Source: Candidatus Heimdallarchaeota archaeon (GTDB taxonomy: Archaea > Asgardarchaeota > Heimdallarchaeia > Heimdallarchaeales > Heimdallarchaeaceae). Taken from it: DNA of 32,000 bases. Shown here one piece after another: positions 1 through 32,000 of the stretch; within the stretch, counting starts at the first letter, position 1; each line of letters begins with the position of its first letter. The notes below the pieces were generated by a model that was given only the letters and a program-made list of their open reading frames with translations, made no database searches and was not told the origin of the DNA. The DNA lies in assembly GCA_030668875.1 (NCBI GenBank), contig DAOVER010000024.1, forward strand, positions 1-32,000, read 5' to 3'. The position numbers and the translations under genes are program-made.

Positions 1-141
1 TGTCGGAGTAAATGCGCACTCCCTTCCTTCCTTCCCCAATCATGATCCTCATGATTCTTCCCCTCAACGCACGTGAGGGGACCCACTTAAACGACGGTTA
101 GACCGCCTTTGGCAAGTTTAACCAAGTTTCATAACGTGCGT
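1..141 (-). mobile_element. GC-rich structured insert interrupting the adjacent gene (possible IS end or structured RNA); runs off the window edge
   Basis: 71/140 G+C counted over 1-140, against about 30% elsewhere. Four stem-loops: 5-9/18-22, 38-45/49-56, 59-66/74-81, 93-98/102-107. Homology of the neighbouring ORF stops abruptly at 142-138. No transposase, terminal repeat or target duplication is visible in the window. Confidence 0.4.
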
Positions 142-472
142 AATCATTTGCGTCAACATAGCAGTTATGAATAGTAAAATATTTTGTTGTATCAGTGATA
201 TGAATACCAGTGCTATCCGTTGTCGTAATATTGTATCCTTCAATAAGATAAGGATCTCCAGCTGTTCCTAATCCAGGAAAAACCTCAAAATCACTATCAG
301 AAGAAATTTCAATAGAATCATGTGGAATTAGTGAGGAGTAGGAGGGGGGTTCAGTAGATACTGTTGTAGCATTTATACTCATACTAGAGAACGAAAGCAT
401 TATACTAATCATCAGCAAAAAACATAAAACGCTTCTAATTAACATTTTAGACTTTTTTGGTTGCAGGTTCAT
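98..472 (-). pseudogene. Truncated secreted NosD/CASH-type right-handed beta-helix protein (N-terminal fragment only)
   Basis: Signal peptide, then PHDSIEI..SDF..FPG.GT.GDPYLIEGYNIT..GIHI.DTTKYFTIHNCYVDANDY, the usual lead-in to archaeal beta-helix repeat proteins. After DANDY the frame reads 13 unrelated residues encoded by the GC-rich insert and stops. Confidence 0.6.
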
Positions 473-652
473 TTTTTCACCATTATTTTTTAAATAGATA
501 TAATAATTCGCTTTATGAATTATAATTCTATAGTTAGGGGTCAGAGGAATATCATAGAGAAACTTCAGAGTTTATTGTAGATATAATACTATCTAATAAT
601 CTCAAGAATTTTCAAATTAGAAGATTTAATAATAACCAAGCTATTTTAATTA

Positions 653-2227
653 ATGATGTCAAAGAGAACCATTCACAGAATTAATCATGTCATCGGATAT
701 ATATTCTATGTGTCGTTTATTGTCTACCTAATTCTATCTCTAATTTCTATAATTCAGAAAAGCGTAGAATTAGGTGTGGGTGGCATCATATTGAATATAT
801 TATCATTGATTTTAGAAATATTAGGACCGATTTATATGATTTATTTCCTTGTCCAACTTATTGATGGTTTTCTCAAAATAGGTGAATTGGCCTATGATAT
901 AAATGCAATAGATGGTCAAAAGAAGGTTAGTGTCATTATCCCCATACACAATGTTCCAATTCCAGTTTTAGAGGAAACTTTGGTGGGTTTAACTAAACAA
1001 ACTTACAAAAATTTTGATGTTTGGGTTGGCGATGATAGTCCTGATAAAATTCTAAGGAAAAAATATGAAAATCTGTGTAATAAGTACAATTTTACCTACT
1101 TTCATGCAGAAAATAAGAAACTTAAGGCTGGGATGTTAAATCTTGTTATTCCAAAAACAAAAGGAGATTATGTTATATTTTTTGATGTAGACCATGTTCC
1201 TACTGAAGACATTCTCGCGAAATTTGTTGCAATTTTAGATCAATATCCAGAATATGAATTTGTTCAAGCAAAATATGGTTTTCGCAATGCTACTAATGTA
1301 CTCCATGTATGGTCAGCAATGACTACAAGCCAGATTTTTTGTTCTCAAAATGCACGACGTACTTTTGGAGCAGTTCTTTTCCAAGGAGCATCTGCTTGTT
1401 TTCGCAGGAGTGGAGTTCAAAACATACCTGAGAATGTTGTTATAGAAGATTATTCCCACTCAATTTCTCTTATGACTCAAAAGAAACAAGGTTACTTCTT
1501 AGATGAATTTGCATCTCAAACATTACTACCAAGTACCCTAGATCATCAGATGTCACAATTGTATCGGTGGATAAAAGGGCAAACTAGTTCCTTTGTTGCT
1601 CATATCAAAGACATTCTTATGAGGAGATTGAGCTTTAAACAATCAGCAGATTTATTCTTTACATCCACCATTATATTCGGGGTCACAAGTTTCTATGGAC
1701 TTGGATTTGTTTATGGTTTTATGTATTTATTCAAAACACCCTACTTTAGAGCCGGAGGTTTAGATGAATACTCACAAATTATCATACCAATATTAATCAT
1801 GATAATTTACGGAGGTACGTTCGCTATTATGATAATTTATTTCATCAGATCAAAGTTTCTAAAATTGAAAGCTTGGCATGTTCCGTTCTATGTAATCTTT
1901 GGTGGATTAGCTTCACCTTTTCTAAAAGTAGCAGCGATAGATGGACTATTTACATCTCTATTCAGGGTAAAGAAAGTTGAATGGAATAAAAGACTAAAAT
2001 TAGGATTATGGGGAGCATTCTTTTCATCAATTGGAATTCTATTCCTTGGTCTTACAGTGATTTCAACACTGGATCTAGCAGGGATAATAAACTATTATGG
2101 GATGAATTTCTACTTTGCGATTTTTCTGGCAGTAGGTTTTGCTCTTACTTTTGTATTACCATTCATCTTAATGGCAAGGAACAAGTTTCAAACTGCAGAT
2201 TTCGAAGAAAAGCACATTTTCCACTAG
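653..2227 (+). CDS. Processive GT2 glycosyltransferase (cellulose-synthase/BcsA-like), multi-pass membrane protein
   Basis: DDS, KAG, DVDH, VQ, FQGASACFRR, IED and QLYRW (QxxRW) motifs in the expected order; 2 N-terminal and several C-terminal TM segments. Confidence 0.9.
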   Translation: MMSKRTIHRINHVIGYIFYVSFIVYLILSLISIIQKSVELGVGGIILNILSLILEILGPIYMIYFLVQLIDGFLKIGELAYDINAIDGQKKVSVIIPIHNVPIPVLEETLVGLTKQTYKNFDVWVGDDSPDKILRKKYENLCNKYNFTYFHAENKKLKAGMLNLVIPKTKGDYVIFFDVDHVPTEDILAKFVAILDQYPEYEFVQAKYGFRNATNVLHVWSAMTTSQIFCSQNARRTFGAVLFQGASACFRRSGVQNIPENVVIEDYSHSISLMTQKKQGYFLDEFASQTLLPSTLDHQMSQLYRWIKGQTSSFVAHIKDILMRRLSFKQSADLFFTSTIIFGVTSFYGLGFVYGFMYLFKTPYFRAGGLDEYSQIIIPILIMIIYGGTFAIMIIYFIRSKFLKLKAWHVPFYVIFGGLASPFLKVAAIDGLFTSLFRVKKVEWNKRLKLGLWGAFFSSIGILFLGLTVISTLDLAGIINYYGMNFYFAIFLAVGFALTFVLPFILMARNKFQTADFEEKHIFH

Positions 2228-2295
2228 CTTTTCTCATTGCAATTCTCATAACATTTATTATATTTGAAAGATTAAGAAGAACAGAAGCGATTTCA

Positions 2296-3336
2296 ATGGA
2301 AAAAGACTTGGAATATATGATCCCACTAAAAGAACGAGATACTAAGAATTTCTTTTTTAAAGTAATTAAACCTTCAAAAAAAGTATGGTTCATTAGTGTA
2401 TTAATATTTCTCAGTTGTTATGTAGCATGGTTTTTATCGATCTGGTTTCTAAGTGGCGCAGAAAGCCCTTCACAAAAACTATTAATCACAATTTTAGTTG
2501 TTATTACTTCTATAGTATCTCCACTTTTAGGTTTATTTCTCTGGAAACTGGTTGGTGGATGGGTCTCTAAGAAACTGATATTTGAAACATTGAAAACAAA
2601 ACATGAGAAAAGAGGGGAAATACGAGAAACCTTAAGCAAACTAAAAAAAGACAGAGAATATCATAAATTTAGTTTCTTCCGCATTTCAATTGCACTTTTG
2701 TTTGGTTTTGATTTAACAACAGATTCAAAGTACTATTTGGAGGAAAAAACACATAGTATTGATATTGGAAGTTTCAAATCGTTTGTAGGTACAAGACTAT
2801 ATGATATAATGTCAGCATCTCTTGGAGTAGGATTTCTCATTGCAACTATAGTTAAATCTGCTATATCAGATCCTTTCGTTGGATTTACAACAGGGGCTCT
2901 TGTATTACTATTTGCCCCCATTCTTATATGTTGGTTAACACCAGTTGTTTGGGCTATAAAGGATGCACAAATTAAGTATATTAAACCAAACAATCGTGAT
3001 TATGAATTATCAGATAAGGTAAGAAAAAGTCTTGTAAGCATGTTCTTTGGCATATCTGCATGGTTAGCAGGATTCAGTTTCTTCGTAAATCTAGCAGAAG
3101 AAATGACTACATTTGATGATAAATTTGCAGCCAAAGTGGCTATCTTCTTCATAGCTTTTGCAGGAGTACTAATTGTCACGATATTAGCTTTTGGAACCTT
3201 GTATCTATTTGGTATGCTGTATCTCAATTTCTTCCATGAGAAAAGAGTTAATGATTTAAGAGGGGAACTAAGTGAGATCTTACCTTATGCGCAAACAAAT
3301 GCAATAGTTTCTGAAGAATCAGAACATCTAATATAA
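2296..3336 (+). CDS. Hypothetical multi-pass membrane protein (346 aa)
   Basis: About 6 hydrophobic helices. Start moved from 2008 to the ATG at 2296 to avoid a 220-nt overlap with the GT2 gene. Confidence 0.75.
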   Translation: MEKDLEYMIPLKERDTKNFFFKVIKPSKKVWFISVLIFLSCYVAWFLSIWFLSGAESPSQKLLITILVVITSIVSPLLGLFLWKLVGGWVSKKLIFETLKTKHEKRGEIRETLSKLKKDREYHKFSFFRISIALLFGFDLTTDSKYYLEEKTHSIDIGSFKSFVGTRLYDIMSASLGVGFLIATIVKSAISDPFVGFTTGALVLLFAPILICWLTPVVWAIKDAQIKYIKPNNRDYELSDKVRKSLVSMFFGISAWLAGFSFFVNLAEEMTTFDDKFAAKVAIFFIAFAGVLIVTILAFGTLYLFGMLYLNFFHEKRVNDLRGELSEILPYAQTNAIVSEESEHLI

Positions 3337-3369
3337 TCTAGTAAATCTATTACCATTGATATTATTTTT

Positions 3370-3744
3370 TTAATTATCAGGTATCACTAAGTCTACAGAT
3401 TCTATTGTTAGATTTTTCATGTTAATGTGAGTGTCCCTTGAACCACATTTTGGACATATAAAATTGTAAGCAAATTCAGGATCTCCTTTTTCATCTGGTT
3501 CTCCCTTGTAATCGCATTCTAGACAGCTTATCTCTGCCTTACTGATTTGTATTTCAAGTGTAGAATTTTTAAATTTATCTAGCTCATGAATTATTATCCC
3601 ATATGCTTCTATCAGAAGCTCTGGTATGATCATTTCGTATGGACTAGCAGACACGATAATCTTTTTCACTTGAATAGCTTTGTGCTCTTCTACAATTGCC
3701 TTCACTTGGTCAACAATTGCAGAAGCAACACTATATTCATGCAT
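3370..3744 (-). CDS. hypA: Hydrogenase maturation nickel metallochaperone HypA
   Basis: N-terminal MHE Ni motif; CLEC and CPKCGS zinc site; directly downstream of hypB. Confidence 0.95.
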   Translation of the reverse strand: MHEYSVASAIVDQVKAIVEEHKAIQVKKIIVSASPYEMIIPELLIEAYGIIIHELDKFKNSTLEIQISKAEISCLECDYKGEPDEKGDPEFAYNFICPKCGSRDTHINMKNLTIESVDLVIPDN

Positions 3745-3756
3745 TTTTATCGTCCT

Positions 3757-4407
3757 TTAGGGTTCAATTCCAAGCGCTTTGATAAGTTCATCAATCCCTT
3801 GTCCAGTTTTTGCACTTGTTAGAATAACTTTCATTCCAGATTTTAATTTTGAAGCGTCTTCCGCTAAGACATCAGAGTTAAAACCCAATCCATCAAGATC
3901 ACATTTATTGATTATTGCAATTGCTGCATTTTTAAAGATAATAGGATGTTTCTTAACAACGTATTCGCCTTCTGTTATACTAACAACAGTGATGTTGAGC
4001 TGTGCCCCAATATCCCAAGCAGCTGGGCAGATTAGATTTCCTACATTTTCAGCAATGAAAATATCATAATCATCAATATTTATTTTATCTAATTCATTTT
4101 GGATTAGTTTTGCACTCAGATGGCAACCACCACCTGTGTTTATCTGTACTGTTGTTGCTCCCTGTTTAGCTATTCTATCAGAATCTATTGTAGTAGCTAC
4201 ATCTCCATTGATAACGAAGACACGATATTTCGAAGAGAGTTTTGCAGCCAGCTGCTCTAAAATAAGAGTTTTTCCTGCCCCGATTGAACCCATCATATTG
4301 AAAAACAGTTTATTCTTACTCTTCATTGATTCTCTAATTTTATCTGCAAGTTCATCATTTACTTGATAAGCATGCTTCTTTACAACAACTTTTTTCTCTG
4401 GGGACAT
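3757..4407 (-). CDS. hypB: Hydrogenase nickel-incorporation GTPase HypB
   Basis: GSIGAGKT P-loop, INTGGGCHL, ENVGNLICPA, NKCD. ATG at 4407 chosen; an alternative TTG start lies at 4419. Confidence 0.95.
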   Translation of the reverse strand: MSPEKKVVVKKHAYQVNDELADKIRESMKSKNKLFFNMMGSIGAGKTLILEQLAAKLSSKYRVFVINGDVATTIDSDRIAKQGATTVQINTGGGCHLSAKLIQNELDKINIDDYDIFIAENVGNLICPAAWDIGAQLNITVVSITEGEYVVKKHPIIFKNAAIAIINKCDLDGLGFNSDVLAEDASKLKSGMKVILTSAKTGQGIDELIKALGIEP

Positions 4408-4537
4408 AATATCAAACAACGAACGCTTTAAAGTAATTATAAGTTATTCCATCCAACTATTTTTGGCACTAGCACAGCAACAAAATTTATTACCTTAAAA
4501 TTCATAATATCTTTAGTAACCGGTTAGAGGTATATGG

Positions 4538-6337
4538 ATGAAACTACCAATTTTCAGAAAATCAAAGAGAGCAGTATCGCCTGTTTTAGCAACAGTGATG
4601 TTGATTAGCCTTGTTGTAGCAGCTAGTGCGATGGTTTATTTTATAGTTGTACCTATGTTAAAAGGCAGTTCTAATGTAGATTTACTTACAGTTCAATGGT
4701 TTGATAGTGATGGAGACTCTGTTACTGATGTAGCATATGTTACACTACAGAATTCAGGAACAGCAACGGCTATTGTAAAAGGCCTCAATGTTACCATAAC
4801 TACAGATACTCAAAATGAAACTGAGATTCTCAATGCATTTGTTCAAGGTTATGAGTTGCCTTTGGCTATAGATACGACACAGAGAGTAGATTTAGTACTA
4901 GTTTTTGATCCAACCAGCCATGTAGAAATTGGAGAAAATGTATTTAGAATTAAGATAACTTATGATAACGATTTAGTAGCCTTTGCTCCCGATAATCTCA
5001 GAAACGTCAATGTTATTGAATCGCTAGATTTGACCGTTCTCAACCCTATAAATGGCAGCTGGGTGAGTGGGATTATTGACCCTCAAGCTATTGCCATAGG
5101 TGGATTTAAGACATCAGCGATTACTTATGATTTTCTTCTACCAGATGACTCTGTGGTTCTAAATGATCAAGCAATTACGACTAATATTGATTCTACACTA
5201 TATCTAGATGCTAATGACTACAAGATAGATTTTTACGTTAATGATAGTCTTGGTCAGTCATCGACAATCAGAAGGACCTTCGGAATAGACAATGATGATA
5301 TTGGGATAACTTTTGGAGTAAACAGTTCAATTATCAATCCTGGAGACTTCTTGAGCGCTTCATGGACATTAACTATCGTTGGAGCTGAATTAGTTAATCA
5401 AACATTAGTCCTTGGAGGAGATGTTTTTCCATACCAGCAAGTTTTCACTTCAACTGAACCCACTGTAACAGAATATATTCTAACTGGATCACAAACTTTA
5501 CAGATGGCAGAAGATGACCTAGTTTTTACTCTGTATGTCAAGGATGCAGCAGGAAATCTTAACAGCGCTGGAGATACCTTTTCATTAATCGACAATATTG
5601 CTCCAATAACATATTTCATTACTCCTGAAAACGATACTAGTGAATCAGGCACTATTCTCTTAGAGGTTTATGCTTCTGACCCATCAGGTATCGATACAAC
5701 TAGATTTGATGTGTATTTCTTCAGCTTAACTACATCTTTCAATTACCTCTACCAACAAAGTGTTCAAGGAGAAGCAACATTCATTGTTAATCAGAATAAA
5801 TGGGTATTATACTTCAGCAGTTATGTTTTACCTGATGATAATTACTCAATCGTTGCACAAGTTTATGATCTATCAAGCAATGGAAACGGTAATTCTGCTG
5901 TAGTTGATATCATTGAAATAGATAATGATGTAATAGATGTCTATGGGGCTGCTGCAGTAGATGGCAGAGGAGGATTTTTCTTCAAAAGAAGGGGAGTGCT
6001 TTCCTTCTATGTCAGAAGTCTTGTTCCATCTGAAACTCTTACAATTGAAACTATCAAACTCAGTTGGGGAGGAAACAATAGAGTTACACACGTATGGGAT
6101 GTTTATGATGATACAATCTCACAATATTGGGTTGAAGGTGCAGTTCATGCAGAAGATGCAGAAATGCCGGTAGCAGCGATTCAAGGCGGTGTGAACATTA
6201 CAGCAACATTAGATCATCATCTAACTATACAATTCGACTTCGGAGATAAACCTACAAATGTTGCCTTCATTGTTTCATTCTACATTTCTAGCTCTATCTT
6301 TACTGGCTGGGAATCTTTTGTTATAGATTCAGTTTAA
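4538..6337 (+). CDS. Large archaeal type IV pilin-like protein with C-terminal Ig-like beta-sandwich domains
   Basis: Class III signal KRA/VSPVLATVMLISLVV (Pilin_N type). Beta-rich acidic body containing LNPINGSWVSG and PITYFITPENDTSESGTILLEVYASDPSGID Ig-like segments. GAGGT Shine-Dalgarno upstream. Confidence 0.8.
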   Translation: MKLPIFRKSKRAVSPVLATVMLISLVVAASAMVYFIVVPMLKGSSNVDLLTVQWFDSDGDSVTDVAYVTLQNSGTATAIVKGLNVTITTDTQNETEILNAFVQGYELPLAIDTTQRVDLVLVFDPTSHVEIGENVFRIKITYDNDLVAFAPDNLRNVNVIESLDLTVLNPINGSWVSGIIDPQAIAIGGFKTSAITYDFLLPDDSVVLNDQAITTNIDSTLYLDANDYKIDFYVNDSLGQSSTIRRTFGIDNDDIGITFGVNSSIINPGDFLSASWTLTIVGAELVNQTLVLGGDVFPYQQVFTSTEPTVTEYILTGSQTLQMAEDDLVFTLYVKDAAGNLNSAGDTFSLIDNIAPITYFITPENDTSESGTILLEVYASDPSGIDTTRFDVYFFSLTTSFNYLYQQSVQGEATFIVNQNKWVLYFSSYVLPDDNYSIVAQVYDLSSNGNGNSAVVDIIEIDNDVIDVYGAAAVDGRGGFFFKRRGVLSFYVRSLVPSETLTIETIKLSWGGNNRVTHVWDVYDDTISQYWVEGAVHAEDAEMPVAAIQGGVNITATLDHHLTIQFDFGDKPTNVAFIVSFYISSSIFTGWESFVIDSV

Positions 6338-6343
6338 ACACCA

Positions 6344-6364
6344 TTCCTTTTCTTTCTTTTTTTT
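6344..6364 (+). terminator. Archaeal oligo-T terminator after the pilin-like gene
   Basis: TTCCTTTTCTTTCTTTTTTTT beginning 7 nt after the stop codon. Confidence 0.55.
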
Positions 6365-6444
6365 CAGTTTTGTTAATCTTTTAAACATCAATTTTCAATT
6401 AGTACTGACGAAAACCTAATAACTTAATTTGGAGTTCTCATATT

Positions 6445-7347
6445 ATGAAGGTCACTTACGATCGATATCCGGAGTTACCAAAATTCCTGAAAACTTTCGT
6501 AGAATACGCTGTTACGACCTTACAAACTCGTTCTATACTTCTAACAGGTGATATTGTTTTAGATGATTTTTCAAAAAGATATAGCTCTATTGATATTGTA
6601 ATTATTTTAGAGAAAAATCTCTGGGATAAAGATTATGATACTATTGATGAACTGGTAAATCGATTGGTTATTGTTAACAAAGAATTTGCTCATATTTGTA
6701 GGGTATTTTTTATACCTTATGCTATGCTTTCCGATACTAGAGTAACTCATCATGATATTGAAGGCATTATTGTTAGTAATTTGCAGCAAGAAATCATAAA
6801 TAGATATCCCCTTGAGCAATCAGAAGATTTTCTTGTTCGTGAAAAAAGTCAAGTTCTTTATGGCGAGGATTTAAAACAACTTTTTCCAATCCCACCAGTT
6901 GAAGGGTTTTGGTATGAGTTTTTAGAAAAATTCTCTAACTTGGAAAAGGCTGCCAAAAACTTTCCATTTCAACCTACAACATCTCCAAACTATGAACTAG
7001 CGATGGATTGGATTTTGTGGTTTTCAAACCTCCTATATTCATTGAAAAACAATGACTTAATCGGTAAGATGAAAAGTGCTTATTGGTTTACAAATGAATA
7101 TCCTGGTAAAATGGGCGATTTTGTAGTAGAAGTAGCAAACTGTCGAAAAAGGAATATATCTCTTACAAGTATTATGGAACTTGTACATAAATCCAGAGAA
7201 TTGATGATGTTTGCATTAGAAAGAGCCTTTAGAATAAAGGGGATTCAAATGACATACTTGAAAGATTTGATGAAGGTAGAAAATGATATTGCGAATTTCA
7301 GTAGAGTTTTCATGGAAGTACGTAATATAATCGAAAATCTGCGATAG
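6445..7347 (+). CDS. ANT(3'')/ANT(9)-like nucleotidyltransferase-fold protein with DUF4111-like helical domain; active-site motifs degenerate
   Basis: LLTGDIVLDDFSKRYSSIDIVII aligns to family hhGS.hhGDF....SDIDhhhh. VREKSQVLYGEDLKQLFP and LLYSLKNNDLIGKMKSAYW match the C-terminal patterns of the family. Confidence 0.7.
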   Translation: MKVTYDRYPELPKFLKTFVEYAVTTLQTRSILLTGDIVLDDFSKRYSSIDIVIILEKNLWDKDYDTIDELVNRLVIVNKEFAHICRVFFIPYAMLSDTRVTHHDIEGIIVSNLQQEIINRYPLEQSEDFLVREKSQVLYGEDLKQLFPIPPVEGFWYEFLEKFSNLEKAAKNFPFQPTTSPNYELAMDWILWFSNLLYSLKNNDLIGKMKSAYWFTNEYPGKMGDFVVEVANCRKRNISLTSIMELVHKSRELMMFALERAFRIKGIQMTYLKDLMKVENDIANFSRVFMEVRNIIENLR

Positions 7348-7355
7348 GAATTATT

Positions 7356-8723
7356 ATGAATTTCAGAGAGGAAGTACTTCAATCTTTTATAGAGAAACTT
7401 CAATTAGTTGCACCTGATACAATCGCAGTATATAGTTTTACAAGAAAAATTTCTCAGTTTGATAAGTGGCTTAAGGATAAGAAAGGATTAGTTATAATAT
7501 TAGAAGGGAGAGACTTTTCTATTCAAACTTTCATATTGATTGATCTGATTTATGATTCAATTCAGGATGAGTTTGGATGGGATGGTGGTTTGGAATTAGC
7601 AACTTCCTTCTCTAGGAATTATGTTAGAACAAGAACAAATCTATGGCATATGAATGTCCAAAACCCACAATGTTTACTACCTGAGGACCAACTAAACCTA
7701 ATAGAAACAGGTGTTTTAGTTTATGGTAAGGATGTTTTAAAGGAAATATCTTTCCCACATAACAGAGAAGAAATTCTGAAGATCGATATTGGTTTGACTA
7801 GAAAAGAAGCAAAGGAAATTGCAAACAGGCATAAACAATATGAACCTCTAGTCAATCCAGAATGTTGTTGGCAGAGGCATAGTTTTACTATTAATCATTC
7901 AATTGTTGACATTCTAAGAGGAGAGTTTGAGAGAGTGTCCAATGGTATTCAACCAGAGAAAAATGCACATATTTATGGCAGATATGGTGGTTCAGGAAAA
8001 ACACAGATAATATATTCTTTAATGAAATTATGTAAAGAACTTAAGCTACCATTCATCTATAGAACAGAATTTTGGAAGGATGAGAATGGGTTCTATAAAG
8101 AGGTTGAGAAGAATCCAGAAAATGAACCTAATGAAGTAGCAAACTGGTTAATCCAGAACATATCTACTACCAGAGTTGTAATTTTTCTGGATGAAATAGA
8201 TGTTGAACTAAGTTTATTTGAGAAGAAAATGGATAAGAAGTTTGAGAAAACCAAATGCCCATATCTAATTATCTCAGCGGGGAAAGACATACCTAGTTTT
8301 ACAAAAAGTAAATTTGATTTATTTGATATAAGCAAAGAATATCCATTTTCTGGTAAACAGTACTATGAATTAATCGAAAATTTATTAGACAAATCTAATA
8401 TCGATGAAAATCTTTTTCCCAAAAACCTCATAAAAATCTTAATAGAAAAAACAAAACTTTGGAATTCACCTATATCTCGAAGAACGCCTACTTCCATTAT
8501 TTTAGCAGCCAGTTTATCCTTCATTGAAGCCTTAAAGATAGCTGAATTAAGGAAACAACCTATCAATGTTACAAAAGAGCTTGTTGAGAAATGGTCATTG
8601 CTGAGTACATCACCTTGGTATCAAAAATACGGAGATATTCATGATGTTCATGCTGAATATTTAGTTTTTGATGGTAAAGATTATACTGAAATCGATCAGC
8701 ATTACAAACATCCTCTTCCTTAA
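7356..8723 (+). CDS. Fusion of a degenerate NTase-like N-terminal domain and a Cdc6/Orc1-like AAA+ ATPase lacking the winged-helix domain
   Basis: NAHIYGRYGGSGKT Walker A, VVIFLDEID Walker B, ALKIAELRKQPINVTKELVEK lid helix. N-terminal LIETGVLVYGKDVLKEISFP parallels the upstream ORF. Confidence 0.65.
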   Translation: MNFREEVLQSFIEKLQLVAPDTIAVYSFTRKISQFDKWLKDKKGLVIILEGRDFSIQTFILIDLIYDSIQDEFGWDGGLELATSFSRNYVRTRTNLWHMNVQNPQCLLPEDQLNLIETGVLVYGKDVLKEISFPHNREEILKIDIGLTRKEAKEIANRHKQYEPLVNPECCWQRHSFTINHSIVDILRGEFERVSNGIQPEKNAHIYGRYGGSGKTQIIYSLMKLCKELKLPFIYRTEFWKDENGFYKEVEKNPENEPNEVANWLIQNISTTRVVIFLDEIDVELSLFEKKMDKKFEKTKCPYLIISAGKDIPSFTKSKFDLFDISKEYPFSGKQYYELIENLLDKSNIDENLFPKNLIKILIEKTKLWNSPISRRTPTSIILAASLSFIEALKIAELRKQPINVTKELVEKWSLLSTSPWYQKYGDIHDVHAEYLVFDGKDYTEIDQHYKHPLP

Positions 8724-9496
8724 TTATCCAATTGCTTAAAAATCTGTAAGTTGACACTAGAGGTTGTACTATATGATTCATTTAGATTTATTTCTTCATC
8801 TCTGATTTTGAGTTCCAGAAGTTTCATTGCTTGTTGATAAATTGGTTCTGGAACATCCCATAACCAAGAGAAGTAACGCTTCTGTAAGCTTTCAAAGATA
8901 GAAGCGTGGTCCTGGGAATTGTAGATTGTTTCAGAAAATTCCTCAACTTCAAATCCGTGCTTTAACATCGCGGTTACAAGATGATCGTTTATTGATTTCG
9001 ATTCTTGTTTTGTCCATCCTAATGTTGATAAAATGTTAAGGAAGTATGAGTATAACTTACTTTGATATGCATCTGTATAAACATCTCCAAAAATCACCAT
9101 TTGAGATGTTCTTATTATCTCGTTTAGAAAATCCTCTTGATTTTGTATTAAGTGAATCACATGAATTGCAATGGTTAAATGAAATTTACCTCGAAATGGA
9201 AGATTGCATGCATCAGCTTGAAGAATTGAGATACTTTCAACCAAACCTTTCTTTTTGAGCTCTTTTAACATTAGTTCTGAAATATCAATACCAAAAAGAT
9301 GGTTGTCTGTAGAGGAAAGGTATTTCTCAACCCTCCCAGAGCCTATTCCTAAGGAAAGTATTTGGTAAGGAGGAGAACCAAATGTAATTTGTAGTTTTTT
9401 GTTTATCTCTCGAGTTAAAATAATTATAGTTTCCATAGGAACTGCTCTTGTTCTATCATAAACCTCTGCAACTCTATCAAAATTAATGTAATTCAT
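8720..9496 (-). CDS. Class I SAM-dependent methyltransferase
   Basis: FDRVAEVYDRTR, LGIGSGR motif I, GIDIS, QADACNLPF, IHVIHL. The ATG at 9496 follows the pepQ stop by 2 nt. Confidence 0.9.
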   Translation of the reverse strand: MNYINFDRVAEVYDRTRAVPMETIIILTREINKKLQITFGSPPYQILSLGIGSGRVEKYLSSTDNHLFGIDISELMLKELKKKGLVESISILQADACNLPFRGKFHLTIAIHVIHLIQNQEDFLNEIIRTSQMVIFGDVYTDAYQSKLYSYFLNILSTLGWTKQESKSINDHLVTAMLKHGFEVEEFSETIYNSQDHASIFESLQKRYFSWLWDVPEPIYQQAMKLLELKIRDEEINLNESYSTTSSVNLQIFKQLDN

Positions 9497-9498
9497 TT

Positions 9499-10584
9499 TT
9501 ACTTCCACAAATGCCGATCAAATGTTACTAGTCTTTTAGTCTTATCTCCTACAAGAATGTCATCTTCAATTCTAATACCAAATTTATCTGGCATATAAAT
9601 TCCAGGTTCATCAGTATGAACATTTCCTTTGACTAATTTCCTTTTATTTCCCTTTACCATGTAGGGTTCTTCATGTACTTCTAATCCTAATCCATGTCCT
9701 AAACGATGTGTGAAATATTTCCCGTAACCTGCTTCATCAATTACTTTTCTGGCAGCAAAATCAACTTCTTCGCAGGGTACGCCCACTTTTGACGCATCAA
9801 GTGCAGTATCATTAGCTTCTTGGACGATTTCATATACCTTAAGAAATTCATCAGTAACATTTCCATAAAATGTTGTTAAGGTTATATCTGCAAAATAATT
9901 ATCGCACATAGTTCCCGCATCAATAAGCACAACACTGTTTTCCTTCATTTTTCGTGTGGAAGGTGGTCCATGGGGAACTGCACTGTTCTCATCAAACTGT
10001 ACTAGTGCCCAGCTTGGTTCTCCTGATTGTATGGTCATTTCTTTCTGGACTAATTTCAAAACTTCCAATTCTGACAAACCTGGTTTAAGTAATTCCAAGG
10101 CATTCATCATTCCTTCAACAGTATATTTACCAGCTTTTTCCAAACGTTCAATCTCTGCTTCAGTTTTGATTGATCTTTGTTTCCTTATTATCGAACTCCC
10201 ATCTACAAATTCAGTTTCTGGGAATTGCTTTTTTAATTTGGTATAGATTTCAAAGGACATTGTTGGTTCTAATGCGATTTTCTTCACATTATTATTGATA
10301 GATTCTTTGAGTACTGCAAAAGGGTCTTCTTCTTCGTTCCAAGTTATCACATCATCAAAAGGAGTACGATTTTGTATGTTTTCTTTTTCAAAGGAGGGTG
10401 CAATAATCTGTGCGTCATCATGGATGCTCAAGATACCACATATTAGTCTCTCACTCATAGACATAAATGCCTTAAACAGATAACCAAAATCTATTGAAGG
10501 TGTGATTAGAAATAAATCGATTTCTGATTCATTCATATCTTCTACAATTATTGATTGTCTTCTCCCAAAATCTAGCTGTTTCAC
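9499..10584 (-). CDS. pepQ: Xaa-Pro dipeptidase/aminopeptidase, M24B family
   Basis: PHG, LIDAG, YFADITLT, FTHRLGHGLGLEVHEEP, TDEPGIY and GIRIEDD metal-site motifs; GTG start. Confidence 0.93.
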   Translation of the reverse strand: MKQLDFGRRQSIIVEDMNESEIDLFLITPSIDFGYLFKAFMSMSERLICGILSIHDDAQIIAPSFEKENIQNRTPFDDVITWNEEEDPFAVLKESINNNVKKIALEPTMSFEIYTKLKKQFPETEFVDGSSIIRKQRSIKTEAEIERLEKAGKYTVEGMMNALELLKPGLSELEVLKLVQKEMTIQSGEPSWALVQFDENSAVPHGPPSTRKMKENSVVLIDAGTMCDNYFADITLTTFYGNVTDEFLKVYEIVQEANDTALDASKVGVPCEEVDFAARKVIDEAGYGKYFTHRLGHGLGLEVHEEPYMVKGNKRKLVKGNVHTDEPGIYMPDKFGIRIEDDILVGDKTKRLVTFDRHLWK

Positions 10585-10673
10585 AACTTCCGTTAGAAAT
10601 CACCATATTTAGATGTTTTGCATTCAAATCTAATATGCAAAAGGTTTATTTTTGGAAAGTACCATTTTTAGCT

Positions 10674-12968
10674 ATGAACTTATCACTATTAGACACTAGG
10701 CCATTCAACAAATTCGTTGAAATGGAACTAGAAAGAGATAATCTCTACAGTTCCTTTACTGAATTAGATGAACCAAGAGAGATATCGGAAGCGTGGGTTA
10801 TTTTTGCAGAATCTTGTTCAAAAAACTTGTCAACAATAAACAGTTTAGCAGATATGGCAATTGAAAGAATATACGATGTTTATCGAGATATACAACAAGG
10901 GAAAGATAATCCATTAGCTCTTCATGAACTACTTTATGGTGATTTTCCAAATCAAATAATGGCTCTAAACAAATTTGAATTACAGCTAGGTGTCTTAACT
11001 TATGTTTATTCTCAGGTGAGAAATAGAGGAGTATTCAAGCACAAACCAGAAACAAGTCAATATTCATACTATATAATTGCAAAAGAAACAATTGATCGAA
11101 TAGTATACAGAATCCTATCTGATTCATTACCTGAGGTCGAAATATCCGGATTAACCCCAACTCCAACAAAGGGGGATCTTCTTGAAGTTATCATGCCCTT
11201 GGTTCAATTGGAAAATTTGAAGCGATTATTACCTATTTATGATAGTTTACCTAATAGCGATACAGACCCTAGAGTGCTTTCAAAGAAAGGGGAATACGAT
11301 TATCTTCAAGGTGTTACTTTACTAACTCATATCATAGACATCTCTCGAAAGACATCTCAGGATTTCTGGTGGTCCGACCCTATTTCCGAACTATCCATCT
11401 TGAATCATGCAAAAGAGCATTTTGAGACTGTAATAAAATTATGGAATAAAGCTCCAGAATCTGTAGGAAATAAGGGGATGGCTATTAAAATGGATTTTTT
11501 GCCAATAGTTGATGCACAAAGTTCTGTTTCAATGGTTCAACATTTCAAACTACTTGGAGAAAGTGCACTTGAAGGAGGAGATCTTAATCATGCATCAAGT
11601 TATTATGCGAGGGCACTATCTGAATACAAAAAGGCTTACAAAATTCTAAAGAAATCAGATAGTTCTCAGAGTAAATATCTTTACAAAAGAATACAGGCTG
11701 AAGAATCTGAACTTAAAATCCTGAAATCCATCACAGAGCTTGCGCTAAAATATACAGATATAGTTGATAAGTTATATTCTCAAGATAATGAAGGAGCTTT
11801 AGCTTCTTGTTTGGAAATAAATGAAATACTAAAACAAATTGAAGGAGCAGGATCACTTCCATATGTTTATGGAGTGAGTGTAACTTATTCATCCGCAGTT
11901 TCTATGATAAATGATTTACTAACACAAGAAACTGCTAATTTGAATGTAATCGATAGATTAATTTCCCAATTCAATTTTCCATTAAAAGCTATGAGTACCG
12001 CCTTATCTGAAGTGCCATTACTGTACATCAAAGTTGATCACGATAATCCAATTGCTAGCTTCGATGAACTTCAAGAAATAGATGAAAAACTTTACTACTT
12101 GGAGAAAGCGATAGAACTATTACCTCAATTCATTCAGGAAAAAGATAAGCAAAGAAATAAGATTCACGCAATGAGAAATTTTATCAAATCAGTAATTGCA
12201 GAGAATAAAATCTATCTATACAGCGACTATAACATAGTTCTAGATTTAATCTTAAGAGCCAGAGCTCATTATTATGCAAAAAAGGCAGAGCAGAGTATAT
12301 CAGAGATTAAAAAAGGAGAAAAAGAGTTAAAGAAATTAATAAATCAAAGATTGATTGAAACTAAAATTTCCGGAATGGTTACAGAATCTAGTTTGGTTTC
12401 TCTAGGTCTTCAAAGCTCCTACAAAAATAATAAGAGAGCATCGATGGAAGAGATGATAACTCTTATTTATGAAACTGAGAAATTACCTGAGTTTATTGCG
12501 GAATCTGTTGAAGCTCAATTCAATGAAATAACAGACTTCCATGAATTACTTGATTTAATTCTGCTTGATACTCAAGAACTGTTAGCTGCCAATGAAAACG
12601 TTTCTATAAAAGGTAATGATATCAATTTTGATTTTGTTAGGAGAAGAGAGGTTTTCATACCTGTAATTAAAACAATGGTTGAAGCAGTCGAAAACGTTAT
12701 TTTAGGAGAACTTTTTGCAAAAAGCAGTAAAATGACTAAAGCTGAAGGTAGTTACAATCGAGCTAACAAATTATTCTTTGAGGTTAGTGAATCTCTAGGT
12801 AGAATCATAAATTACTTAGAAGATCAAAAAGAGCTCCCAAAATTCATTTACCAATTGTCATTGTTCAGTAGAGAAAATGCTTCTTCTATAAGAAACAGAA
12901 GAAAAAGACAAGAACCGCCATACTCAGATATGATTACAACTTTGGATTACCTCATACTTAACCTTTAA
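10674..12968 (+). CDS. Large all-helical TPR/alpha-solenoid-like protein (764 aa)
   Basis: No TM segment or catalytic motif. TPR-like pairs LGESALEGGDLNHASSYYARA and LGELFAKSSKMTKAEGSYNRA. Start moved to the ATG at 10674; ATG 10635 is an alternative. Confidence 0.65.
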   Translation: MNLSLLDTRPFNKFVEMELERDNLYSSFTELDEPREISEAWVIFAESCSKNLSTINSLADMAIERIYDVYRDIQQGKDNPLALHELLYGDFPNQIMALNKFELQLGVLTYVYSQVRNRGVFKHKPETSQYSYYIIAKETIDRIVYRILSDSLPEVEISGLTPTPTKGDLLEVIMPLVQLENLKRLLPIYDSLPNSDTDPRVLSKKGEYDYLQGVTLLTHIIDISRKTSQDFWWSDPISELSILNHAKEHFETVIKLWNKAPESVGNKGMAIKMDFLPIVDAQSSVSMVQHFKLLGESALEGGDLNHASSYYARALSEYKKAYKILKKSDSSQSKYLYKRIQAEESELKILKSITELALKYTDIVDKLYSQDNEGALASCLEINEILKQIEGAGSLPYVYGVSVTYSSAVSMINDLLTQETANLNVIDRLISQFNFPLKAMSTALSEVPLLYIKVDHDNPIASFDELQEIDEKLYYLEKAIELLPQFIQEKDKQRNKIHAMRNFIKSVIAENKIYLYSDYNIVLDLILRARAHYYAKKAEQSISEIKKGEKELKKLINQRLIETKISGMVTESSLVSLGLQSSYKNNKRASMEEMITLIYETEKLPEFIAESVEAQFNEITDFHELLDLILLDTQELLAANENVSIKGNDINFDFVRRREVFIPVIKTMVEAVENVILGELFAKSSKMTKAEGSYNRANKLFFEVSESLGRIINYLEDQKELPKFIYQLSLFSRENASSIRNRRKRQEPPYSDMITTLDYLILNL

Positions 12969-13006
12969 ACACTCAGATTTCAATGATTAGTAATTAGGGA
13001 AGCATC

Positions 13007-13912
13007 ATGGAGAATCTATTTCGGTTAAAGCAAGACACAATACCAATCGTACTTATTGGTCTTCAATATGCTGGAAAAACTACACTTGTAAGCTGGTTAA
13101 AGGAGAAACGTTTTACTCGTCCAAAACCTACTGTTGGAGTAGTAGTTGAAAACATAAAAATAGGTGATATACTTTTCAATATTCACGATATATCAGGGCA
13201 AGAAGTTTTTCGAGAAAATATATGGAAGTCCAATATATTAACATCCATGGGAGTTGTTTTTGTTCTTGATTCTTCTGATACTTCAAGGTTAGATGAAGCT
13301 TTCACTTGGTATTGGAAGATGGTAAAGGAATGGTTAATTGAATCTTATTCAGATAAAGCAATTCTCTTTCTAGCTAACAAATCTGATCTGAAAACCGCCC
13401 TTAGTCTAGATGACATAATTAGCAAGATGAAACTGGATGAAATGTCTTCATATCCTAATATTTCTTTCCAATTCTTCAAAACTTCAGTAAGAAATGAAGA
13501 AAACATTGAACTTTCTTTTAAATGGTTTATTTCTAAGATTAAGAGTTTTAGGAAACTTCAATTCAAGAAATTCAAGGCACTCATTGTTTCCGATATTTTT
13601 GGAAATCCGCTATATGTTTATGACCCTGATAAAATTGCACAAGACACCGGAATGTTTGTCGGTTATATTAAAGCTTTGAGTGGGTTTGCAAATGAGATTC
13701 TAGGGCATGAGCAATTTAAAGTTCTGAAAGTTGATACAAACCACTTCTTCATTTCAGAGATTAATGAACACGTTGTGCTCATTGCAGTTGATCAAGAAGA
13801 AGCACTTCCTGAAGCGCGTAGACTATCTATATTGTTACATGAGTATTTAAAAAATAAGAATGTTGATATAACTACAGAATTGAACGTGCTTTTGAGTGAC
13901 TATGTAACATAG
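13007..13912 (+). CDS. Arf-family-like small GTPase fused to a C-terminal longin-like domain
   Basis: GLQYAGKTT, PTVG, HDISGQ, FVLDSSD, ANKSD. Residues ~189-301 follow a beta-beta-alpha-beta-beta-beta-alpha-alpha pattern (LIVSDIFGNPLY..DTGMFVGYIKALSGFANE). Confidence 0.85.
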   Translation: MENLFRLKQDTIPIVLIGLQYAGKTTLVSWLKEKRFTRPKPTVGVVVENIKIGDILFNIHDISGQEVFRENIWKSNILTSMGVVFVLDSSDTSRLDEAFTWYWKMVKEWLIESYSDKAILFLANKSDLKTALSLDDIISKMKLDEMSSYPNISFQFFKTSVRNEENIELSFKWFISKIKSFRKLQFKKFKALIVSDIFGNPLYVYDPDKIAQDTGMFVGYIKALSGFANEILGHEQFKVLKVDTNHFFISEINEHVVLIAVDQEEALPEARRLSILLHEYLKNKNVDITTELNVLLSDYVT

Positions 13913-13999
13913 AAAGAATTTTAAAAGCAAAGAAGTTCCTTCCACAAAGAATATAAAGACTTTAAATTTACTTAATATTGAGTTTCGTGGTGATTATTA

Positions 14000-14584
14000 A
14001 TGGACTGTAAATTCTGTAAACTTGAAAATATTGATTTGTTAGAAGATGGTATTACCTTTAAGTGCAGTCATTGTGGTTATTCATTTGATGTTGGTAAAAC
14101 AGCTATACTATATGATAAAATGATGCAAATGCCTCTTTCTTCATGGTTGTTAGCATCTCTACTCTGGTTTTCTGCAATGGTAACAGGAGTTTTATTAGGT
14201 TTAGGATTTAGTAGTGCATCTTTATCGTCTACTATTTTGTTCCTATTCATATATGGAGCATCAGCTTTCTTATATGGTATATCCGCATCTATTGATTTCT
14301 TCAGTGCTATTTGGATATACATTAAAGGAACATTCTCAAAAGAGAAAATTTCATTTGATGAAGCTAAAAATGAAGTTCAAGTGAAAAGAAAAGAGAAAAT
14401 AGTAAGTGAAATGGCGACCGGTCAAGTAATTGATGAAGCTACTGGAAAAACTGTTGACACAGATATTAGACCTGGGGAGAAGCGTGTTCCAAAAATTGCT
14501 CCTTCATTCTTAGCAGGTATTTACACAATCGTTCTAGCTGTGCTATTTGTTATTGTGTTTACTACATTCTTTCCACCACCTTAA
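14000..14584 (+). CDS. Zinc-ribbon (CxxC..CxxC) membrane protein with 3 predicted TM helices
   Basis: CKFC and CSHC at the N-terminus; three hydrophobic segments; GGTGA Shine-Dalgarno. Confidence 0.75.
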   Translation: MDCKFCKLENIDLLEDGITFKCSHCGYSFDVGKTAILYDKMMQMPLSSWLLASLLWFSAMVTGVLLGLGFSSASLSSTILFLFIYGASAFLYGISASIDFFSAIWIYIKGTFSKEKISFDEAKNEVQVKRKEKIVSEMATGQVIDEATGKTVDTDIRPGEKRVPKIAPSFLAGIYTIVLAVLFVIVFTTFFPPP

Positions 14585-14610
14585 ATAGAAAAAATCTATT
14601 TTTTCTATTT
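14583..14610. terminator. Perfect 12-bp inverted repeat between convergent genes (bidirectional terminator candidate)
   Basis: AAATAGAAAAAA-TCTA-TTTTTTCTATTT; overlaps both stop codons and gives a T6 run on each strand. Confidence 0.6.
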
Positions 14611-15471
14611 ATTTATTAAAGAACGAAGATATTTGATATTGTCTACATCTGTACGTCTTTCATCGACAGGAGTTTCAAGTATCCATGGTTTCTTCCTCAA
14701 ATCTGAATCCTTAATCAATTCAGAGAAACCAATTTCACCTATTTTTCCCAAACCCAAGTGTTCATGTAAGTCTCTTTTTGAGCCCACTTCTGTTTTTGAA
14801 TCGTTTGCGTGAACTATTGTTATTGATTCCATCCCAATAGTTGCTTTTATTTCTTCAATAAAATTAGATACGCCAAGTTGATTACTGATGTCATATCCAG
14901 CAGAAAATGCATGACATGTATCAAAACAGACCTTTACTTTCGAATCCTTAATTTCCTCAAGAATAGCTTGAATATTTACAAAAGTACCAGTAAGAGTTTT
15001 TCCCCCACCCGCTGAGTTTTCAACTAAAATAGTAACTTTACGTTCTCCAAAATCAATTCCTTTCTGAATAGATCCAACATATTTTTCAAAACCCTCTTGA
15101 AAAGTCCCTCCTTTGTAAGATCCAGAATGAACTACAAAATAAGGAATACCTAAAATTTTACATCGTTCTATTTCTTTAAGAAATGAATCCATAGATTTAG
15201 TATAAATTTCATCATTTAATGAAGCGAGATTGGGAAGATAGGATATATGGGCTACAACTGGTGAGATATTATAATTCAAATGTTTTTCCCTAAATTGATC
15301 AATTTCCTTTTTGGAAATCACTTTGAAAGCCCATCCTCGAGGATTTTTGGTAAAAACTTGAAATGTAGAACAGCCAATCTTTTTAGCTCTATCAAAAGCC
15401 AAATCAATGGATTTTGCAATAGAAACATGACAACCAATTTTCACTTCTTCAACCAATTCTTTCACAATCAC
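14605..15471 (-). CDS. nfo: Endonuclease IV (AP endonuclease 2)
   Basis: IGCHVSI, AHISYLPNL, VVHSG, LVENSAG, CFDTCHAF, HANDSK, DLHEHLG and ILETP zinc-site motifs; GTG start. Confidence 0.95.
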   Translation of the reverse strand: MIVKELVEEVKIGCHVSIAKSIDLAFDRAKKIGCSTFQVFTKNPRGWAFKVISKKEIDQFREKHLNYNISPVVAHISYLPNLASLNDEIYTKSMDSFLKEIERCKILGIPYFVVHSGSYKGGTFQEGFEKYVGSIQKGIDFGERKVTILVENSAGGGKTLTGTFVNIQAILEEIKDSKVKVCFDTCHAFSAGYDISNQLGVSNFIEEIKATIGMESITIVHANDSKTEVGSKRDLHEHLGLGKIGEIGFSELIKDSDLRKKPWILETPVDERRTDVDNIKYLRSLINK

Positions 15472-15543
15472 AAATGATGATACTAAACTAGTAACAAATT
15501 ACTAATAAAGTATTTGTAGGGTAATATGATTTTTGGGATTATA

Positions 15544-16533
15544 TTAGAAATCATAGGATGATGCAAGAACCATATATTCTGACACCAATGATTTTAACTC
15601 TTGTTTTTGATCTTCTGAATCTTCTTGCAAGGCTAAGGAATAATATACTTTGGCTCTGACATAAGCTCTATATGATTTGTAAAAATCAAGCAGCTCAAAA
15701 TGATCTTCAATCTTTTCTCCCATATTGTTCATGTATTGTTGAATGAAGAACTCAGATGATCTAACCTGTTTATGAAAATCCAAGTCCATTGAAAGAAAAG
15801 CTACTTCTTCTAGAATATCCTGAATCCTCAACATTTTGTTAAATTCAATACAGTCAAAAATTATTACTTCATTTTGATTATAGAAAATGTTTCCTACTAT
15901 TAAATCTCCATGTCCATCTATGATTTTTCCCTCTTCTTTTCGTTTATCGAAGATTTCCTTATTTGTTTCTAGAAACTTGTAAACTCTTTCTTCTAAACTC
16001 TCATCAAAAGGGAAGCCAAGGTATGTTTTAGTAGTTCTGAAATTCTCATCCCATTTCTCAAAAATACTATCATAAATGGAAAATTCTGGATAAACTATAT
16101 TTTGCTTATGGAATATGGATATTTCAACAGCTATTTTCTGTAAAATATAATCATCTATAGAACCTTTGTCCTTTAAGATGCTCAGAAGCAAAGAAGACTG
16201 AGGAAGTTGAACCATCTTAACAAGATATTCAACGGGATTAGATGTCAAACCAATTTTCCCTTGAGAATCAACCATCTCGACACTTAGATATAAATCTGGA
16301 GCCATTCTTTTGTTCAATACTAGTTCAGCTTTTATTGTTTCATGCCTTTTCTCCAAGGATGTGAAATCTAATACATCGCCAAATTTGATAGATTTCTTCA
16401 TTTTATAGGCGTATTTACCGGTAAGGAAAATCCAACTTATGTTTGTTTCAATTACATTAATGCTTTCTTGAACCTCGTGTGGATAAGTTGATGGGTTCCT
16501 AAGTGTTCGTACTACGTCTTTCTGTGATAGCAT
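15544..16533 (-). CDS. COG2187-type APH/kinase-fold phosphotransferase
   Basis: ETNISWIFLTG.YAYKMKK, LDFTSLEKR, DGHGDL, IFDCIEFN, FYKSYRAYVRAKV. ATG at 16533; alternative TTG at 16539. Confidence 0.88.
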   Translation of the reverse strand: MLSQKDVVRTLRNPSTYPHEVQESINVIETNISWIFLTGKYAYKMKKSIKFGDVLDFTSLEKRHETIKAELVLNKRMAPDLYLSVEMVDSQGKIGLTSNPVEYLVKMVQLPQSSLLLSILKDKGSIDDYILQKIAVEISIFHKQNIVYPEFSIYDSIFEKWDENFRTTKTYLGFPFDESLEERVYKFLETNKEIFDKRKEEGKIIDGHGDLIVGNIFYNQNEVIIFDCIEFNKMLRIQDILEEVAFLSMDLDFHKQVRSSEFFIQQYMNNMGEKIEDHFELLDFYKSYRAYVRAKVYYSLALQEDSEDQKQELKSLVSEYMVLASSYDF

Positions 16534-17074
16534 TTCCAATCATCTCAAGTGTTTTGTAGTGATCTTCTGCCATATCGACTTCAATATGTGATAGATTTGT
16601 AGGTTCAAAGAGTTCTTTGTATTTTTCTAATACTTTTATATCAGCATCGCTTAAGGTTCTTCTGTTTCTTTTCGCTCTTTCTTCAAACCTCTTACGAATT
16701 AAGTCTTCTGGGGCTTTTACTATAACTAATAAAAATGTTGCATCAAAACGAGCGCAGATTCTACCAACCTTGCTTCTAAGTTTATCTTGATAAAATGTTC
16801 CATCTAACACACAACCAACGCCATGTTTCAGAAGGGTATAGAGAACGTAGTAGATAGTATCATAAACCACATTCCTCTGCCTTTGTGAATAAGATCCTCT
16901 ACCGAAAGAATTTTGTCTGACATCACGAAATATTCTTTTTCTGACAGAATCTGTGCTTATGTGCTCCAATCTATATTTTCTTGCTAGTTTTCTAGCTAAC
17001 GTCGATTTCCCAGTTCCTGGTAAACCTGCTAGTAAAATTACTAAAGGAGTTCTTCTACCTATTCGAGAACCTAT
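16499..17074 (-). CDS. COG0645/AAA_33-type P-loop kinase; true start lies upstream of the listed TTG and is probably non-canonical (ATA)
   Basis: The frame is open from 17074 and encodes LVILLAGLPGTGKSTLARKLA upstream of the ORF-track start; then ISTDSVRK and VLDGTF. Confidence 0.8.
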   Translation of the reverse strand: MGSRIGRRTPLVILLAGLPGTGKSTLARKLARKYRLEHISTDSVRKRIFRDVRQNSFGRGSYSQRQRNVVYDTIYYVLYTLLKHGVGCVLDGTFYQDKLRSKVGRICARFDATFLLVIVKAPEDLIRKRFEERAKRNRRTLSDADIKVLEKYKELFEPTNLSHIEVDMAEDHYKTLEMIGNAITERRSTNT

Positions 17075-17079
17075 TTATG

Positions 17080-20073
17080 TCACTTCCTTTTCTGATGATC
17101 AGGACAGAGTATCACTGTTTCTTCTTTGAAGAGACTCTTTTTAACTACTTCCTTTCCATGAGTACTACAAACTACTTTTCCGCATTGTGAACATTTCTGA
17201 ATATGATCATTACAGGAAAAATTTTCGCAGAATTCGCATTTCTCTGCATAATCAGTAGAAACAACACTTTTGCAGGATGAGCATACAACAGCATGATTTG
17301 TACAAATTATCTTTTTAGACAATGAACCTTCTATAGTATGATCTTGACATAAAACTTTTCCACAAACACTGCAAACATTAGGAGTGGAAACAAACAACAT
17401 TTTGGAAGATTTCTGTTCTAGACATATTTCACAAAGAAGATGAATTTCAGTGCCTAAAGCTGATTCAGCTATCCCTTTAAGTTGGAGTTTATTGCCTTTC
17501 TCATCTGCTATAGATATTTCTGCGAGGGATACAGGTATATAGATAATTGCGGCATAAATATCTTTAATTTCACTAGCTTTTGGAATGATAAAATCCTTTT
17601 TACTTAGAGTAAAATTACTGTCTTGTAGAAGCTTAACTCTTGGAAATGATTTAAGCTGAGTATCGATTGATTTGATTTTTTCAACCCCTTCCTCAATTTC
17701 CTTTATGTGGTTCTTAATTACTTCTGGACCAAACTTTATTGTTTCTAGAGCTTTATTGTAATCCCCTACCTCACTGTTGCTCTTAAATTTGTATTTGTCT
17801 GTCATCAAAGGTTTTAGAGCAACATAAATTCCCTTAGCTTGTTCAATTTGAGCATGGAATTTCTTCACTCTATTTCTCTTACTATCAATTACTTTGAAAA
17901 TCTCAGTTCTTTCATTTTGCAGTTCTTCTGCCCAGTGATCAATTTCAGCTTTATGTTCTTTTTCGATATTCACTAATCCTTCCTCAACAGATTTCGTCCA
18001 TGCTTGCCCATAGAAGGTTTCATCAACAAGCAACACATCATGAAAGGATTCCAATATTATTTCAGGAGTTCTTTGAATTTCTAACTTTCTGATATTTGAA
18101 GATGTAGCACCATATAAACTACCAAGATTTTTGAGAGGAAGAACTGAAATGAGCTCTTCGAAAACCTCCTCAGCTTGAATAGGTATTGATTTCTGCCCCC
18201 AGATTTCTTCATCTCCTCCAAACTCTATTTTATCAAGTAATGGGAATATTCTTTTGATCGGTAAATCAAGAGTTACTTCTCCCCAACGATCAGCATTTGC
18301 ATAATTTACTCGAATTCTTCGTTTAGCTTTGATTCTGAAATCCAGGTACAAGAATGGTATGTAAGCTAGCTCTAGGTTTTGAGTCCCCAGATAACTTAAT
18401 TTTTTGTTTCCGAAGAATTTTTCCAATAGTTCCTTAAATTCAACAGGTTCGTATTTCAGATACTGATCTTTCATTGTTTTTATTATGTTAGAAAGATCAA
18501 TTAGTTCCACTTCTGGTTCTTTCTCAATGACTTCATGGAAATCATCCTTTGTTTCTGTAGGTAAGGTTTCTAGTCCTTCGGGTTGAGTTTCTGATTCTGA
18601 ATCAGAAGTCTCCGTTTTATCGATTCCTGCTTGTTTATCTAAGAGACTTGTTCTGCTAGAAAACTTTCTTATTGAAGCTAATTCTTTCTCTAAATCATCT
18701 AAACTAAGTTCCTTTGAGATATCCTCTAAATCCATAGAATCGATATCGTGATCATAAGCGCCGATTTGCTTACATAATGTTGGTGGAGGAAAATCATACA
18801 TTTTAGCGACGTCTTCATCTGATAGAGTTTTGTGGACTGAATAGAGTCTGCGAGTGCTTATGTGAACTGGATCAGGGAAGACATCAGGTGAAAGAATGTA
18901 AAATTCACCACTTTTGAATTGTTGTAACTGGTCAACAATGAACCGTGCTTCTGGTTGAGATTGAAGCATGTTATCAACGATTCTGAGATCTTGAGGAGTA
19001 ACAAAACGACCAAAGAAGAAAGTACTCACTTGTCCAAAAGCCTTGTAATCGACATCACTGATATTTTGCGTTGCAACAAGCATTGACAAACCAAATTTAC
19101 GTCCTTGTTTGAATAGTAATTGCAACCATTGTTTCGTTACAGGATTTTTCGGATGAGGGGGTATGAGTTGTGGTGGTCCTGCTAATTCATCTATATAGAA
19201 AATCAATTGAGGATCGGGTGAAGGGTTAGATCTGATGTATGTATAGAGGCTCTGAGCCAAAGTTGTTATGTAAATTTCTCTTAGTCTTAAATTTGTCAAA
19301 GTATTCAGGTAAATTATAGAAATTCTGACTTTGTTAGGATCTGTTGGTGTTATTAGAGTCTGAATTGAGAGTTTTGGCCCTAGATTGAATACTAATGAAG
19401 GTGCTCCAACATTGATAGATTTTATTCTTTTAATCAACGAATCTTTTTCTCTTTGTGAAAGCAGTGTTCGTATATTTTCTGGTAAGTAAGCAACTTCTGT
19501 TTTTATTAAATCAATCAACATCTCAAAATCTGCTATCAGAATATCTTTGAGTAGACACTGTTCAAAAAGCGACACCAAATAAGCTTTAATTGCTCCTCCT
19601 CTTTCAGAATTTAGTTTATAACCCAAAACATTGGCAATGGTTGTTGCTATTCCATCGATAGCAAGAATCTTTTCTTCTCTGTCTAACTCTTGAGGAGGCA
19701 TGATTAGTGGGTTTATAGAAAGAGGTATTCCTTTCTCTGATGCTGGAGTGAAAACAACAATCTCAACCTTATCTTTATACTGTTCAAAAAACTCTTTAGA
19801 GATACCATAAGGCTTCAACTTATCATGTTCCTCAACAATAACAAGACTAGTTATATCCCCTTGTGGATCAATGATAATTGCTGGGATATTATTCCTTACA
19901 GCTTCTTCGATGAGAATCTTACAAACGACAGTTTTTCCTGAACCACTCTGACCAAAAACACTGATGTGTTTGCTCAAAGCTTTAACAGGTAAATAAACAT
20001 CTTCCTGTGTGGAAAATTCTTTTCCAATATGCATTGATGGGTTCTGAGCATTTTTCTCTGGCATCTTCTTCAA
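17080..20073 (-). CDS. HerA/FtsK-superfamily ATPase (DUF87/DUF853-like) with coiled-coil region and Cys/His-rich zinc-finger tail
   Basis: KHISVFGQSGSGKT, IIDPQGD, FYIDE, KQGRKFGLSMLVATQN, DYK, FGR. C-terminal 117 aa hold 15 Cys. TTG start at 20073; alternative ATG at 20064. Confidence 0.85.
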   Translation of the reverse strand: MKKMPEKNAQNPSMHIGKEFSTQEDVYLPVKALSKHISVFGQSGSGKTVVCKILIEEAVRNNIPAIIIDPQGDITSLVIVEEHDKLKPYGISKEFFEQYKDKVEIVVFTPASEKGIPLSINPLIMPPQELDREEKILAIDGIATTIANVLGYKLNSERGGAIKAYLVSLFEQCLLKDILIADFEMLIDLIKTEVAYLPENIRTLLSQREKDSLIKRIKSINVGAPSLVFNLGPKLSIQTLITPTDPNKVRISIIYLNTLTNLRLREIYITTLAQSLYTYIRSNPSPDPQLIFYIDELAGPPQLIPPHPKNPVTKQWLQLLFKQGRKFGLSMLVATQNISDVDYKAFGQVSTFFFGRFVTPQDLRIVDNMLQSQPEARFIVDQLQQFKSGEFYILSPDVFPDPVHISTRRLYSVHKTLSDEDVAKMYDFPPPTLCKQIGAYDHDIDSMDLEDISKELSLDDLEKELASIRKFSSRTSLLDKQAGIDKTETSDSESETQPEGLETLPTETKDDFHEVIEKEPEVELIDLSNIIKTMKDQYLKYEPVEFKELLEKFFGNKKLSYLGTQNLELAYIPFLYLDFRIKAKRRIRVNYANADRWGEVTLDLPIKRIFPLLDKIEFGGDEEIWGQKSIPIQAEEVFEELISVLPLKNLGSLYGATSSNIRKLEIQRTPEIILESFHDVLLVDETFYGQAWTKSVEEGLVNIEKEHKAEIDHWAEELQNERTEIFKVIDSKRNRVKKFHAQIEQAKGIYVALKPLMTDKYKFKSNSEVGDYNKALETIKFGPEVIKNHIKEIEEGVEKIKSIDTQLKSFPRVKLLQDSNFTLSKKDFIIPKASEIKDIYAAIIYIPVSLAEISIADEKGNKLQLKGIAESALGTEIHLLCEICLEQKSSKMLFVSTPNVCSVCGKVLCQDHTIEGSLSKKIICTNHAVVCSSCKSVVSTDYAEKCEFCENFSCNDHIQKCSQCGKVVCSTHGKEVVKKSLFKEETVILCPDHQKRK

Positions 20074-20149
20074 TTAAAAAGAATAATCAATGTATAAAAA
20101 CTATTTTAAATGAAATGAAATAGAAAAAAAGAAGAGTTGTAAACTCTTT

Positions 20150-20506
20150 CTACAAACCAGCAATTAAGAATAGTATTCCACCAATTATAACTAATAGTCC
20201 ACCGATTCCGCTTCCTACAATACCAAGCACAATTAGTAGGATACCCAAAATTATCCAATCTAATCCGAATCTTCCAAGTGCCAAGAGAATAGAAATAACA
20301 CCGATTGCAATCAATATTATACCTATGACCAGAGCTTCTAATCCTCCACCAAGTTCACTAACCCAATTAGCTTTATTAAAAATATCAACAATACCACCTA
20401 AGGCTTCTCCAAGTATTGTTAATACTCCTACTGCAACTTCAATTGCTCCTCCTAGAACTGCTAGAATGGAACCTACATGTGAAAGTGATTTATTTCGCTT
20501 TGCCAT
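20150..20506 (-). CDS. Small Gly-rich multi-TM membrane protein
   Basis: 118 aa, almost entirely hydrophobic GxxxG-type helices. Confidence 0.75.
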   Translation of the reverse strand: MAKRNKSLSHVGSILAVLGGAIEVAVGVLTILGEALGGIVDIFNKANWVSELGGGLEALVIGIILIAIGVISILLALGRFGLDWIILGILLIVLGIVGSGIGGLLVIIGGILFLIAGL

Positions 20507-20573
20507 GTTAGTGGGAACTAGTTTTATTATTTAAATTTTTAGGAAAAAGATATTTGTTTTTAATGAAAACATA

Positions 20574-20936
20574 TCAACGATTTCTTGTTGAAGCAACAAT
20601 ATAGATGCTTCCCCCAATAATGATTATCACGCCTGGAATACCTAATCCTATAATTCCAACTAGAATAACTAATATTCCTCCTAGCAGGATTCGCTTTTCC
20701 CAACTCACGAGAATTATTGCCGATGCACCAAGTGCTATACAAATAACTGTTAAGATTAAAGGGTGCAGTTCAGTAATATAAAAAGGTGTCCCAATAATCA
20801 GTCCAATAGCAAAACTAGGTAGGTCAACAGTCATAAAATGGTATATGATTAGAACGATACCACCGATGATAAAGAGTATACCACCACCAATTGAAATCCC
20901 TTGACTAATTCTAATATACCCTTGTTTAGTCACCAT
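20574..20936 (-). CDS. Small Gly-rich multi-TM membrane protein, probable tandem paralog of 20150-20506
   Basis: C-terminal LLGGILVILVGIIGLGIPGVIIIIGGSIYIVAS parallels ILGILLIVLGIVGSGIGGLLVIIGGILFLIAG. Confidence 0.75.
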   Translation of the reverse strand: MVTKQGYIRISQGISIGGGILFIIGGIVLIIYHFMTVDLPSFAIGLIIGTPFYITELHPLILTVICIALGASAIILVSWEKRILLGGILVILVGIIGLGIPGVIIIIGGSIYIVASTRNR

Positions 20937-20980
20937 TGTATTTCATTATTGATAATCCCTTTTAAGATTATGGGGAGAGT

Positions 20981-21811
20981 CTACTTAAAGGTAGCTCTTG
21001 CAGATATTATATGTGGACTTACTCCTTTTTGGAATCGTACTATAACAACATTGTTTCTGGAAGAATTTTTACCATGAATGCGTGATATTGTACCAGTTAA
21101 TTGCTTACCTGATTTAACATAATTTATGCTTACCTTTCTTCCTAAATAACTGCTAATTGGCAATTCAATATCATGAAGATGTAAAATTACAGATCTATTA
21201 GTTGATTTACCTGATGCATCATGAAGCACAGAATGGACAATTCCATATGTCTTAGACAAAGTAACTTTCTTCTTAGCTTTTGCTTTCTTTTTAGAAGTTT
21301 TAGATTTTATCTTTCGCATAGCTTTTGCTCTTTCAATATACTTTACAGTAGCTGGCGAAACACCTTTCTTCACGGCAATAGTTGCTTTGGGTTTGACTAC
21401 AGGTTTCTTTGTTTCAGATTTTACTGCGGGTTTTTTAACAACGGTTTTCTTTGCTGGAGTTTTAGCGGCTAGTTCAGGTTTTTTAACAGATGGTCGCACG
21501 GATGTTTTCTCTACTTCTTTCTTCAAAGTGGGAGGTTTAGGTATTGTTGCTTTATCTACTGTTTTTACTTTGGATTTAACTTCAGTTTTCTTTGCGGGTG
21601 CTTTAGCAACAGGTTTTTTAGCTGGAGTTAATACTTCGTTTGCACCTAGAATCATTTTTTCAGCAGTTGATTTTCCTATACCAGGTAATTGTGATAACTC
21701 GTCTGCTGAAGCTTTGGCTAGTTTTTCAACTGTGTTGAAACCACAATCTACAAGAGTTTTAGCTGCTTTGGGTCCAATTCCTTTAATATTCTCTATTTCG
21801 TTAATTGCCAT
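20981..21811 (-). CDS. rpl35ae: Tandem HhH domain + Lys/Pro/Ala-rich linker + divergent ribosomal protein eL33 (L35Ae)-like domain
   Basis: IKGIGPKAA...LPGIGKSTAEK HhH pair. C-terminal YLGRKV..SGKQLTGTISRIHG...VVIVRFQKGV matches eL33 (LIGKKV..SGK.I.GKI.R.HG..GVV.ARF.KGL). The symbol refers to the C-terminal domain only; this may be a paralog. Confidence 0.7.
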   Translation of the reverse strand: MAINEIENIKGIGPKAAKTLVDCGFNTVEKLAKASADELSQLPGIGKSTAEKMILGANEVLTPAKKPVAKAPAKKTEVKSKVKTVDKATIPKPPTLKKEVEKTSVRPSVKKPELAAKTPAKKTVVKKPAVKSETKKPVVKPKATIAVKKGVSPATVKYIERAKAMRKIKSKTSKKKAKAKKKVTLSKTYGIVHSVLHDASGKSTNRSVILHLHDIELPISSYLGRKVSINYVKSGKQLTGTISRIHGKNSSRNNVVIVRFQKGVSPHIISARATFK

Positions 21812-21974
21812 TATATAACCCTTCTGAATGTCAAAATTGAGAAGATTCTTTTTAAAAATCTTTAGATTGTAATGTTTTTGTCTTTTGAATGTGTTTCAGA
21901 AAAATGTGAAAACTTTTATCTTGTAGATTAATATATGTCTCAAGAGTAATTCGAATTTAAAGAAGTGATATTAC

Positions 21975-22607
21975 TTGTCAAAAAAGATAATATTGACCGG
22001 TTTCGAGCCTTTCGGAGGATCAAATGTTAATCCCTCAACATTAGCTTGTCAAGTTCTCGATAAGAAGACAATAGAAGGATATGAAGTAAAAGCAATTGAG
22101 ATTCCATTGCGCTATAAAGAAATAAAGCAGACTATTGAGAGTATTTTGATTAAAGAAAAACCGGAAATACTGATATGTACTGGTCAATCCACAAGATCAG
22201 TTATTTCCTTAGAAAGGATTGCAATAAATATAGCTAGTTTAGAAAAATCTGCATATGGTTGTGGGACAAAACCAAAGGATGAAATTTTAGAAACTAATGG
22301 TAGAGAAGGGTATTTCTCCACTTTACCAATCAGAAAAATCAAGGATTATCTAGAAGAAAATATGATACCATGTGAAATATCGAATTCTGCAGGCACTTTT
22401 GGATGTAATCAGATTTTCTACCATTTAATGCACTTTATAAATAACAATGAGATTAACATTCCCGCTGGATTTATTCATGTTCCTTCACTCCCTGAGCAGG
22501 TTATTGGTAAAAATATCCCTTCAATGACATTGGAATTGATAATCCAAGCTTTAAAAATGTCACTAATAACAATTATCAAGCATCTACATGAGGAGAGTGC
22601 AGAATGA
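21975..22607 (+). CDS. pcp: Pyroglutamyl-peptidase I (C15)
   Basis: LTGFEPFGG..VNPS, LERIAIN, SAGTFGCN, GFIHVP (Glu-Cys-His triad); TTG start. Confidence 0.95.
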   Translation: MSKKIILTGFEPFGGSNVNPSTLACQVLDKKTIEGYEVKAIEIPLRYKEIKQTIESILIKEKPEILICTGQSTRSVISLERIAINIASLEKSAYGCGTKPKDEILETNGREGYFSTLPIRKIKDYLEENMIPCEISNSAGTFGCNQIFYHLMHFINNNEINIPAGFIHVPSLPEQVIGKNIPSMTLELIIQALKMSLITIIKHLHEESAE

Positions 22608-23047
22608 AGAAGTTTCAGTTCTTAGCCTTGAAATCAGAAGAATTTTTTGATATGATAGAGAAGATTTCCCGAGAAAGAGATTTATTAAAACAAAGAAAAA
22701 GAACTGATAATGTACTGAAAATAGTTTGTTTCATTGTTATTCCAGCATCTATTATCACATTCAATGTAAAAGAAGAAAATAATCACTTAACTGTTTCTAG
22801 ATCAATCAGTTTTTTACCAGTATTGCTTTTATCCATACCTATTCTAGCAGCACTTGAAGCAATAGTTTATGGTATTTTATTTCTTATTGACTATTTCAGT
22901 AGCGTTACTTTCATTCTTGTTGAATATTTCAGTAACGTTACTTTCATTCTTGTAGGTGGTTGGATTATGGCAGTTATGTTTCTAATCTACCAAACATATG
23001 TTGAAGTAGACGAAATAAACAAGAAATTATACAGAGTCAAGGTATAG
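22604..23047 (+). CDS. Hypothetical membrane protein with internal 11-aa duplication
   Basis: ATGA overlap with the pcp stop; hydrophobic C-terminal half. Confidence 0.65.
   Translation: MKKFQFLALKSEEFFDMIEKISRERDLLKQRKRTDNVLKIVCFIVIPASIITFNVKEENNHLTVSRSISFLPVLLLSIPILAALEAIVYGILFLIDYFSSVTFILVEYFSNVTFILVGGWIMAVMFLIYQTYVEVDEINKKLYRVKV
22888..22953 (+). repeat. Tandem 33-bp duplication (2 copies, 31/33 identical)
   Basis: TGACTATTTCAGTAGCGTTACTTTCATTCTTGT followed by TGAATATTTCAGTAACGTTACTTTCATTCTTGT. Confidence 0.95.
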
Positions 23048-23051
23048 AACC

Positions 23052-23909
23052 ATGAAAATAGATCTACATTGCCATTCAAGTTATTCAGATGGAATATTTT
23101 CTCCTCAACAACTGCTAGAAATGGCAGATAAGGAGAGACTCACCATTTTTTCTATAACAGATCATGATTCAGTTAAGGGAACCGCAATTGCAAATAGGGA
23201 GGCAGTAAACTATTCCTTTTCATACATTACAGGAATTGAAATTTCCGCTAGATATAAACAAGAAAAAATAGAAATCCTTGGTTATAATTTTAACGCTGAT
23301 AATCCAGCTTTTAAACAAAGTTTAGTGAAACTACAAAATGCTAGAAGGGACAGGATATACAAAATACTTGTAATACTTCAAGAAATTGGGATAAACATAT
23401 CTTACGATGATGTTATCAAAGAAGTTGGTGATGCTTCTAGTCCTGGAAGACCACATTTTGCTAGAGCGCTGAAAACAAAAGGGCATGTGAGTTCTGTTAA
23501 AGAAGCTTTTAATGAATATCTAGCGGAGGGACGTCCAGCTTACGTACCTAGACTCACCATAGAACCAAAAGAAGCCATTAATCGAATTAGTAAGGCAAAT
23601 GGGATAGCTGTTCTTCCCCACCCATTATTCGTTGAGAAACATGATATGGGGAGAATGGAAAAATTGTTAGATCTGCTTGTTTCATGGGGGATGAAGGGAA
23701 TTGAAGTGTATTATAATTATGAATATGCTTTCTCGAATTTTTCTGCAAAGAGAATTCAAGAAGTTACAAAGTTTCTTTTGGGTTATTGTAAGCAAAATGA
23801 TTTATTGGTAACTGGTGGAAGTGATTTCCATGGTGATAAGGGGGTGCTTGGTGGAGTGTATGTGCCAAAAGAATATATTTTACAAATACAATCATTTTTC
23901 AATTTGTAG
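23052..23909 (+). CDS. PHP-domain phosphoesterase (YciV/TrpH-like)
   Basis: DLHCHSSYSDG, ITDHD, GIEIS, GRPHFA, LPHP, TGGSDFHG. Confidence 0.92.
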   Translation: MKIDLHCHSSYSDGIFSPQQLLEMADKERLTIFSITDHDSVKGTAIANREAVNYSFSYITGIEISARYKQEKIEILGYNFNADNPAFKQSLVKLQNARRDRIYKILVILQEIGINISYDDVIKEVGDASSPGRPHFARALKTKGHVSSVKEAFNEYLAEGRPAYVPRLTIEPKEAINRISKANGIAVLPHPLFVEKHDMGRMEKLLDLLVSWGMKGIEVYYNYEYAFSNFSAKRIQEVTKFLLGYCKQNDLLVTGGSDFHGDKGVLGGVYVPKEYILQIQSFFNL

Positions 23910-24714
23910 AATCGAGAACTTTAATCAATAATTCAGGATTGTCAGTAAAGATTCCATCAACTTTCCATGCTAATAAGGAAAGCATAATTTCCTTATCATT
24001 TATTGTCCAGGGATGCACTGCAATATTGTTTCGATGAGCCTTATTTATAGAACTGGCAGTTACAATTTTAATAGAAGAACGTGTCATAGGAACCTGTAAT
24101 GCACAGTAATCCTTCTTTGAGAACATCCAAAAATTGGAAACAAAAGTTCGAACCTCTTTTGGATTTGCACTTGTTGGTATTTCAAGATGTTTGCTAATTT
24201 CTCTAAATCTAAGAATTTGTTTATTGTGGAATGAACCAACTAAAACTCTGTGTTCAGCTCCACTTTCCTTTATTGTTTCAAATATCATTGAGGAAGCTTT
24301 CTTAAAATCATCTTTGATATCCAGATTAATTTTCACCTTTGGAAATTTTTCAAATAATGTGTAAAGAGGTAAGATTTGCAACCCTCTATTTCTGAAGGGA
24401 TAATCCTCTTTCTCTTTATTTAAGTACCAATAGCCAAGATCAAATTCTATAAGCTCATCCAGATTAAAGTCTGAGATTCTTCCTTTGCCACTAGTAGTTC
24501 TATCTAAAGTTTCATCGTGAAATATAACAGGAATGTTATCTTTAGTGATTCTAATATCTGTTTCCAAAACGTCAACGTTTAAGGCATAAGCCTCTTCAAA
24601 CGCTAATAAGGAGCTTTCTGGTGTGAAAGCACTTCTTCCACGATGAGCCATTACCAGAGGTCGGTTACCTTTAATGAAAGGAATTTCTGATATCTTCCAA
24701 ATGGGTTGAAACAT
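23899..24714 (-). CDS. Glycerophosphodiester phosphodiesterase (GDPD family)
   Basis: MAHRG, LETD, FHD.TLDRTT, NLDIK, VHPWTIND, GIFTDNP; GGTGA Shine-Dalgarno. Confidence 0.93.
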   Translation of the reverse strand: MFQPIWKISEIPFIKGNRPLVMAHRGRSAFTPESSLLAFEEAYALNVDVLETDIRITKDNIPVIFHDETLDRTTSGKGRISDFNLDELIEFDLGYWYLNKEKEDYPFRNRGLQILPLYTLFEKFPKVKINLDIKDDFKKASSMIFETIKESGAEHRVLVGSFHNKQILRFREISKHLEIPTSANPKEVRTFVSNFWMFSKKDYCALQVPMTRSSIKIVTASSINKAHRNNIAVHPWTINDKEIMLSLLAWKVDGIFTDNPELLIKVLDSTN

Positions 24715-24729
24715 TATCTCACCTTTGCA

Positions 24730-26151
24730 TTATTTATTCAATCGATCCAGAATCTCATTCATTAACATAAGGAGTTTTTCCATTGTATTCTTACCGATGT
24801 CTATTGATTTTCCAGGTTCATGGAATAGAAGATTACGCTTAAACCTTATTTCATGTAAAAGAGTAACCTCATCTTTTGTTAACATTTTATTCTTTTCTAA
24901 AATGTCAATCAGTTTTAAGAAGTTAATTTCATCGTCTTCAACATCTGTCTTTATACTTGACAATGAACGTCTAAAAATTGTTTCAAGACTTCTGTAGATT
25001 AGAAGAAAAGATAAGGTTTGTTCTTCACTTCTGATTTTATCCCATTTTACAATTTTTTCTTTAATATAATCTATATCAGCTTTAATTGCTTGCTCTTCAT
25101 CTGAAGTAAGAATTTGGCTTGATATTAAATGAGCTAATGGATCATACATGAATTGCTTTTCTATTTTCTCTTTTGTTGCTTTAGGAATATGAATTTCCTC
25201 TAAAACCTCTTTATATAACTTCCATGCAATAGATTTTGCCATTTCATCTCGAGAATACCAGGAAATTGTCTCAACAAGTTTTGTAAAAAGAAGCTGTTTC
25301 TTAGCTTCATCAATAATCCCAAAAAGCTCTCTTTGTGTTCTTCGCACAAATAGATTGCTGATTGGGAATTCAGCAATTGCTAATATTTGTAAAATTCTTT
25401 TTTCTCTTTCCTCCTCTGGTTCAAAATAGATTATTGGAAGAACTCGAGGAATTAATGAACACAGGTTCCTTGAGGAAGCATACAAGAGATATAAGCTAAA
25501 TCCTAGTAGAATTCCAAATACACTTGCAAAGATAATCACATTTGTTAGATTTGATATCTGATCAAGTTCAATGAAATCCAGTTTAATAATAGTAAATCTC
25601 ATAATTATTACAAGAATAAAATTAAGTAAGAGTAAGCTTGATGATACGAAGCTAAAAAGAAATAAAGACTCATTATATGTTAGTAATTTTTCATTTCTTG
25701 TAGTGTGTGATCGATCTATGAAATTTTGACTATACTGACTTTGCGCTTCCTTGGTTAAGTCTGGTATTAAGTCATGTTTTATCTTTCTTTCCAAGAGCTC
25801 TTGTTCATCTTTTTTTAATTTTATCTCCATAGAAATAAGTGGGACTGCTTTCTCTTGAAATCTAAATTTTCTTGGTTTTAAGAAAATTTTGTCGTAATTC
25901 AAAGTAAGATTTCGAGTTATATGCTTCTTCACTCCACCTATTTGGAAAAGTAATCTTGGTGTTAACAAATATAGAAAAAGAATTGGGATAACTAAAAATG
26001 TATAGAAAAGAATTGCTGAAAACTGAAAATCACCTGTTCTAAGTCCAGTGTACACAATATAGACTAAAAGTTCTAGTAACAAAGGCAAAATTAATCCAAA
26101 ACCCACTCTGATAAGTAGGGGAACTATACTTGAATTCGACCTAGTACTCAT
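24730..26151 (-). CDS. 4-TM membrane protein with C-terminal HEPN-like domain (RNLLFH)
   Basis: Four hydrophobic helices in the N-terminal half. C-terminal YRSLETIFR...LHEIRFKRNLLFH carries an Rx4H motif at 24820-24837. Start set at ATG 26151. Confidence 0.7.
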   Translation of the reverse strand: MSTRSNSSIVPLLIRVGFGLILPLLLELLVYIVYTGLRTGDFQFSAILFYTFLVIPILFLYLLTPRLLFQIGGVKKHITRNLTLNYDKIFLKPRKFRFQEKAVPLISMEIKLKKDEQELLERKIKHDLIPDLTKEAQSQYSQNFIDRSHTTRNEKLLTYNESLFLFSFVSSSLLLLNFILVIIMRFTIIKLDFIELDQISNLTNVIIFASVFGILLGFSLYLLYASSRNLCSLIPRVLPIIYFEPEEEREKRILQILAIAEFPISNLFVRRTQRELFGIIDEAKKQLLFTKLVETISWYSRDEMAKSIAWKLYKEVLEEIHIPKATKEKIEKQFMYDPLAHLISSQILTSDEEQAIKADIDYIKEKIVKWDKIRSEEQTLSFLLIYRSLETIFRRSLSSIKTDVEDDEINFLKLIDILEKNKMLTKDEVTLLHEIRFKRNLLFHEPGKSIDIGKNTMEKLLMLMNEILDRLNK

Positions 26152-26226
26152 TATTATTAAAAACAGTTCTTCATTTAAATGTATGATGGTTAGAAGCAAT
26201 TATCTTAAGATTTCTTCTATAATGTA

Positions 26227-27309
26227 TCAAGATTCTAAATTGTCTTGCAGTAATTGCTCTTTCAATAACTCTATTTCTTGTTCTATACGATTTATCTCAG
26301 TACATTCTCCTTGATTCAACTCTTTAAGATCATGTAAGCAGACTAATTGTAGCCTTTCAATTCCTTCAGCAGAATAGCTCTTCATTTCTTCCTTTAATGA
26401 CATCTTTCCTAGTTCAAGCATTTTAGCAAGATTCCAATCAGGCGGATATCTATCAATTTTCTCTGCAATTTTACTGAAGAAAAATGGAGCTTGAAAAGCT
26501 AGTCCATAATGACCATTATCCAAAAACTTCTGGCTCTGGGTTAGTAGTTGTCCTAACTTGAAGTGTGAAGAAATGGTTCTATTTTCTATAACGTCATCTT
26601 TCATCACATTGAGCAAAGCAATTAGTTTAACAATTTCTTGCACATCAATAGGGTTCTGAAAGAGAATAGGAGATATAATTTTCTTTCCTTTTAAGTTCTG
26701 ACTCTTTCCAGAAGATGTGTTTTCACTGGAAATTTTTACAATTTTATCATTATCACTTATACGTAGAAAGGCAGTTTTATTTGAAATTCTAAATAACTCA
26801 ATTAAATTCTTTCTTCCATTTAATCGTAGTAATTGTATTTTGAATCTATTTATCCATTTATCATAATAGAATAAATTAGATGTTATGTTACCTTTTTGAC
26901 CCACAAATGTTGTTAAAGGATAATTATAATAAATCAATAATTCGATTCTCCATGGCTCAATAAACAAATAAGTAGGAACAACTATTATCTTATCATTAAT
27001 ACATTGTTTTAGAGCCATTTCAAAAGCAATAATTTCGTTTTCACTAATATTCTGTTCTAGCTCCAGAACTTTGATAGGCAAGTCCAATTGGTTGATTTTG
27101 TCACAATCTATAATGTCATTTTTTGGGACAGTTAAGATAATTTCACTTACGAATTTCTGTAAAAGATGAATCTTTTTGAAGATTAAAGCAATTGAATCTT
27201 CATCTACAGTATAACAAAATATGATACCGGATATGCTAGTTCTATCTATCCTATGTTTAGAAATTTTCTCTTGTGCTTTTTCTAGTAGATTTCTTAACGA
27301 ACTATGCAT
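26227..27309 (-). CDS. Degenerate MobA-like (GT-A/NTP-transferase fold) protein with helical C-terminal extension
   Basis: Strand order ISGIIF, SEIILTV, ALKQCINDKIIVVP, GNITSNLFYYDK, GRKNL parallels MobA, but LAGG.S.RMG and the CD(M)P Asp are absent. Starts 1 nt after the mobB stop. Confidence 0.5.
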   Translation of the reverse strand: MHSSLRNLLEKAQEKISKHRIDRTSISGIIFCYTVDEDSIALIFKKIHLLQKFVSEIILTVPKNDIIDCDKINQLDLPIKVLELEQNISENEIIAFEMALKQCINDKIIVVPTYLFIEPWRIELLIYYNYPLTTFVGQKGNITSNLFYYDKWINRFKIQLLRLNGRKNLIELFRISNKTAFLRISDNDKIVKISSENTSSGKSQNLKGKKIISPILFQNPIDVQEIVKLIALLNVMKDDVIENRTISSHFKLGQLLTQSQKFLDNGHYGLAFQAPFFFSKIAEKIDRYPPDWNLAKMLELGKMSLKEEMKSYSAEGIERLQLVCLHDLKELNQGECTEINRIEQEIELLKEQLLQDNLES

Positions 27310-27310
27310 A

Positions 27311-27850
27311 TCAATCCTCTGTTCTGTTATTTACAAAGTAGGAATAAATATCATCTGTATCGAATAGAACAACTGTAGAGAGGTTTTTTTCAAGTTTTTT
27401 TAAGTCCTCTGAATGGTTGTTGTATTTATCCTTTTGACAATAAATTAGTTTGAGATTAGCAAGATTGAATAAAGTGATATTTTCCTTAAAATCTTCAGAC
27501 CAAACAAGAATTTTATCATATTCCTCATCTTTGTAACCTTCTACCAAAATTATGTCAGGATCACTCAATGACTGAATATTCTTTAAAAGTTCAAACAAAG
27601 GGGTTTTCTTATTTGTTGTAATTTGTGTTATATTTGAAAAAGAGACGGTGGAAGATATAGCTCCTTGTGTAAGAAATTTGTCAGAATCTTTATCAGAGGA
27701 GCTTATAGTATGACCCCTAGCAGATTTTATTGTTGCTACAGATAGATTTTGTTTTTCGAAAAGTTTTAACATATCAAGAATTAAGCTTGTTTTCCCAGAA
27801 TTTGAAAGACCCACAACCTGTATAATTCTTGATTTCTTCATTTTATCCAT
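27311..27850 (-). CDS. mobB: Molybdopterin-guanine dinucleotide biosynthesis protein MobB
   Basis: IIQVVGLSNSGKT, VATIK, DSDKF..QGA, PDIILVEGYK. Confidence 0.88.
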   Translation of the reverse strand: MDKMKKSRIIQVVGLSNSGKTSLILDMLKLFEKQNLSVATIKSARGHTISSSDKDSDKFLTQGAISSTVSFSNITQITTNKKTPLFELLKNIQSLSDPDIILVEGYKDEEYDKILVWSEDFKENITLFNLANLKLIYCQKDKYNNHSEDLKKLEKNLSTVVLFDTDDIYSYFVNNRTED

Positions 27851-27930
27851 ACTTTCATTTAACTTTTTAAGTATGATGTATTAATGAAATAATCTGTGAA
27901 AAAAATAGTTTTGAGGATTTAATCCTCTTA

Positions 27931-29337
27931 TTATTCCCTAATTAAGGTATTTGCACCATAGATAAGTTTCTTTGCTGAAGTTATCCCTATACCTCTTATT
28001 TTGCTTAATTCTTCAGGTTTAGAGTTTGCAAGCTGATCAATTGTTTCAACGCCACCATCTTTAAGCAACATAGCAATTTTTTCTCCAACTCCTGATATAT
28101 CTACTATCCTCAGTTCAGCTTTCTTATCTGTAAAAATTTCAGTTGAATCTATTGTTTCTTCTCCATCATCAATAATTTCTATTTCGAATGGTAGAGTTTT
28201 TTTTGCTTTAATTGAAGGTTTACTTACAGACGGGAGTCTTCGAGTTTTCTTTCTTTTACTTCCTGGAGGTGCAGGGATTTTATCTATCTCAGGATCTATC
28301 TTCCTCACAGGATGAATAAAAGCTTCAGATTCATTTCTGATAAGTTCACTCGGCTTTCGAAGATGCTCAACTTCTTCAAATACAGTTTCCTTATCCTTAA
28401 GATAATCTGAAGGTTTTAACAGTCTCTCACTTTTAGGAGGAGTTAGCTTCTGTTCAACTATTTCTTTTTTCTTGGTTGGTTGTTGAACAAGTTTCTTAGT
28501 TTTTGTTTCTGTTTTTACTGTTTCAATAGTTTTCTCATGTGAGAGTTCGCTTGGTTTAACTGTTGTATCAGCCACTGCATCGATTGTTTCTCGCTTTTTC
28601 AGATACTGTGTGGGTTTGAGTATGTCAACAGATTCAACCTTTTTCTCTTTTTTGGGTGAAGGTTTTGTAACAATTGGATCACCCATAATTTTCTTTGGAG
28701 CTTTGGGTTTAATTGCTTCTGGCTCAAAAATTGTATCGCGTTTCTTAATAACATCACTTGGCTTAAGTAGAGTATTTACAAGAGGTGCTTCTGGTTCTTC
28801 TTCCTCTTCTTCTACTTTCACTGGAGGCATTATTGTTACACTAGGAGATATTATCTCGTCTTTTTTAAACAGTTCACTGGGTTTAACAATTTCTGAAGCT
28901 GGAGATACAAGACTTTCAACGTCAGTTGTCATTTCTCTTTTCTTTGAAACAGATTCAAGAGGTTCTTGTACAACTTTGGCTTCTCTAATATCCAAACCAG
29001 AAGAGTGCAATGAGGCACCTTTACCCAAGTTTCTTACTAGTTCAATAAGTTGATAGAAATTGATATTTGTAATACCTACATCTGAAAAATATTCTGCTAA
29101 CCAGTTTGCAAAACGGTGGACATTTACCTCAGATCCTAGCATTTTTTCCCAAAAATTCATTATTATCGTTGTAAGTTGATCAAATGAAGAATATTTATGA
29201 GTCTGTGTTATATGTTTACCATCATATAAATCTAGAACACCTGTCATGTGCTCACTAAATACATTCTCATTTGGTTTGATGACGACACTATATCTATAAC
29301 TTCCAATCAAACTTCTACGTTGTGGTCGCGATGACAT
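27931..29337 (-). CDS. Protein with small N-terminal domain, long disordered linker carrying KPS repeats, and C-terminal tandem HhH
   Basis: ISGVGEKIA...IRGIGITSAKKL HhH pair at aa ~411-465; Lys/Glu/Pro/Thr-rich linker. Confidence 0.8.
   Translation of the reverse strand: MSSRPQRRSLIGSYRYSVVIKPNENVFSEHMTGVLDLYDGKHITQTHKYSSFDQLTTIIMNFWEKMLGSEVNVHRFANWLAEYFSDVGITNINFYQLIELVRNLGKGASLHSSGLDIREAKVVQEPLESVSKKREMTTDVESLVSPASEIVKPSELFKKDEIISPSVTIMPPVKVEEEEEEPEAPLVNTLLKPSDVIKKRDTIFEPEAIKPKAPKKIMGDPIVTKPSPKKEKKVESVDILKPTQYLKKRETIDAVADTTVKPSELSHEKTIETVKTETKTKKLVQQPTKKKEIVEQKLTPPKSERLLKPSDYLKDKETVFEEVEHLRKPSELIRNESEAFIHPVRKIDPEIDKIPAPPGSKRKKTRRLPSVSKPSIKAKKTLPFEIEIIDDGEETIDSTEIFTDKKAELRIVDISGVGEKIAMLLKDGGVETIDQLANSKPEELSKIRGIGITSAKKLIYGANTLIRE
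28336..28890 (-). repeat. Six dispersed peptide repeats, consensus hhKP(S/T)(E/D/Q)h
   Basis: IVKPSELF, LLKPSDVIKKRDTIFE, ILKPTQYLKKRETID, TVKPSELS, LLKPSDYLKDKETVFE, LRKPSELI (aa 150-334). Confidence 0.85.
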
Positions 29338-29438
29338 TTTCTCACAAAATACATATGTTCAATCTCTTTATAATCCTTTTCTGTTATGCAATCAAAACGA
29401 TTTTTTCTGAATTTAATAGAGGTTTAACAAATAAATAT

Positions 29439-29466
29439 AAAGAAAAAGAAAGGAAAAAGGGAAAAA
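29439..29466 (-). terminator. Pyrimidine/oligo-T terminator after the SLC44-like gene
   Basis: The minus strand reads TTTTTCCCTTTTTCCTTTCTTTTTCTTT just after the stop codon. Confidence 0.5.
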
Positions 29467-29470
29467 TGGT

Positions 29471-30976
29471 TTAGAACTCAGCTGGTTGTTCTTGCTTGTC
29501 AATCTTGTCAGATGACCAAGATGTTCTCTCTTCTTTGTCGTAACTTACCATAATGTTTTCTCTGACTTTAGAGATACTTTCTTGAACATCAGCTGACAAC
29601 CTTGTTTTGCGTCCTGGCTTTCCTCTGAATGGATCTGCGATATAGAAGAATAAGATTGTTTGATATGCTGTATTGAGTGGTTTGAGTAATGCAGACATAG
29701 GCAAATAACCAAAGATGAAGAAGAACACAGCTACAACAGCTCCAAAGAGAGCCAATACACCAACATCAGTTGAGAGCGAAATACCAAACCAATATCGTCC
29801 AACAAAGAAACCTGCTACAACAAATATGGCAAAGGTCATCACTGAGAATAATCCTTTAGCAATATTGACACCAGTTTTTCCTATGATGATATCTGCACCA
29901 GAATCTAATGCTAAATCAGAGGATCTAGCAATGCTTCGAATGAAGCCTTGTTTCTCTACAACTATGATTGTTAAAGTGTAGTAGTTCAGGAATTTAATAA
30001 TCTTGAACAACCATTTGAAGAGCAGTACGAATATGATAAATACCCAGTAAAGCACCTTTTTTATGATAGTAAAAGCTTTATAGAATTTTGAAGTTTCTTT
30101 GATCTTCTTCGCTCCAAAATATTGAACTATTTTTACAATCCAATCAAAGAATGCCATGAACATTCCAAACATTACTATGCTTCCTTTTACTTTCCAAACT
30201 TCCTTCATAGCATAACGAATACTTGCTTCTTTGTAATTATTCCATCTTTTGAACATGCAAATATTGATAGCATCAAGGAAGTACATTGTTGTCCAGTAAA
30301 TTGCCAGATACACATAAATAACAAGGAATAACACTAACCATTGAACCCATGTTTCTTGATCACTTAACCAGGATAGGTTAATGACCCACACACTTGCTGC
30401 AGCTCCAAGAATGAATATTATAATTGATGCAACAGCAAAAATCAGAATAGGAATCAACGTACGTTTATTTTCATTTACTGCTTCACAGCTTGTTTCGAAT
30501 ATTTTAGCTCCAAGAACTATTCTTCTTGAAACTAGAAGTATCACTACTATAAGCATAGCAGCAAGAGCTACTACGCCAATCCCTATCCAGATCGGTTTTA
30601 AGCCTATTATACAGTATATACCTCCACCTAAGATTACTAGAGGAATTCCAAATACAACTACACTAACAAATTCAGCACCAACAAAACTCATAATCCATAT
30701 TTCTAGATATGCTAGCAAAATTCCAATTAGGAACAAAGCAGCGACACCACCGATTATCCAGTATTTCATTGCTTCTAAATCTGGAACTAGAACTGGAACT
30801 GTTGAGATATCTATATCAGCTATGAAAGCAATTGCATAATCTAAAAAACCAATACCCTCACTGGCAAAGTTTGTGATAGCATAAATCCCTAAGGCTAATG
30901 CTGCAAAAGCTAAAAGAGACCATAAGTAAAAGAATAATCCAAAATCTCTTACTCTTTTTTCTTCTTGTTCAGTCAT
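29471..30976 (-). CDS. Choline transporter-like (SLC44/CTL/Pns1 family) membrane protein
   Basis: RVRDF, RRIVLGAKIFETSCEAV, GSIVMFG, IKFLN and GFIRSIARSSDL occur in the same order and spacing as SLC44 motifs (R..D, KRI..A..L..EAS.AV, GSLAFG, IKFLN, FC.SA..AF.L); about 10 TM segments. Confidence 0.8.
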   Translation of the reverse strand: MTEQEEKRVRDFGLFFYLWSLLAFAALALGIYAITNFASEGIGFLDYAIAFIADIDISTVPVLVPDLEAMKYWIIGGVAALFLIGILLAYLEIWIMSFVGAEFVSVVVFGIPLVILGGGIYCIIGLKPIWIGIGVVALAAMLIVVILLVSRRIVLGAKIFETSCEAVNENKRTLIPILIFAVASIIIFILGAAASVWVINLSWLSDQETWVQWLVLFLVIYVYLAIYWTTMYFLDAINICMFKRWNNYKEASIRYAMKEVWKVKGSIVMFGMFMAFFDWIVKIVQYFGAKKIKETSKFYKAFTIIKKVLYWVFIIFVLLFKWLFKIIKFLNYYTLTIIVVEKQGFIRSIARSSDLALDSGADIIIGKTGVNIAKGLFSVMTFAIFVVAGFFVGRYWFGISLSTDVGVLALFGAVVAVFFFIFGYLPMSALLKPLNTAYQTILFFYIADPFRGKPGRKTRLSADVQESISKVRENIMVSYDKEERTSWSSDKIDKQEQPAEF

Positions 30977-31072
30977 GAATATTATTTCTATTCCTTATTC
31001 AAAAATGTTTGCTAGGATTGTAGTTGTAAGCACGTAAGAAGATTTAAGAAAGGATTCAGAGAAATACATAAT

Positions 31073-31981
31073 GTGAAGGTTGACCTTAATATTATTAGTC
31101 ATGCAGTTTTAGATGATAAAATGTTTTTCACAGAAACGGGGAAAAAAGAAGTGAAAAATCAATTAGGGGGACCAGTTTCTTTTGCCTCTACTATTTTTCC
31201 TGTTTTATCAATTAAAGGGAGATGTATAACTACAATTGGAAGAGATTTTCCAAAGGAGTACTTAGAGTATTTTTCACAAATCAAAAATTACCATTTTGAG
31301 TATGAATTTAGTGAAAAAACAACACGTTTCCTCCACAAAATTTACGAAAACTTTAGATTTTTATATTTATTAGAACAAGCATCAAATTTAGACGAATACA
31401 TTACAGAATTTCCAGGCGCTAAAGGTTGTTTGATATCTCCTATTTATCATGAGGTTACATCAAAAACAGTAGATTGGGCATGTGAAGAACATGATTATAT
31501 TGGAATAGATGTTCAAGGTTTTATGAGAGGTTTAGATGTAAATAACAAAATAGTTCTTCTATACAATCCACAAATATTATCAGAGTTAACTAAAAATGCA
31601 AGTTTCGTAAAATATTCTCTGAATGAAGCACAACATTATACCCAGAAGAAATCCTATATGGAAATCTTGGAAGGATTACCCTCTAATAATACACAAATAG
31701 TAACACTTGGTAGTGAAGGATTACTTTTTTCAAAAAATGAACAATACTACAAATTATCAGCCCCATATAGAATAGAAAGAGACCCTACAGGAGCTGGTGA
31801 TGTACTTGTATCAGGCATTTTATCAAAATTAGTAGAAACAGGTGATCTTGAAATATCGATTGCTTTTGGTATGGCTCTTGCTGCAGAAAAAGTACAGATG
31901 AATAGATTGCAACCCTTAGCTTCCAATGATTATATGAAGATAGCAGAAAAAATACTTGAATCTTTGGAACAATTAAGATAA
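31073..31981 (+). CDS. PfkB/ribokinase-family carbohydrate kinase
   Basis: GGPVSF, IGRDF, IVTLGSEG and DPTGAGD catalytic motif; GTG start. Confidence 0.9.
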   Translation: MKVDLNIISHAVLDDKMFFTETGKKEVKNQLGGPVSFASTIFPVLSIKGRCITTIGRDFPKEYLEYFSQIKNYHFEYEFSEKTTRFLHKIYENFRFLYLLEQASNLDEYITEFPGAKGCLISPIYHEVTSKTVDWACEEHDYIGIDVQGFMRGLDVNNKIVLLYNPQILSELTKNASFVKYSLNEAQHYTQKKSYMEILEGLPSNNTQIVTLGSEGLLFSKNEQYYKLSAPYRIERDPTGAGDVLVSGILSKLVETGDLEISIAFGMALAAEKVQMNRLQPLASNDYMKIAEKILESLEQLR

Positions 31982-32000
31982 AATCAACTAAATAACAATT

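Follow-up and report, generated by a model that had tools for sequence, protein, structure and literature searches.

The window (the whole stretch of DNA that was analysed, 32,000 nt) corresponds to contig C71 of a Heimdallarchaeaceae genome 3.23 Mb in size and 92% complete. On its reverse strand, at positions 20981-21811, it carries an open reading frame of 276 amino acids in which an N-terminal HhH pair, (HhH)2, is joined through a lysine-rich linker to a divergent eL33 barrel. Close homologues were named Ca. Heimdallarchaeaceae. Window DNA was detected in marine sediment sequencing runs; an assembled contig spanned the entire fusion gene, although the run concerned is possibly the source sample itself. 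The same fusion recurred in independent genomes and metagenomes, which argues against an assembly artefact. The features of the gene were as follows:

20981..21811 (-), HhH-linker-eL33 fusion gene, 276 aa (open reading frame, same architecture in relatives)
21629..21811 (-), (HhH)2 module, aa 1-61 (Pfam HHH_5, RadA-like fold, invariant glycines)
21362..21628 (-), disordered, indel-prone Lys/Ala/Pro/Val-rich linker, aa 62-150 (pLDDT <50, composition)
21254..21361 (-), barrel-proximal basic segment, aa 151-186, a candidate rRNA-contacting extension (invariant lysines and predicted helix)
20984..21253 (-), divergent eL33 (L35Ae) beta-barrel, aa 187-276 (Foldseek, NF003326, dN/dS)
21209..21229 (-), family-specific loop VLHDASG, aa 195-201, at the canonical YRR loop site (alignment)
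21014..21094 (-), equivalent of the 22-residue L35Ae motif, yeast G69-P90 (alignment; motif definition from PMC9700599)
21849..21858 (-), putative archaeal TATA box, roughly 40 nt 5' of the ATG (sequence)

The gene is divergent from a pyroglutamyl peptidase gene, a conserved arrangement that would require a promoter of its own. A sigma-70 promoter scan, a method unsuited to archaea, scored below chance, and an Rfam scan of the window returned no match. The codon similarity of the gene to ribosomal protein genes fell at the 79th percentile, true ribosomal proteins ranging from the 4th to the 99th. Downstream on the same strand, in an order conserved across the family, were two small Gly-rich hydrophobic proteins with no family match in Pfam or NCBIfam (20150-20936, -) and a HerA/DUF87-type ATPase (17080-20073, -). 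At the start of the window (653-3336, +), two same-strand open reading frames, 653-2227 and 2008-3336, overlapped by about 220 nt and possibly represent a single gene with a frameshift or reflect a late start.

The HhH pair that the earlier note had placed at aa 1-60 was recovered by profile and by structure. HHH_5 (PF14520) matched aa 5-58 with 63.7 bits (E 2e-17, cut-off 27), and both hairpins retained GIG (G11-G13 and G44-G46), with G11, G13, G44 and G46 invariant in the family. The predicted fold of five helices superposed on the N-terminal domain of RadA (1xu4) with an rmsd of 0.9 A over 55 residues; over all RadA matches the rmsd was 0.8-0.9 A over 54-55 residues, and the hairpin motifs are shared with RadA/Rad51 N-terminal domains. 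The closest solved relatives included the DNA-binding HhH domains of Topo V, PolX and RadA, and the profile matches also included the NusA C-terminal repeats and the RNA polymerase alpha CTD; unlike the (HhH)2 domains of RadA, Topo V, PolX and NusA, the module described here is attached to a ribosomal protein. In a module tree of 62 columns and little resolution it was not grouped with the RadA domains. With a mean identity of 73% in the genus and a dN/dS of 0.13-0.30 it was the best-conserved part of the protein. With its hairpins intact, the module rather likely binds a nucleic-acid duplex. Three observations count against this model: the module is slightly acidic (net charge -1, pI 5.2) and is carried by uL24 on an acidic linker (net -31), its second hairpin is degenerate in Odinarchaeum, and the related folds of the NusA repeats and alpha CTD mediate protein contacts.

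At the other end of the protein, aa 187-276 scored below the curated cut-offs of both eL33 families (PF01247, 18.7 bits against 27; NF003326, 27.7 bits, E 2e-6, against 85); the proposed eL33 match was upheld for the fold and failed for the family thresholds. The best 48 Foldseek matches of an AlphaFold2 model of the domain were eL33 chains. Because the alignment behind that model held canonical eL33 rows, the full protein was refolded from an alignment restricted to 22 Heimdallarchaeaceae sequences; the six-stranded barrel was obtained again, and its best 29 Foldseek matches were all eL33 chains. The TM-score with P. furiosus eL33 (9qf4_Bc) was 0.79 by target, eL33 chains reached Z values of 8.6-9.8 in VIA-align, which an ATPase barrel equalled, and a profile built on Asgard rows, canonical ones included, retrieved P. 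furiosus eL33 at E 4e-27. The protein is therefore classed as a divergent eL33 orthologue of new architecture, and not as a member of the eL33 families by their cut-offs. With archaeal eL33/L35Ae (P. furiosus 1SQR; 9QF4 chain Bc) it shares the six-stranded barrel, about 25% identity, the core glycines, the R-x-H-G motif, a single copy and a place outside the main operons; it differs in being three times longer, in its N-terminal HhH arm, in the replaced YRR loop, in a four-residue insertion in the conserved motif and in its scores below the curated cut-offs.

A YRR loop is typical of eL33 and is variable among Asgard orthologues. Here the basic loop after strand 1 was absent, and it was also altered in Odinarchaeum and in family f4. 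The canonical YRR(S/G) columns were occupied by VLHD, in agreement with the claim that VLHDASG replaces the YRRG rRNA-contact segment, and H197, D198 and G201 of the new loop were invariant among Heimdallarchaeaceae. Within the conserved motif of L35Ae (PMC9700599), G240, R244, H246, G247 and F260 were retained, and the equivalents of yeast G79 and R82 were lost. The barrel was under purifying selection (dN/dS 0.12-0.18 against close relatives), with a mean identity of 59% within the genus against 73% for the HhH module. It drifted faster than uS4 and uL24: identities to genome G001 were 55% for the barrel, 72% for uS4 and 73% for uL24, and those to genome G026 were 45%, 69% and 68%. Both this drift and the loss of the YRR loop and of part of the L35Ae motif count against a ribosomal eL33.

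The choice left by the earlier note, between the cell's real eL33 and a repurposed paralogue, depended on whether another, canonical eL33 was encoded. No second eL33 was found in the 92% complete source genome by six-frame searches with four profiles (PF01247, NF003326, a broad HMM and a canonical-only HMM). One copy each was present in the relatives with an eL33 match (35 of 60), among them the single-contig family genomes, including Ca. Heimdallarchaeum endolithica. Two copies were observed in a genome of family f6 (G047), the second on a 4.6 kb contig (L301, C109) with Heimdallarchaeaceae neighbours; this copy nested among Heimdallarchaeaceae sequences in the barrel tree, which groups by family (95 columns, long branches), and the contig was probably mis-binned. 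The source genome also encodes eL14, eL20 and eL32, the proteins that surround eL33 in the yeast subunit (PMC9700599). The gene does lie outside any ribosomal protein operon, as had been noted, but this was rejected as a sign of repurposing, since in Thor-, Freyr- and most of the other Asgard families surveyed canonical eL33 is likewise encoded outside such operons. As the sole eL33 homologue, single-copy in relatives, vertically inherited and under purifying selection, the protein is very probably the organism's real ribosomal eL33; the paralogue option was not supported.

The stretch between the two domains (aa 61-186) was confirmed as strongly basic, with 31% Lys, 13% Ala, 10% Pro, a net charge of +35 and a pI of 10.7. 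It was predicted to be disordered (pLDDT <50 over most of aa 65-144) except for a short helix at 153-161, and its barrel-proximal segment, aa 151-186, held invariant lysines at 169, 171 and 176. Within the genus the linker ranged from 102 to 178 aa with 46% identity and a dN/dS of 0.36-0.45; across all fusions it ranged from 5 to 250 aa with a net charge from 0 to +44, so what is conserved is the pairing of HhH with eL33. The term histone-H1-like tail held for composition only: the stretch is an internal linker that ends in a folded domain, neither its length nor its charge was conserved, and no histone H1 family or winged-helix match was found for the protein in Pfam or NCBIfam. Drosophila eL22 and uL23 bear histone-H1-like extensions, which are likewise Lys/Ala/Pro-rich, disordered and carried by a ribosomal protein; the likeness is compositional only, and those extensions differ from the internal linker described here. 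The known precedent is haloarchaeal eL32 (NF009401; PDB 1S72 chain Y, 9L94 chain Q), which shares the N-terminal (HhH)2 and a long linker, and whose HhH matched the eL33 module at E 1e-7. Both hosts are archaeal/eukaryote-specific large-subunit proteins, and eL32 neighbours eL33 in the subunit. The differences are that the ribosomal domain here is eL33, NF009401 matching the N-terminal part only, and that the linker here is basic whereas haloarchaeal proteins are acidic. The architecture thus parallels haloarchaeal HhH-eL32, and the protein is not an H1 protein.

Lys-rich tracts were rare in the source genome (10 of 2620 genes), and were carried among others by Rpo5, uS3, uS4, topoisomerase VI B and the eL33 fusion, so that the linker fits a genome-wide pattern of such tracts on information-processing machinery. 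Rpo5 (L300:634-1560; source genome C88:40133-41059) had an N-terminal restriction-endonuclease-like domain and a long Lys/Ala/Thr/Pro repeat tail; eukaryotic Rpb5 carries its jaw domain at the position of the former. A 4200-aa open reading frame with a topoisomerase VI subunit B-like start and a Lys-rich tract was observed at C32:9345-21983 of the same genome, its identity being judged from sequence only.

A survey across Asgard lineages, as proposed at the outset, detected HhH on all the complete eL33 copies (n = 28) from three families of Heimdallarchaeales (f1, n = 19; f3, n = 7; f4, n = 2). Some copies from the sister family f3 had two HhH modules, and one database relative had four. The fusion was also present in all four Odinarchaeum genomes, including Ca. 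O. yellowstonii (WEU40413.1, annotated merely as an HhH protein), and a 175-aa Odinarchaeia protein joined HhH to a canonical eL33 that passed the PF01247 cut-off (65.9 bits). In Odinarchaeia (L097-L100, L303) the HhH-eL33 gene is divergent from the TATA-binding protein gene, and the gene for the 175-aa protein was syntenic with that of Odinarchaeum in this respect. A family f23 protein likewise combined HhH with a canonical eL33 (50.4 bits, above the same cut-off), and in two 145-aa proteins from unplaced archaea the two domains were joined by about 5 residues. Families f6 and f16 had an eL33 with a basic tail and without HhH, and most other Asgard families had a plain 90-residue eL33. Any count of fusion origins rests on trees of 95 (barrel) and 62 (module) columns with long branches. 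In the sister family f3 the HhH arm occurs together with an RRS(R/K)R loop, and the VLHD change is specific to f1; the VLHD loop therefore came after the fusion.

Hodarchaeales are a proposed sister group of eukaryotes. In 22 of their genomes (family f5, for example the one-contig G217, and G203), eL33 was not found with three kinds of query, while eL14 and eL20 were present; weak PF01247 matches were rejected as unrelated proteins. Hodarchaeales may therefore lack eL33, through loss or extreme divergence, and eL33 is perhaps dispensable in this class, which counts against the model preferred below. Databases label most HhH-eL33 proteins 'HhH domain protein' or 'hypothetical', and a 2023 review gave the eL33 distribution as 'unknown' in Heimdall- and Odinarchaeota (PMC9932298, Table 1); the identification made here resolves both entries. 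No published account of the fusion was found in the eL33, HhH and Asgard ribosome literature searched, most subscription journals lying outside the search, and an ESM Atlas search gave no usable match.

The best two matches to the eL33 module in the source genome were the C-termini of two operon-encoded ribosomal proteins:

C68:50519-51814 (L119:409-1686), uS4 with C-terminal (HhH)2 and a basic linker, in a uS13-uS4-uS11 operon
C68:80757-81530 (L118:1441-2217), uL24 with C-terminal (HhH)2 and an acidic linker, in a spc-type operon

Between these two modules the identity was 79%, with 22 codon differences that are synonymous and 14 that are not; their identity to the eL33 module was 50-52%. The module was carried by uS4 in 11 genomes of the genus, an under-count since relatives' contigs often break in the repetitive uS4 linker, and by uL24 in 4 of the 30 examined; the uL24 modules sat among those of uS4 at two places in the tree. 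The source genome's own eL32 was without HhH. In 11 other Asgard genomes sampled, the module was found, among the matches listed, on eL13, eS25, aIF2-gamma and an FKBP isomerase (L207:1216-1917, L176:1489-2133, L200:826-1692, L210:1492-3024, L202:544-1788), the eL13 module being present in two families and in two copies in one of them. The presence of the module on uS4, uL24, eL13, eS25 and aIF2-gamma points to the translation machinery as its partners. The window also encodes, at 27931-29337 (-), a 468-aa protein of no known family with a C-terminal HhH, whose homologue in G026 is located some 3 kb away from the eL33 gene. A bacterial-type NusA in another Asgard bin (L134; G036 C320) is probably contamination, judging by its sequence.

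Such a spread raises the possibility that the module is a neutral passenger hopping between genes and tolerated on surface-exposed termini, as its presence on several unrelated proteins of unassigned function in the source genome and at least two gains on uL24 inside a single genus would allow. This is very improbable for eL33, where the module was kept in every complete copy of three families, was better conserved than the barrel and was multiplied to as many as four copies in the sister family. Alternatively, in a real eL33 the HhH could be a protein-docking domain that recruits a polymerase, a translation factor or a chaperone to the ribosome surface. The matches to the NusA repeat and alpha CTD profiles, the near-neutral charge of a module found with basic, acidic or 5-residue linkers, and its occurrence on the FKBP isomerase and on a HEAT protein are all consistent with docking. 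Docking was nevertheless considered unlikely: both GhG hairpins are invariant in the family, which is the signature of backbone binding, and the hosts occupy very different ribosomal sites, which a generic ligand fits better than one partner.

A further explanation is that in Heimdallarchaeaceae the eL33 orthologue has left the ribosome, its barrel surface changed, and serves as a free nucleic-acid-binding protein of chromatin or an RNA chaperone. The lost YRR loop with its new invariant HD-x-x-G loop, the long branch and fast rate of the barrel and the Hodarchaeales result would agree with this, as would an ES39 that was 13-20 nt shorter in the sole family member with a full 23S rRNA (n = 1). 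This departure is improbable, given that the fusion is older than the new loop, as the sister family has both the arginine-rich loop and the arm, that a canonical eL33 is joined to HhH in other lineages, and that the undoubted ribosomal proteins uS4 and uL24 bear the same arm. There was no assembled 23S in the source genome. Compensation through rRNA length was rejected, as total 23S length did not follow the fusion (3088 nt in Odinarchaeum, with it, and 3342 nt in family f17, without it). The 23S rRNA of G026 (L280:1501-4924; 3424 nt) carried about 385 additional nt between conserved anchors of its 3' half, together with a short ES39 and a changed helix close to reference position 1290.

The best explanation as a whole, to which we assign a probability of roughly 0.5, is a ribosomal eL33 with an HhH arm that grips duplex nucleic acid and so captures the free protein. 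The barrel would occupy the eL33 site on the solvent side of the 50S subunit and bind 23S rRNA there, as a clamp between domains II and VI; at this site yeast eL33 engages domain II, ES7 and ES39 at an early stage of assembly (PMC9700599). The adjacent basic segment may add rRNA contacts, perhaps offsetting the lost YRR loop. The (HhH)2 module would stay unburied, dangling on its flexible tether, and would grip the duplex backbone through its two GhG hairpins with no sequence specificity, the lysine-rich linker adding electrostatic avidity. Such a grip would concentrate the free protein at the DNA or nascent rRNA of the rRNA transcription site and favour early loading, after which the module would remain a mobile appendage of the mature subunit.

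Assembly capture is the likeliest job for the grip, although as a specific role it is by itself rather improbable and more doubtful than the duplex grip. uS4 and uL24 are early binders in E. coli assembly; eS25 is a late binder. For eL13, eL32 and eL33 early binding has been tabulated (PMC9932298, Table 2). Five of the six HhH-host ribosomal proteins are thus early binders (roughly p 0.1, the hosts being unevenly sampled), which weakly suggests capture of the free protein near nascent rRNA; the late binding of eS25 counts against it.

The earlier note had also raised an arm linking ribosomes to DNA, RNA or polymerase, and on this reading the arms would anchor mature ribosomes on the chromosome or on transcribing polymerase, so that translation is coupled to transcription. 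The position of uS4 at the mRNA entry site, a 125-residue linker that could span tens of nanometres, and the fall of the rare Lys-rich tracts on polymerase, topoisomerase and ribosomal proteins alike speak for it. However, eL33 and uL24 are distant from the mRNA path, some fusions are nearly without linker, and in imaged Heimdallarchaeota, which were Heimdall-group cells of unspecified family, DNA and ribosome signals were about 0.18 micrometre apart (PMC8776820). This separation disfavours a permanent tether between ribosome and nucleoid, which we regard as quite improbable, and a capture step would be useful in such cells.

The same module was thus added to at least five Asgard ribosomal proteins and an initiation factor, three of the ribosomal proteins being in this genome, and the HhH arm of haloarchaeal eL32 becomes one case of a recurring pattern of HhH add-ons to ribosomal proteins. 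The arm is a small expressible domain, and haloarchaeal eL32 offers a genetic model for what ribosome arms bind. Whether these arms have to do with the spatial separation between DNA and ribosomes is a question that they raise for these cells. It is conceivable, as a speculation that we consider improbable, that Asgards use the mobile (HhH)2 as a localisation tag that brings newly made early-binding ribosomal proteins and translation factors to the condensed DNA that harbours rRNA transcription, in cells that keep their DNA apart from a ribosome-filled cytoplasm; if true, the HhH tag would be a prokaryotic functional forerunner of the targeting of ribosomal proteins to the nucleolus.

Follow-up and report, generated by a model that had tools for sequence, protein, structure and literature searches.

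The stretch of DNA analysed here (the window; 32,000 nucleotides) almost certainly encodes, in a genome of the Asgard family Heimdallarchaeaceae, a real full-length protein of the CTL/SLC44/PNS1 family. The family is known; the prokaryotic branch to which the protein, P0001, belongs is unstudied, apart from one listing in a preprint. We give a probability of about 50% to the reading that P0001 would be an outward-open, phospholipid-binding and membrane-deforming protein and not a choline importer. Its gene comprises the following features:

29471..30976, minus strand: whole open reading frame of P0001, a CTL/PNS1-like membrane protein with ten transmembrane (TM) helices; 501 aa, ATG start
30533..30976, minus strand: residues 1-148, helices M1-M4, which lie at the periphery and have a short loop without Cys between M1 and M2, from HMM-HMM comparison with eukaryotic CTL/PNS1
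29624..30532, minus strand: residues 149-451, a DUF6159/CysZ-like core of three amphipathic helices and three hairpins (M5-M10), from profile and model overlay
29440..29470, minus strand: T-rich tract directly after the stop codon, by its sequence a possible archaeal oligo(dT) terminator

The multi-TM reading frame described in an earlier sequence-only reading stands at its length, position and strand, with ten hydrophobic segments and loop charges that for the most part agree with a CTL topology in which both termini are inside. In comparison with four orthologs, changes at third codon positions dominate (32/21/95 and 44/29/128 by codon position), a pattern that indicates purifying selection on the gene. 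Its GC content is 0.35 (genome, 0.34), it is the sole PF04515 match in the host genome, and the nearest named homologs of P0001 all belong to Heimdallarchaeaceae or Heimdallarchaeota. Sigma-70 promoter matches are no more than expected by chance.

The homology to SLC44/CTL, proposed earlier from motifs, is borne out by profile, HMM-HMM and fold comparison. PF04515 matches P0001 with E=2.8e-13 and 50.2 bits (cut-off 26.9), covering model positions 3-325 of 326. Against the PDB, a profile built from 101 Asgard sequences (A3) found yeast PNS1 (7e-22, nearly full length) and human CTL1 (4.6e-10) and no further significant match; this broad profile alone succeeded, as PDB searches with a single sequence or a family-only profile gave no match. 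Only close relatives came back when the broad alignment was used in a word-based search, and viral contigs searched with a eukaryotic CTL motif gave no match. The template-free AlphaFold2 model of P0001 has a pLDDT of 86 and a pTM of 0.85 (an earlier model from 30 close sequences, with a pLDDT of 62, was poor and not used). With this model Foldseek returned PNS1 at E=5.5e-9, only PNS1 and CTL1 falling under E=0.001, and the VIA overlays gave Z=26.6 for PNS1 (406 residues, rmsd 5.3), Z=23.9 for CTL1 and, next, Z=9.8 for CysZ; the Atlas structure match is a eukaryotic CTL1 (TM 0.72). The PNS1 and CTL1 structures were released in 2022-2025, presumably later than the AlphaFold2 training set, and the match of the model to them is therefore unlikely to be memorised.

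Both motifs on which the first assignment relied are present, GSIVMFG beginning at residue 265 and IKFLN at residue 327, and two eukaryotic CTLs taken from metagenomes have IKFLN in exactly this form. The equation of GSIVMFG with eukaryotic GSxxFG holds only in part: the GS pair aligns, but the FG is one residue off register, and F270 aligns with an invariant eukaryotic Gly (PNS1 G343). The GS pair is typical of Heimdallarchaeaceae members and not of all Asgard members. Of the eukaryotic motifs GSxxFG and NxxA[YF]xx[VI]AxYG, P0001 keeps the G, S and N, while the second Gly, the Ala and the YG are replaced.

Like Saccharomyces cerevisiae PNS1 (9F63) and other PNS1-type proteins, P0001 has ten TM helices, three amphipathic helices, no ectodomain and a similar length. 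Identity to PNS1 is about 14-15%, and matching positions include R152 (PNS1 R206), G265-S266, N331 and D448. P0001 does not have the eukaryotic A-x-x-[VI]AxYG motif; in its place stands TL..I.VEK.GF, nearer DUF6159. Human CTL1/SLC44A1 (7WWB, 9QU3) and the animal CTL1-5 proteins share the fold, but P0001 has neither their disulfide-rich ectodomain nor their Cys-rich M8. Its M1-M2 loop is about 35 residues long and the whole protein holds 3 Cys, in agreement with the earlier observation that the large Cys-rich extracellular loop and Cys-rich helix are absent. The description of P0001 as a minimal ancestral form is weakened, as this form is no archaeal peculiarity: yeast PNS1 likewise lacks the ectodomain (PMC13160678), many eukaryotic PNS1-type reading frames are 460-490 aa (though some may be partial), and the minimal unit is the bacterial DUF6159 core of about 280 aa.

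In the predicted structure P0001 has the CTL bowl, formed by the M5-M10 hairpins on three amphipathic helices, with M1-M4 peripheral. In HMM-HMM comparison M1-M4 match the eukaryotic M1-M4 (96%, E=4.9e-9, score 53), controls with other TM stretches and with reversed and shuffled profiles scoring 10-16. These four helices are common to the Asgard protein and eukaryotic CTL/PNS1 and are missing from bacterial DUF6159; bacterial matches to the Asgard profile start near position 135. The overlay with CysZ (3TX3) is confined to residues 153-453 of the P0001 model. CysZ shares the core fold but lacks M1-M4, gave no sequence match, and differs in its reported oligomer and topology.

DUF6159 (PF19656), present in bacteria and some archaea, shares with P0001 the M8-AH3-M9 pattern and a homologous core that begins at the first amphipathic helix and ends with M10, but with six TM helices it covers only profile positions ~137-435. 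It is frequent in bacteria (709 matches). The weakest match in an all-domain search was a 284-aa DUF6159 protein, and the nearest Atlas clusters outside PF04515 are short as well (298-354 aa). Among 503 sampled bacterial genomes of three phyla, a sample and no census, 54 match and none has M1-M4 in frame with the core. The tally counts two unpublished genomes, G549 and G449, on which none of our claims depends. In one Actinomycetota cluster (314 aa) the alignment starts at residue 97, and M3-M4 may be part of it. HMM-HMM comparison gave 99.7% for Asgard versus eukaryotic proteins (365 columns) and 99.6% for Asgard versus DUF6159 (264 columns), whereas eukaryotic proteins and DUF6159 compared directly reached 29.8%. 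Therefore, the Asgard proteins bridge DUF6159 and eukaryotic CTL. The profile of the host family alone reached 98.6% against eukaryotes and 57% against DUF6159; PF19656 does not match P0001 and matches 10 of 56 Asgard relatives. GPDPase_memb, DUF7544, DUF7847 and DUF975 weakly match the same core, which suggests that they form a wider prokaryotic superfamily with it. Our literature search found no mention of DUF6159. The earlier label of eukaryotic-signature protein may apply to the ten-TM form, which was not seen in the sampled bacteria; the signature is the ten-helix architecture rather than the fold as a whole.

Based on our survey of 399 Asgard genomes, PF04515 matches 136 and A3 matches 180, seven of the latter being weak (short-type or partial). 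A CTL-like gene is accordingly encoded in about 173 genomes from 16 families, nearly always as a single copy, and in 28 of the 29 other genomes of the host's family. Named distant homologs come from Hodarchaeales and from Thor-, Hermod-, Njord- and Promethearchaeota, and two genomes of family f19, both closed (4.36 and 6.04 Mb), encode the gene. Further homologs adjoin archaeal genes, namely FEN1, E1/E2 with a P-stalk protein, and HMG-CoA reductase. Homolog P0079 (L248:1755-3181) has an E1-like (ThiF) and an E2 (UQ_con) gene beside it. In the largest family sampled (f20), none of 135 genomes has a PF04515 or Asgard-profile match, suggesting a clean loss. PF04515 also had no match in 14 control genomes, of which at least four are archaeal, a small scope for non-Asgard archaea. 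The f19 genomes carry both a long CTL-like gene and a short DUF6159-type gene. Short DUF6159-type genes (L205-L208, L214 and L204; families f19 and f32) group with bacterial sequences and were possibly acquired separately.

In every tree, the eukaryotic sequences form one clade and DUF6159 together with the short Asgard copies another (100/100), both with full support, and the long Asgard proteins, including P0001, fall outside both and are not nested among bacterial sequences. The eukaryotic CTLs used were metagenome sequences picked by motif pattern, of which one matches PNS1 and some may be partial. A second paralog lineage in Heimdallarchaeia (f4b: P0070, P0090 and L227-229), comes from family f4, which belongs to the host's order. 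In two trees it joins the eukaryotes, and it has the Asp of PNS1 D432; one genome, G050, has both paralogs. Support for eukaryotes with f4b was 96/96 without an outgroup and 55/91 with one, and because of this drop we rejected a firm sister relationship. The tree stems are long (2.1-2.8 changes per site), and AU tests rejected neither Asgard monophyly (p-AU 0.33) nor a grouping of eukaryotes with the clade of P0001 (p-AU 0.33). Therefore, the trees fix no attachment point for the eukaryotes. CTL1-5 types, which carry the ectodomain, branch among the PNS1-type sequences, consistent with an ancestor that had none. One tentative scenario, which we rate as possible though on the unlikely side, is that eukaryotic CTL/SLC44 could be an Asgard invention of a DUF6159 core plus four helices that recruited lipids and shaped membranes before organelles existed, with f4b as the closest living kin and the activity kept from Asgard archaea to humans.

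Several other genes of the window were examined:

27931..29337, minus strand: 468-aa protein directly downstream of the CTL gene; a linker rich in Pro, Lys and Glu holds six KP[ST][DEQ] repeats, and an HhH_5 domain forms the C-terminus
31073..31981, plus strand: PfkB-family kinase, divergent from the CTL gene (Pfam and locus comparison)
20981-21811, minus strand: protein with an N-terminal HhH, a linker rich in Lys and Ala, and a C-terminal domain without a Pfam match that looks, by eye, like ribosomal L35Ae
13007-13912, plus strand: small GTPase, Arf-like (E=7.7e-32); its C-terminus shows a weak longin-like match
17080-20073, minus strand: HerA/DUF87 ATPase of 997 aa; it contains a coiled-coil region, and its Cys-rich C-terminus resembles a zinc finger

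The order PfkB-CTL-HhH is kept across the host family (14 and 18 loci) and not beyond it, so gene order carries little functional weight. A conserved operon was rejected, as the neighbours change between families. At one locus the f4b homolog P0090 (L053/L054:3692-8068) lies within ~6 kb of PssA-like, Psd, HMG-CoA synthase, thiolase and DUF35 genes.

The sequence-only reading could not tell whether such a protein had been reported before. A preprint mentions, in one line, a structural cluster of Asgard and eukaryotic proteins named 'CTL/PNS1-like choline transporter' (bioRxiv 10.64898/2026.10.28.762692), and as described there this is very likely the family of P0001. In that preprint the cluster lies outside the 15 families presented as new signature proteins, which suggests, by elimination, that it was counted as the sibling of a catalogued family; its main text gives neither a phylogeny nor a pocket analysis and makes no connection to DUF6159. 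The family is not mentioned in Koestlbacher 2026 (main text) or in the supplements of Eme 2023 and of the Koestlbacher preprint, as far as covered (the supplements possibly in part), and our literature search found no dedicated study of Asgard CTL proteins. The choline transporters of PMC7997004 are DMT-family proteins and were rejected as CTLs. Interest in P0001 is limited in that the link was listed once before, Pfam annotates the domain automatically, and the tree does not settle the origin. What our analysis adds is the DUF6159-Asgard-eukaryote series, a correction concerning choline, and a charge-reversed cavity.

The predicted cavity of P0001, placed by profile alignment with PNS1 and CTL1, would be lined by D235, K321, K325, K328, F329, Y332, K367, N371, K432 and Q439. 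Human CTL1 W487, K491, N494 (the cavity face of M8) and N533 align with K321, K325, K328 and K367. At each of these positions 29-30 of the 30 family members have Lys or Arg (column counts, like the trees, exclude locus L221). CTL1 Y495 aligns with the invariant F329. The ethanolamine-contacting acidic pair of CTL1, D537/D595, is not conserved; it aligns with N/S/G371 and K/Q/R439, and PNS1 likewise lacks this pair of the PE1 site. The one invariant acid, D235, when aligned to PNS1 M6, would face this region too. The cavity is Lys-rich in P0001 and mixed Arg/Glu/Asp in PNS1. Cavity residues differ between PNS1 and CTL1 too, and they vary from one Asgard family to another (28 of 60 other sequences have Glu at position 367), so ligands may differ among these families. 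For P0001, the basic predicted cavity favours a phosphate-bearing ligand over the choline cation.

The outward-open bowl of CTL1 and PNS1 fits no known transport cycle (PMC13160678), and CTL1 was found to hold PE in the cavity and PS/PI/PA elsewhere, to transport no choline and, in simulation, to thin and deform the membrane (bioRxiv 10.64898/2026.10.02.755950). If these structures are a guide, both termini and the amphipathic helices of P0001 would be cytoplasmic and the bowl would be open toward the outer leaflet and closed below. It would not carry choline by alternating access; instead, phospholipid head groups may be drawn into the polar bowl, and the bilayer thinned or bent locally, as proposed for human CTL1. 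With lysines lining the bowl, anionic head groups would be likelier, such as those of archaetidylserine or of inositol- or glycerol-phosphate lipids. The host genome encodes an adjacent PssA-like and Psd pair on a separate contig, making the synthesis of serine and ethanolamine lipids possible. Against this reading, the lipid data for CTL1 come from one preprint, with membrane deformation seen in simulation, and no lipid gene is a conserved neighbour of the CTL gene in the compared loci.

The same basic cavity could instead line the entry of a CysZ-like permease or channel for sulfate, phosphate, a metabolite or another anion or phosphorylated solute, which we consider unlikely. After PNS1 and CTL1, the core is structurally nearest to CysZ, a divergent PfkB kinase gene accompanies the CTL gene in 14 family loci, and there is a weak likeness to SLC25 carriers (Z 6.7-6.8). 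Human SLC44A4, moreover, is a reported thiamine pyrophosphate carrier. However, Z values under ~13 are weak for helical bundles, and the PfkB association is confined to the host family. Toward the cytoplasm, the bowls of both CTL1 and PNS1 are closed, and the authors of that work find the CysZ topology hard to reconcile with them (PMC13160678).

It is improbable that P0001 is mainly a scaffold or chaperone for the sorting or assembly of membrane proteins, with lipid binding secondary. [quoted passage not shown] However, the fusion is lineage-restricted and absent from P0001, no partner was identified, and the conserved charged residues map by alignment to the cavity. In G133 (L215:6966-13079, minus strand) a reading frame of 2037 aa has an N-terminal multi-pass membrane domain and the solenoid (Adaptin_N E=3.9e-15) and ends in the CTL-like domain; the fusion also occurs in G135, and the G142 version is 1058 aa.

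Uptake of choline or ethanolamine, the function implied by the sequence-only reading, is quite improbable as well. The Pfam name of PF04515 and older reports of uptake by CTL1/2 (PMC8081925) speak for it. A glycerophosphodiester phosphodiesterase gene lies 4.8 kb away, but it is not shared among the compared loci, including one long family locus (L050). The genome also has one Choline_kinase-family match elsewhere, a model that matches 7 of the 14 controls too. In oocytes, CTL1, PNS1 and CherI took up neither choline nor ethanolamine (PMC13160678), and PNS1 and CHTL-1 had previously been reported not to transport choline. The characterisation of SLC44 as choline/ethanolamine transporters, taken as known in that reading, is now disputed family-wide (PMC13160678; bioRxiv 10.64898/2026.10.02.755950), and a Lys-rich cavity without the acidic pair of CTL1 disfavours a cation. 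Finally, that the CTL gene is a eukaryotic gene gained by transfer or bin contamination is very improbable, having in its favour only that the family is mostly eukaryotic in the literature, and a recent transfer is refuted by the spread across Asgard families, the synteny within the family, the host-like GC and a long 100/100 branch separating P0001 from all eukaryotic sequences.

The function of SLC44/CTL proteins has been open for more than twenty years, and two 2026 studies removed choline transport as the answer. Where CTL proteins are lost, myelin lipids, hearing, trafficking in plants and autophagy in yeast are affected. A prokaryotic CTL that is poor in Cys and has no ectodomain and, beside it, the six-helix DUF6159 offer a simple series for tests of lipid binding, scrambling, membrane thinning and transport. 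The family of P0001 adds a candidate for lipid handling to the eukaryote-like inventory of Asgard archaea and suggests a class of function for DUF6159.
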